Source: Candidatus Latescibacterota bacterium
GTDB taxonomy: Bacteria; Latescibacterota; UBA2968
Direction: 5' to 3'
DNA: 41,683 nucleotides
Assembly: GCA_038279365.1 (NCBI GenBank)
Contig: JAYODI010000053.1
Span: 1 to 41,683, forward strand
Shown: positions 1 to 41,683 of the stretch, piece after piece
Layout: every line of letters starts with the position of its first letter
Position numbering within the stretch: position 1 is the stretch's first letter
The notes under the pieces: generated by a model
Databases searched by the model: none
Told to the model about the DNA's origin: nothing
What the model saw: the letters and a program-made list of their open reading frames with translations, nothing else
Translations under genes and position numbers: made by a program

Positions 1-11
1 GATCAATCTAT

Positions 12-51
12 AAAAAGGCGGTGTTGGATTTTTCCAACACCGCCTTTTTTT
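12..51. terminator. Intrinsic terminator (bidirectional-type)
   Basis: AAAAAGGCGGTGTTGGA-TTTT-TCCAACACCGCCTTTTTT inverted repeat just past the TBDR stop. Confidence 0.85.
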
Positions 52-69
52 GTTTTTGGAATGTGTGAT

Positions 70-2838
70 TTAAAAGCGTATGAGCGTACCAAAAAGGATG
101 TGTCGGGGAGATCCATTGTTGAGGGGATTTTGTTCTTTTGTTTCATATATTTGGCGGCCTGTTTCACCAAATTGCGTGAGGTATTCGCGGCCATCTTCTG
201 AGGCCAACCAGCCAGAAACGTGTGGATTTCCTGTGGCAGAATACACCTCACGAATATTAAAATGATTGGTGATGTTGGTAGCGGTAACAAAAAAATTCAT
301 TTGAAAGCTTCTTAGGTCAAATGTTTTACCCGTTTTGAGATCTATTTGAAAGAGGCCAGGGCTACGGGCAGAGTGTAAGGCGCCGCTGTTTGGCACCACG
401 TTTAAAAAGCCTATTTGTGCACTTACAGGCTCGGTGGGGGTATACGCACGTCCTGTACTGGTGCGCAAAAGAACATGTGCCCAAAAAGCTGCTGGAAATT
501 GAAAGTTGATTTGGGCAATGAGTGCGTGGCGTCGTTCGGATGAAAGTGGGATAGAGCGGGCAGAGGGTGTGCCCAAATAGGTAGGGAAACCAGGTGATAA
601 GTCTATTTCTGGATAATCAGAAATACCTGTGCCTGTATGGTAAGAATAACCATAAGCCACTTGTAATGCCAAAAATGATTCGGGTTGCAGTTGCGCTGTT
701 AATTCAACGCCGCGTAATGTGGCGATATTTGTGTTTCGATAGGTATCGTAGTACGTCGGTTGTGCCAAAATGGTGGTGCGTTGGGTTAATTGAACGGTGC
801 GTTTGAAATAAACAGTTGCATCAAGATGTGTTTGTGGGGAGATGTTATGCGACAGACCCATTTCAAATGCACTGGTTCGTGCCAATTGGAGATTGGGGTA
901 ACCGAATGCATATGTGGTACGTAGTTGTGAAACGCGTTTTGCAAAGTAATTGAGGTCTGTAAAAAGGGTTGCATAATTGGGTATTTGTCGAAAAACGCCA
1001 AAATGTGCATGAAAAGCAGATTGCTGTGTGATATGTAGTGTAAGACCTACACGAGGGCTTAGTGAAAGAAATGATTGGGATGGAACACGTTCGCTGTCTT
1101 CCAGTATTGCGTCTCCACCTAATGGTGCAAGGTCATTTGAAGGCAATGATGTGCGTGCAGAGAAATAGTCAAAGCGCATGCCAAAATCGGCAATGACACC
1201 TTTAAATTCGGTTTTGGTATGGATATAAAAGGTGGCATCTCGTGGGTGGTGAGCATCTTCAGAGGTTTGAAGAGACTGTGTCTGTAAGTCGAGGTCATAG
1301 CCATATTTGATGACATTGGTAAGGCTTTGATTTGTACGGGATATAAATGTGGGGGTTAGGTGTTGATAGGTGCGTAGGGTATGAAGATTGAGTTGAAAAC
1401 CTGCTTGTAGCGTGTGGTTAGGGCTTAACTGTGTGGTTATTTGAAGATCAAGAGGTGTTAATGTGTTGATTTGTTGTTTGAGAAACTCATTGTAAACATG
1501 TCCTTCATCATAAAGAAAAAAACCATCGGCATTTGTTTCAATGGGTGTGTCTGTTCGATCACCTCTCCAAAAGAGTTGTTGGTCATCAAAATTAGGGTTT
1601 CCTGTTGGGCGACCATAGGCAAAAAGGTTGTCAAAATGCACGCCATCACCTTGATGATAGTGGTATGTATTTTGAGTTATTCGCGCTGTGATGTGCGTAT
1701 TTTTTTGTTGATAGTGTAATTGTGTGTTCAAGCCTTGTGTACGGTTTTCAATTTTGGGTGTGTGGCGTAAGTCATAGCGGTAACTGTGCTCGTAATATTG
1801 GCGTTCTTGTTTGGCATGGGTGAGTCGGGTTTGAATTTTGATTTGGTTTGTGGGGCTGAGACTTACATACGCGCGCAAGGTTTGGCGTTGTTGTCCGTTA
1901 TGAGGCAATATCCCTTTGGATAAGGATTCAAAATCATCTGATGGCAATCTATTTCGCTCGTATTCACTTACTGATACACTGTGTCGTGGATCTGCATCGG
2001 TGTCTTTTTGCCAATCTGTGGTCAATGTGGCCGTGGCTTTGTGATGAAATAGGGATGTACCAAGCGTGGTTGACACACGGTTTTGGCCATAACCTGAAGG
2101 GTGATCCGTGATGCCTTCTATGATGCCAAATCGTTTGTGTTGTTGTTGGGTGGTAACAATATGAATGATGCCCGACATGGCTTGTCCGTATTGGGCGTTG
2201 AAGCCACTTTTGGCAATGGTCACGTGGGTTGCATTGGCTGTGGCAACATCGGTAAAGGTATGTCCCATATAGTTGATGGGTTCGGGGAGTTCGTCTATAT
2301 AAACACGATACTCGTTGGCACGCCCTCCCCGAAAATGAAGCTGATTATGATGCTGTGAAATGCCTGTTTGAACGGTGGCCCATTGGGTGGCGTTGAGGAT
2401 GGGGCTTTTGTGCAACATGGATAAAGTGATGTCGTGTGCTGTACCGGTGCGAAGGTAATTGATGTGGTGATGTGGTGATTGGGTGGTTAAAATCAATTCG
2501 GTTACGGCATCTGGTGCAACGGCGATATTGTTGTGATGGGCAGGATGTTCTTGATATTGGTAGGAGATGGTGTATTGACCAGGTGATAGGGCATAAAAGC
2601 GACACTGGCCATTTTTGTCGGTGGTGTTTTGGCGTATGATTTGGTTGCCTTGAAGGGTGACGGTGATATTGGGTAGTAAATAATCCTCTTGGTTGGCAAT
2701 TTCAATGACCAAAATTTCTGCCCGTAGGGGTGGGGGAAGTAGGCAATACAGCATCCAACACCATAACAATATCTGTTTGGTTTGATTCGGATAAACGTAT
2801 GACAAAAAGGGTTTAAGGTGTTTTAATATGGGTATCAT
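70..2838 (-). CDS. TonB-dependent receptor with N-terminal carboxypeptidase-regulatory-like domain
   Basis: TTDKNGQCRFYALSPGQYTI Ig-like domain, plug motifs LHFRGGR and GFNAQYGQAMSGIIHIVT, LSPRVG, C-terminal Phe. Start placed at ATG 2838 overlapping the moaB stop (ATGA); start uncertain. Confidence 0.85.
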   Translation of the reverse strand: MIPILKHLKPFLSYVYPNQTKQILLWCWMLYCLLPPPLRAEILVIEIANQEDYLLPNITVTLQGNQIIRQNTTDKNGQCRFYALSPGQYTISYQYQEHPAHHNNIAVAPDAVTELILTTQSPHHHINYLRTGTAHDITLSMLHKSPILNATQWATVQTGISQHHNQLHFRGGRANEYRVYIDELPEPINYMGHTFTDVATANATHVTIAKSGFNAQYGQAMSGIIHIVTTQQQHKRFGIIEGITDHPSGYGQNRVSTTLGTSLFHHKATATLTTDWQKDTDADPRHSVSVSEYERNRLPSDDFESLSKGILPHNGQQRQTLRAYVSLSPTNQIKIQTRLTHAKQERQYYEHSYRYDLRHTPKIENRTQGLNTQLHYQQKNTHITARITQNTYHYHQGDGVHFDNLFAYGRPTGNPNFDDQQLFWRGDRTDTPIETNADGFFLYDEGHVYNEFLKQQINTLTPLDLQITTQLSPNHTLQAGFQLNLHTLRTYQHLTPTFISRTNQSLTNVIKYGYDLDLQTQSLQTSEDAHHPRDATFYIHTKTEFKGVIADFGMRFDYFSARTSLPSNDLAPLGGDAILEDSERVPSQSFLSLSPRVGLTLHITQQSAFHAHFGVFRQIPNYATLFTDLNYFAKRVSQLRTTYAFGYPNLQLARTSAFEMGLSHNISPQTHLDATVYFKRTVQLTQRTTILAQPTYYDTYRNTNIATLRGVELTAQLQPESFLALQVAYGYSYHTGTGISDYPEIDLSPGFPTYLGTPSARSIPLSSERRHALIAQINFQFPAAFWAHVLLRTSTGRAYTPTEPVSAQIGFLNVVPNSGALHSARSPGLFQIDLKTGKTFDLRSFQMNFFVTATNITNHFNIREVYSATGNPHVSGWLASEDGREYLTQFGETGRQIYETKEQNPLNNGSPRHILFGTLIRF

Positions 2839-3344
2839 TTTTGGCGCCAGATTTCCCAAACAAGGTGAGATAGTTCTGGTACGATTAATTTTTCCATGGC
2901 CAACTTTACAGCACCTGAAGACCCTGGCATACAAAAGATCATGGTGTCTTTGTAAACGCCTGCCACAGCTCGTGAGAGCATGGCACCAGAGCCAATGTCT
3001 TCCCAGCTTAGAAAACGAAAAATTTCACCAAAACCATCGAGTCGTTTTTCAAGCAAAGATGTGACGGCTTCATAAGTGGTATCGCGAGCCGCAATACCTG
3101 TTCCACCATTGGTAAGCACAACATGGCATTTGCCTTCATGGGCGATGTGCATAATCAGTTTGCGAATTTGGTCGGCTTCATCTTTGACCACTTGATAAAA
3201 ACCAATTTCATGCCCGGCTTCTTGTAACAATTCGTGAATGATTTTCCCACTTTTGTCATCGGCTTCGGTGCGGGTGTCGCTAATGGTGAGTATGGCACAG
3301 GTAACGGCATCTTTGGCTTGTTGAATATGGTCTTCGTAAGGCAT
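2835..3344 (-). CDS. moaB: Molybdenum cofactor biosynthesis protein B (MoaB/MogA family)
   Basis: ILTISDTR, DKSG, TNGGTGIAARDTT, GFGEIFR, AMLSRA, MPGS motifs. Confidence 0.92.
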   Translation of the reverse strand: MPYEDHIQQAKDAVTCAILTISDTRTEADDKSGKIIHELLQEAGHEIGFYQVVKDEADQIRKLIMHIAHEGKCHVVLTNGGTGIAARDTTYEAVTSLLEKRLDGFGEIFRFLSWEDIGSGAMLSRAVAGVYKDTMIFCMPGSSGAVKLAMEKLIVPELSHLVWEIWRQK

Positions 3345-3481
3345 GGTGGCTCCAATGTGTTTTTGAGAAACGGTTGAATAAGGATAGGATGCGAATAAAA
3401 AAGGTAGCGTGAACCATGTGTCGTTTGGAAGATAGAAAAATGGATATGTATTGTCAATGAAATCAATGGTTTAAAAAGCAT

Positions 3482-3508
3482 TAAAGATTCGTGGTGTTTG
3501 GCCGATAT
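3482..3508 (+). promoter_or_regulatory. Sigma28 (FliA/SigD)-type promoter
   Basis: TAAA (3482-3485)-N15-GCCGATAT (3501-3508), an exact match to the sigma28 consensus, 75 nt upstream of ATG 3584. Confidence 0.7.
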
Positions 3509-3583
3509 CATGAGAGAGGGGAAGTTTGAAATTTATTTGCTCTATAAAGTATCTCTCAATTTTGAGACAAAGGTTGAACGAAT

Positions 3584-4693
3584 ATGAAAATTGGTGGTGC
3601 CACATATTCAGCGCAAGCTCTGTCTGCGTTGATGCCTCAGGAACGGTCAGAAGGTCGCACGGAACTTGTGAAGGGGACATCTGTTGGCCAAACAGATCGT
3701 TTTGAACTTTCTCAAGCTGTGATGGGTGCGGCTGATACGTTGCCTGGGCAGACACCATCCAAATTTCAAGTAACGGGAGATTTTGGATTCTGCCCAAATT
3801 GTGGCAATTCACATGGATTGTCTCTTGGTAATGAAAACAAAAGTCAACAAACGCCAGAGATAGATGGTACACAGATCCCAGATTTGCATGAGATTTTGGG
3901 CGCTTCCGAAATAGAAGAAGTGGGTGTGACCCTACCGGGTGAGACAGATCGCGAATCTGCGAAAGAACCAGAACGTGATACATTGACGGGAGAGGTGGCG
4001 TTAGAGGATAAAGAGAAGCAAGAAGTAGAAGAATTAAAACGGCGTGATCAAGAAGTGCGCACACACGAGCAAGCTCATGTTGCTGCGGGTGGTCAACATG
4101 TCCGTGGAGGCATTTCTTATGAGTATCAAACAGGCCCAGATGGAAAGCGTTATGCTGTAGGGGGCGAGGTGTCTATTGATACATCGCCAGAAAATAAACC
4201 TGAATATACCATTCGCAAGGCACAAACCATTCGACAGGCGGCGTTGGCTCCTGCAGAACCCTCAGGACAAGACCGTAGGGCTGCTGCTGCGGCTGCCCAA
4301 ATGGAATTAAAAGCACGGCAAGAGCTTATGGAAGCCAAGTTGGAGGGTGGGGAAGAAGACAGTGATGAGGTGGCAGAGATTTTAGGGGCTTCTGGTGATG
4401 ATGATACAGATAAGAATACCGTGTCAGCAGATTTGCCCCAAGGGCCAGTGCTTGAGAGGCCAAATAAGTCGGCCAGTGAGATCATAGAGGGTGGTTTACA
4501 AAAGGCCGACGGTTTGTCTGTGTCGGATGTTTCAAAACAAAAGCAGGGGGTTTTGTTTCAAGGTGGGTTAGATGTGGGGCATCAAAAAGAAAAAGAGTTG
4601 CCCGAGGTTGCTTCATCGGCACCGGTGCCTGTTGTTAAGTTGGATTATGCACAACAAAAACGTGCTGGGGGTTTGGTGGATATGTATGGGTAG
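3584..4693 (+). CDS. SprA-related family putative metalloprotease (CJM1_0395-like)
   Basis: RDQEVRTHEQAHVAAGG, YQTGPDGKRYAVGGEVSID, AALAPAEPSGQD signature; acidic low-complexity flanks. Confidence 0.85.
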   Translation: MKIGGATYSAQALSALMPQERSEGRTELVKGTSVGQTDRFELSQAVMGAADTLPGQTPSKFQVTGDFGFCPNCGNSHGLSLGNENKSQQTPEIDGTQIPDLHEILGASEIEEVGVTLPGETDRESAKEPERDTLTGEVALEDKEKQEVEELKRRDQEVRTHEQAHVAAGGQHVRGGISYEYQTGPDGKRYAVGGEVSIDTSPENKPEYTIRKAQTIRQAALAPAEPSGQDRRAAAAAAQMELKARQELMEAKLEGGEEDSDEVAEILGASGDDDTDKNTVSADLPQGPVLERPNKSASEIIEGGLQKADGLSVSDVSKQKQGVLFQGGLDVGHQKEKELPEVASSAPVPVVKLDYAQQKRAGGLVDMYG

Positions 4694-4707
4694 GAAAACG
4701 TCATAAT

Positions 4708-4749
4708 AAAAAAAGGAGCCGATGTCATGACAACATCGGCTCCTTTTTT
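4708..4749. terminator. Bidirectional intrinsic terminator
   Basis: A7-GGAGCCGATGT...ACATCGGCTCC-T6 between convergent genes. Confidence 0.85.
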
Positions 4750-4756
4750 ATGTACC

Positions 4757-5251
4757 TCAGAGATTACGTTCCAGAATTTTCATAGGCCGTCGCCAAAGTG
4801 TGACATTTTCTTTAAAGACAAATCCTTTTTTGCGATAAAGATAATGTGCGGCTTCCATTTGTGTGGCAGTACACAATATAAGCCGTTTATAACCCACTTG
4901 TTGTGCAAAGGCAATGGCAGTATCGATGAGCCAACTGCCCAAGCCTTTGTTGCGTGCCTCTGCTGCTACAAATATCCATTTGAGCACGGCTGTTGTGTCA
5001 CTGCGACGATCCACGCCCAATAAACCACAGAGGATATTGTTGCGATAATATGCGTTAAAGAGATGGGTTTTGGTATCAAAGCGTTCGAAAAATTGAGAAA
5101 CAGAAGCCTCGAGTTGTCTCTTGACATGCATACCACATTCACGCGATAAGATGTGACAAATGAAAGTTACCACCTCACCTTGTGAAATATTTTTGATCGT
5201 GCGTGCTTCAAAAAGAGCAGAAGGATTTTTATGGACCACTTTTTGTGACAC
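4757..5251 (-). CDS. GNAT family N-acetyltransferase
   Basis: FVAAEARNKGLGSWL acetyl-CoA motif and AAHYLYRKKGF; start placed at GTG 5251 just after the upstream stop (uncertain). Confidence 0.75.
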   Translation of the reverse strand: MSQKVVHKNPSALFEARTIKNISQGEVVTFICHILSRECGMHVKRQLEASVSQFFERFDTKTHLFNAYYRNNILCGLLGVDRRSDTTAVLKWIFVAAEARNKGLGSWLIDTAIAFAQQVGYKRLILCTATQMEAAHYLYRKKGFVFKENVTLWRRPMKILERNL

Positions 5252-5252
5252 C

Positions 5253-6026
5253 TTATGAAAGCCCCATGCCTTTGAGATTGTTGAAGCTGATTTTGAGGCT
5301 TTCAAATGGATCGCGATCATAACAACGATCTTGTTCAACAATGTACCAACGTGTGCCCGATTGGCGGCCTGCTTCGAGAATGGCTGGCCAGTTGAGATTG
5401 CCTTCTCCCACTTCTGCAAAGCGTTGTTCACGGCCTTCAATGGCCATGTCTTTCACGTGAATGAGGTCGATGCGCCCAGAGGCTTTTTTGATCCAAGCGG
5501 CAGGGTCAGCGCCACCGGCTTGTACCCAATAAACATCAATTTCGAGCTGAACGGCTTGGGGGTCTGTCTCTTGTAAAATGAGCTCCAGTGCGGTGCGGTT
5601 GCCAAATTTTTGAAATTCGAAATTATGGTTGTGATAGCCAAAGGTTAAACCCGCTTCGGCAAATTTGCGACCCACCTCGGATGCTTCTTGTGCAAATTGT
5701 ATGTATCCGGCTTCGCCGTTTTCACGATATGATTGAGGGAGGCCACCAATGGCGGGATATTTACACCCGAGAATATGGTGTTCGTCAATGACGGCTTGTG
5801 TTTCATCGCGCATGCGATCAAAACCTGTGTGTGTGGCACATATCTCAACACCGTTGTCGTCGGCAATTTTTCGAAGATCTTTGGGGTCAATGGGACCAAA
5901 ACCAGAAACCTGCATGGCATCGTAACCAATGGCTTTAACTTTTTTGATAGATTCTGCAATGCCTTCGGGGGTTTTGGTAAAATCGCGAACGGTGTACATT
6001 TGTGCGGCAATCATTGTTTGTGGCAT
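5253..6026 (-). CDS. Sugar phosphate isomerase/epimerase (xylose-isomerase-like TIM barrel)
   Basis: QMYTVRD, YHNHNFEF, EIDVYWV, IHVKD, EVGEGNLNW, IVEQD; AAGGAG SD. Confidence 0.9.
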   Translation of the reverse strand: MPQTMIAAQMYTVRDFTKTPEGIAESIKKVKAIGYDAMQVSGFGPIDPKDLRKIADDNGVEICATHTGFDRMRDETQAVIDEHHILGCKYPAIGGLPQSYRENGEAGYIQFAQEASEVGRKFAEAGLTFGYHNHNFEFQKFGNRTALELILQETDPQAVQLEIDVYWVQAGGADPAAWIKKASGRIDLIHVKDMAIEGREQRFAEVGEGNLNWPAILEAGRQSGTRWYIVEQDRCYDRDPFESLKISFNNLKGMGLS

Positions 6027-6132
6027 TTTAAAAACTCCTTTGAAAATGAAAATGGGAACGAGACTTCATAGGTTAGCAGGTCATGGCATATCCCATCACA
6101 CGTTGGGATGCGATCATAGATGATATGGGCGT

Positions 6133-6268
6133 GCGAATTTGCGAATCTACGAATCTACGAATCTACGAATCTACGAATTTGCGAATCCTATCATCTAAAA
6201 TATGTTGCAGGGTTTTCGCCTATTCGCCTATTCGCCTATTCGCCTATTCGCCTATTTGCCTATTCGTT
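6133..6268. repeat. Inverted pair of 8-bp tandem arrays (7 x RCGAATYY, 7 x ~TATTCGCC)
   Basis: Counted directly: 7 units at 6133-6188, 24-nt spacer, 7 units at 6213-6268; cores CGAAT and ATTCG are reverse complements. Confidence 0.9.
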
Positions 6269-6471
6269 TGTCCAAGCACATGACCCAAAAAATGGTTCTG
6301 GAATAGACCCTTCAAAGATGCGATGATTGTCTGGTTTTAATAATACCATATGGAAGGCGTTGATGCCAGTACTTTTGATGCACGGAAAATACTGGCATTT
6401 TTGTGTGTGAGCCTGTATTTTAGGGTTCATGATATGACGGTTTGATTTTTTATTTTGCTTGGGGGTATTGT

Positions 6472-8718
6472 ATGTCACATTTAGAAAATTTAACAGGTCA
6501 ACAAGAGACGCGCAATGTGGCCTTGTTGAAGGGTTCAAAGTACTTGGGGGATCAGATTACATCGGAGGTTTTGTCTTTGCAAATAGATATTGCAAAGACG
6601 GAGACTTTGGGTGAGGCTGAAAACTTGGCGTTGTCTGGCTTACAAATTGATGCGGCACGTATTGCCATTCGCTCTTTGGCTTCTTTGGCCGAAATTGGCG
6701 AATTGGATCATTTGGGTGGTGGTTTGGAGTTGATACCGGGTTTGTTGATGAGTTTGGCTGTGACTGATTATGATCAGGTGACGTATACGATTGAACATGC
6801 CCACACAAGCATTGGTTATTTTTCGGCATTGGCAGCGTATGGTTTTGTGGGTGCAGATGATGTTGTCACAGGTTTTCGCCGTGGGTTGGATTTTCCGGGG
6901 CATGTGTCTTGGTTGCCAGGGGGAACGCAACTCAATGGTGGGCGTTTGGGTGTGATGATTCCTGTGGCAGTTGGACAGGCTTTGGGCAAAAAGGCACTTC
7001 ATGACCGTGCGTGGTTGATTACCCATTGTGGTGATGCCGGATGGATTTCTGGGCAGGCCTTAAATGGGTTTAATGGTGCCGCCGTACAAGGCGCGCCCAT
7101 TACGTTTGTGATGCACCGCAATGGCATTCAGTTGTCGAGCAGCACGGCACATATTATGGATGTAGACCCACGGCCTGTGATTGCATCTTTGGGTGTTGAA
7201 ATTTTAGAGATTCCATCGTTGCACGACAATGCGGCTTTGTATGGCGCTTATCGCGAAGGGTATCGCTTGGCACAAGCAGGCAAACCCAGTTTGATTTATC
7301 CGGTGGGTTATTCGGGTGATAAGACCACACTTGCCACACTTGGCGAACGGTATGGGATTACAAAAGAAGTTACTGCCTTTGCTGCTAAAAACGATGTGCC
7401 ATTAGACAAAGTGATTTGGGTACCCGGATCATTGATGAGCTTTAGAGATGTGATACAAATGTTGGAATGTGTGTTTTTGGTGAATGATTTGCCGGGTGGT
7501 AAAAACCATCACGATGGCAGTATGAAAGGGCGCAACGAAGCAGATGTGTTGGCTGGCCCCATGTTTCAGGCAACAGACGCCCAAACGCAAGCATTGGATG
7601 CCATTCGCAAAAAAGGATCCCGAAAAGTGGTGACCACGGCACGCCCAGCACCGGGCAGTGAAAACTTGGTGATTCCAAAAGAAAAGCTCAAGGGCGTGTC
7701 GTTGGCAACAGACAAAGCCAGCCCACGTGATGGGGCTTCGGTGGCTTATGCTTTGGTTGCTGAGTCATTTCCTGACCAAGTTTTTGTGGTGAGTTGTGAC
7801 TTAGACCCGTCTACCAAATTGTCGGCGGCGCGGGCGCATTTGGATGATGATCATCAGTTTGAAATGAGCATTGAAGAACAAGTGGCCACACTGATGGCCA
7901 ATGGTTTGGCGATGAGCTCACACAGCCCACAGTTGAATGTGGTGTCTACGTTTGCGGCCTTTTTTGAAGGCATTGCCCGTGAAGGTTTTGATATGTGGCA
8001 ATATCAACGCAATTTGAACGGGATCAATGAAGGTTTGAATGTGGTATTTCATTTGTCTCATGTGGGTGCGTGCACGGGCAGAGATCACTTTTCGGGTTGG
8101 GGTTTGGATTGGATCAATGTGGCATTGACTTATTTGCCTTATTTACATCGTTTTTATGCGCCAGCCGATACACGGGCTTCGTTTTTGGCCGTGAAAGATA
8201 TGGCGGCACATTATGGTGGGCATGTCATTGGTGTGCCACGTGATTCGGGCTTGCCTATTTTGCAAAAACAAGATGGATCGGGGCCGTTGTGGTCACCTGA
8301 AGATGAATGGGAAGCCGTGACGCTCTATCGGCAAAACGCAGGAGCAAAGTATGCCATTTTGGCTTTGGGTGCACCGGCTTATATGGGTGGTGAGGCTTCG
8401 GAAATTTTGAATAAGAAGGGTATTGCCACCGATGTTTATGTGGTTAATGGTTTGCCCATTTGCAAAGATGCGTTATCGGATTTGATTGGCAAATATGAAG
8501 GTGTTGTGACCATTGAAGACGGTAAGATTGGAACGCCAGAAACGGGCTTGCGTGGCTTTGCTGGGTTGGTGGGTTCTGCGGCAGGAGCGCAAGGGATTGC
8601 ACATGCGCATGTGGGTATTACAGACCCACGTATTGCACCCTCAGAAGGCATGGAAGAAACATGGGAACACTTTGGCATTACAACCGAAGCATTGGTTGAG
8701 GCTGTAGAAGCTTTGTAG
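6472..8718 (+). CDS. Transketolase-like ThDP-dependent enzyme (divergent)
   Basis: HLGGGL, FPGH, GDAG...HRNG ThDP motif variant, SCDL, MSIEEQ, STFAAF, VVTIEDG; ATG 6472 after GGGGGT. Confidence 0.8.
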   Translation: MSHLENLTGQQETRNVALLKGSKYLGDQITSEVLSLQIDIAKTETLGEAENLALSGLQIDAARIAIRSLASLAEIGELDHLGGGLELIPGLLMSLAVTDYDQVTYTIEHAHTSIGYFSALAAYGFVGADDVVTGFRRGLDFPGHVSWLPGGTQLNGGRLGVMIPVAVGQALGKKALHDRAWLITHCGDAGWISGQALNGFNGAAVQGAPITFVMHRNGIQLSSSTAHIMDVDPRPVIASLGVEILEIPSLHDNAALYGAYREGYRLAQAGKPSLIYPVGYSGDKTTLATLGERYGITKEVTAFAAKNDVPLDKVIWVPGSLMSFRDVIQMLECVFLVNDLPGGKNHHDGSMKGRNEADVLAGPMFQATDAQTQALDAIRKKGSRKVVTTARPAPGSENLVIPKEKLKGVSLATDKASPRDGASVAYALVAESFPDQVFVVSCDLDPSTKLSAARAHLDDDHQFEMSIEEQVATLMANGLAMSSHSPQLNVVSTFAAFFEGIAREGFDMWQYQRNLNGINEGLNVVFHLSHVGACTGRDHFSGWGLDWINVALTYLPYLHRFYAPADTRASFLAVKDMAAHYGGHVIGVPRDSGLPILQKQDGSGPLWSPEDEWEAVTLYRQNAGAKYAILALGAPAYMGGEASEILNKKGIATDVYVVNGLPICKDALSDLIGKYEGVVTIEDGKIGTPETGLRGFAGLVGSAAGAQGIAHAHVGITDPRIAPSEGMEETWEHFGITTEALVEAVEAL

Positions 8719-8742
8719 TTAGACTGTTTATAGCAGATTCTT

Positions 8743-8790
8743 AAACCTCTGAGGTGACCGTAATGGTTTGCTTCAGAGGTTTTTGTTTTT
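8743..8790. terminator. Intrinsic terminator
   Basis: AAACCTCTGAGG...CTTCAGAGGTTTTTG between convergent genes. Confidence 0.7.
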
Positions 8791-8817
8791 GTGAGGGGTG
8801 ATTCGAAAAATTTGATC

Positions 8818-9999
8818 TTAAAATATGCGGTAACTCAGTGCCACATTGAAGCTTTGGCGAAAGGGTGATCCTTCGGCTTTTGAAAATTGTTCTGAAATTT
8901 TAAGTACAATTTTGTTTTCGATAAAGAAGTTGAAATCTATAGATGAGTTTGTGCTGAGTTTGGCATCTGTAAGCCGTTGTTTGTTGAGGCGAATGGTGTT
9001 GGCAGTGGTGAACGCAATTCTGTTGGTGATTTCATAAATGAACTCGATATTTTGTGTGAGGGTATATTCGCGTCCAAAGTCATTGTTGAGCGGTGTGTCA
9101 AATTTAAAGTCTGTGTTGACTTGAGTGCTCCAGTTGATGGGGCGAGAATAACGAAAGTTGAAGGCCATGGCAGGGTCTTTGCGTTTGACACCCGCTTCGG
9201 CGGTGAGCACTTGGTATTGTAAACCCACACTCATATCCCATCCAAAGAAACGATCATTGATTTGTTCTTGGGTGAGCACCTCGCGCATGCGACTGATGCC
9301 GATCGGGCCAACACTCCCTGCACCCAATACAAGACCTGTTTTGTTGATTTCATTGCTCATGTCTTCATACCAATAACTTTGGTAACTGCGGTCATCATAC
9401 AGGTCGCGGTATTCATCTTGTTTGTCAATTATATGCCCTAATTCAATCATGGTTTCTTTGGGGAGGAAGTCGATAATAATGCCTTCTTTATATAAAAAGT
9501 CTTCAATGCGTACGGCTTTGCGAAGGGGAGTTGCGTCGATAAAACGGCCGTAGCCTAAACCAATTGTGATGTCGGTTTGGGGGCGGTCGAAGTCTTTGCG
9601 ATATTGCACGCTGGGGCTAAAAGAATAGAAGAATTTGTTGGTTTCCTTGAAATATTTTTGAACCTGGATTTTAAAATCAGACGCAAAAGTTCCTGTTCGA
9701 TTTCCTGATGGTTCGCGGTTGTAAGACGCAGATCCTAAAAAGTCAAATGAATAGGCATAGGGCAATGAATTATAGAATTTTTTATAGACAAGTACAGCAT
9801 CTCCACCTTCAAAGATGACGTCTTCGCCTTCGGTTACGTAGCTATAACTGAGGCCGTCAATACGCAAGTTGTTGGATTGGCTGACCGGTACGCTATAGTC
9901 TGTAACCGAAACATTTTGAGCCCAAGCAGGCGATAACAGCGATGCAATTAAAAGCCCACATTGTGCAAGAGATCGAATGAACATATTTTTTTTGCCCAT
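8818..9999 (-). CDS. Hypothetical exported protein, probable outer-membrane beta-barrel
   Basis: GGAGG SD before ATG 9999, signal peptide ending PAWA-Q, amphipathic beta-strands, C-terminal VALSYRIF. Confidence 0.7.
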   Translation of the reverse strand: MGKKNMFIRSLAQCGLLIASLLSPAWAQNVSVTDYSVPVSQSNNLRIDGLSYSYVTEGEDVIFEGGDAVLVYKKFYNSLPYAYSFDFLGSASYNREPSGNRTGTFASDFKIQVQKYFKETNKFFYSFSPSVQYRKDFDRPQTDITIGLGYGRFIDATPLRKAVRIEDFLYKEGIIIDFLPKETMIELGHIIDKQDEYRDLYDDRSYQSYWYEDMSNEINKTGLVLGAGSVGPIGISRMREVLTQEQINDRFFGWDMSVGLQYQVLTAEAGVKRKDPAMAFNFRYSRPINWSTQVNTDFKFDTPLNNDFGREYTLTQNIEFIYEITNRIAFTTANTIRLNKQRLTDAKLSTNSSIDFNFFIENKIVLKISEQFSKAEGSPFRQSFNVALSYRIF

Positions 10000-10140
10000 T
10001 TTTTGCCTCCGCGTAATTGCCGGGGCATCCGGCAGATGTTTCTCGATCAAGGCATGTTTTGTGTCTTGAATAGATATGTTTGGGTGTTTCATATTTATAT
10101 TTTTAAGTATGTGATGAGTTTGTGTCATGTGTCCCCCATT

Positions 10141-11109
10141 TTAGGGATTGTCCAACATAAAGTCAGGTATCATTTTGTTGGTGTTGGGTCTTGGTATAAT
10201 AAAGGTGATGTCGTCATAATCGGCTTTGACAAACGATTTGGTGTTGTTGGAGTCTGTTAGCAGGCCCAATAAGTCTACAGAACGTGGGTCACCACCAAAC
10301 AACTGGCGATAGTCTTCGTAGGCGTTAACTTCTTCCCACACCCATTTGCCGAGGTCTTGTTTGCCACTGCGCAAAACAACAATATATTGGCCTTTGCTTT
10401 TGATAATTGTGCCAACGGGCAATGTCTCACTCCAAATATATTTGAGTGATTTGCCTGATATGGGATTGGTGCCAAAGACCAAACGGACGGCTGCTGCGCT
10501 GTCGTTGGTATTTCCTTCTCGTTCATCAGAACCAGATGGTAGGCTGTGAACACGCCAGCGCCAACGTAGTTTTTTGTGCAAACGCAGGTTGGCATTGTTT
10601 TCTCTGCCTCGAAATTTAATAACGGCTTTGCGACCAAAGTTAACCGCATGCCCTTCGGTTTGGGCACTGAGATAAAGGTTTCCTTCTTCTTTTTGTATTT
10701 TGTAATAGACTTCATCTTTTGGCGTTGTGCTGTATAGCCAACCTGATCGCCCTTCCCAAATATCTTCAGGGTAACTGCCTAAGAGTTGGGGGTATTCAAA
10801 ATTGTCAAGAACCTGTGTGGAATCACCCGATGGGGTTACCCAGCCGAGAGGCGGTTGATTGGGGTCTGGTTCGGTAGGTAGAGTTAGAGCAATGTTTGCA
10901 GGTGACGTTTGGAGTGTGTCTTGTGGCGTGGGCTGTTTCGGTTTTTGCGTAGGAGGTGTATTGGGTATGGGTTCGGCAGCAGACAAGGTCCACGTATGGA
11001 CAAGCAGATAGAGGATGCCCAAAACAAAGCATAAAAGGAGCGTTTGGAAAGCGCGTTTTGATTCCGAACGTATGGGGCAGGAAATGTGCATAAGAAGAAA
11101 CGTAAGCAA
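10141..11109 (-). CDS. DUF3047-like exported protein
   Basis: LRWRWRV, DSAAAV, LKYIWS, VVLRSG, LTDSNNT pattern; N-terminal hydrophobic helix and P/T-rich linker; start uncertain. Confidence 0.75.
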   Translation of the reverse strand: MLTFLLMHISCPIRSESKRAFQTLLLCFVLGILYLLVHTWTLSAAEPIPNTPPTQKPKQPTPQDTLQTSPANIALTLPTEPDPNQPPLGWVTPSGDSTQVLDNFEYPQLLGSYPEDIWEGRSGWLYSTTPKDEVYYKIQKEEGNLYLSAQTEGHAVNFGRKAVIKFRGRENNANLRLHKKLRWRWRVHSLPSGSDEREGNTNDSAAAVRLVFGTNPISGKSLKYIWSETLPVGTIIKSKGQYIVVLRSGKQDLGKWVWEEVNAYEDYRQLFGGDPRSVDLLGLLTDSNNTKSFVKADYDDITFIIPRPNTNKMIPDFMLDNP

Positions 11110-11240
11110 ATAAGATACTTAGGTAAACGGAAATTATGGTCTATAAAGCATGCAAACAGTACTTAATACCGCTATTTTGTAGATTTTGATGTGATTTGAA
11201 TCACATATTAAGACGTTTGAAAGGGATGATATGTTTAATG

Positions 11241-11274
11241 AAAAAAGCGGGAAGTCGATGATCGGCTTCCCGCT
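11241..11274 (-). terminator. Intrinsic terminator
   Basis: AGCGGGAAGTCGAT-G-ATCGGCTTCCCGCT with A6 on the left (U-tract on minus strand). Confidence 0.75.
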
Positions 11275-11299
11275 GTGGTTTTAGGGGGCCTAAATAAAA

Positions 11300-12175
11300 T
11301 TATGTTTTATCATTTTGTATAAAATATTTGCCAGGATATAAGGCATTTTCATCTTTTGTTGTAATGGCAAAGTGAAAACCATCTCGTGCGGCTGCTCCAC
11401 CATAATTGCCGTGTTTGTCAATGGCGATGTAGGCCATTTGAAATTTTTGAGAGGTGGGCACCCGTTTGATGAGGTGTTGTACCACCGCTTCGCAGGCTTC
11501 TTGGGGCGATTTGCCTTGGCGCATGTGTTCGATGATGGCATAAGAGCCACAGGTGCGGGCAATTTCTTCGCCTTGTCCGGTTGCGGCGGCGGCACCCACT
11601 TCGTTGTCGGCATACAGGCCACTGCCAATGAGGGGTGAGTCGCCCACACGGCCTGGGAGCTTGAAGGCCACACCGCTTGTGGTGCAGGCCGCGGCGATGT
11701 CTCCGTGGGAGTCTATGGCGAGCATGCCAATGGTGTCGTGTGCATCGGTGGGTTTGTCGGCTTGGCCGGTTTTCCATTGTTGCCAGGCTTCTTTGGCAGA
11801 ATCGGTGAGCATGTTACAGGTTTGAAAGCCTTGTTGCTGTGCAAATTGGTTGGCACCTTGGCCCGTGAGCATCACATGGGCGGTTTTTTCCATGACGAGG
11901 CGTGCCACAGCGGTGGGGGTGGCAATGTTTTTGAGGCCTGTTACTGCGCCATAACCGAGGGTGCGCCCGTTGATGATGGCGGCATCTACTTCTACTTCGC
12001 CTTCGGCATTGGGATAACCGCCATACCCCACGCTTTTGACTTCGGGATCGCGTTCGGCGACTTCGACGCCAGCGACCACGGCATCGAGGGCGGTGCCGCC
12101 TGATTGGAGGATCTGAAAGGCGGGTTGGTTGGCTTTTTGGCCAAAGCGCCAGGTGGAGATCACGATGGGGATCAT
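11300..12175 (-). CDS. N(4)-(beta-N-acetylglucosaminyl)-L-asparaginase (Ntn hydrolase)
   Basis: SVGYGG.P, HDTIGM autoproteolysis site, TTSG..FKLPGRVGDSP, ATGQGE. Confidence 0.9.
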   Translation of the reverse strand: MIPIVISTWRFGQKANQPAFQILQSGGTALDAVVAGVEVAERDPEVKSVGYGGYPNAEGEVEVDAAIINGRTLGYGAVTGLKNIATPTAVARLVMEKTAHVMLTGQGANQFAQQQGFQTCNMLTDSAKEAWQQWKTGQADKPTDAHDTIGMLAIDSHGDIAAACTTSGVAFKLPGRVGDSPLIGSGLYADNEVGAAAATGQGEEIARTCGSYAIIEHMRQGKSPQEACEAVVQHLIKRVPTSQKFQMAYIAIDKHGNYGGAAARDGFHFAITTKDENALYPGKYFIQNDKT

Positions 12176-12987
12176 GGTGTTCCTTTCAGACTGATGTCGG
12201 CAATGAGGCCAAAGTGGTCAGAGGGATAGAGGTTTTGGGCATCGGGTTGGTCTGCGATGCGTTGGCATGAGATAACTTGACCACCGTTATTTTCAGGTGG
12301 TTGGGTAAATATGTAGTCGATGCGATGGGCTTTGCGTTTGTCGTGGTTTTTTTCGCGCACATAGGTGTTTTCGTGGCTGAATGTGTGGCCGGGGTCGTTG
12401 GGGTTTAGGTGTGCCCATGTGTCGATGAGTTTGGCTGATTCTGTGATGTGTTGAATGGATGTTTGGTCGGGGGTGTCGTTGAAATCGCCCACGAGAACAG
12501 ATGGCAGGTCACCTTTGTATCTGTTGACATAGGCTGTGATTTCTTGGGTGGTGCGAATGCGTCCATTTTGGCTGAGGGAGAGGTGGGTGTTGAAGAAGTT
12601 CATTGAGCCATTGGGGGTTTGAATTTGGGCGTGTAGGACGATGCGTTGGTGGTTGTCGCGTTTGTCTTCTGGGTCCATTGATAATTTGATGAAGCTGGAG
12701 TTTTGGATGGGGAGGCGTGAAAAGATGGCGAGGCCTTCCCATTCGTCTTTTTCGGGGTTTTGTTGGGCGGGGCGATAGATATATGCGTAATCGGGCAAGT
12801 GTTGGGCCAGTTGTTGGGCTTGGTTTTTGCCGTTGTCGTTTTTTGTGCCGCTGTGGCGGATTTCTTGAAAGCCGATGATGTCGGGGGTATGTTCTTTTAT
12901 GGTGTCGGCAATAAGTTGACGGCGGGTGGGCCAGGGGTCGTTGTAGTTCCAGATGTTGAGGGTGCAGACGCGGAGTTTTTGGGACAT
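12172..12987 (-). CDS. Endonuclease/exonuclease/phosphatase family protein
   Basis: TLNIWN, DIIGFQE, NTHL, GDFN, RIDYIF, PSDH; ATGA overlap with the downstream gene. Confidence 0.9.
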   Translation of the reverse strand: MSQKLRVCTLNIWNYNDPWPTRRQLIADTIKEHTPDIIGFQEIRHSGTKNDNGKNQAQQLAQHLPDYAYIYRPAQQNPEKDEWEGLAIFSRLPIQNSSFIKLSMDPEDKRDNHQRIVLHAQIQTPNGSMNFFNTHLSLSQNGRIRTTQEITAYVNRYKGDLPSVLVGDFNDTPDQTSIQHITESAKLIDTWAHLNPNDPGHTFSHENTYVREKNHDKRKAHRIDYIFTQPPENNGGQVISCQRIADQPDAQNLYPSDHFGLIADISLKGTP

Positions 12988-13053
12988 GGGGTTCCTTTTT
13001 ATGAATAACGTTTTACGGTTGGATTTTTATTTGGTGATTTTTTAAGTTTTTTT

Positions 13054-13330
13054 GCCTTCGGCGAGGCCCGTTCTTTAACGGCTAAAGAAAGTGCCCAAAG
13101 AAAGCCACCCTTGCAGGGGGCTTTGAATGATGTTCAGTGTTTTTTATGAGCGAAGGCCACCCTTACCTGCCCGTGCCGTTCCCACCCTTCCGCGTGTTCC
13201 ACACGCCCCATCCGCCCACACCCAAAGGCCACCCACCAACGGCACAACGGCCCACACCACCGGGAGGTGGGAATTGCGTTTTGAGGTACATTCTTTTTTT
13301 ACGACAACAGCACAATGGGTCTGGCTGCAA
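13054..13330. other. Structured GC-rich intergenic element (candidate ncRNA or MITE-like repeat)
   Basis: Several nested inverted repeats, duplicated AAAGAAAG, three AAG(G)CCACCC copies, C-rich + strand against local G/T skew. Confidence 0.45.
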
Positions 13331-13350
13331 AGGTGTGGAGGGGATCATTT

Positions 13351-14652
13351 TTAATTTTCAATTTTCAATTGCCCCTGAATGGCTTCTCGTGTTCCCTGGA
13401 GGTCGAAGCAGTCGTATTGGTTGTCGTGCATGAGGCGGGTGGCGATTTGGATGGCTTGGGGTTCGGTGAGGTGGCCATCGTTGATTTCGGCTTGAAGGGT
13501 GTGGGTGAACCAGTGACGGGTTTGGATGGCGTAGGCGGTTGCGCTGGTGGGCCAGCCGGTGTCGCCGCCAAAGACGAAGAGTTTGTTTAAGGGGGCAGCG
13601 TGGAGGTAGCTGCGTACGAAGTTTGATGAAGCGTAGGGGTTGATGGACCAGGCCCAGCAGAGGTCGATGTAGACGTTTGGATAGTGTTTGGCAAGGGCAA
13701 TGGCTTCTTCGCTGTAGGGATAGGCGATGTGCATGAGTACAAAACGTGCATCGAGGTATTTGGCCAAGAGGCCACAGAGGTTGCCCGATTTGATGCGATC
13801 TACTGGCATGCGGTTGTTGCCTGCGTAGTAACCTGTGTGGAGTTTGAAGGGGAGGTTGTGTTTGATGGCCAGTTCGACACCGCGTGCCCAGCACCAGTCG
13901 CCGAGGCAGAGACGGGTGGATTCTGAGGTTTTGTTGTTGGACCCGAGAACGGCGTAGAGGGCGCGGGTGGCGTCGCCTTTGGTGCGTTCTTGCCACGAGA
14001 GGGTGCGGCTGTAGGCGTGTTGGGCTTTGACGGCAATGGCGCAGGGGGCATGTTTGTCGAAGATGGCTTCCATTGCATTTTGGAGGGTGTCGAGATCGGT
14101 GACGGTGATGCCGGTTTCATTGGCAATGGCTTCTACGTTGATGGTGCCATTGCAGAAGCTTTGCCAAGAGAGATCGTAGAGGAAAAAATCGGGACCTGAT
14201 TCATCGGGTAGGCAGGGCCAGCAGAAGTCGTCGGTTTGGATGTGGTCGATATTGGCCACATCGTGAAGCAGTTTATAACGCTCGCCGGGTTGGCGCAGTT
14301 GGGTGAGTTTGTCTTTAGCTGATTCTAATGCTGAGGGTGTGATTTCATGGATGTTATAGATTTTGGAGGCGATGAGGCGCACAGCTTCGCCGTAGCCGGT
14401 GAATTGTACGGCTTCCCACGCTTTTTGAATGCCGTTGAAGCGGTCTGCAAGGTCGGGGTTGGTGGCGTCCATGAGGTTTTTCATGGCTTGGGGAGATGCA
14501 CCAGCTGAGACGAGATCGGCAGGAACGTAGTTGGAAAAGAGGTCTTGTAAGATGTCGGGGCCATTTTCGGTCCATTCGTGCTCTTTTTTGAGGTGTTCGT
14601 GGGTGTCGCAAAGCGGGGTTTCTTGAATGTGTTGGGCAAGGTTGGTGGCCAT
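13351..14652 (-). CDS. Amidohydrolase superfamily protein (Amidohydro_2 / uronate-isomerase-like)
   Basis: DTHEH, KLHTG, VLMH..YP, YPNVYIDLCW, FGGD metal-site motifs. Confidence 0.85.
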   Translation of the reverse strand: MATNLAQHIQETPLCDTHEHLKKEHEWTENGPDILQDLFSNYVPADLVSAGASPQAMKNLMDATNPDLADRFNGIQKAWEAVQFTGYGEAVRLIASKIYNIHEITPSALESAKDKLTQLRQPGERYKLLHDVANIDHIQTDDFCWPCLPDESGPDFFLYDLSWQSFCNGTINVEAIANETGITVTDLDTLQNAMEAIFDKHAPCAIAVKAQHAYSRTLSWQERTKGDATRALYAVLGSNNKTSESTRLCLGDWCWARGVELAIKHNLPFKLHTGYYAGNNRMPVDRIKSGNLCGLLAKYLDARFVLMHIAYPYSEEAIALAKHYPNVYIDLCWAWSINPYASSNFVRSYLHAAPLNKLFVFGGDTGWPTSATAYAIQTRHWFTHTLQAEINDGHLTEPQAIQIATRLMHDNQYDCFDLQGTREAIQGQLKIEN

Positions 14653-14733
14653 TTGGAACGCTCCTGTATCGAGGGATTTGGACAGGGTTTGGAGAGGATA
14701 AGATAGGGGGATAGGAAGGTGATTGCCAACGCT

Positions 14734-16092
14734 TTATCGGGTGGTATATGTGGGACGCAAGGTGCCCAGTTGAAATCTGCGTGGATCACCCAGGCGTTGG
14801 GCGAGGTCTTTTTCCGTCCAGCTTGTGTGGGTGAGAACCCAGTCAATTTCGTTGGCGAGTGGGCTGTCGAAAATGCCGGGGTCGTCGGCACCAATGGCGA
14901 GGTTGACATTGGATTTGAGGAAGGTGTGAATGGGGTGGTGTGCAGGGTCGGGAACGCCGCCGATGCGCAGATTGGAGGTGGGGCAGGTTTCGATGACGGT
15001 GCCCAATTGAGCAAGGCGGTTGAGGACATATTGTTGACGTTTTTGAATGTCTTCAAGGCGTTGGGGATGATAGGTGCGTTCGATGAGGTCATTGGGCGCT
15101 TTGTTTTTTAAGGATTGTTGTTCGGTGTGTAGGGCGTTTGTGTCGACGGTGATTCCGTAGTGGGCGAGGTCGGCTTTGTGAGTGAGATCGTAGGCGATTT
15201 GGTCGAGGCGTTCGCTAACCAGTTCTTGAACGTGTGCATTGGGGCGTCGGGTGATGGCGATATGAGGCGGTAAGCCTAATGCTGTGGCATGACCGAGGCG
15301 TTTGACGCCCATTTCGGCGGCTTCGTGGCACCAACGAATGGCGCTTTCGAGGGATTTGTCGAAGTAGCTTTCACCCACGTGGTAGACGATGTCGAGGGCG
15401 CGTTGGGGATTTTTTTGGTTGTCTTGATGGACGCGTTTGAAGAAGGCTTTTTTGTCTTTGGGTGGGAACCCTTCTTCAAAGTGGGAGAAGTCGATGCCGA
15501 TAATGGTGGGAATGAGATCTGGGTTTTGATCCATGAGTTCTTGCACCCATTCGTAGTCTTGTTCAGGATTCCAACGCCGCAGGCTGATGATGTAGCGGCC
15601 TGTAAAGTGATCGTTTGTGGCGTTTTTGAGAATGGTGGCGTATTTGTGGTGCATGGCAATGAATTGGTCGTGGGTTTGATCGCCACCCCCACAGCGGTAT
15701 TCGATAAAGGTGATGTCTTCTTTTTTGTGCTGATCAACAGTCATTTGGAAAGATGCTTTGATCATGTCTTGATGGGGTGCTGGGTGCCTTAGGAGGCAAA
15801 TGAGAAAATTAAATTTGGCTTGAAAACGACCAAAATCACCGCCGTCTTCTTGGGTGTAGATGAAGTGTTTTTTGAAGGGGTCAAAACCTGTTGTTGGATC
15901 GGCGAGTGCTTTTTGGTAGAGGGTGATGGGATTGGGGCAAATGCCATAGGCTTTTTCGTAGGCATCTGTAAAGAGTGTCCAATCGACATCTTGATAAATG
16001 TCGCGCCCCAGTTCGAGGAGGTCTTGGGCGGTGAGACAACCTCCGGGGTGGACATGGAGTTCGCAGGTTTTGGCAAGATGAAGATGGTTCAT
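14734..16092 (-). CDS. Adenosine deaminase-like protein
   Basis: ELHVH, HVGE, RLGHA, CPTSN, GADDPG; AAGGA SD before ATG 16092. Confidence 0.8.
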   Translation of the reverse strand: MNHLHLAKTCELHVHPGGCLTAQDLLELGRDIYQDVDWTLFTDAYEKAYGICPNPITLYQKALADPTTGFDPFKKHFIYTQEDGGDFGRFQAKFNFLICLLRHPAPHQDMIKASFQMTVDQHKKEDITFIEYRCGGGDQTHDQFIAMHHKYATILKNATNDHFTGRYIISLRRWNPEQDYEWVQELMDQNPDLIPTIIGIDFSHFEEGFPPKDKKAFFKRVHQDNQKNPQRALDIVYHVGESYFDKSLESAIRWCHEAAEMGVKRLGHATALGLPPHIAITRRPNAHVQELVSERLDQIAYDLTHKADLAHYGITVDTNALHTEQQSLKNKAPNDLIERTYHPQRLEDIQKRQQYVLNRLAQLGTVIETCPTSNLRIGGVPDPAHHPIHTFLKSNVNLAIGADDPGIFDSPLANEIDWVLTHTSWTEKDLAQRLGDPRRFQLGTLRPTYTTR

Positions 16093-16299
16093 GATGTATT
16101 CCTTGAGTATTCTGTTTTTGTTTTGGCGATGTGATATTATAAACCACGCACACATAAGAGACAATCAAGAACGTGTTGTATGATGTGGCGATTGGGTTGA
16201 TAAAATATGGGGCTGGGAACTTTGTATTTGACTCTATAGTCTTAAGTAGCGTCTGAAGGTTTCATTATGCGAACTTACCATTTTAATAGGAGGGGCAAT

Positions 16300-17055
16300 A
16301 TGCAGATTTATAACGGTTTACGTTTGGTCAAAGGTGTTTTGTTGGGTGCATTCTTTTTGAGTTTTCCATTGGTGGCTCAGGCGCAACGTGGTGGTGGGGA
16401 ACCACCCAAAAACTTGAAGGTGTTGCCTGCCGATATGGATGGGCGTGCTGTGCGCAATGTGATGCAAGCTTTTTCACGCGCATTGGATGTGGAGTGTTCG
16501 TTTTGTCATGCATCGGAAAAAGAAAATGCACGTCGCCTTGATTTTGCTTCCGATGACAAGAAGATGAAAGATGTTGCACGGGTGATGATGAAGATGACAC
16601 AGGCGATTAATCAAACGCATTTGCCGGAGCTTGGACGTGATCATGTTGATCAAGTGACGTGCGAAACGTGTCATCATGGTAGCCCAGAGCCCAAAACACT
16701 GGGTGGTGAATTGGGTAAGGTGCTTAAGAAAGAAAATGTGAATGCTGCAGTAGAAAAATATAAAGAATTACGCGACTCGTATTATGGGCGTGCGGTTTAT
16801 GATTTTGGTGAAGAATCTTTGGTGGGGTTTGCGGGCAGTTTGTCAAAGGAGCAGGCCACTGCTGCGTTGCGTATTTGTGAGTTAAACTTGGAATATTTTC
16901 CGAAGTCTGTTCCAACTTATAGCCAAATGGCTAGGATTTATAGGGACAGTGGTGATAACACTTCGGCTTTGAAAACGTTGGAAAAAGCGTTGGCTATTGA
17001 GCCGGAGAATCGGTTCCTTCAGCGACAGATTGAGCGGTTAAAAGAGGGGAATTAA
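16300..17055 (+). CDS. Exported di-heme c-type cytochrome with C-terminal TPR
   Basis: AGGAGG SD, signal peptide ending AQA, CSFCH and CETCH heme motifs, TPR-like helix pair ending ALAIEP. Confidence 0.85.
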   Translation: MQIYNGLRLVKGVLLGAFFLSFPLVAQAQRGGGEPPKNLKVLPADMDGRAVRNVMQAFSRALDVECSFCHASEKENARRLDFASDDKKMKDVARVMMKMTQAINQTHLPELGRDHVDQVTCETCHHGSPEPKTLGGELGKVLKKENVNAAVEKYKELRDSYYGRAVYDFGEESLVGFAGSLSKEQATAALRICELNLEYFPKSVPTYSQMARIYRDSGDNTSALKTLEKALAIEPENRFLQRQIERLKEGN

Positions 17056-17167
17056 GCGTTAGAATATTTTGAGATGGTTCAAGCTCAGATAACAACATCT
17101 GGCTCCGCTTTATGTGGTTGGATCATCTGTTTGATGGTGAGAAAACATTTTGAAAGACTAACTTTTT

Positions 17168-17204
17168 AAAAAGGCCGTGAGCTCAAAGCTCACGGCCTTT
17201 TTTT
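17168..17204. terminator. Bidirectional intrinsic terminator
   Basis: A5-GGCCGTGAGCT-CAA-AGCTCACGGCC-T7. Confidence 0.85.
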
Positions 17205-17215
17205 GTGTTGATAAA

Positions 17216-18001
17216 TTATTGCTTTGCCAGATCGCGATAGGCGCGAAAGAGGTCGGCGTAGTAGGCGACGAACATGGGCAGGTAACCGGCTGTGCGGTCG
17301 GGTTTGCGCTCGGCTTCGGCAGACATATAACCTTGGTAGCCTTTTTGGGCGAGCAGGCGAAAGAGGTCGCGATAGGGATAGCCACTGCCAGCAAGGTCGT
17401 GCATGTGAACGTGATCGAGCCACGGGTAGACGGTGTCGAGGGCTTTGTTGAGAGAGCCGTCTACAATGTCATGCTGGGTGGAGTTCCAAATGAGGCCGAA
17501 GTTGTGGTGGTCAACCAATTTGGCGACGTCGTGGCAGTCTTGCCAGTTGAATTCGCCGTGTAGTTCCAAACACGGTTTGACGTTTCGTGTGGTGCCGTAT
17601 TCGCACAATTCGCGCAGGGCTTTGGCAACTTGGGCAATGGTTTTTTCTTTGGGCACGTCTTTGGGAAAGTTGTTGCCAAAAACACGCACGCGGGGTGCGC
17701 CCAAATCGGCGGCCAAGTCCATTCGGGCTTTTGTTTCGGCAATGTGTTTTTGCACGTCTGCTGAGTCTGTGTCGTGGTAGCGATTTCCAGTTGCAATGCT
17801 GATGATTTTAATGCCCGCGGCTTGGCAATCGGCGACCACTTGTTTGCGCGCTGCTGCATCTATATCGGCTTCTACTTTGTGTCCATGGTTGGCATCGGTG
17901 CGAAATTCGACGCCTTCAAATCCGTTTTCTGCCAATACGTCTAAGAGGTCTTTGCGCGACAAGTCTTTTAAGACACCATAGGTCATCCATGAAAGCTTCA
18001 T
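17216..18001 (-). CDS. Sugar phosphate isomerase/epimerase (TIM barrel)
   Basis: GFEGVEFR, VRVFG, LELHG, HVHMHD, GYQGYMSAE. Confidence 0.85.
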   Translation of the reverse strand: MKLSWMTYGVLKDLSRKDLLDVLAENGFEGVEFRTDANHGHKVEADIDAAARKQVVADCQAAGIKIISIATGNRYHDTDSADVQKHIAETKARMDLAADLGAPRVRVFGNNFPKDVPKEKTIAQVAKALRELCEYGTTRNVKPCLELHGEFNWQDCHDVAKLVDHHNFGLIWNSTQHDIVDGSLNKALDTVYPWLDHVHMHDLAGSGYPYRDLFRLLAQKGYQGYMSAEAERKPDRTAGYLPMFVAYYADLFRAYRDLAKQ

Positions 18002-18283
18002 TGTTGTTCTCCCTGAGTTATATTTTGATGTGCGATGATTTGGATGATCTCATAATAGCTTGGTTTGTGTTGAGATGCAAGCAGATCAAATGTATTGTTC
18101 TGGCTTATTTTTTCTTTCTACTGGCATAAAAACCTCATTTCTGGTATCTTTTTGTGCTATATCAGATTACCCGGTCTTTGGGGCCGGGTATTTTCATAAG
18201 ATGATGAGTGGGAAGACAGCGGATGTTCTCACCATTTATTGCAGCATCTGACGGCAGGTTTACGTTATTTTTTGGAGTTTTGA

Positions 18284-20110
18284 ATGTCTGAAACACAACC
18301 GAATATTCGAAATATTGCAATTATTGCGCACGTTGACCATGGTAAAACAACATTGGTGGATGGGATGTTGAGGCAAACGAAGGTGTTTGGCGACCATCAG
18401 GAAGTGCAAGAGCGCGTTTTGGATTCTAATGATTTGGAACGGGAACGCGGTATTACTATTTTGGCCAAAAACACGGGCATTGAATATGATGGGGTGACGA
18501 TTAACATTGTAGATACACCCGGACATGCCGACTTTGGGTCGGAAGTAGAACGCATTTTGAATATGGTAGATGGTGTGTTGTTGCTTGTCGATGCGGTAGA
18601 AGGCCCAATGCCTCAAACACGGTTTGTTTTGCGACACGCACTTAAACAAGGGTTGAAGCCCATTGTGGTGGTGAATAAGATTGATCGCCCGGCATCGCGT
18701 TTGGATGCGGTTGTCAATGAGACGTTTGACTTGTTTATCGACTTGGGAGCCACAGATGAGCAGGCCGATTTTGCTGTGGTGTATGCCATTGCCATTGAAG
18801 GTCGCGCCGGTTTGGATCCCAACAATATGCAAGATGATTTGCGTCCTTTGTTTGATACGATTATCAAAATGATTCCACCACCCGATGTGGATGTGAATGG
18901 CCCCCCGCAGTTGTTGGTGACCACATTGGAATACAGCAGTTATGTGGGAAAGATCGCGGTAGGGCGGTTAAGAAGTGGCTCGCTTAAAACAGGGCAAACA
19001 GTGGCACATTGTCGGGCTGATGGTGAAATTGTGCGTGCCAAAATTGGTGAAGTGTATACGTTTAGAGATTTGAAGCGCAATGCCCAACCCTCCGTTCATG
19101 CGGGCAATATTGTAGCGGTGTCGGGCATTTTGGATGTGGGCATTGGCGATACCATTACCGATATCAATGATCCACGCCCATTGCCACCTATTCGGGTGGA
19201 AGAACCCACTGTTCGGATGACGTTTTCTGTAAATGACAGCCCATTTTCGGGTCGGTCGGGCAAATTTATGACGAGCCGGCAATTGCGTGCCCGTTTTGAT
19301 CGGGAGTTGGAAAGCAATGTGGCTTTGCGTGTTGAAGATACGGATCGTGCAAGTGACTTTTTGGTGTCTGGACGCGGTGAATTGCACTTGGCTATTTTGA
19401 TTGAGACCATGCGTCGTGAAGGGTATGAGTTTGCTGTAAGTCAGCCAGAAGTGATTTTTCGCGAGAGTGAAAACGGCTTAGAAGAGCCGATTGAAGAGGT
19501 GTTTTTAGAAATTCCAAGTGAATCACTCGGTGCCATTAGTGAGATGATGGGCAAGCGCAAAGCACGGCTACAAGAGACGCGGTATGGTGAAGATGGTACC
19601 GTTTACAATACATATTTGGTACCCACGCGTGGGATGCTCGGTTTTCGCCAACCCTTTTTAACTTCTACGCGGGGTACGGGTGTTTTTCATTCCTTGTTTC
19701 ATTCTTATGAAAAATATCAAGGCGAAATTGATGCCCAGCCCCACGGGTCTTTGATTTCTTTAGAAACTGGGCCTGTAAGCACATATGCGTTGCAATCTTT
19801 GGAACAACGGGGAACGTTTTTCCTAAAACCAGGCGATGAAGCCTATGCCGGGCAAGTGGTGGGGCAGCATATTCGCGATGACGATTTGGTGGTGAATGTG
19901 TGTAAGGTCAAGCATGTGACCAACCACAGATCGAGCACCAAAGAAGTTTTGGAAACCATGCGTGCGCCTCGCAATTTGTCGCTTGATGATGCGATTGATT
20001 ATTTGGGCGCTGATGAGTTGTTGGAAGTGACACCTGCGGCTTTGCGTTTGCGAAAGCGAATTTTGAATCACAACAATCGCGAAAAGGCAGAAAAGAACAA
20101 CAAACGCTAA
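18284..20110 (+). CDS. typA: Translational GTPase TypA/BipA
   Basis: [48 protein letters not shown]. Confidence 0.97.
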
Positions 20111-20131
20111 GTGTGGCAGGTGATCGTAATT

Positions 20132-20165
20132 AAAAAAAGCGCGGGCTATTACTCGCGCTTTTTTT
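20132..20165. terminator. Bidirectional intrinsic terminator
   Basis: A7-GCGCGGG-CTATTA-CTCGCGC-T7. Confidence 0.85.
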
Positions 20166-20226
20166 AATTAAAAATGTTTTTTGTAAGCCATGTTTATTTC
20201 TTTGAAAAATTATATGGGTTTGTGCA

Positions 20227-20721
20227 TTAAGGAGATGTGTGATACATGCTTGGAATGTGGTGTTTGAGGTTTTCTATCGGTAAAGTTTTCCAGTGTTCTG
20301 GGCGATGTAGTGCGCCCCAAATACCGCCCAAAGTTCCTCCAACGATGCCTCCGCCCAAAATAGAAAGCAGTGCTTTGTTGCCGCTGCGGTTGTCCCAATC
20401 ATCCCAGTTTTCAATGAGACCTGCAGAGACAAGTCCACCTACCAACAAGGCACCTTTCCAGGCTTTGGATGTGATACGCTGGCCAATGGGTTGTACGCCT
20501 AAGCTGAGTTCGAGCTTGGATATGGTGTTGATGGGTATGTGTGTGCGTGGGGTGATGAAAAGTGTATCGGCCTTGATGCGCATAATTTGTCCTGTAACGG
20601 GATTAGAAAAAACAGTTGGCGCAGTTATTCGAACGCGGCTGTCTGTGGATAGGGGGGGAATATCTTCTGCAAAGGTTTGCCAAGGCAGAATGAGTAAGGA
20701 TATAAGGGAGAAGAGTTTCAT
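20227..20721 (-). CDS. Hypothetical exported/membrane protein with glycine-zipper-like helices
   Basis: Signal peptide ending TFA-E, RVRIT...G...DTL small beta domain, GGGIVGGTLGGIWG. Confidence 0.7.
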   Translation of the reverse strand: MKLFSLISLLILPWQTFAEDIPPLSTDSRVRITAPTVFSNPVTGQIMRIKADTLFITPRTHIPINTISKLELSLGVQPIGQRITSKAWKGALLVGGLVSAGLIENWDDWDNRSGNKALLSILGGGIVGGTLGGIWGALHRPEHWKTLPIENLKHHIPSMYHTSP

Positions 20722-20888
20722 TGGCCAGTTCCCGATTGAGCTTGCAAGTTATGGGTTAAATTTGAAAACTTTGTTTTTGCATTTGACCTGATTAATTGCA
20801 AGTTATATGCCAATGTATGGATGGCGTTTTTATAGGATTTTGAGGGCTTTACAGCGATTTTGATGTGGTGCGTATGACACAGGTGGGC

Positions 20889-20936
20889 AAAAAAACAACA
20901 ATCCCCGTTGAGGCGGTTGCTCAACGGGGATTGTTT
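20889..20936 (-). terminator. Intrinsic terminator of the CBS gene
   Basis: AACAATCCCCGTTGAG...CTCAACGGGGATTGTT with A-tract on the left. Confidence 0.8.
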
Positions 20937-20971
20937 GTGTGTTCATCTTGGGGTGCGTTCAAAATGTCTCC

Positions 20972-21412
20972 TTAGGATGCGTGCCAACTGAGTGCAACAT
21001 ACTCTTGGTATTGTGAGACTTGTTCTTCGGTATGTTGAAGTTTGGCTTTTACAAGGTCACCAATTGAAATAATGCCTAAGAGTTGGTCATTTTCGACAAC
21101 TGGCATATGCCTAAAACGGCCTTCTGTCATTTCAGTCATGACGTATTCGATATCTTGATTTGGGGTACCCATCACGATATTGCGGGTCATTATGCTGTCT
21201 ACACGTGTTTTTTGTAAGTTTTTGCCTTGATACACGGCTCGCATAATGTCGCGTTCGGTAATGATGCCTGCCAATTGCCCCTGTTCACCGCGAATAAGCA
21301 AGGCACCAACTTTATTTTCTACAAGTGCAGATAAGGCCACGGACAGAGTATGTTGTGGGGCAATGGTAATGACGCGGCTGCCTTTGCTGTCTAATATATC
21401 TTGTATGGTCAT
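20972..21412 (-). CDS. Stand-alone CBS-pair (Bateman) domain protein
   Basis: VGALL, GIITERD, IMT, RFRHMPVV, GIISIGDLVK; AGGAG SD before ATG 21412. Confidence 0.92.
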   Translation of the reverse strand: MTIQDILDSKGSRVITIAPQHTLSVALSALVENKVGALLIRGEQGQLAGIITERDIMRAVYQGKNLQKTRVDSIMTRNIVMGTPNQDIEYVMTEMTEGRFRHMPVVENDQLLGIISIGDLVKAKLQHTEEQVSQYQEYVALSWHAS

Positions 21413-21450
21413 AGATAAGCTCCTGTTGGGGACAGGATTGTTGGAGACAA

Positions 21451-21493
21451 ATAAAAATATGTGCGGCTCCACCAGTCGTGCTGATGGAGCCGC
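21451..21493 (-). promoter_or_regulatory. Attenuator/terminator-like hairpin in the CBS gene leader
   Basis: Minus strand GCGGCTCCATCAG-CACGA-CTGGTGGAGCCGC then ACATATTTTTAT; its first base is the last base of the MPPGCL stop codon. Confidence 0.6.
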
Positions 21494-21513
21494 TATAAAC
21501 AGCCAGGTGGCAT
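21493..21513 (-). CDS. Candidate leader peptide MPPGCL
   Basis: GAGGAGG-CGACT-ATG CCA CCT GGC TGT TTA TAG. Confidence 0.55.
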   Translation of the reverse strand: MPPGCL

Positions 21514-21704
21514 AGTCGCCTCCTCTTGTGTGCAGCTATTTACCATAAATCTGTTTAGGAAACCTGCGCCTTGATGATACGATGATAACAAATGTTTGGG
21601 GTTTGATGATAACCCATTTTGATTTCGTAACTCAGGTGCGTCATTTTAGATTTTGGATGCTGCGTGTATGTTTACCGAGCCTTTGACGTGTTACTATAAC
21701 GGTA

Positions 21705-21725
21705 CTACGTGTCGGGACGCGGCAA
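21705..21725 (-). CDS. Candidate minigene MPRPDT
   Basis: AAAAGGAG-AGACACA-TTG CCG CGT CCC GAC ACG TAG. Confidence 0.55.
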   Translation of the reverse strand: MPRPDT

Positions 21726-21774
21726 TGTGTCTCTCCTTTTAAGAGGTGTTCTTTGATTGTCAAAATACAGGTCT

Positions 21775-21798
21775 TTAAGTGTCAGGACGTGTTGGCAC
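21775..21798 (-). CDS. Candidate minigene MPTRPDT
   Basis: AAGGGAGG-CCTC-GTG CCA ACA CGT CCT GAC ACT TAA. Confidence 0.6.
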   Translation of the reverse strand: MPTRPDT

Positions 21799-21908
21799 GA
21801 GGCCTCCCTTCTTACACCAGATTTACTGTATTGCAACAAGCGTTGTTCTTATATCACCTAAAAAACCTTTTTTTACGTCACTTACTTTGACTGTCTCAGT
21901 AGACCGCT

Positions 21909-21932
21909 TTAAGTATCAGGACGTGGCGACAT
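21909..21932 (-). CDS. Candidate minigene MSPRPDT
   Basis: AAGGGAGG-CCCGTTCT-ATG TCG CCA CGT CCT GAT ACT TAA. Confidence 0.65.
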   Translation of the reverse strand: MSPRPDT

Positions 21933-22012
21933 AGAACGGGCCTCCCTTCGTTATTTTGGATGGACTGCGTTGTTTCAAACAGGCTTTAATGATCACCTGC
22001 TCTATGAAACCA

Positions 22013-22040
22013 AATATAAGCACTTCAAAAATTTAGTCAA
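22013..22040 (-). promoter_or_regulatory. Sigma70-like promoter for the minigene/CBS transcript
   Basis: Minus strand TTGACT-N16-TATATT with AT-rich upstream DNA. Confidence 0.5.
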
Positions 22041-22268
22041 GGGGTGTTAATTTGTTATATTATTATTGCTAATGAAAAACTCTTTGAGATTTTAAATTCT
22101 ATTTGAGTTCGTTTTTGCTGTTTGATGGCTAAGTGAGGCACAATCAAGTATTTCTGCAAAGATTTTATGTGGTCTTATTTTTTTTGGGGGGGGATAGAAA
22201 TTTTTTTAAAAATATTTTTTATGGGTGTTGTTGCGTAGATTATTTTTGCGATTTTGAGGAATAGACAT

Positions 22269-22300
22269 AAAAAATGCCCCGAAAGTAATTTCGGGGCATT
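22269..22300 (-). terminator. Intrinsic terminator of the metalloprotease gene
   Basis: AATGCCCCGAAA-GTAA-TTTCGGGGCATT with A-tract on the left. Confidence 0.85.
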
Positions 22301-22318
22301 GGCGTGACCATTTTTTGA

Positions 22319-24889
22319 TTAGTTGTTATCTGTGGCTTGTTCGATGAGGTGTAAAACGTAACCGGTGTGGGCTTGGGTGCTCGCATCGGTTGTTTTTTTG
22401 TCTTTGAGTAGGGTTTGGATGTTTTTAAGTGTGTAGAGTGCCACTGCGTGCGATGGGTAACCGTAGTTGTTGTCTGGGGTGAGTATTTTGGACAGGCGTT
22501 GCACATATTCAACTTGAAGGTTTTGCCGAAATGAATTGACGGAGCTTTCTGCATCGGCTTTGAAGATGGCGTTGGTGAGGTCTGCCATCATATTGGGTAG
22601 GGTATATTCATTGCCATAAAGGGCCGAATCGACAATGCGTGTTTGTACACGGTGATGTAACAAGTAGCTGAGTATGGATGTTTGGATGTTGAGAATGCGG
22701 TCGTGAATTTTGGGGTCGTCGGTGTTGGAGAAACCTCTGCGCTGTTGTTGCAAGTGGTTGTAAAGGCCATTGGGTGTGTCGTAGGCGCGGGGTGCAAATA
22801 TGTATTTGGAGAGCGCATCCATCGCGCGTTTTTGATCGGATAGGGCTACGGGTATAAGGGGTTGGGTGGCACCGGCTTGTCCGATTACGGCGCGGTCGAC
22901 ATAAACGCCGCCGATATAACGTGAAATGATGGTGCCTGCAATCATTTGCTGGCCTGTGAGAATGAGGTATGCATCTTGGAGTTCTTGATAGGTGTTGCCT
23001 TGGGTGTTGTATTTGTCTTGCACTTGGTTCATGACGGTGTTGACCAATTCAAAGCGTTCAACGGCTTGCCCAATGGCATCATCACTGAGGTCATAAAGCA
23101 TGACGCGCGGATCAATACCACGGTTGGGTGAGCGCATGTCGTCGGCATCGTTGCCAAACATTAGTTCGGGTTCTGTGGAGCGAGATAGAATTTTTTCGAG
23201 GTGTTCTTGTTCGGCTTTTTCATTTTTCGCTGTTGATGAATATCCAAATTCTATGGCCCACAAATCGTAGGGACCAGGGCGTGTGGTATAGTATTCACCT
23301 TGTTTTTGTGTGGGCAATGCAAAGTTGATAGCGGGGTAATCCATGACTGATCCGGTTAGCCCCATTTTTTTTGTGCGAGATTTGTCATGAATGTTTGCCA
23401 AGCTTTGCATTTGGCTGGCTTTCATATTGTGGTTAAGACCCAGCGTGTGACCTATTTCATGTAAGATGAGGTAATGGAGACTGTCTTTGAGCAGGTCATC
23501 AACACTCAGTTTGGATGCACCGGATACGCGCAAAGCTTGTGCGCCAAACAGGTTGGATTCTTGAAGGGTGTATCCAAGTGAACAGATTAAAGGATCTTGT
23601 GTTTCAAATGGCTCTTGCAAATGAAGTGCTGCAGTTTTAAAGAGGTGGCCTTGGTCTAAACGGCTGGTGAGAAAGGCAAATTCGAGCATGACATCGGCAC
23701 CAATAATTTCGCCGGTGCGGGGGTTGACAAAGCTGGGGCCATAGCCACCAAATGGGGGTTGTGGCGATGAGGTCCAGCGCAAGACGTTGTAGCGAATGTC
23801 ACCGGCATCCCAATCGGCATCATCGGGTTGTTCTTTGACTTCGACGGCGTTTTTGAACCCTGCGGCTTCAAATGCAATATTCCAGTTGAGGGCCGCTTTT
23901 TTGATGGTGGGGCGCAGTTCTTTTGGGGTGGTGTTTTCGATCCACCACGTAATGGGTTTTACGGGTTCGGATAATTTGGCATTGGGATCTTTTTTCTTTA
24001 AATGCCAGCGATGAATGAGATCGCGATAAGGTGTGGCGCTTGTGGATGTGAGGTCGGTGACACGGGTGGTAAAATAACCAATGCGGGGGTCGTCAAAACG
24101 AGGCTGGTAGTCGTTTTTGGGCATTTCGATGAGGGTGTGGCGCATGGTAATGGTGACATTGCGTGCATCTGTAATGCCTGCACCACCACCTTTGGGTGTG
24201 GGGTTTTCATAGGTATATGCAATGACCAAGTCGGTATTTTGTGGATAGTTTTTAATGGAGCGTGTTTTGGTTTTTTCTTTGCTGAGTTTGCCCAGCGTAA
24301 ATCCTTTTTCACCTTGTGTGTGGTTGATGCGGTGTAAGGTTTCGGAAAAGAAGATGTCGTTTGCTTTGATGAGGTAGGCGTGTGTGGAATCGTCATAGAC
24401 TTCTATTTTTTCTGAGGCGAGAATAGATGGGCTGATGTTTGCGTGGGCGGCTTTGCTAAGGGCGTTTTGTGGGTCAAAATAATACGATGTATTTTCTGAA
24501 ACGATTTCGATGCGGTTAAAATGTTTTTGAATGGAGAAGACGCGGTTGTCTCTAAAGTTGCCTCGAAAATGGCCTGCGGCTAAGACCCCATCCAATGTTT
24601 GAGTGAAGTAGATGTATTCTTTGCCAATTTGATTTTCTTTGATGAGCAGTTGCAGGTCACCTGTTGTGGTGTCTTGATAAACGGTGAACAGGCCTTTAAA
24701 GGCGTGGCTGGATTCTGTTAGATCTGCAAGAGTTTTCTTTTTGTCTTTTTTATCTTCTTTTTTTTCAACTTTGGCCGAATCGGGTTTGGTTGTGGTGAGT
24801 GTGTCGGATGATGTGGGTGTGGGCTGTTTGTCTTGTGCATCAAGCGGGAGTGTGAGACTTAAGAGTAATATGAAAATAAGTTGTGACAT
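22319..24889 (-). CDS. Exported zinc-dependent metalloprotease (EcxA-like, DUF5117/DUF4953 type)
   Basis: HEIGHTLGLNHN, Met-turn SVMDY, PRFDDPRIGYF, VNPRTGEII; AGGAG SD and signal peptide. Confidence 0.9.
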   Translation of the reverse strand: MSQLIFILLLSLTLPLDAQDKQPTPTSSDTLTTTKPDSAKVEKKEDKKDKKKTLADLTESSHAFKGLFTVYQDTTTGDLQLLIKENQIGKEYIYFTQTLDGVLAAGHFRGNFRDNRVFSIQKHFNRIEIVSENTSYYFDPQNALSKAAHANISPSILASEKIEVYDDSTHAYLIKANDIFFSETLHRINHTQGEKGFTLGKLSKEKTKTRSIKNYPQNTDLVIAYTYENPTPKGGGAGITDARNVTITMRHTLIEMPKNDYQPRFDDPRIGYFTTRVTDLTSTSATPYRDLIHRWHLKKKDPNAKLSEPVKPITWWIENTTPKELRPTIKKAALNWNIAFEAAGFKNAVEVKEQPDDADWDAGDIRYNVLRWTSSPQPPFGGYGPSFVNPRTGEIIGADVMLEFAFLTSRLDQGHLFKTAALHLQEPFETQDPLICSLGYTLQESNLFGAQALRVSGASKLSVDDLLKDSLHYLILHEIGHTLGLNHNMKASQMQSLANIHDKSRTKKMGLTGSVMDYPAINFALPTQKQGEYYTTRPGPYDLWAIEFGYSSTAKNEKAEQEHLEKILSRSTEPELMFGNDADDMRSPNRGIDPRVMLYDLSDDAIGQAVERFELVNTVMNQVQDKYNTQGNTYQELQDAYLILTGQQMIAGTIISRYIGGVYVDRAVIGQAGATQPLIPVALSDQKRAMDALSKYIFAPRAYDTPNGLYNHLQQQRRGFSNTDDPKIHDRILNIQTSILSYLLHHRVQTRIVDSALYGNEYTLPNMMADLTNAIFKADAESSVNSFRQNLQVEYVQRLSKILTPDNNYGYPSHAVALYTLKNIQTLLKDKKTTDASTQAHTGYVLHLIEQATDNN

Positions 24890-25023
24890 GCCGATGCTCC
24901 TACATAGAGAATTGACCTGGGTAATCAAGAAAATGCCTATGGTTCTTGTTGGATTATACGTTTTTATTGCGGATGCTTTGATGCGTTGTCTTAGCGTTTT
25001 AGCGGGTAATTAATAGATGCGTT

Positions 25024-27048
25024 TTATCCCAATTCAATTTTGCAGGTACCTTGTGGTACCGTAACACGAATGCCGTTTAGGACAGATTCGGTGACAAATT
25101 TTTCTCCGTCGATGGTAACTTGTGTGACGTTGGGGTGATGAAAGGTGATGTTTGTACCTGGAGAAACAACATGCCCTGTTTTGCCACGCATAAAGAGGGT
25201 AATGGGTTCGTTGGCGGTGAAGCCGATATTGCCATCTTGAAAGTGTGTGCTTTGTTTGGCAAAGTAGAATTCATGTTGTTGGTCTATTTGGCGTAAAATG
25301 CTGTTGTGTGTGGCGGTGTCAGTGATGTTTGGATGGTGCTGAATGGTGACGCCATTATCTGTGCGTGTCATGGTGGCTTTGTGATGAGACGCGTTGTGTG
25401 GGAAGAGCACGGTGATGATGGGTACACTTTGATAGGTGGCGTATAAATATTTGCCCACAAAACATTTACCCCAGCCTGCAAAAACACCGTCTTTGAGTTC
25501 TACTGATTGGGGTTTTGTGGCTAAGTAGAGTGTGAGGAACGTGTCGGTTTCTTTGCGCGATTTGACATTCCACGTGTATTCTTCATTGGGGCGGGTGATA
25601 ACCACATTGGCCGATGCGGGGTGAAGTGCGAGGTTAATGGATTGATCGGTAGGTTCGACGTTGTCGATGAGCACGTAATAACCGGGTGCATTGTTTTGTG
25701 GTGGGATAAAGATGAACGCACGTTTGTGTTGGCTGTTGCCTTCAATGGCGCGCTTGGCCAATCCGTTGGCATATTGGATGCCGTCGGTTAAGAGGCCTTC
25801 AATGAGGCCATCGCTGCCTTTTTCGAGGTGGTTTTGACCGTTTATGAGGAGGGTGTTACTCGATTCTGCGGTGTCGTTGATGTATGTCCACGGAAAGTCT
25901 TTGGATGCATTGCCATATCCATTGTAACCCGAATTGAGCAAGAGGTGTTCGCCATACCCTGCAAGATAAATGGCATTGGCATCTTTATGCCCATGACTGG
26001 GGGTGGAGACATTCCACAGGGCACCAAAGAGCGCATCTTCGGTGTCGTTTTTTTCATAAAATAGTGCGCCGCCGTCGTTCCAAAGACGGCTTTGAGGGGT
26101 ACGTTTTTTAGGTAAGGGATCGGCAATGCAGTAGGCGAGTAGGTCGCTTGGGTAACGCGGTTGTGCGCTGTCTATGCGGTTGGCGGCATATTCGGCAGCC
26201 AAGGGTGAAAATTTGCCAGCAGCCCATGTGCCTGACTGGGGGTAGAAGGTGTTGAACCCGCGCCCGTGTCCAGAGTCGCCAAAGGTGACAAAGGTGTTGA
26301 AGGGCGTACACCCTGCCGAGAAGAGCCATTCGTAATACCATTTGAGGCGAAAGTCTTTGTAGAACGATTTGTCTAAACCTGTGTATTCGGCTACGTGCAT
26401 AAAACCATATTTGGCAGTGCGTTCGCCGTTGAGCCGTGCGTGTGAATATTCGGGACCGTTGACGCCCACACCGTCGGGTGTCATTTGATCAAAGACGGCA
26501 TCGCGATATTGTTGCATGGCTTCGTCAAGGCGGTCTTCTTCTTTGTATGCGGCCCAAATGGCACGTGGCCCAAAGGTGGCCATGCCCCAACCGCGCATGG
26601 TGACCCAAAACCATTCGACCATTTCTTGAAGCGATGTTTCGTAGCGTGTGCGGTCTGTGTCGGATAGGTCGTCGTGGATAACATCGAGGGCGAGTACGGT
26701 GTTAAAAAAGGCGCTGGATGTGGGCACGGTGGCGTGCCATCGGTTGCCACCAGCATCCCATTTTTCGGCAACCGCTTTTGTGTATGCAGGCCATTGTTCA
26801 AGGATGTGGGTAATGCGTTGGCGGTGGGCATCTTGTTGGTCGGGTTCAATGATATAGAGCAAGGCCGATGATCCCATGATGTCGCGAATGCGTGTGCCTT
26901 GTGCCCAGGTATTGGTGCCGGGTTCGTAGGTGAGGGTTTGAACGACGCGACGCGCTTCTTCGATAAAGTCTTTGTAGGGTGATTGGGATGCGCGTTCTTG
27001 TAACAGGTTGTATTGTGATTTTTGGCAGATGAGAAAGGGATGATTCAT
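25024..27048 (-). CDS. Heparinase II/III-like polysaccharide lyase
   Basis: N-terminal HP.L, DGVGVNGPEYS, FGDS, HGHKDAN, SSNTLLING; no signal peptide. Confidence 0.65.
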   Translation of the reverse strand: MNHPFLICQKSQYNLLQERASQSPYKDFIEEARRVVQTLTYEPGTNTWAQGTRIRDIMGSSALLYIIEPDQQDAHRQRITHILEQWPAYTKAVAEKWDAGGNRWHATVPTSSAFFNTVLALDVIHDDLSDTDRTRYETSLQEMVEWFWVTMRGWGMATFGPRAIWAAYKEEDRLDEAMQQYRDAVFDQMTPDGVGVNGPEYSHARLNGERTAKYGFMHVAEYTGLDKSFYKDFRLKWYYEWLFSAGCTPFNTFVTFGDSGHGRGFNTFYPQSGTWAAGKFSPLAAEYAANRIDSAQPRYPSDLLAYCIADPLPKKRTPQSRLWNDGGALFYEKNDTEDALFGALWNVSTPSHGHKDANAIYLAGYGEHLLLNSGYNGYGNASKDFPWTYINDTAESSNTLLINGQNHLEKGSDGLIEGLLTDGIQYANGLAKRAIEGNSQHKRAFIFIPPQNNAPGYYVLIDNVEPTDQSINLALHPASANVVITRPNEEYTWNVKSRKETDTFLTLYLATKPQSVELKDGVFAGWGKCFVGKYLYATYQSVPIITVLFPHNASHHKATMTRTDNGVTIQHHPNITDTATHNSILRQIDQQHEFYFAKQSTHFQDGNIGFTANEPITLFMRGKTGHVVSPGTNITFHHPNVTQVTIDGEKFVTESVLNGIRVTVPQGTCKIELG

Positions 27049-27102
27049 AAAGACCTCATTTATTATGCAAAATGAAAGGTGACGATTGTCGTTCCATGTT
27101 TT

Positions 27103-27125
27103 GTAGGGGCAGGGTTCTCCTGCCC
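27103..27125 (+). repeat. GTAG-type REP-like palindrome
   Basis: GTAG followed by GGGCAGG-GTTCT-CCTGCCC. Confidence 0.55.
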
Positions 27126-27159
27126 TTGTTGTTACAATATGATTTTTTTGTGCCGTTAT

Positions 27160-29148
27160 TTACACACCGTACAAATAATGCCCTTGCCCACCCGGAAACC
27201 AAATGGCGTCTACGATCCAAGCAATGCCAAGGCCCAGATAAAAACCGATCATGAGGCCAAAGAAGAATGGGAGTACACGTTTGTAGAGGGCTTGGCCACC
27301 TATTTTGAGAATGATGACTTTGAGTGCCCAGGCAATGAAGATGGTGAGGGCGGTGTTGCGTACCATTTGCACACCCGCAATGGGATACCCCAATGGGGCA
27401 ATGGGCCACCACGTAAAGCGATAGCGCAAGAAGGTGAGCAAGCCCATCACAATGGCACCAATGCCCATAAAGGTGAGGCGTTTGGTGTCGGCATCAAAGG
27501 GGTTGCGCATTTTGGCATCTATGTTGTTAAAGGGCAATACTCCTGCCGATTGGAAGAGCCAACGGTCCATGTTGTAAGCACCAATGGTATAGCCCATATA
27601 GATGGTATATGAAATAGAGCAAATGAGGGCCATGACCAAAGAACCGACAATGGCCAAGAGGATGGCTTTGCGCCCTACTTTGATGCGATCTACGAGTTTG
27701 GCCGCGTGGGCTGCAGAAACGATGAATGTGGCCTTCAGATCGCTAAACCAACTGTAACTGAGGGCAAGTGAGGTGAGCGGGCCCAAGGTGACGTGCAGGT
27801 TTGTGCCCAGTGAGAAGATGGCAAATGATTGAGCCAAGAGCGGGGGGCGTGCAAAGACCAGACCGCCTTCTATCACGATGCGGGCGATACCCAAATAGGT
27901 GATGTAAACGGCGGGAATAAACAGTAAAAGGGTTAAGACTGAGAACCCTGAGGCATATAACCAAGCGGTGAGGTAGATGAGCGCACCAATAAAGCCAAAT
28001 ACGGCGGTGCGGTAGGAGAGCATTTCGTCGCTGTCGTCTATGTTGGCGTCTTTGTGCCAAGCTTTTCGCCACGTGTTTTTAAGGTGTTCTCTGGCAATCC
28101 ATAAACCCCAAATGACGAGCACAGCCAAAGCACCAAATCCTTGCCAAGAAAGGGCGGCGTGTTGGGTGCCATAGGGGTCAGGTGCGGTCATGGCCAAACC
28201 GAATCGGTTGTAAAGGCCCATTTGAAGCACGCTGAGTAAGTAGAAAAACCAGAGTGAAAAAGCCACTTGCACATTGATCAGATACGCAAAACCGAGCACG
28301 GGAAAATAGAGACGCACAGGAATGCTGGGGTATTCGCGACCAAAGCTGATGGGGGCGCCATCAAGCGGAATGGTGGGCCAATGTGGGGCAAAAAATCCGA
28401 CAATGTTCCATAACACAATAAAAAGAGGAATGGAAAAACCAACCCAGAAAAGATTGTTGCGCATAAAGGGTGGTAAGAAGCCAGGTTGTTCGGCTTTTTC
28501 GGTCATTTGTAAGGGCACTTCTATGAGTGGATAAGGCAAACGTTCTTGTTCGATCCACTGTTTGCGCAACAATACCACGAGGCAGATGCAGGAAAACAAA
28601 ACGGCGGCAATAAGAGACAACCACCAAAAAAGGGGCATCACCCATGCTTGCCAAGGCATAACTTGGTCTTTGGGCAGGCCTTCGTAAAACCAGCGGATAA
28701 CTTGGCCTTTGCTGTCGTTGGGTGTTAACCAAGTGGGAATGGCACTGTGAATGGTATCTGCCCAACCATTTTCGGAGGTGGCATAATAAAAGGGTGAGGT
28801 GATGGTGGTGAGCAAAGTGCCGGTAAGACCAATGGTTGGAATGGTGGTGGCTACCATGCCCATGGCAAAGATGATGATGAGTTCGGGGCGTGTGAGGCCA
28901 TAGGTGGGGCGTAGGGCCTTGAGTGTGCCGTTGATGAGGGTGACGAGGATGAGAAAAGGAAACACCAAGCCCAAAGGCATAAAGTCACTGGCGAGGTAGG
29001 TGGAACGCAAAAAGTGTTTGGAATAAGGTGCGGCAATATTGATAAGTGCCGAAAGACTTAAGCCCCATAGGGCAGATCGTAAGGTGAGGCCGGCATAGGG
29101 GGGGCGTTTGGATGTCAGGTGGGGTGTTTCGGTTTGCATGGCAGACAT
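27160..29148 (-). CDS. Polytopic membrane protein, DUF6785/DUF6784 type (putative transporter)
   Basis: Many hydrophobic helices; LLRKQWIEQERLPYPL, WWPIAPLGY, PFFFGLMIG patterns. Confidence 0.75.
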   Translation of the reverse strand: MSAMQTETPHLTSKRPPYAGLTLRSALWGLSLSALINIAAPYSKHFLRSTYLASDFMPLGLVFPFLILVTLINGTLKALRPTYGLTRPELIIIFAMGMVATTIPTIGLTGTLLTTITSPFYYATSENGWADTIHSAIPTWLTPNDSKGQVIRWFYEGLPKDQVMPWQAWVMPLFWWLSLIAAVLFSCICLVVLLRKQWIEQERLPYPLIEVPLQMTEKAEQPGFLPPFMRNNLFWVGFSIPLFIVLWNIVGFFAPHWPTIPLDGAPISFGREYPSIPVRLYFPVLGFAYLINVQVAFSLWFFYLLSVLQMGLYNRFGLAMTAPDPYGTQHAALSWQGFGALAVLVIWGLWIAREHLKNTWRKAWHKDANIDDSDEMLSYRTAVFGFIGALIYLTAWLYASGFSVLTLLLFIPAVYITYLGIARIVIEGGLVFARPPLLAQSFAIFSLGTNLHVTLGPLTSLALSYSWFSDLKATFIVSAAHAAKLVDRIKVGRKAILLAIVGSLVMALICSISYTIYMGYTIGAYNMDRWLFQSAGVLPFNNIDAKMRNPFDADTKRLTFMGIGAIVMGLLTFLRYRFTWWPIAPLGYPIAGVQMVRNTALTIFIAWALKVIILKIGGQALYKRVLPFFFGLMIGFYLGLGIAWIVDAIWFPGGQGHYLYGV

Positions 29149-29266
29149 AATTGTGTACCTGTGCGTATAAAGTGGACCACAACGTAAATTTTTCGGGTTG
29201 TTTTCTTATTATGTATGCATTAATCTAAATCATCATTTTCATATCACATCACCCGGGGGGGGATTT

Positions 29267-31594
29267 ATGAAGTATTATCTGTGGTTTCTGATGGTGTTGT
29301 TTTTTGTATCACCTGCCATGGCCAATTTTGATACGCAGATGTTGAAAACATTGTATGAAGATTTGAATGCGGTCGATTTGGATGAAAGCCGTGTTGTGCG
29401 TATTCAAAATATCACATTCAAACGCGATGTGGGACATTTTTTCTTACAAGAGGGCGTTTTGTGTTTTTTAAAGCCTGTTTCTGTCAATGGCAAGATGCGT
29501 ACGACTGGTGCCATTTTTATGGGCACGGGTGTGTTTTCTTATGTGCCACCCACACAAATAGAACGCGAGCAGTTGGCTCGTTTTTTTAAGGTCGAGCGCC
29601 GAGATGTCATGTTTGAAATTTTGTATTTGCGGTTTACGGATGATACCGAACGTGTTTTGATGGATGGGGTGACTGTTGACGGTATGGAATTGCCACGTGC
29701 AATGTCTGAAGAAAAGGCCTATTGTGACAAGTATTTTCTTGAGCCACGCAATGATGATGTTGCGTTTCATTTGGTGCGCAGTTTGATTGATGAGAAAAAA
29801 GAAGGCTGTTTTTATGCCCATATTGGCGAACACAAGAGCCAAGGAGCAGGTGTTGTGGCACGTCCTGAATTTTTCTTTTATAACCCATATGAAGAAGAAG
29901 AAGTGCAATTTCAAAACCGAAGATCTGCCGATCATTATATTCGACAAACGGTGAATCAGTTTCATTGTGAAAACGATTATATTTCTCAAATAGACTTTTC
30001 AAGTGAAGACAAAGATGTTGTGCAGCCCGTACATTATGCGATTGATGCCGCGGTCAATTGGAAGGGGCATTTTAAAGCCAAGGTCGATGTCACATTAAAA
30101 GGGCTGCGTGATTCGACACATGTGTTGCAATTTTTATTGTATCCAGGGCTTACGGTTGATACAGTAACCGATCCGTCGGGAACGGTGTTGGCTCATTCAG
30201 AAGGCAATGGTGAGGTTGAGTTGTTGGTGTTTTTAAATACACCAATTCATCAAGGTGATGAGGTTGTGTTGTCTTTTGTTTATGAAGGTGATATGCTGAA
30301 ACAGATTGGTGGCAACTTTCATCTTAAATCAAGTGGGTTGTGGTTTCCACGTATTGGTGGTGGCAAAAAAGCAACATTTGATATGACGTTCCGCACGCCT
30401 CAAAATTTGAAATTTGTGGCTGTTGGTGAATTGGTTTCCGAAAAAAAAGAAGGAAAAGAATGGGTCACCCATTGGGTGCAAAAAGAACCAACCGCCAATA
30501 TGTCGTTTAATATGGGGCCGTTTCAATCGCGTAAGATCAAAAACAAAACGGGCGATGAAGTAACTGTGATGATGTCTAAAGAAGGACATGGGGATATTGC
30601 ACGATATTTAGGGGCACAAGGCATCGCTTCGGGTAAAAATATGGACAAAGAGGTGGGAGCCGATTTGGTAAACAGCATGGCTTTTTTTACCCATTGGTTT
30701 GGCCCTATTGATTATAAAAAGATTGTAGCAACCGAAATTCCTGCCGGACATGGTGAGGCTTTTCCTGGTTTTTTGCATTTGTCGTGGCAAACATTTCAAG
30801 TGTCTGATAAGTGGGGGTATAATGCGTTGTTTCGTGCCCATGAGGCCGCACATATGTGGTGGGGATTAACGGTTGATCACAAAACGTATCACGATCAATG
30901 GTTGAGTGAGGGGTTTGCAACGTATTCGGGGCTTTGGTATGTGTTGAATGGCTTGCAAAATTCAAAAGATTTTTTTCGCATTTTGGAAGAATGGCGCGAT
31001 GAAATTTTTAATACGCGCAATTATGTATTGGGCAGTGGTGCTGAGTCGGGCCCTATTTCATTGGGGTATCGCACCAGTTCTACGGAGACTCAAGGTGATT
31101 TTAATTTGATTGTATACAAAAAAGGTGCGTATGTGTTGCATATGTTGCGCAATATGATGATGGATTTGAATACGATGCGCGATGATGTCTTTTTGGAGAT
31201 GATGAAAGATTATGTGGCAACCTATCGCGGCAAGGAAGTGACGACGGAAGATTTTAGGCGGGTGGTTGAAAAACATATGGGTGAAGATATGGGTTGGTTT
31301 TTTGATCAGTGGGTTTATGGTACGGAATTGCCCTCTTATCAGTTTGCTTATTTTCCATCTCGGCAACCAGATGGTACTTATTTGGTCAATTGTGAGGTGA
31401 AGCAAGAAAATGTATCAAAAGATTTTAAGATGTATGTGCCACTGACCATTGTGTTTGAGGGCAATCAGTTGGCGCGTATGCGGGTGTTGATTGATGGACC
31501 TAAGACCTCATTTGATTTGCCTCCATTGCCGATGCGCCCCGAGAAGATCGTGTTCAATGATTTTCATTCGGTATTGGCAGAGGTGAAGCAGTAG
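29267..31594 (+). CDS. Exported M1-family (gluzincin) aminopeptidase-like protein
   Basis: Signal peptide ending AMA, AHEAAHMWWG...WLSEGFATY, YKKGAYVLHMLR, WFFDQWVY. Confidence 0.88.
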   Translation: MKYYLWFLMVLFFVSPAMANFDTQMLKTLYEDLNAVDLDESRVVRIQNITFKRDVGHFFLQEGVLCFLKPVSVNGKMRTTGAIFMGTGVFSYVPPTQIEREQLARFFKVERRDVMFEILYLRFTDDTERVLMDGVTVDGMELPRAMSEEKAYCDKYFLEPRNDDVAFHLVRSLIDEKKEGCFYAHIGEHKSQGAGVVARPEFFFYNPYEEEEVQFQNRRSADHYIRQTVNQFHCENDYISQIDFSSEDKDVVQPVHYAIDAAVNWKGHFKAKVDVTLKGLRDSTHVLQFLLYPGLTVDTVTDPSGTVLAHSEGNGEVELLVFLNTPIHQGDEVVLSFVYEGDMLKQIGGNFHLKSSGLWFPRIGGGKKATFDMTFRTPQNLKFVAVGELVSEKKEGKEWVTHWVQKEPTANMSFNMGPFQSRKIKNKTGDEVTVMMSKEGHGDIARYLGAQGIASGKNMDKEVGADLVNSMAFFTHWFGPIDYKKIVATEIPAGHGEAFPGFLHLSWQTFQVSDKWGYNALFRAHEAAHMWWGLTVDHKTYHDQWLSEGFATYSGLWYVLNGLQNSKDFFRILEEWRDEIFNTRNYVLGSGAESGPISLGYRTSSTETQGDFNLIVYKKGAYVLHMLRNMMMDLNTMRDDVFLEMMKDYVATYRGKEVTTEDFRRVVEKHMGEDMGWFFDQWVYGTELPSYQFAYFPSRQPDGTYLVNCEVKQENVSKDFKMYVPLTIVFEGNQLARMRVLIDGPKTSFDLPPLPMRPEKIVFNDFHSVLAEVKQ

Positions 31595-31703
31595 GGGCAG
31601 GGAGAAGAAAGAGGAGAGACGTGTGCGATTATTGATATTAAAAATTGCTGTTGTCGGCTTCGTCTGTGAAAAATTAAAATGATCTCTTTCTGTCTTTCTG
31701 GTT

Positions 31704-33224
31704 TTATTGGCGTTTTATCCACAAGACCCAATCGCCCATATCGGGTGCGGTGAGGGTTTGGTTGTTACCCGGTATTTCTAATGGGGTGTGCCAGAGCCCT
31801 GTGGTGGGGCAATACCATCGGGCCGTATATTGTCCTTCGGGCAGTTGAATGGTGATGTTGGGAATGGTTTCACCCACGTCATCGGTTTCGGGTGTGTCTC
31901 CCGATGGGTTGGCGAGGTATATCAGGTAGGTATCGTTGGTGTGGGCGCATTTGTATAACAAGGGTGTGTTGCCCACACGTGCATCGTTGGGCATGAAGTT
32001 GACAAGTGTTAGGCCGGTGTCGTTGAAGAATGTGCGAATGTGGATGAGATCATTTGCCCCTATGAGTTTGCCTGCACGGGCGGCTTCGTAATACCCTTGC
32101 ATGCCTTTGACGTTGGTGTCATAGGCTTCGTGTGTCGAAAGACCACCATAAGTTGTGTGCCCCCCCGAGAGCAAGCTGGCCCAAAAGAGACGGCGAAAGA
32201 AATAGCGTGGGTGTTGGGGCGCACGATAGTGTTCATAGCGGTCTTCGTCATTGATGACGGGGGCCGTTGTTTTTTGGCGGTAGTCGAGAATGATTTGGCC
32301 GTGTACTTGATCGAGGTCTTCGAGGGTGACCATGTCAGACCATTCGGCATTGGGAAATGAATACCCTTTAAAACGACATTGATGGTTGGTGAGCAAGGTG
32401 CCCCACGGCTCACGGGCTCTCATATCACGGGCGATTTGGTGAATGGTTTTTTCATGCACTTTTCGACCGGATAAGTCTTGGTTGTCTGGCACAATTTCAC
32501 GGTCATTAGAGACACACCAAATAACGTTGGGCAAGGCCGAAAAGCGTGCTTGTGCATAACGAGCGATCCATTGGGAAAGGGGATCGCTGTTGTAGCGCAA
32601 CAACTCGGCGGTGTCTTCACCGTAGGGAATGAGCTTGAAGATGATGTGAGGATGGTGATTGAGTGCGTAGATAAGTCGACGATCTATTTCTTGCCAGTAG
32701 GGCAAGTTGAGCGAGGTGCGCTCGGGGTTGAATAAGGCTTGGACGTCGCTGCGGCCTCGGCAAAACCAGGTGCGAATTTTGGTGAATCCAGCAGCCGATG
32801 CTTGGTCAATGTAGGCTTGCCACTCGGGTTCGGTGTCGGTGACGTAACGATACCCTGTGTCACCGATGTGCAAAAACCAGTCGCCATTTTGATAGGCAAA
32901 TTGATAAGGGTCTTGAGGGTGAATGGTCAGTTGACCATTGAGGTTGGATGGGATAACGCTAAAGTTGCCCGTTTGGGTGTTGAGGTCACGCAGATTCGAT
33001 GCGGTTGTCCAGGTCCAGGTGCCTACTTGATCGGCATAGGCACGTGCGCTGTAGATGTTTTTACCGGTATAAAAACCTTCAGTGGTGACGGTTGTGTTGT
33101 CTGGGCGGGTGAAGGTGATTGTGAAGTCTGTGTCGAATATGGGGTGATTGTCTGACTCGGCAGTGAGGGTGATTTCATAGACGCCGTAATGAGGTACCTG
33201 ATTCGGGTTTTGAGAGAGATTCAT
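31704..33224 (-). CDS. DUF5060/DUF4038 (apiosidase-like) glycoside hydrolase with C-terminal beta domain
   Basis: EGFY.G...Y.AR, F.HIGDT.Y, GFTKIR, ARFSALPNVIW, GGHTTYG, ARWYCPTTG, DWVLWI. Confidence 0.75.
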   Translation of the reverse strand: MNLSQNPNQVPHYGVYEITLTAESDNHPIFDTDFTITFTRPDNTTVTTEGFYTGKNIYSARAYADQVGTWTWTTASNLRDLNTQTGNFSVIPSNLNGQLTIHPQDPYQFAYQNGDWFLHIGDTGYRYVTDTEPEWQAYIDQASAAGFTKIRTWFCRGRSDVQALFNPERTSLNLPYWQEIDRRLIYALNHHPHIIFKLIPYGEDTAELLRYNSDPLSQWIARYAQARFSALPNVIWCVSNDREIVPDNQDLSGRKVHEKTIHQIARDMRAREPWGTLLTNHQCRFKGYSFPNAEWSDMVTLEDLDQVHGQIILDYRQKTTAPVINDEDRYEHYRAPQHPRYFFRRLFWASLLSGGHTTYGGLSTHEAYDTNVKGMQGYYEAARAGKLIGANDLIHIRTFFNDTGLTLVNFMPNDARVGNTPLLYKCAHTNDTYLIYLANPSGDTPETDDVGETIPNITIQLPEGQYTARWYCPTTGLWHTPLEIPGNNQTLTAPDMGDWVLWIKRQ

Positions 33225-33251
33225 TGGAGACCTTTTTGGATGTGAAGTCGA

Positions 33252-34232
33252 TCAGGCTTGGCCTGGGCCTTTATAGGGGCGACCAAAAGGCAAACCAAAG
33301 GGTTCGCAGAAGGGCCGAAATGGAACCAATGCGGCGATGTCATCGAGGCGGTTTAAAATGTCTGTGGGAAGAGGGCCTTTTTCGATGGCGGCAATGTTGG
33401 ACTCAACTTCTTGTGTTGAGCGCGCCCCCATGAGGGTGGTATGGATATGTGGGTTTGAAATAACAAAGCGGATGGCGCATTCGGCGATGGGCATGTTGAT
33501 TTCGTCGAGGAAGGCATAGAGGGCGCGATATTGGTTGCGACGAGGTGGGCTTAACCAACGGGCATTGTCGAGCAAATCGTCATAACGACGGGCCAGTGCG
33601 CCTTGTTGGAGGGGGGAGCCTACAATGATGCCCATGCCTTGTTCTGTGGCTGCAGGGAGGACTTCGTGCTCGGCTTCTCGCCAGAGTAGGCTGTAGTTAA
33701 AGGCGGTGAGAACAACATCAAATTTGCCGGTGCGAATGAGGTCTGTCATTTCGTAGGCGGTGGTGCCACCAATGCCTATGGCCGAGATGGTGCCGTCTTT
33801 TTTTAAGTCTTGTAAGAGGTCCAGCGCAGGGCCATTGAAGTGCTCGGGGTCTGTCCACCAGTCATATTGACGGGGGCGATCTGGTTCGTGAATGATAAAG
33901 ATGTCGATATGGTCGCGGTTTAAGAGGCGCAGACTTTCTTCAACGGATTGTTCGAGGCACGTGCGATTTTGGGGTTCAAAAGGTTGTGGCCGGCCACCAA
34001 GTTTGGTGGAAAGTATAAGGGGGGCATGGATATCTTGGAGGATTTGGCCAAGCACTTTTTCGCTGTCCATATAGTTGGGTGCCGTGTCGGCATAGGTGAC
34101 ACCCAATTCAATGGCGCGGTGAACGGCTTGGTGGGCCTGTTTAAATTCGGCATTTTTGGTGGCAATAAAAAGCCCACCCATACCCAAGCGGCTCACTTCG
34201 AGATTGGTTTTACCGAGTTGGCGTTTCTCCAT
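33252..34232 (-). CDS. Aldo/keto reductase
   Basis: LGKTNLEVSRLGMG, DTAPNY, STK, SLRLL..DHID...IH, SPLQQG. Confidence 0.92.
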   Translation of the reverse strand: MEKRQLGKTNLEVSRLGMGGLFIATKNAEFKQAHQAVHRAIELGVTYADTAPNYMDSEKVLGQILQDIHAPLILSTKLGGRPQPFEPQNRTCLEQSVEESLRLLNRDHIDIFIIHEPDRPRQYDWWTDPEHFNGPALDLLQDLKKDGTISAIGIGGTTAYEMTDLIRTGKFDVVLTAFNYSLLWREAEHEVLPAATEQGMGIIVGSPLQQGALARRYDDLLDNARWLSPPRRNQYRALYAFLDEINMPIAECAIRFVISNPHIHTTLMGARSTQEVESNIAAIEKGPLPTDILNRLDDIAALVPFRPFCEPFGLPFGRPYKGPGQA

Positions 34233-34235
34233 GGT

Positions 34236-36044
34236 TTACTCCGTGATGGGTGTGAAACTCACCACCAGACTAAAGCGCAAGATGTCTCCAATATGGACAA
34301 CGAGTTTTTTGATGTTGCTGTTGTCGGCTTGGTCTGGCTTGGGTGATGTGGAAAGGGGTTCGGCATCCATCACATCAAATTCTGCCAAAGAGGGGCCGTC
34401 TTCTATTTTGATTTGCAATTTTTTACCATTTTGAGTGAGGATGGCTTTTCTAAATGTGAAGTCAATTTCAATGTCTGCGTGGGTGTGTAAAAACCACCAA
34501 AAATCTGTATGGTCGCTGTTTTCGATTTCATCTGTGACAACCACTCTTTGTCGTTCTTGCATTTCGAAGGTACGAATGACGCGGTGTGATGTTTCCGAAT
34601 AGGCATCTGAAAGATCGACCACGGCAGTTGCATTTTCTTTGGATGAACGAAAGGAGATGATGGGGGCTGTTGCGTCTAATTTTTGCCCCGCATTTTCATT
34701 GGGATTAAAAAGGGGCACATTGTGGCCTTCGGCACGAATGCGGTAAAACTCCCATTTTTCGCGTTTGTTGCGGTGGCGTTGATAAGTTTCAGAGTCATTG
34801 CCACAGTCAATGATCCAACGTTCACCGAGGGCTTCAAGAATAAAAGAACCCAAATCGACGTGGCGATGCATGCCTAAGTTGGCATTGTTGCCTCCTTGAA
34901 TACCCACAGACAGTGCGTTGGGATCTGTCCAAGAACTGCGCATAGAAGCGACATTGGCCTCGCGGAAGTGTTTGTCGAGTTTGAGTGTTTTTGGGTCAAA
35001 GTCTTTGCCTTTTTCGTCAAACCATAAAAAGTCGAGTACTTTGGCATCTTGATGCCCGCCCGCCAATTCGCTGTATCGAAACCAACTGTATTCTGGCTTT
35101 TTATATTTTTTCCCCATCCAAAAATGCATGGGGGTGCCCATACGGCGCAGACCGCAATCTGAAAAGTTATACGATTGACGTGTGGCACCTGATATATACA
35201 TTTGATATTGGCCACTTTCTTTGAAGCCAGGAATCTTAGAAAGGCCAAAGTCTGTGCCCAATGCGGTTTCGAGCGATGAGAGATAGAGCAGGTTGTAGCG
35301 CGAACCATAATCCCAATAGGTGACACCTTCTGTACCTGCGCCATCAGGGGCATAGTGTTTCATGGGCAAAGGAATGCTTTGAATGGCATGGTGTAAGATG
35401 GTTTTGGCCAAATCGGGGTCTTGATCGGCAATGACGAGTGCGCCCATGCTGAGACCACTGTTGCAAACTTGGTTCCAGTTGTTTTGGTTTAAATCCCAGC
35501 GATGGCCCACATTGCCATTGTAGACGTCCAAACCGGGCTTAAGACCCTTTTCGATAATGGCGTTTTGCATGGTTTCTTTTTGGGCGTCTGACCATTGATC
35601 GTTTAACCAATCGAGGCTCATGGCCACAGCATAGGTCATCTCAGCGGTGTCGAGAAAGTGCGACGGGTTCCAGTCTTGAAAGTTGCAGGCGGCCTCTATT
35701 TCGGCCCATGTGCGATCTACATATTGATCGCCACCTTCCATGAGGTGGATAAACATGAGTGCTCGCACACGTTCTTTTACCCTGCGGCTTACCGATAACA
35801 ATCGACGTCCATCGGGTATTTCATAGTGCGAAGGTGCTTCGGTTAAAATGGCATCGGTTTCGTTTTTAAGGTGTTCATACCATTTTGGCGCGTGGGGATC
35901 TGTGTTTAATATCTTTTGAACATTGTCAACCGTATTTTCGTTAATGATAATTCGGGGATGACCACTTTTGAGGGTGGCCAACATTTCTTCCCCAGTGGGT
36001 GCTTGTTCTGAGGGTTTACCATTTATGGTATACTGCCAAGGCAT
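34236..36044 (-). CDS. Heparinase II/III-family protein (no signal peptide)
   Basis: HPRI, DWNPSHFLDTAEM, NNWNQVCN, PDGAGTEGVTYW.Y, HRHVDLGSF, EGHN. Confidence 0.85.
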   Translation of the reverse strand: MPWQYTINGKPSEQAPTGEEMLATLKSGHPRIIINENTVDNVQKILNTDPHAPKWYEHLKNETDAILTEAPSHYEIPDGRRLLSVSRRVKERVRALMFIHLMEGGDQYVDRTWAEIEAACNFQDWNPSHFLDTAEMTYAVAMSLDWLNDQWSDAQKETMQNAIIEKGLKPGLDVYNGNVGHRWDLNQNNWNQVCNSGLSMGALVIADQDPDLAKTILHHAIQSIPLPMKHYAPDGAGTEGVTYWDYGSRYNLLYLSSLETALGTDFGLSKIPGFKESGQYQMYISGATRQSYNFSDCGLRRMGTPMHFWMGKKYKKPEYSWFRYSELAGGHQDAKVLDFLWFDEKGKDFDPKTLKLDKHFREANVASMRSSWTDPNALSVGIQGGNNANLGMHRHVDLGSFILEALGERWIIDCGNDSETYQRHRNKREKWEFYRIRAEGHNVPLFNPNENAGQKLDATAPIISFRSSKENATAVVDLSDAYSETSHRVIRTFEMQERQRVVVTDEIENSDHTDFWWFLHTHADIEIDFTFRKAILTQNGKKLQIKIEDGPSLAEFDVMDAEPLSTSPKPDQADNSNIKKLVVHIGDILRFSLVVSFTPITE

Positions 36045-36102
36045 GGGTTATAACTCCTGACGGGTTTTGCAAAGAAATAAAGGGTACTGGTTTTTGATGC
36101 GT

Positions 36103-37923
36103 TTAATTGTTTTGTGGTGTCAATTTGACTTTGATCGTAAGGTCTGTAACGCCTGTTAGATGAATGGCTAATTTGCGTCGGTTTTTGTTGTCGGCTTGTT
36201 CTGGCGTTGGGGATGTGGGCAGTGGTTTGGCATTCATCACTGAAAATGTGGCGTTGGCCGGTGATATAATTTCTGCTGTTAAGGTTTTGCCATTTTGGGT
36301 CAATATGGCAGTTGATCCATTGGGTGTCACATCGGCTTCTGTGTGCATAAACCAATAGAGTTCGGATGGCGATTTGGCTTGAATATCATCTGTGATGATG
36401 ATGTGTTGGCGGTCTATCATTTCAAAGGTGCGTTTTGCTTGTTTTACATGGTCGGTATAAACATCGGTTAGGTCAAGTGTTGTCAGCGCTTTGTTGGGTG
36501 TCGATTCAAATGTGGTCACTGGACATTTGGCTTTTGGGTTTTGGTCGGGGCCATTTTGTGGGTTAAATACCAGTGTGTTGTGACCTTCGGCACGAATGCG
36601 GTAAAATTCCCATCGTTGGCGTTTGTTGCGGTGGCGTTGGTAGGTTTCTCTTTCAGTACCCGAGTCGATTGCCCAGCGTTCTCCTAAGGCTTCGAAGATG
36701 AAGGTGCCTTGGTCGAGGTGTCGGTGTTGCCCCAAGTTGAGGTTGCCACCGGCTTGGATGCCAAGGGCAAGTGCATTGGGGTCTGTCCAAGAACTGCGCA
36801 TAGAGGTGACATCGGCTTTGCGAAAGTGTTTGTCGAGTGGGGTGGCAGATGGGTCAAAAGTTGTGGCGCTGTTGTCAAACCAGAGCAAATCAAGAATACT
36901 ACCTCGGCCGTATTGGCGCAGGGTGTCGTATCGGAACCATGAGTAATGCGGTTGGTTGTATTGGTGCCCCATCCAAAAGTGCATAGGTGTGGAAACGCGT
37001 GTATAACCACAATCGGCAAAGTTGAAGGACATCCGCTGGGCACCTGAGATATAGATGTGATAGGCACCACTTTCTTTAAATCCTGAAAGATCGGATAGAC
37101 CAAAATCTGTACCCAAAGCCGTGTTGAGTGAGGAGAGGTAGAGGATGTTGTAACGCGATCCATAAGACCAATAGGTGACGCCTTCGACGCCTGCACCATC
37201 GGGTGCATAAAAGGTCATGGCAAGAGGGATGCTTTTAAGGCCAGAATGAAGAATTTCGGTGGCCAATTCGGGAATGTGTTCGGCAATGGCCAGTGCACCC
37301 ATACCCATACCGCCATTGCACACTTGGTTCCAGTTGTTGTGGTTTTGCACCCACCAATTGCCTTTGCGATAGATTTCAAGGCCTGGTTTGAGGCCTTTTT
37401 CGACAATGGCTTCTTGCATGATACGGCGTTGTTCGTCGGTCCACTGATCATATAACCAATCATAGGCCGTTGCAAAAGCATAGGTCATTTCGGCGGTGTC
37501 GAGAAAGTGAGGGGGGTTCCAGTCTTTAAATGCAGCTGCGGCTTCAATTTCTGCCCAAACGCGATCCACATATTGTTGTCCACCATCTAAGAGGTAGATA
37601 AGTGCAAGGGTGCGCACCCGTTCTTTCACGCGGCGGCTAACGGAAAGCAAACGTCGTCCGTCGGGAATTTCGTATATGGAGGGTTTTTGCGTGAGGTATT
37701 GGTCGGCTTGGCGTTTGACACGGCGATAAATATCAGCGGCTACGCTGTCTTGGGCAATTATGGTTTTGATACGGGGAATGGTTTGGCTGTCGATGATCAA
37801 ACGAGGATGATCTTTTTTGAGGGTTTTGAGGATCTCATTGGGATGAGGAGGAGTAAATTCGGCAGCGTGAATGGAGGTGCCGAGCATCAATAGGATTGAG
37901 AATGTGAGGATCATTTTTTTCAT
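36103..37923 (-). CDS. Heparinase II/III-family protein (Sec signal peptide)
   Basis: MKK plus hydrophobic core ending IHA-A; same motifs as the downstream paralog. Confidence 0.85.
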   Translation of the reverse strand: MKKMILTFSILLMLGTSIHAAEFTPPHPNEILKTLKKDHPRLIIDSQTIPRIKTIIAQDSVAADIYRRVKRQADQYLTQKPSIYEIPDGRRLLSVSRRVKERVRTLALIYLLDGGQQYVDRVWAEIEAAAAFKDWNPPHFLDTAEMTYAFATAYDWLYDQWTDEQRRIMQEAIVEKGLKPGLEIYRKGNWWVQNHNNWNQVCNGGMGMGALAIAEHIPELATEILHSGLKSIPLAMTFYAPDGAGVEGVTYWSYGSRYNILYLSSLNTALGTDFGLSDLSGFKESGAYHIYISGAQRMSFNFADCGYTRVSTPMHFWMGHQYNQPHYSWFRYDTLRQYGRGSILDLLWFDNSATTFDPSATPLDKHFRKADVTSMRSSWTDPNALALGIQAGGNLNLGQHRHLDQGTFIFEALGERWAIDSGTERETYQRHRNKRQRWEFYRIRAEGHNTLVFNPQNGPDQNPKAKCPVTTFESTPNKALTTLDLTDVYTDHVKQAKRTFEMIDRQHIIITDDIQAKSPSELYWFMHTEADVTPNGSTAILTQNGKTLTAEIISPANATFSVMNAKPLPTSPTPEQADNKNRRKLAIHLTGVTDLTIKVKLTPQNN

Positions 37924-38090
37924 AACATCTCCAATTTATGTTTTCGACGGTGTAGAATTTAAAAATTTAACCCAAATCGCGTGGTTTTTCCTTTGACGAA
38001 ATCGCACGAATACCGTAATCATGTACATGTTTATTGGGATGTCAAAGAGAGAGATGTGCGATACCTATCGTATACCATAAGGAGGCAGTG

Positions 38091-38924
38091 GTGACTGAAT
38101 TTCCAAGAACGATGGTGGGGGGCGTGAGTTTGCCCCGTTTGTTGATTGGCACAAACTGGTTTTTGGGTTATTCGCATACGAGCCGTGCCAAGAGCAATTT
38201 TATTAAAGAGTATCAAGATGCCAAACGCATTGCCGATGTCATTGGTGTGTTTATGGAATCGGGCATTGATGCGGTTTTGGCACCGCCTTCTGAGCTGTTG
38301 GAAGAAGGTATTAAGATGGCCGAAGATCAAGCCGGTAAACCCATTATTCGGATTTTGACACCGAGTTTTAATATTTTGCCCGATGGCCCGCCCGAGCGTG
38401 AACCCGAGCGCATGTTGGATTATACCAAATCGTTGGGTGCTACTTTTTGTTTGCCACACCAGTGTGTAACCGATGCTTTGGTTGATCGAATGACAAAGGA
38501 GATTCGGCACTTAGATAAATATACAAAGATGATTCGTGAGCGCGAAATGATTCCTGGGCTGTCCACACACATGCCCGAGTCGGTGATTTATGCCGACCGC
38601 CAAGAAGCCGATGTGGAGACGTATATTCAAATTTATAATGCGGCAGGATTTTTAATGCAGGTGGAGGTAGATTGGATTATGAGGGTGATCCAAAAAGCCG
38701 AAAAGCCAGTGATGACCATTAAGCCTTTGGCTGCGGGTAAGTTGATGCCTATTGTGGGGATGACGTATGTGTGGAATACCATTCGCGACCAAGATATGGT
38801 GGCCATTGGATGCACCACACCAGAAGAGGCCAAAGAGATTGTGGATATGTCGGTTGCTTTGTTGGATCGGCGAGCACCTGAACAAGAGTTGCAAGCCACG
38901 CGCAGTAAGGCGTCGTTGGTGTAG
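38091..38924 (+). CDS. Conserved hypothetical protein, AKR-like TIM barrel
   Basis: AAGGAGG SD before GTG; LPRLLIGTNWF.G.SH, PGLSTH, MTIKPLAAG. Confidence 0.7.
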   Translation: MTEFPRTMVGGVSLPRLLIGTNWFLGYSHTSRAKSNFIKEYQDAKRIADVIGVFMESGIDAVLAPPSELLEEGIKMAEDQAGKPIIRILTPSFNILPDGPPEREPERMLDYTKSLGATFCLPHQCVTDALVDRMTKEIRHLDKYTKMIREREMIPGLSTHMPESVIYADRQEADVETYIQIYNAAGFLMQVEVDWIMRVIQKAEKPVMTIKPLAAGKLMPIVGMTYVWNTIRDQDMVAIGCTTPEEAKEIVDMSVALLDRRAPEQELQATRSKASLV

Positions 38925-38974
38925 AGAGGTTTGGAAAAATATAACAAACCTTGTATGATTTCAGAGGATTACAT

Positions 38975-39009
38975 AAAAAGAGCCGCTCAAGAAACGCGCG
39001 GCTCTTTTT
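38975..39009. terminator. Bidirectional intrinsic terminator
   Basis: A5-GAGCCGC...GCGGCTC-T5 between convergent genes. Confidence 0.8.
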
Positions 39010-39044
39010 GTTGTTTGGACCTTTGAATATTTTGGGTGAACACG

Positions 39045-40067
39045 TTAAATAGCGGCGAGTACTTCTTCAGCTGCCTTGGCCTGTGGTGAATGGGGGTCTC
39101 GTTGGATGGCACGGTTGAGATGCAGTTTGGCATGTTCGTTGCCAGATTTGGCCAGTTCGAGGGCTTCTTTAAAGCCTTTTTCGCTGAAGCTCATGTCTTG
39201 AGGAATGGTGGGAATGGGCAAGTTTTTCCAATAGTATTTCAGGTCGTCCGATTTCCAATTGCGGTAGACGTCTTCCCATTGCAAGTTGCTGAATCCGTGG
39301 AGATGTGGCATTTGCATGTGTTCTGACATGGTGTCTTCAACGGCTTGGTAGCGGTTGTCTAAGGAGACGCGCAGTTTGTCTTCTGTGTAATTGGGTAGGG
39401 CTTTGTGTACGGTGAGTGCCGGGAAGATAAGGGTGTCACCAATTTCGTAGTTGGTGGTGTGCCAATCGATATCGAATTCATCGGTGTCAACGCACAAACT
39501 GCCCGCACCGAGAGAGAATTTGTGATCTAATACGCGGTTGACTTTATGTGACCCTGGCAAGAGGGCAAGGCCGCCTAATTCGATGGGACAATTGCCCACA
39601 GGTGACCACGCGGTGTAGGTGTTAAAGTTGCCTTGAAAGTGGACAAAGTCTTGATGGGTGGGCGTGGTGTGGTCTAAATATTTGGGAAACCACAGGCGCG
39701 CCACTTTGTGCGGGTGGGGAATGGTTGGGCGACCGATGATTTTTTCGACGGTACCCAAAATTTCGGGCCAGTGTGCCGATTCGTGAAACATTTCGAGCTT
39801 ATAGACTTCGTGATACACATCGGTGTACCCAAGGTCGCCTTCGGTGCATTGTTTGGTGACATCGGCAATGCCATCAAAAGGATCTGTCCCCTCAACTAAC
39901 CACGGTTTCATTTTGTGAAGCATTTGCCGACGCAATTCCCAGAGTTTGTCGGGGTTGAGCAGTTGGCGAAAAAAGAGATATCCTTCTTCGGCCATGCGCT
40001 CACGCATGGCTTCGGGTTTGTTGAGGAGGTTGTTGGATTCACGAAGTTCTTTGAGTTGGTTGGTCAT
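39045..40067 (-). CDS. Phytanoyl-CoA dioxygenase (PhyH) family Fe(II)/2OG enzyme
   Basis: EGYLFFR, HQD, GGLALLPGSH, GD...F...TVH, RVSLDNRY. Confidence 0.9.
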   Translation of the reverse strand: MTNQLKELRESNNLLNKPEAMRERMAEEGYLFFRQLLNPDKLWELRRQMLHKMKPWLVEGTDPFDGIADVTKQCTEGDLGYTDVYHEVYKLEMFHESAHWPEILGTVEKIIGRPTIPHPHKVARLWFPKYLDHTTPTHQDFVHFQGNFNTYTAWSPVGNCPIELGGLALLPGSHKVNRVLDHKFSLGAGSLCVDTDEFDIDWHTTNYEIGDTLIFPALTVHKALPNYTEDKLRVSLDNRYQAVEDTMSEHMQMPHLHGFSNLQWEDVYRNWKSDDLKYYWKNLPIPTIPQDMSFSEKGFKEALELAKSGNEHAKLHLNRAIQRDPHSPQAKAAEEVLAAI

Positions 40068-40119
40068 GAAGGTTCTCTTCTTGTTGACGTGTAAAAAATA
40101 TTTAGTAATGAGCTAAATG

Positions 40120-40147
40120 AAGATAAAAAAACTATTTATGCGGTCAA
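40120..40147 (-). promoter_or_regulatory. Possible sigma70-like promoter of the PhyH gene
   Basis: Minus strand TTGACC-N16-TATCTT, just downstream of the preceding terminator. Confidence 0.35.
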
Positions 40148-40188
40148 ATATATTTTCTGAAGTATGTGGTTAAAATTTTAATGACACA

Positions 40189-40222
40189 AGAAAAGCCGAT
40201 CTCACGTGAGATCGGCTTTTCT
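40189..40222 (-). terminator. Perfect 34-bp palindrome, probable terminator
   Basis: AGAAAAGCCGATCTCAC|GTGAGATCGGCTTTTCT. Confidence 0.8.
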
Positions 40223-40296
40223 GTGTCCATATTGCAAGCCAAATCCGAAAATGGTGTTTGGCTTGTGACTTGCAGACCTGTGGCCTGTGACTGCTT

Positions 40297-41619
40297 TTAT
40301 GGTGGGTCAACAGGCACTTTTTGTTTTTTGGGAATGAGGGGATCGTAGGTAAATCCTTTGGTGCCTTTTTTAAATTCTGCACGGGCTTTTTGCATGGTGC
40401 TTTTGTTGAGAATCAGGTCTATGGCCGATCCGGCAAATACTTTGGCGGTTTGCAAGATGGCTCGGTCGGCAAAGGGCATCACGGCTTGTGCAGTGGTGTC
40501 GCGATGGTGGGCTGGGGTGCCTTTGGTATAACAGGCCATTGTGAATCGGCCCATGGGTGCCAGCCATGAGACATTGTCTTCGTCTGTGGAACCCCGACCT
40601 TGTGATCCTTTGCTTTTAGACACGGTTGCATCATATTCACCCTCGTAACCCAATTCTTGTACGCGTTCTTTGTCTTTTTTACTCGCTTTGGGTGGGCCAA
40701 AGAGTTCTAAATTTTGCCGCACGGTTGACCACATGGTGTCGTTGGGTAAACGCGGGTAGACCGCTGTGATGCGATGGGTTTTCATGGTGGTGTCGGTGGC
40801 AATGGCGGCTCCTTCGGCACATTGGGTGAGGCGTTTGCGCAGGTCATCGACGGCTTCGCGGTCTTTGCCACGTACGTAATACCAGACTTTGGCATAAGCG
40901 GGTACCACGTTGGGTGCATCACCGCCATCGCGGATGACGCAGTGGATGCGTGAATTTTCGGGAATGTGTTCGCGCAAATAGTTGGCGGCCACGTCCATGA
41001 GCATCACACCATCTAAGGCACTTCGGCCCATGTGTGCGCTGGCACCGTGGGCTGTTTTACCGAAAAATTCGAAGACGAGGGAATCCATGGAGGAACCGCC
41101 ATAGTTGCCAGCACCAGTGCTTGAGCCAGGGTGCCAAGCCAATACGGCATCGAGGTCCCGAAAGCCCCCATCGCGGGCCATGTAAACTTTGCCTGCGAGG
41201 GTTTCTTCTGCGGGGCACCCGTAATAAACAATTTTGCCAGGCGTGTTCAGTGTTTCAAGAATGTTTTTGGCAGCGACCGCACCTGCGGCCGGGGCAACGC
41301 CCAAGAGGTTATGGCCTCAGCCGTGGCCCCATGTGCCTTCACCTGCCCCACAGTTGGGTAAGGCATCGTATTCGCCCAACATCCCAATGACGGGTTTGCC
41401 TTTGCCATAAGTGGCGCGAAAGGCTGTGGGAATGTTTTTGAATGGGAATTCAATGGTGAAGCCATTTTGCTCCAAATAGCTGGCAAGGGCTTGTGATGAT
41501 TCGTGTTCCTGAAAGGGGCGCTCGGCCCAGTTGTGAATGCGTCGTGAGAGGTCAAAGGCTGTTTTGGCTTGTTCTTGAACCGCTTTTTCGACGCGGTTCT
41601 TTTTGGTTTTTGCGTTCAT
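40297..41619 (-). CDS. M20 amidohydrolase (AbgB-like), 440 aa with in-frame TGA read as probable selenocysteine
   Basis: ORFs 41317-41619 and 40297-41304 are in one frame: GEYDALP...GHG-TGA-GHNLLG, PAEE, AWHP, G..AH, GRSALD, GSTD, PAHH; AGGAGG SD. Confidence 0.85.
41267..41316 (-). promoter_or_regulatory. Candidate bacterial SECIS element
   Basis: GGCCGC-AGGT-GCGGTC hairpin (41290-41275), apical loop 32 nt after the TGA, possible lower stem TTGG/CCAA. Confidence 0.6.
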
Positions 41620-41683
41620 ACACTATCCTCCTAATAGGTGTAATCTGCACCATCTCGGCTGCGTTGACATGAGGCTTCTTGCT

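Follow-up and report, generated by a model that had tools for sequence, protein, structure and literature searches.

What function could be served by a series of minigenes, each only six or seven codons long, in an interval where no gene is called? The question arises from an earlier note on a 41,683-nt stretch of DNA (hereafter the window) from Candidatus Latescibacterota bacterium (GTDB lineage Bacteria; Latescibacterota; UBA2968; GenBank assembly GCA_038279365.1, contig JAYODI010000053.1). That note described a promoter and three minigenes ending in RPDT-stop on the minus strand, and proposed that they form either a leader of arrest peptides, comparable to TnaC, in front of a CBS gene or a polycistron of ultrashort peptides. 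In our judgement the balance tips, by a modest amount, towards a joint reading: a stand-alone CBS-pair gene has, at 22040-21450 on the minus strand, a transcribed leader of ~550 nt, and this leader attenuates transcription through ribosomes, using proline-containing minigenes as sensors. The element gating the CBS gene is most plausibly a further minigene, beginning with Met-Pro-Pro (MPP) and located at an intrinsic terminator.

The RPDT minigenes

The three RPDT-stop minigenes (ORF-A) are real and conserved, and the SD-led minus-strand peptides MSPRPDT, MPTRPDT and MPRPDT of the earlier note are confirmed from the sequence. Copy 1 (MSPRPDT, 21909..21948) reads AAGGGAGG-N8-ATG TCG CCA CGT CCT GAT ACT TAA, with the ATG at 21932 and the TAA at 21909; copy 2 (MPTRPDT, 21775..21811) reads AAGGGAGG-N4-GTG CCA ACA CGT CCT GAC ACT TAA, with the GTG at 21798 and the TAA at 21775; and copy 3 (MPRPDT, 21705..21737) reads AAGGAG-N7-TTG CCG CGT CCC GAC ACG TAG, with the TTG at 21725 and the TAG at 21705. 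As claimed, the start codons follow the order ATG, GTG, TTG, and all differences within RPDT-stop among the three copies are at third positions. The repeat reaches past the ORF-A stop, forming a 41-nt family in which copies 1 and 2 are 78% identical. A degenerate R-P-D-T-stop pattern had three matches in the window and none in each of 100 shuffles; the 6.03-Mb genome contains five, the other two lying inside long open frames with neither SD nor start. The extra pattern matches, these two in G000 (C12, C141) and those in G004 and G036, all fall within long open frames and were set aside as chance.

Orthologues of copy 1 encode MSPRPDT in G001 and in metagenome contig L186 and MSPRPDN in G002, copy 2 is also present in L186, and copy 3 has MPRPDT orthologues in G001, G002 and L186, with the MHRPDT of G007 as a positional counterpart. 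Overall, the minigene was found in three genera with the consensus M-x-P-[R/K]-P-D-[T/S]-stop, the peptide being MHRPDT in a second genus and MLPKPDS in a third; the homologues therefore keep the reading frame and an RPDT-type peptide, the outcome on which the earlier note had made its coding interpretation depend. Among nine copies from genera g1 and g6, all six third-position columns vary, compared with one of six first-position and two of six second-position columns. The two differences in L186, TCG>TCA and CCT>CCA, are synonymous, and the shift from RPDT to KPDS across genera involves CGT to AAA and ACN to TCR, so that most changes are either synonymous or, like R to K and T to S, conservative. 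Starts are limited to ATG, GTG or TTG and stops to TAA or TAG (UAA or UAG in all 20 copies listed), length is kept at six to seven codons in the three genera, and [R/K]-P-D-[T/S] is conserved up to the stop, as in arrest peptides; the exceptions, one copy each, are PDN, PGS and IPDS. Judged by these substitutions, ORF-A is under constraint at the level of the peptide. It is multiplied to two or three copies in this genus only, and it is absent before the CBS gene in 7 of the 22 leaders that retain the MPP minigene and the CBS gene; by this comparison, some members of the family can dispense with the RPDT minigene.

The search of related genomes that the earlier note had suggested covered 168 genomes of the phylum; an ORF-A pattern requiring an SD was matched 16 times, in 14 of them. 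This leader accounts for 15 of the matches, and the remaining one sits in a 260-aa frame; a reversed control pattern gave 11 matches. In G019, ORF-A is at the extreme end of a contig, and this genome is thus uninformative on the CBS gene.

Next to the ORF-A stops, no terminator-like site was found. C exceeds G after the last ORF-A copy in g1 (in G001, up to 21 C versus 6 G per 60 nt) but not in g5, and because the bias is missing from g5 a Rho/rut model for ORF-A was rejected as not general. In six of eight units, folding predicts a hairpin around the ORF-A start, with z-scores for the eight of -2.58, -0.03, -1.22, -0.17, +0.19, -0.92, -0.51 and +0.20, only one of which is below -2. An AGGUGAYAU element after copy 1 is complementary to the ORF-A start and to the start of the MPP minigene in g1; no counterpart was found in G007.

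The MPP minigene and the leader terminator

A fourth SD-led minigene, missed by the earlier note, lies further downstream on the minus strand (ORF-B, MPPGCL-stop, 21493..21527; SD AAGAGGAGG, ATG at 21513, TAG at 21493). Its stop overlaps the first base of a predicted intrinsic terminator (21450..21493, minus strand), in which a 13-bp stem (21493-21463) with nine G-C pairs is followed by ACAUAUUUUUAUUU. This terminator is 50 nt upstream of the CBS-pair gene, and ORF-B therefore abuts what is expected to be a strong stop in the transcript before that gene. Nucleotide changes in the stem are compensated in G001 (G-C to A-U) and also between G004 and G011, and U-tracts follow the stem in g1, g3, g5 and g6. 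By these comparative signs, the leader terminator is real.

The MPP ORF precedes a CBS orthologue or remnant in 22 leaders from five genera. The SD-to-start distance is 4-8 nt for both ORF-A and ORF-B, and in 20 of the 22 leaders 19-21 nt separate the A of the ORF-B ATG from the start of the predicted stem, the outliers being G012 (18) and G003 (14 by MFE, with the main stem at 20). The stop, by comparison, varies in position: it occurs at codon 7, 9, 13, 15 or about 28-34, or overlaps the CBS ATG. In g1 and g6 ORF-B has six codons and its stop touches the stem, a geometry in which a ribosome would overlap the terminator arm, and in g3 and g5 it runs into the 5' arm of the terminator.

The peptide begins with MPPG or MPPD in g1, g2, g3 and g6 and with MPPT, MPPI or MPPE in g5; the fourth residue thus varies among G, D, T, I and E (A, E or V in a paralogue described below). 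Two prolines followed by, for instance, G, D, P, W or N constitute an EF-P motif, which the MPPG and MPPD of g1, g2, g3 and g6 provide, while PPT and PPI are weak EF-P motifs. G000 carries efp, with a PF09285 match of 97.2 bits on C184. Codon 2 is CCA in 21 of the 22 leaders, and coding alone is no sufficient explanation for this near-invariance.

No convincing antiterminator structure was found in the leader. In several genera a 5-6-nt element upstream of the ORF-B SD is complementary to the stem foot, but it has a mismatch in G001 and is weak in G008. When 11 g5 leaders were folded to a consensus, 68 pairs resulted and none of them covaries; because none of the 68 shows a double change, this fold is uninformative. 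A recurrent g5 match, GGAGGCTATGCCGCCGGGT, was rejected as unrelated because no terminator accompanies it and its sequence looks like a piece of a coding gene.

Transcript boundaries and distribution of the leader

The TTGACT-N16-TATATT promoter reported in the earlier note was borne out: it is of sigma-70 type, lies at 22013..22040 on the minus strand and matches 10 of 12 consensus positions, and both its -35 and -10 boxes are conserved in G001, G002, 11 g5 genomes and G007. The upstream gene (869 aa, a DUF4953 Met-zincin) has, as the same note stated of this protease, a terminator of its own, a terminator-like hairpin at 22300-22273. Contigs from RNA libraries (metatranscriptomes) of four studies cover 20942-21996 only, from the promoter to the CBS terminator, and no RNA-library contig from these studies was found for 22008-22500 or 20600-20920. 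Contigs of three runs end at 21988-21996, just downstream of the promoter, and others start at 20942 and 20952, near the terminator of the CBS unit; at the leader terminator contigs break in three of four runs, and one (21349-21990) crosses it. RNA contigs carry neither strand nor true ends and their depth is not usable for ranking genes, and their limits (20942-21996) and breaks at the terminator are weak hints on unit boundaries.

A covariance search of 21200-22400 against Rfam 15 (E<=10) returned 10 weak, unrelated matches and no known riboswitch or leader family, the best being the PyrC leader with 20.5 bits versus a gathering score of 50. A conserved block at 21577..21631 (minus strand), an inverted repeat (GYUACG...CGUAKC) around a GGGU...ACCC hairpin, is highly conserved among G000, G001 and G002 and likewise has no Rfam match.

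The leader is conserved within one family (f1) of Candidatus Latescibacterota. Of 25 loci with CBS homologues in 22 genomes, 20 belong to f1 and have the MPP ORF directly before the hairpin and the CBS gene; in G001 and G002 the MPP ORF precedes a CBS remnant. In a set of 80 CBS-homologue loci, 16 have the ORFs, all matched through contig coordinates to f1 genomes, and among loci of other lineages the MPP ORF and hairpin were found in none of 64. No neighbouring gene is conserved except a convergent bipA in g1 and g6. The promoter, minigenes, terminator and CBS gene occur in this arrangement before CBS orthologues in five genera, and one RNA contig bridges leader and CBS; the placement of a leader before the CBS gene, as proposed in the earlier note, thus stands. 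The analogy with TnaC drawn for RPDT-stop in that note is left without structural backing because neither a terminator nor a consistent rut-like tract follows the RPDT minigenes.

A paralogous RNA locus at C95:10907-11374, with counterparts of 81-85% identity in G001 and G002, closes with the SD-ATG CCA CCT ... TGT ... TAG-terminator module that also ends the leader. It is sigma-54-driven and has no constant downstream gene, that gene being different in G002; an Rfam search of the locus gave nothing meaningful.

Proposed mechanism

Two features expected of an attenuator are present, namely a short SD-led ORF in a leader and an intrinsic terminator within reach of the translating ribosome. Building on the anatomy of the leader, its conservation, the coding-type substitutions, the fixed ATG-to-hairpin spacing and the presence of the unit in RNA libraries, we infer that the ORFs are translated and that ribosomes pause on them, as well as the sign, the signal and the contribution of ORF-A. 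Attenuation by the ribosome, with proline-containing minigenes as sensors, is to our minds somewhat the better bet for this leader.

The core device would be ORF-B, with its perfect SD, an ATG, two proline codons and ~11 nt to the terminator foot. A ribosome protects ~17 nt downstream from the P-site codon (PMC6238534), and the front of one slowed at fMet-Pro-Pro would rest on the first base pairs of the stem. The time spent there, or an advance into the stem, would set whether the hairpin closes behind RNA polymerase and hence whether the CBS gene is transcribed. Regarding the sign, we lean slightly towards slow Pro-Pro chemistry promoting read-through and turning the CBS gene on, rather than the opposite. 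The variable sensed would be the efficiency of proline incorporation early in the chain, as determined by EF-P activity, prolyl-tRNA supply or another slowing condition; a plain kinetic race would require a pause of RNA polymerase. ORF-A may add to this leader a second, accessory type of translated sensor ORF, also built on proline as a peptidyl donor (Pro to Asp) and ending in UAA or UAG. Ribosomes occupying ORF-A probably serve to remodel or shield the long stretch of leader upstream of ORF-B, and its copies in this genus may have been multiplied by unequal crossing-over.

Comparison with known systems

Several known systems share parts of this design. TnaC of the tna operon, a tryptophan-dependent peptide of 24 residues with Pro-stop at its end, acts by blocking Rho at the rut site next to it. 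The leader shares with it a short peptide near whose stop a stalled ribosome would control transcription termination; however, ORF-A ends in Asp-Thr/Ser-stop, has 6-7 residues and is followed by no consistent rut-like tract. MgtL of the mgtA leader is rich in proline and acidic residues and senses Mg2+ and proline through ribosome destabilisation. What it has in common with the present case is a short leader ORF in which Pro and Asp alternate close to the N-terminus, and CBS modules do occur in Mg2+ transporters. However, ORF-A has a basic residue and one third the length, and downstream there is no Mg2+ transporter, only a 146-aa CBS pair that scores 24.3 bits with the mgtE model (cut-off 232.75) and has no transporter domain. 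The bar minigenes of lambda, whose toxicity requires limiting peptidyl-tRNA hydrolase and for which no role as leaders is known, are likewise ultrashort SD-led ORFs of few codons, and they act via peptidyl-tRNA and the ribosome, not via the peptide. In pyrBI attenuation, UTP-sensitive polymerase pausing is coupled to the 44-codon ORF pyrL. As in pyrL, the leader ORF of g3 and g5 enters the 5' arm of the terminator, where a closely following ribosome would prevent termination, but no U-rich pause tract was identified in this leader.

The mgtP ORF in the mgtCBR leader of Salmonella provides polyproline- and EF-P-dependent coupling to a terminator. In E. coli, according to PMC5021804, where the pyrBI terminator was used, a polyproline stall upstream of an intrinsic terminator alters termination in an EF-P-dependent manner. 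Here, too, consecutive prolines upstream of a terminator would tie read-through to ribosome speed, in a lineage in which G000 has efp. The E. coli case was an engineered PPPPPP reporter (PMC5021804), whereas this leader has two prolines right after fMet, 19-21 nt from the stem. [quoted passage not shown] The ORF-B of g1 and g6, with six codons and its stop on the stem, resembles this arrangement, as does ORF-A in having a 6-7-residue peptide conserved to the stop. In contrast, MYLIFM of MsrDL senses a macrolide and controls a resistance ABC-F (PMC10314930), while the peptides here are proline-based, have no link to a drug and precede a CBS pair. In addition, ORF-B runs through the hairpin in other genera, and its stop is therefore not the fixed point.

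Alternative explanations

The interval could instead encode a stand-alone minigene RNA, an abundant RNA of ~550 nt whose products are micro-peptides or which engages ribosomes or acts in trans, with the CBS gene reached by read-through; we consider this unlikely, though it is the first alternative to be weighed. The polycistron of ultrashort peptides in the earlier note belongs here, and it retains some standing because two relatives, G001 and G002, keep the promoter, the ORF-A copies, ORF-B and the terminator while their CBS gene has been lost through deletions that differ in end points (at E<=1e-20 neither has a CBS orthologue). Their leaders are identical at 378 of 551 aligned positions (69%), with some blocks much higher, compared with 52% (45 of 87) at four-fold sites of the adjacent gene. 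The C95 paralogue, ending in the same module before a gene that is not constant, points in the same direction, as do leader contigs reported as deeper than CBS contigs (114.5 versus 2.8-4.1 in run X12, depths that do not support ranking). Against this, the leader precedes the CBS gene in every other genome examined (20 f1 loci), no conserved partner gene is nearby, and both genomes are MAGs that are only 88-90% complete. Furthermore, metagenome contig L185 has ORF-B and a terminator of the G001 type followed by an intact CBS gene; the loss in G001 is therefore recent, and the state without CBS says little on long-term selection. We know of no precedent for released peptides of 6-7 residues as effectors.

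In a second alternative, which seems to us rather improbable, the ORF-A peptides stall at their stop only with a small molecule bound in the tunnel or the peptidyl-transferase centre, as do TnaC, MsrDL and the MAGDIS uORF, and tandem copies raise sensitivity. The 6-7-codon peptide conserved to the stop in three genera and the constant UAA or UAG of the 20 copies listed are consistent with such arrest, and a hexapeptide that blocks release at its own stop and thereby controls a terminator is documented in PMC10314930. However, a stalled ORF-A ribosome has no obvious target to occlude because no terminator is within reach of the ORF-A stops, and the C>G bias occurs in g1 and not in g5. Moreover, CBS-pair proteins are not known as resistance or catabolic genes, ORF-A is missing from the 7 leaders noted above, and natural copies end in PDN, PGS or IPDS.

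It is far less probable that the frames are incidental and that the AAGGGAGG, AAGGAG and GAGGAGG repeats bind CsrA or another RNA-binding protein, so that the RNA would be a sponge or a leader under repression. The ~550 nt contain four to five sites with GGA, and a csrA gene scoring above the Pfam cut-off is present in G000; nevertheless, such binding leaves the kept starts, frames and stops, the third-position variation and the R>K and T>S changes unexplained, and no Rfam match, including Csr/Rsm RNAs, was obtained. Known CsrA sponges have far more GGA sites than this leader. Finally, chance ORFs in a repeat-containing spacer, conceivable in a genome with 2474 SD-led ORFs of 2-14 codons (by a loose definition), are already contradicted by the shuffling result, the conservation of one locus across three genera and the expression of the unit.

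Implications

Leader-peptide attenuators are textbook devices, but to our knowledge nearly all come from a few cultured phyla and rely on runs of one codon or on drug-sensing peptides. The attenuator favoured here would belong to an uncultured phylum and be compact in design, with two prolines after the start, a fixed distance to the terminator and an array of hexa- and heptapeptide minigenes. Neither an RPDT/KPDS minigene family nor an MPP-terminator leader is described in any paper listed by literature searches, which covered non-subscription journals and did not query the peptides by name. A broader reading, doubtful enough that we offer it only tentatively, is that the locus represents an undescribed class of cis-acting micro-ORFs with the ribosome as sensor, combining x-P-[R/K]-P-D-[T/S]-stop units, single or in tandem through unequal crossing-over, with an fMet-Pro-Pro 'brake' ORF whose spacing to the terminator is fixed. 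The brake-terminator module also closes a sigma-54-driven RNA, and may point to a lineage-wide dependence of RNA 3' ends and of CBS-pair output (perhaps a translation-linked energy sensor) on early-elongation and termination chemistry. If the proline brake works in this way, nature would have provided a reporter of EF-P or prolyl-tRNA status, one easily moved into reporter constructs, and the RPDT/KPDS peptides would be among the shortest conserved regulatory peptides known.

The CBS-pair gene and the end of the unit

The gene behind the leader encodes a stand-alone CBS-pair protein of 146 aa (20972..21412, minus strand; PF00571, E 7.9e-24, two stretches). Its closest solved structure is 3fhm (Atu1752), of unknown function, no NCBIfam model scored above cut-off, and stand-alone CBS-pair relatives with 38-49% identity occur in many phyla. 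The apparent link of its synthesis to the state of translation is a first functional hint for this widespread protein. PMC13454478 recently identified archaeal four-CBS proteins as ribosome hibernation factors, and by analogy a possible link of this protein to hibernation is a lead only.

A small predicted hairpin, UCCUGU-CCCCA-ACAGGA (21421..21437, minus strand), holds part of the CBS ribosome-binding site and is kept in G001 and L185/L186. At the other end of the gene, a bidirectional terminator with a 16-bp stem is predicted at 20897..20935 (minus strand), near where RNA contigs start. A last short frame, ORF-C, has 13 codons (MNAPQDEHTNNPR-stop, 20921..20972, minus strand; SD AAGGAG, TTG at 20962 to TGA at 20921) and runs into this operon terminator, and SD-led short ORFs occupy the same place in G001, G002, G007 and 14 g5 genomes.

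Leader architecture and the ORF-B minigene

The stand-alone CBS-pair gene (20972-21412, minus strand; 146 aa, PF00571, start at 21412) is preceded by a leader (22040-21450, minus strand) that opens with the top promoter-like site of the region, TTGACT-N16-TATATT (22040-22013, minus strand; 10 of 12 positions); the promoter scan found seven such sites versus 3.7 +/- 2.2 in shuffles. The three SD-led minigenes ending in RPDT-stop that the earlier note had described behind this promoter are present exactly as claimed on the minus strand: MSPRPDT (21932-21909, ATG start), MPTRPDT (21798-21775, GTG start) and MPRPDT (21725-21705, TTG start), here called ORF-A. In the window, a degenerate R-P-D-T-stop pattern matched at three places, and 100 shuffles gave no match. 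The 6.03-Mb genome (G000) has five matches, of which the two outside the leader are parts of long open frames and have neither an SD nor a start. A fourth minigene had been overlooked; this ORF-B encodes MPPGCL (AAGAGGAGG-N5-ATG CCA CCT GGC TGT TTA TAG; 21513-21493, minus strand), and the final base of its stop codon also opens an intrinsic terminator (21493-21463, minus strand; terminator scan) with a 13-bp stem, including nine G-C pairs, followed by ACAUAUUUUUAUUU. A small hairpin detected by the hairpin scan (21437-21421, minus strand) covers part of the CBS ribosome-binding site. No Rfam family matched the leader region.

Additionally, a block between the last RPDT minigene and ORF-B (21577-21631, minus strand) is conserved and contains an outer inverted repeat, GYUACG...CGUAKC, and an inner GGGU...ACCC hairpin, with a third small hairpin in the same-genus genomes G001 and G002. 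The block had no Rfam match; it may fold as a three-way junction, or it may bind a ligand or a protein.

CBS orthologues were found in 23 of the 53 genomes of the order (E<=1e-20), and their upstream regions were read. At 20 loci, from five genera of family f1, an SD-led ORF starting with MPP is followed by a hairpin and then the CBS gene. The peptides are MPPGCL and MPPDCL in g1 (the genus of the window), MPPGCY in g6, MPPGCYWRPLRT and MPPGYFWRSLRT in g3, and MPPINLTR, MPPINLLR, MPPENLSR and MPPT[NH]LCGSD... in g5, while those of g2 are approximately 27 aa long (MPPGSLCG... in G003, MPPGSPSG... in G008) and end at or overlap the CBS ATG. No MPP ORF precedes a second CBS paralogue in G007 (g6), nor does one stand ahead of CBS in the sister family f2. 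Of 80 CBS-homologue loci from all species genomes, 16 had such ORFs, all in f1 genomes; these were assigned to already examined genomes through contig coordinates, two of the records being titled Gemmatimonadetes and two naming no phylum. None of these ORFs was found at the remaining 64 loci, which span many phyla. In g2, the ORF of approximately 27 codons has an ATGA overlap with the CBS start in G003, and the hairpin has no U-tract, a sequence arrangement that suggests translational coupling in place of transcription termination.

When the 100 nt after each ORF-B ATG were folded for 22 leaders, the first paired base fell at nt 19-21 after the ATG in 20; the exceptions were G012 (nt 18) and G003 (nt 14 by MFE, with the main stem from nt 20). 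The ORF-B stop is at codon 7, touching the stem, in g1 and g6, and elsewhere falls within the 5' arm (codon 9), within the loop (codon 13 or 15), past the hairpin, or at the CBS start (g2). In addition, a one-base indel, TTTAT-A-GCGGCTCC, separates the g1 from the g5 sequences and shifts the frame. Because the stop occupies five different places and the frame itself shifts, the constant parts are only SD-ATG-Pro-Pro and the spacing. Base changes in the stem are compensatory: G001 has A-U in place of G-C, and G-C turns to U-A between G004 and G011.

A proposed ribosome-mediated attenuator

The most economical reading is that the leader acts as a ribosome-mediated transcription attenuator of the CBS gene. 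Counting from the first P-site base, a ribosome is reported to shield approximately 17 nt on the 3' side (PMC6238534); given the ORF-B spacing, an initiating ribosome would fit just ahead of the stem, one whose P site is occupied by Pro2 or Pro3 would touch or open the first stem pairs, and one moving onward would melt the 5' arm. Since the spacing is fixed to the proline codons rather than the stop, and RNA data suggest that termination is the default, we somewhat prefer that a ribosome held at MPP keeps the foot of the stem open and so permits read-through, over melting of the stem by fast ribosomes only. Either sign would require a pause of RNA polymerase. There is precedent for proline codons ahead of a terminator, as stalling at polyproline upstream of the pyrL terminator is described as lowering expression 26-fold when EF-P is lacking and less than 2-fold when it is present (PMC5021804); a single efp gene was found in G000. 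The hexapeptide leader MsrDL, on which a ribosome stalled at the stop is reported to keep a Rho-independent terminator from folding (PMC10314930), likewise illustrates the principle proposed here, a short leader ORF whose stalled ribosome governs a terminator. The leader would be filed as a leader-peptide attenuator, a known class, in unusual form. A literature search that did not query peptide names, and whose coverage mostly excluded subscription journals, found neither an RPDT/KPDS minigene family nor an fMet-Pro-Pro leader fixed relative to a terminator.

Sampled words of 21000-22100 were found in 20 listed runs, seven of them recorded as RNA, and contigs of four metatranscriptomes from four studies were compared with the window. 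All of these unstranded contigs fell inside 20942-21996, from just 3' of the -10 box to just before the CBS terminator (20935-20897), and none covered 22008-22500 or 20600-20920. In three of the four runs, contigs broke around the leader terminator (between 21388-21410 and 21491-21502), a weak hint; in the fourth, a single contig crosses 21349-21990. Depths of leader versus CBS contigs, which cannot rank genes, were 114.5 versus 2.8-4.1 (run X12), 5.3 versus 2.2 (X11) and 3.6-8.7 versus 2.5 (X14). These data support, but do not prove, that the leader-CBS unit is transcribed as predicted and ends mostly at the attenuator.

Leaders without a CBS gene and a paralogous locus

It is possible, if rather improbable, that the region is a stand-alone RNA rather than purely a CBS leader. 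Neither G001 nor G002 has a CBS orthologue at E<=1e-20, and both maintain the leader: the two are 69% identical there (378/551), versus 52% (45/87) for the neighbouring gene's four-fold sites, with the promoter, ORFs, 55-nt structured block and terminator nearly invariant. In G002 the deletion runs from just past the leader terminator to the CBS stop, and G001 retains the 5' UTR, eight codons and approximately 14 nt from the end of the gene. However, a metagenome contig (L185) has an intact CBS gene behind an ORF-B and terminator of the G001 type; the loss in G001 is therefore recent, the gene is polymorphic in this lineage, and retention of the leader says less than at first sight.

The same idea is kept alive, more than by the CBS loss, by a second locus in G000 (C95:10907-11374; L166/L167), a non-coding region of approximately 470 nt, without an Rfam match, that is 81-85% identical in G001 and G002. 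A sigma-54-like promoter (TGGYAC-N5-TTGCR) lies ahead of it, and it contains a conserved five-codon ORF (MLFAC or MFFAW). Its 3' end reads GGAGG-N5-ATG CCA CCT GCA TGT AAA TAG, encoding MPPACK (MPPECK and MPPVCR in relatives), and its terminator begins at the same stop-codon base as that of ORF-B; the brake-terminator module is thus employed at a place other than the CBS gene. Across the 53 genomes, the module pattern occurs at exactly two loci (leader and C95) per g1 genome and one in G007, with no control matches. The gene downstream of C95 is QueD-like (below the NCBIfam cut-off) in G000 and G001 and is missing in G002.

ORF-A

Orthologous units encode MSPRPDN, MPRPDT, MPRPDT and then MPPDCL with its terminator in G002, and MSPRPDT, MPRPDT and then MPPGCL with its terminator in G001. 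G007 has MHRPDT, behind a perfect SD, 233 nt upstream of ORF-B. Eleven g5 genomes carry MLPKPDS (variants: MLPIPDS and MLPKPGS), and a twelfth MLPKPDS-type copy lies at a contig end in G019; ORF-A is missing from three g5 genomes with short leaders (G012, G014, G022) and from g2 and g3. Among 168 genomes of the phylum, the SD plus ORF-A pattern matched 16 times, 15 at this leader and one within a frame of 260 aa; the reversed control gave 11 matches.

The earlier note had named beforehand, as telling against coding, homologues that conserve nucleotides and not the frame; here the reading frame is kept, across genera from RPDT to KPDS, with variable third positions. Among nine copies from g1 and g6, the varying columns comprise 6/6 third, 1/6 first and 2/6 second codon positions. 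Between genera, going from Arg to Lys (CGT to AAA) alters all three bases and going from Thr to Ser alters the first, which indicates that the peptide is kept where nucleotides are not. Starts are limited to ATG, GTG and TTG, stops to TAA and TAG, and length to 6-7 codons, and the two differences of a close relative's metagenome contig (L186), TCG to TCA in copy 1 and CCT to CCA in ORF-B, are synonymous. The array may have grown through unequal crossing-over within the repeated ORF, since the middle copy of G002 is flanked 5' by the context of copy 3 and 3' by that of copy 1, and the spacers after its copies 1 and 2 (approximately 66 nt each) are nearly identical.

The interpretation of the earlier note holds in part, in that a leader does precede CBS genes. 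Its TnaC idea, ligand- or drug-dependent arrest at the ORF-A stop, would fit the conserved C-terminus but lacks a target structure and seems unlikely. ORF-A has no adjoining terminator and no consistent rut-like tract, and hairpins enclosing its start are predicted in six of eight units, with a z-score < -2 in one. We can only say that ORF-A appears to be a second, accessory, proline-based and probably translated element. A CsrA-binding RNA is very improbable, as it leaves the reading frames unexplained, although G000 has a csrA gene; chance ORFs can be practically dismissed.

The CBS-pair protein and its downstream region

Relatives of the CBS-pair protein, at 38-49% identity, occur in many phyla; the closest solved structure is 3fhm, of unknown function. 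PDB matches include archaeal four-CBS proteins, and one of these entries (9znf) is cited by a study of ribosome hibernation factors in archaea (PMC13454478); a link to such factors is a lead only.

Just 3' of the CBS terminator, a sigma-54-type consensus, TGGCAT-N5-TTGCA (20797-20812, minus strand), is conserved in both G001 and G002 and is presumably the promoter of the next ORF on that strand (20721-20227, 164 aa), which has no Pfam match. Directly 3' of the CBS stop lies ORF-C (AAGGAG-N6-TTG, 13 codons, MNAPQDEHTNNPR; 20921-20972, minus strand), whose final codons make up the 5' arm of the terminator of the operon. The CBS gene was deleted with different end points in G001 (L014) and G002 (L013), and the leader, ORF-C and both terminators were retained. 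SD-led short ORFs occupy the place of ORF-C in G001 (MDIPQNEDINNPR), G002 (MKVPAMKKIKYPR), G007 (MDQPSHTI) and g5 (e.g., MSEELPDKKVFGC, MDSSLSPDQ); the peptides are poorly conserved, while the arrangement is constant.

Follow-up and report, generated by a model that had tools for sequence, protein, structure and literature searches.

A gene from an uncultured sediment bacterium of the Candidatus Latescibacterota is predicted to encode an M20D-family amidohydrolase in which a UGA codon at the metal-ligand cysteine position is almost certainly read, as judged from comparative sequence analysis, as selenocysteine (Sec). We consider it highly probable that the full proposal holds, namely an M20D enzyme with a SECIS-directed Sec101 whose selenolate would replace the metal-bound thiolate. 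The gene lies in a stretch of 41,683 nt, which is referred to below as the window. The first-pass annotation of this DNA had suggested a Sec-recoded metallohydrolase, and this suggestion is supported by the presence of the Sec machinery, the conservation of the TGA, the alternation of Sec and Cys at this position and an RNA element downstream of the codon.

Direct reading of the minus strand places the ATG of the frame at 41619-41617 and its TAA at 40299-40297 (Table 1). Re-translation of the 440 codons recovered a single in-frame stop, the TGA at 41319-41317, which is codon 101, with zero frameshifts and zero further stops; the initial observation that both halves are in frame without any other lesion is thereby borne out, as is the location of the TGA. 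Its context, GGC CAC GGC TGA GGC CAT AAC CTC TTG GGC, translates as GHG*GHNLLG, and the peptide around the predicted Sec would read GTWGHG-U-GHNLLGVAPAAGAVAAK. As had been anticipated, the public annotation treats the TGA as a stop: the GenBank and IMG records contain a protein cut to 335 aa, which is a mis-annotated fragment, and clusters of such shortened sequences in the public records have 29 and 217 members. The gene neighborhood offers no hint of the substrate, and the context differs between this contig, where a PhyH-like dioxygenase gene lies downstream, and L080, where a zinc-type alcohol dehydrogenase and an esterase are found downstream and an AAA protein upstream. No tRNA genes were found within the window. 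Contigs from the metatranscriptome libraries X15 and X16 cover parts of the gene (40256-40588, 40961-41213, 40748-40928, 41092-41238 and 41298-41448), with DNA carry-over being possible in these libraries, and none of them reaches 31 nt beyond the TGA in both directions.

Table 1. Positions of the gene, its predicted functional residues and the downstream hairpins in the window
Feature	Position	Strand	Remarks
M20D amidohydrolase gene (predicted)	40297..41619	minus	440 codons + TAA; one UGA, the proposed Sec (U101)
Shine-Dalgarno-like AGGAGG	41627..41632	minus	7 nt 5' of the ATG; direct reading
UGA codon 101, proposed Sec codon	41317..41319	minus	Cys position of the GH(G/A)CGHN metal-ligand motif
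C135-P-A-E138-E139 motif	41203..41217	minus	columns invariant in the 35-homologue alignment
His163 (WHP, codons 162-164), presumed metal ligand	41131..41133	minus	invariant; role from family knowledge
His371-His372, C-terminal presumed metal ligand	40504..40509	minus	both invariant; role inferred
Hairpin 1, GGGC-GUU-GCCC	41292..41302	minus	+17 to +27 from the U of UGA; RNAfold
Hairpin 2, CGGCCGC-AGGU-GCGGUCG	41274..41291	minus	+28 to +45; proposed SelB-binding SECIS; RNAfold

Sequence profiles and a structure model concur in identifying the predicted product as an M20D-family amidohydrolase. A protein profile search recovered TIGR01891 with 215.7 bits (cut-off 153.75), and at the genome level the same profile scored 209 bits with one TGA inside the matched region. 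The PF07687 M20_dimer domain corresponds to residues 180-271 and, together with the AlphaFold model (pLDDT 92.7), points to a two-domain architecture comprising a catalytic domain and an inserted dimerization domain. Foldseek searches with this model retrieved the Staphylococcus aureus HmrA (3RAM; E-value 1.6e-34; TM 0.82 when query-normalized and 0.91 when target-normalized) and the Corynebacterium enzyme CsAga (6SLF; E-value about 1e-22). The product would be a cytoplasmic dinuclear metallo-amidohydrolase of the dipeptidase or N-acyl-amino-acid hydrolase type.

Alignment to four solved homologues, HmrA, human PM20D2, Arabidopsis ILL2 and an AbgB-like protein, places U101 opposite the Cys of their GHACGHN/HACGH motifs, in agreement with the original assignment of the TGA to the Cys of the family motif. 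All 35 aligned sequences have H99, C/U101, H103, E138, E139, H163, H371 and H372 in common, and the PAEE (codons 136-139), WHP (162-164) and C-terminal HH (371-372) motifs, which had been noted as intact, are also strictly conserved. We take E138 and E139 to be the general-base and metal-ligand glutamates of M20 enzymes, and His163 is presumably a metal ligand, as in the rest of this family. Given the alignment of U101 to the Cys of the solved homologues, and a single statement in a review on CsAga, a related M20D enzyme, Sec101 is likewise a candidate metal ligand, a role carried over by homology at 27-28% identity. In the predicted enzyme, the selenolate would substitute for the thiolate of the Cys-type M20D enzymes, which bridges their two metal ions or serves as a ligand to them.

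Sec could alternatively be inserted at this position and yet play a mainly redox or regulatory role, for example by forming a selenenylsulfide with Cys135 or Cys90 that switches the metal site. Both these cysteines are invariant in all 35 homologues, Cys135 directly preceding the PAEE motif and Cys90 lying within a 7-residue insertion without a counterpart in HmrA or PM20D2, and the majority of known selenoproteins are redox-active according to review text. However, Cys90 and Cys135 are just as invariant in the Cys forms as in the Sec forms and are hence not specific to the latter, and the intactness of the remaining metal ligands argues for a working metal site. We therefore regard a primarily redox function as unlikely and favor Sec101 as a metal ligand, with a possible advantage in the lower pKa of the selenolate, in the tuning of metal affinity or choice by a softer ligand, or in resistance to irreversible oxidation.

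The search for selA, selB, selC and selD that had been recommended for this genome was successful: contig C34 carries selA (592 bits), selB (379 bits), selD (367 bits) and tRNA-Sec (68 bits) together, each scoring above its cut-off. The selD gene itself contains an in-frame TGA in the motif SCGGUASK, and an FdhA-like gene of the same genome has U in the motif AATUHAP. Across the phylum, selA was detected in 131 of the 168 genomes searched. It is present in 54 of the 55 genomes with the TGA form of the amidohydrolase, the sole miss being a 91%-complete MAG, while neither G059, the one Cys-form genome of the phylum, nor its genus mate yielded a selA match. In closed genomes, G027 among them, the amidohydrolase gene and selA reside on one chromosome. 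TGA is otherwise used as an ordinary stop, ending 3 of the 25 long open frames of the window, and no in-frame TGA was seen inside selA or selB. We propose that the SelA/SelB/SelD/tRNA-Sec system would recode UGA 101 to selenocysteine.

The TGA is conserved to a striking degree among close orthologues. It occurs at codon 101 in all 49 orthologues of at least 68% identity recovered from 61 related genomes, and a survey of 168 Latescibacterota genomes found it in 55 of 56 matches, the lone exception being a 63%-identical Cys form in G059. All 55 distinct orthologous coding sequences, which span three GTDB families, have the TGA at the identical codon, and neither TAA nor TAG ever takes its place. 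The carriers are without exception MAGs of uncultured organisms, many closed chromosomes being among them, and independent DNA contigs from two studies retain the codon. Identities of 68-94% between the orthologues rule out that they are copies of one contaminating sequence. Homologues with TGA at this codon, which the first-pass annotation had suggested looking for, are hence the rule among the close orthologues, and it is the distant ones that have Cys. This division is also apparent on a wider scale: a collection of 185,579 species genomes yielded 80 loci, in which the codon is TGA in 32 cases, none below 70% identity, and TGC or TGT in 44, none above 62%, with four mis-registered by the script and hence in neither class. 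A set of 59 metagenome loci yielded 2 with TGA, 56 with Cys and 1 without a match; the best of the Cys-form DNAs in the metagenomes are 66-67% identical, and one metagenome scan did not retrieve the DNA of P0002 and P0003, which at 79-80% identity are the closest Cys forms. In the phylogenetic tree five Cys rows are nested inside the Sec clade, which requires at least three switches from Sec to Cys or from Cys to Sec. The ratio dN/dS is about 0.17 upstream and about 0.13 downstream of the TGA, and purifying selection acts on both halves of the gene. We also considered the terminal stops, which are TAA or TAG in 49 of 49 Sec-form genes and TGA in three Cys forms, and dropped them as a signal, because the long open frames of the window end in TAA, TAG and TGA 18, 4 and 3 times, respectively, and the orthologues are not independent.

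Downstream of the TGA two adjacent hairpins are predicted. The first-pass annotation had described a GGCCGC-AGGT-GCGGTC hairpin (41290-41275) as the 3' signature of Sec recoding; this element was recovered, its loop beginning 32 nt past the A of the TGA, and RNAfold lengthens the stem to 7 bp (41291-41274), with an apical NGGY loop at 41284-41281. The stem of hairpin 1 is invariant in all 49 distinct sequences, and over both hairpins 99.8% of 539 cells are paired. Variation in individual pairs is limited, one pair being G-C in 34, G-U in 11, A-U in 3 and A.C in 1 of the sequences, and another C-G in 27 and U-G in 22. As the hairpin sequence is almost invariant, the covariation is weak, with 30 of 500 shuffles reaching the observed score and compensatory changes confined to one pair. 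Moreover, two Cys forms with the same Ala/Gly/Val-rich peptide (L160 and L162) retain on inspection 5-6 of the 7 pairs of hairpin 2, and other Cys forms likewise fold into GC-rich hairpins at the same place, suggesting that the hairpin potential is partly a by-product of the peptide. Thus, the conserved RNA element stands as part of the Sec signature, but the potential to form a hairpin does not by itself discriminate Sec from Cys forms.

The signal that does discriminate, and a real one, is that synonymous sites are frozen in the Sec forms. Synonymous diversity reaches the minimum of the entire gene 18-41 nt past the TGA, over the two hairpins: 11-codon windows starting at codons 104-108 have values of 0.17-0.18, the lowest of the gene, against a median of 0.49. 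Codons 107, 109, 111 and 114 are identical in all 55 coding sequences, whereas all four glycine codons occur at the flanking positions Gly98 and Gly102, and the freeze stands out despite the saturated dS between genera. In the Cys forms, by contrast, the synonymous sites of codons 107-115 are variable, with Gly107, for instance, encoded by GGC, GGT, GGG or GGA. We propose that the two conserved hairpins, 17-45 nt downstream, would constitute an in-frame bacterial SECIS that directs the recoding. GGU loops are also found after the TGA of the selD and FdhA-like genes of this genome; the loop of hairpin 2 at +35 is 12-14 nt farther from the UGA than those of selD (+23) and the FdhA-like gene (+21), and it is hairpin 1 that sits at the usual SECIS position. 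We nevertheless infer that SelB probably binds hairpin 2, which has the NGGY loop, instead of hairpin 1. At gathering thresholds, an Rfam scan gave 0 matches in the entire window; with E-values up to 10 the region 41180-41420 returned solely a chance-level match to c-di-GMP-I-GGC (10.9 bits versus 59), and the curated SECIS families in Rfam had zero matches to the region. RNAalifold also offers an alternative pairing that encloses the UGA, between the GGGG of codons 97-98 and a CCCC at +25 to +28, all columns of which are invariant.

These observations bear on three readings in which no selenium is incorporated. Suppression of the UGA by a near-cognate Trp or Cys tRNA, or by a tRNA-Sec loaded with Cys, could yield an ordinary enzyme with Cys or another residue at this position. 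Cys is indeed functional here in homologues up to 80% identical, the tree implies repeated exchange between the two states, and insertion of Cys at Sec codons can occur under selenium limitation in other systems. Selenium-free readthrough is nonetheless very unlikely, since TGA is a normal stop in this genome and is absent in-frame from selA and selB, the presence of the TGA follows that of selA, and the retention of both the TGA and a constrained RNA element through the history of three families fits only dedicated recoding.

A split gene or programmed termination, in which an N-terminal protein of 100 residues and a C-terminal one of about 335 residues, begun at TTG codon 106, would be made and perhaps reassemble, draws on the TTG-initiated ORF of 335 codons in the window and on the C-terminal product that gene callers widely report, one cluster of 335-residue proteins having 217 members. 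We hold it to be highly improbable: codon 106 is TTG in 28 but CTG in 27 of the 55 Sec-form coding sequences, no other in-frame start is conserved between the TGA and Met147, and codon 106 lacks a ribosome-binding site, the sequence preceding it being coding (GGCCAUAACCUC). Such a break would also cut through the invariant H99-x-U/C101-x-H103 ligand motif, and leave unexplained both the frozen synonymous sites downstream and the exclusive use of TGA. Finally, a pseudogene or a sequencing or assembly error has a negligible chance of being correct, for while the TGA differs from the TGC/TGT of homologues by a single transition or transversion and is called a stop by public pipelines, it recurs in every distinct orthologue across three families and in many closed chromosomes as well as in independent contigs from two studies, with no second lesion and with low dN/dS on either side.

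Sec recoding therefore remains our preferred interpretation, and the gene appears, from the sequence evidence, to define a real and undescribed selenoprotein family, with the qualification that deep-Sep, BSepDB or the supplementary tables of earlier selenoproteome studies may list an unnamed candidate. With regard to the question of a prior report, there are zero M20, peptidase or amidohydrolase entries among the 119 prokaryotic selenoprotein families in Table 1 of Zhang et al. 2026 (PMC13188914). If true, a Sec-ligated M20D hydrolase would extend the use of selenium to a Lewis-acid dinuclear site, given that the vast majority of known selenoproteins are oxidoreductases and that in FdhA and the [NiFeSe] hydrogenases the Sec-bound metal performs redox chemistry. 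We lean toward the view that this is the first hydrolytic dinuclear metalloenzyme with a genetically encoded selenolate bridging ligand, and that Sec was selected for tuning of the metal site rather than for redox activity. Such tuning might concern Lewis acidity or the choice of metal, for example of softer or scarcer ions where estuarine and marine sediments are sulfidic; a further option is that a thiolate-bridged site is shielded from damage by oxidation or sulfide. The repeated switching between Sec and Cys in one clade offers natural matched pairs, with identities of up to 80%, for comparing the contribution of selenium to a non-redox metal site, and a family model built with the Sec codon would mend hundreds of records and enlarge the Latescibacterota selenoproteome.

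The closest comparison among solved structures is with the Cys-type M20D enzymes HmrA (3RAM), PM20D2 (7YH4), CsAga (6SLF), ILL2 (1XMB) and the AbgB-like protein (3IO1), all of which have the two-domain architecture in common with the Latescibacterota protein; the target-normalized TM of the model is highest to HmrA, followed by 0.85 to 7YH4 and 0.75-0.77 to 6SLF. The ligand pattern H-x-C-x-H ... PAEE ... H ... H is likewise common to all of them, with the difference that the ligand Cys is replaced by the UGA-encoded residue in the Latescibacterota gene. The latter further differs from these enzymes in the insertion (NCGAGEGTW) that harbors the invariant Cys just before the motif, and in an extra segment at about residues 300-345 that aligns poorly to HmrA. 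Much closer are the Cys-form orthologues of the PVC group and other uncultured bacteria, which are 46-80% identical over their full length, have the motif GHGCGHNLLG with TGC/TGT in place of TGA, and are annotated as amidohydrolase or aminobenzoyl-glutamate utilization protein B. The proposed selenoprotein matches the general pattern of the 119-family catalogue (PMC13188914), with one Sec, Cys homologues and Sec at a functional Cys. Review text describes Sec replacing Cys as a ligand of the catalytic metal in formate dehydrogenase FdhA (Mo/W) and in the [NiFeSe] hydrogenases (Ni), and in these enzymes an in-frame bacterial SECIS located downstream directs the recoding of the UGA, as proposed for the amidohydrolase. 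However, they are redox enzymes with a redox-active metal and folds unrelated to that of the amidohydrolase, whereas the latter would be a dinuclear hydrolase of the Zn/Mn/Co type, in which, unlike in FdhA and the [NiFeSe] hydrogenases, the ligand is not expected to undergo a change of redox state.

The minus-strand frame of the M20D amidohydrolase spans 440 codons and, as the first-pass annotation had claimed, a single TGA is the only stop within it, with both halves in frame and no other lesion. This TGA, codon 101, lies in the context GGC CAC GGC TGA GGC CAT AAC CTC TTG GGC (GHG*GHNLLG) and is a genuine, conserved Sec codon of an M20D metallo-amidohydrolase, at which Sec is predicted to be inserted. 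Standard ORF calling cuts the frame into a 100-codon ATG ORF and a 335-codon TTG ORF; the mis-calling expected of annotation pipelines is borne out by the public annotation, a 335-residue protein. There are clusters of 29 and 217 truncated public sequences of this kind, which GenBank and IMG call 'aminobenzoyl-glutamate utilization protein B', 'peptidase dimerization domain-containing protein' or 'amidohydrolase'.

Coordinates of the features discussed (window positions unless another contig is named)
Feature	Position	Strand	Detail
M20D amidohydrolase frame	41619-40297	minus	ATG 41619-41617 to TAA 40299-40297
AGGAGG	7 nt 5' of ATG 41619-41617	minus	sequence reading
Cys90	41350-41352	minus
In-frame TGA, codon 101	41319-41317	minus
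Cys135	41215-41217	minus
Hairpin 1	41302-41292	minus	GGGC-GTT-GCCC
Hairpin 2, as first proposed	41290-41275	minus	GGCCGC-AGGT-GCGGTC
Hairpin 2, lengthened by RNAfold	41291-41274	minus	7 bp
GGGG/CCCC pairing	about 41330-41327 with 41294-41291	minus	A1 alignment columns 2-5 with 38-41
Gene set near the amidohydrolase	31704-37923	minus	resembles polysaccharide degradation
ORF of 296 codons	38034-38924	plus	without Pfam match
Sec locus (G000; L001, L006, L014, L018)	C34:31069-36920		compact; all four genes in one orientation
TGA of selD	C34:35780		SCGG-U-ASK
FdhA-like gene (L217)	C146:15022-17070
TGA of FdhA-like gene	C146:15442		QCAAT-U-HAPTV

Among 61 related genomes, this one included, 52 gave a match at E <= 1e-40; 49 of the matches contain exactly one TGA, all being at least 68% identical, and the three without TGA show 63%, 40% and 40% identity. 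The TGA occupies the identical codon of GHGUGHNLLG in all 49 extracted genes. A phylum-wide search (168 genomes, E <= 1e-120) recovered 56 matches, 55 of them with TGA and drawn from three GTDB families of one class; the sole other match, in G059, is 63% identical and reads GHGCGHN. In the comparison of homologues that the first-pass annotation had proposed, TGA at this codon is shared by all close orthologues. Scanning 185,579 species, each represented by one genome, returned 80 loci, with TGA in 32 (70-94% identity) and TGC/TGT in 44 (35-62%), four mis-registered loci being in neither count. The TGA carriers are in records labelled Candidatus Latescibacterota and, for a few, labelled by submitters as Gemmatimonadetes, Planctomycetota or 'bacterium'; at least one with such a deviating label (G011) belongs to family f1. 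A metagenome scan of 59 loci gave two with TGA, 56 with Cys and one with no match, and the distinct Sec-form coding sequences total 55. Positions 41317-41319 are unchanged in DNA contigs of two further studies (X1 and X6), of which X6 represents a variant strain (20 differences over 563 nt).

The two called ORFs could be read as a split gene, and codon 106 is indeed TTG in 28 of the 55 sequences; it is CTG in the other 27, and the first near-universal in-frame ATG/GTG/TTG 3' of the TGA is Met147 (54/55), past the PAEE motif. A split gene would therefore be without a conserved start after the TGA, and the break would divide the metal-ligand motif. Both halves around the TGA are under selection: in six representatives from different genera dN was 0.12-0.35 and dS above 0.65 or saturated, and the median dN/dS, from the 8 of 15 pairs per half for which dS was computable, was 0.17 before the TGA (codons 1-100) and 0.13 after it (codons 102-440). 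A lesion is ruled out by the conservation of TGA at the same codon across orthologues.

A quick FastTree phylogeny without bootstraps of 139 proteins (55 Sec, 84 Cys; column 101 masked), which took in the listed proteins up to P0070 and loci of at least 45% identity, gathered all Sec rows in a single group of 60 rows with a local support of 86. Nested in this group are five metagenomic Cys rows (P0002/P0003, at 79-80% identity, P0004, and P0009/P0011), and at least four Sec/Cys state changes are needed on the tree, three of them forced by well-supported branches. Alternation between Sec and Cys is typical of selenoprotein families.

A check for the Sec machinery found four genes on contig C34: selA (592 bits), a full-length selB (379 bits), selD (367 bits) and tRNA-Sec (68 bits). 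The selD gene has its own in-frame TGA, with a hairpin, GAUCCGGC-GGU-GCUGGAUC, beginning 12 nt past the UGA, and an FdhA-like molybdopterin oxidoreductase gene on contig C146 has an in-frame TGA with the hairpin GUGGCC-GGUCU-GGUCAC 12 nt past it; the organism thus uses Sec in other genes as well. Since its TIGR01553 score is below the cut-off, the FdhA-like protein may be something other than a true formate dehydrogenase. With selA above the profile cut-off in 131 of 168 genomes, Sec use is widespread across the uncultured phylum Latescibacterota; families f5, f6, f12 and f14 gave no selA by this cut-off (0/17 genomes). Of the 55 TGA-form genomes, 54 have selA and the remaining one (G020) is a MAG of 430 contigs that is 91% complete; no selA match was found in G059, the only Cys-form phylum genome (86% complete), or its genus mate G055. 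The window is a whole contig (C18) of a 6.03 Mb MAG of 199 contigs, with 98.5% completeness and 7.4% contamination; the worry of contamination is answered by closed chromosomes, such as that of G027, which carry the amidohydrolase and selA on one molecule. Outside Sec codons TGA is a normal, though rare, stop, ending three of the 25 open frames in the window that are 250 codons or longer (TAA 18, TAG 4).

The hairpin claimed downstream of the UGA was recovered, and RNAfold lengthens it (hairpin 2) and places a second small one (hairpin 1) directly before it. Synonymous diversity across the 55 Sec-form coding sequences, computed per codon in 11-codon windows, reaches its gene-wide minimum in windows starting at codons 104-108 (0.17-0.18 vs a gene median of 0.49). 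Codons 107 (GGC), 109 (GCC), 111 (GCC) and 114 (GCG) are the same in all 55, and 113 (GGT), 110 (CCG) and 108 (GTT) in 54, 51 and 50 respectively; at Gly98 and Gly102 all four Gly codons are in use. Across 49 distinct 78-nt segments the stem of hairpin 1 never varies, its loop being GUU or GUA (ACA once), and 99.8% of hairpin-2 cells are paired, one pair appearing as G-C 34, G-U 11, A-U 3 and A.C 1 times and another as C-G 27 and U-G 22. This covariation is statistically weak, the observed score being reached by 30 of 500 shuffles. The hairpin-2 loop is AGGU or GGGU (GGGC once), and because its GGU is shared with the selD and FdhA-like loops, hairpin 2 would be the SelB contact. Counting against this, its loop lies at +35, compared with +23 in selD and +21 in the FdhA-like gene of the same genome, and hairpin 1 occupies the position at which theirs begin. 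By inspection, the Cys forms L160 and L162, which share the peptide GVAPAVGAV with the Sec forms, retain 5-6 of the 7 hairpin-2 pairs and deviate at those synonymous sites frozen in Sec forms, and more distant Cys forms also fold here into GC-rich hairpins, unrelated ones; the RNA element may derive from a hairpin already favoured by the peptide's codons. RNAalifold prefers a long-range pairing of GGGG (codons Trp97-Gly98) with a downstream CCCC, all columns of which are invariant; it would compete with hairpin 1 and put the UGA inside a larger structure.

The M20D selenoprotein family is not described in the main texts searched. A review of the prokaryotic selenoproteome (2026; PMC13188914) has no M20 peptidase or amidohydrolase family among the 119 of its Table 1, and none of the terms amidohydrolase, peptidase, M20 or hydrolase occurs in its text, or in the main text of deep-Sep (PMC12013277), of BSepDB (PMC13326102) or of the preprint 'Eight unexpected selenoprotein families'. 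Full-text searches for an M20/amidohydrolase or Latescibacter selenoprotein returned nothing relevant, though supplementary tables could list an unnamed candidate.

The downstream neighbour here is a PhyH-like dioxygenase, and a relative has an AAA protein upstream and, on the downstream side, an esterase and a zinc-type dehydrogenase; no common neighbourhood, and no pointer to the substrate, emerged from these two genomes. Two proteins of the gene set at 31704-37923 are heparinase II/III-like, one of them carrying DUF4962; the set further includes an aldo/keto reductase and an apiosidase-like glycosidase that has DUF5060.

The readthrough product matches NCBIfam TIGR01891 'amidohydrolase' (215.7 bits; cut-off 153.75) and includes the M20 dimerisation domain. 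Read directly, the translation lacks a hydrophobic segment at its N terminus, which makes a cytoplasmic location probable. By sequence the nearest solved structures are S. aureus HmrA (3RAM, E 6.6e-45) and human PM20D2 (7YH4, E 3e-39), with weaker matches to 4EWT, Arabidopsis ILL2 (1XMB) and the AbgB-like protein 3IO1. An AlphaFold model from 35 homologues (mean pLDDT 92.7) gives TM values (query-/target-normalised) of 0.82/0.91 against 3RAM, about 0.78/0.85 against PM20D2 and about 0.68-0.70/0.74-0.77 against CsAga (6SLF), an acylglutamine aminoacylase. Invariant in the 35-sequence alignment are H99, C/U101, H103, E138, E139, H163, H371 and H372. Cys90 and Cys135 are likewise invariant (35/35); Cys135 is immediately N-terminal to PAEE, and Cys90 is part of a 7-residue insertion (NCGAGEGTW) that shortly precedes the ligand motif and is absent from HmrA and PM20D2. 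Each may be a further ligand, or a partner for residue 101.

Sec would be inserted through the usual bacterial recoding mechanism; the unusual point is that the predicted Sec position is the ligand bridging a dinuclear hydrolytic metal site, where Sec would coordinate metal and presumably bring some benefit. Opposite codon 101, HmrA and PM20D2 have the Cys of GHACGHN, and 3IO1 and ILL2 that of HACGH; we take this Cys to be a metal ligand in M20D structures, ILL2 among them.
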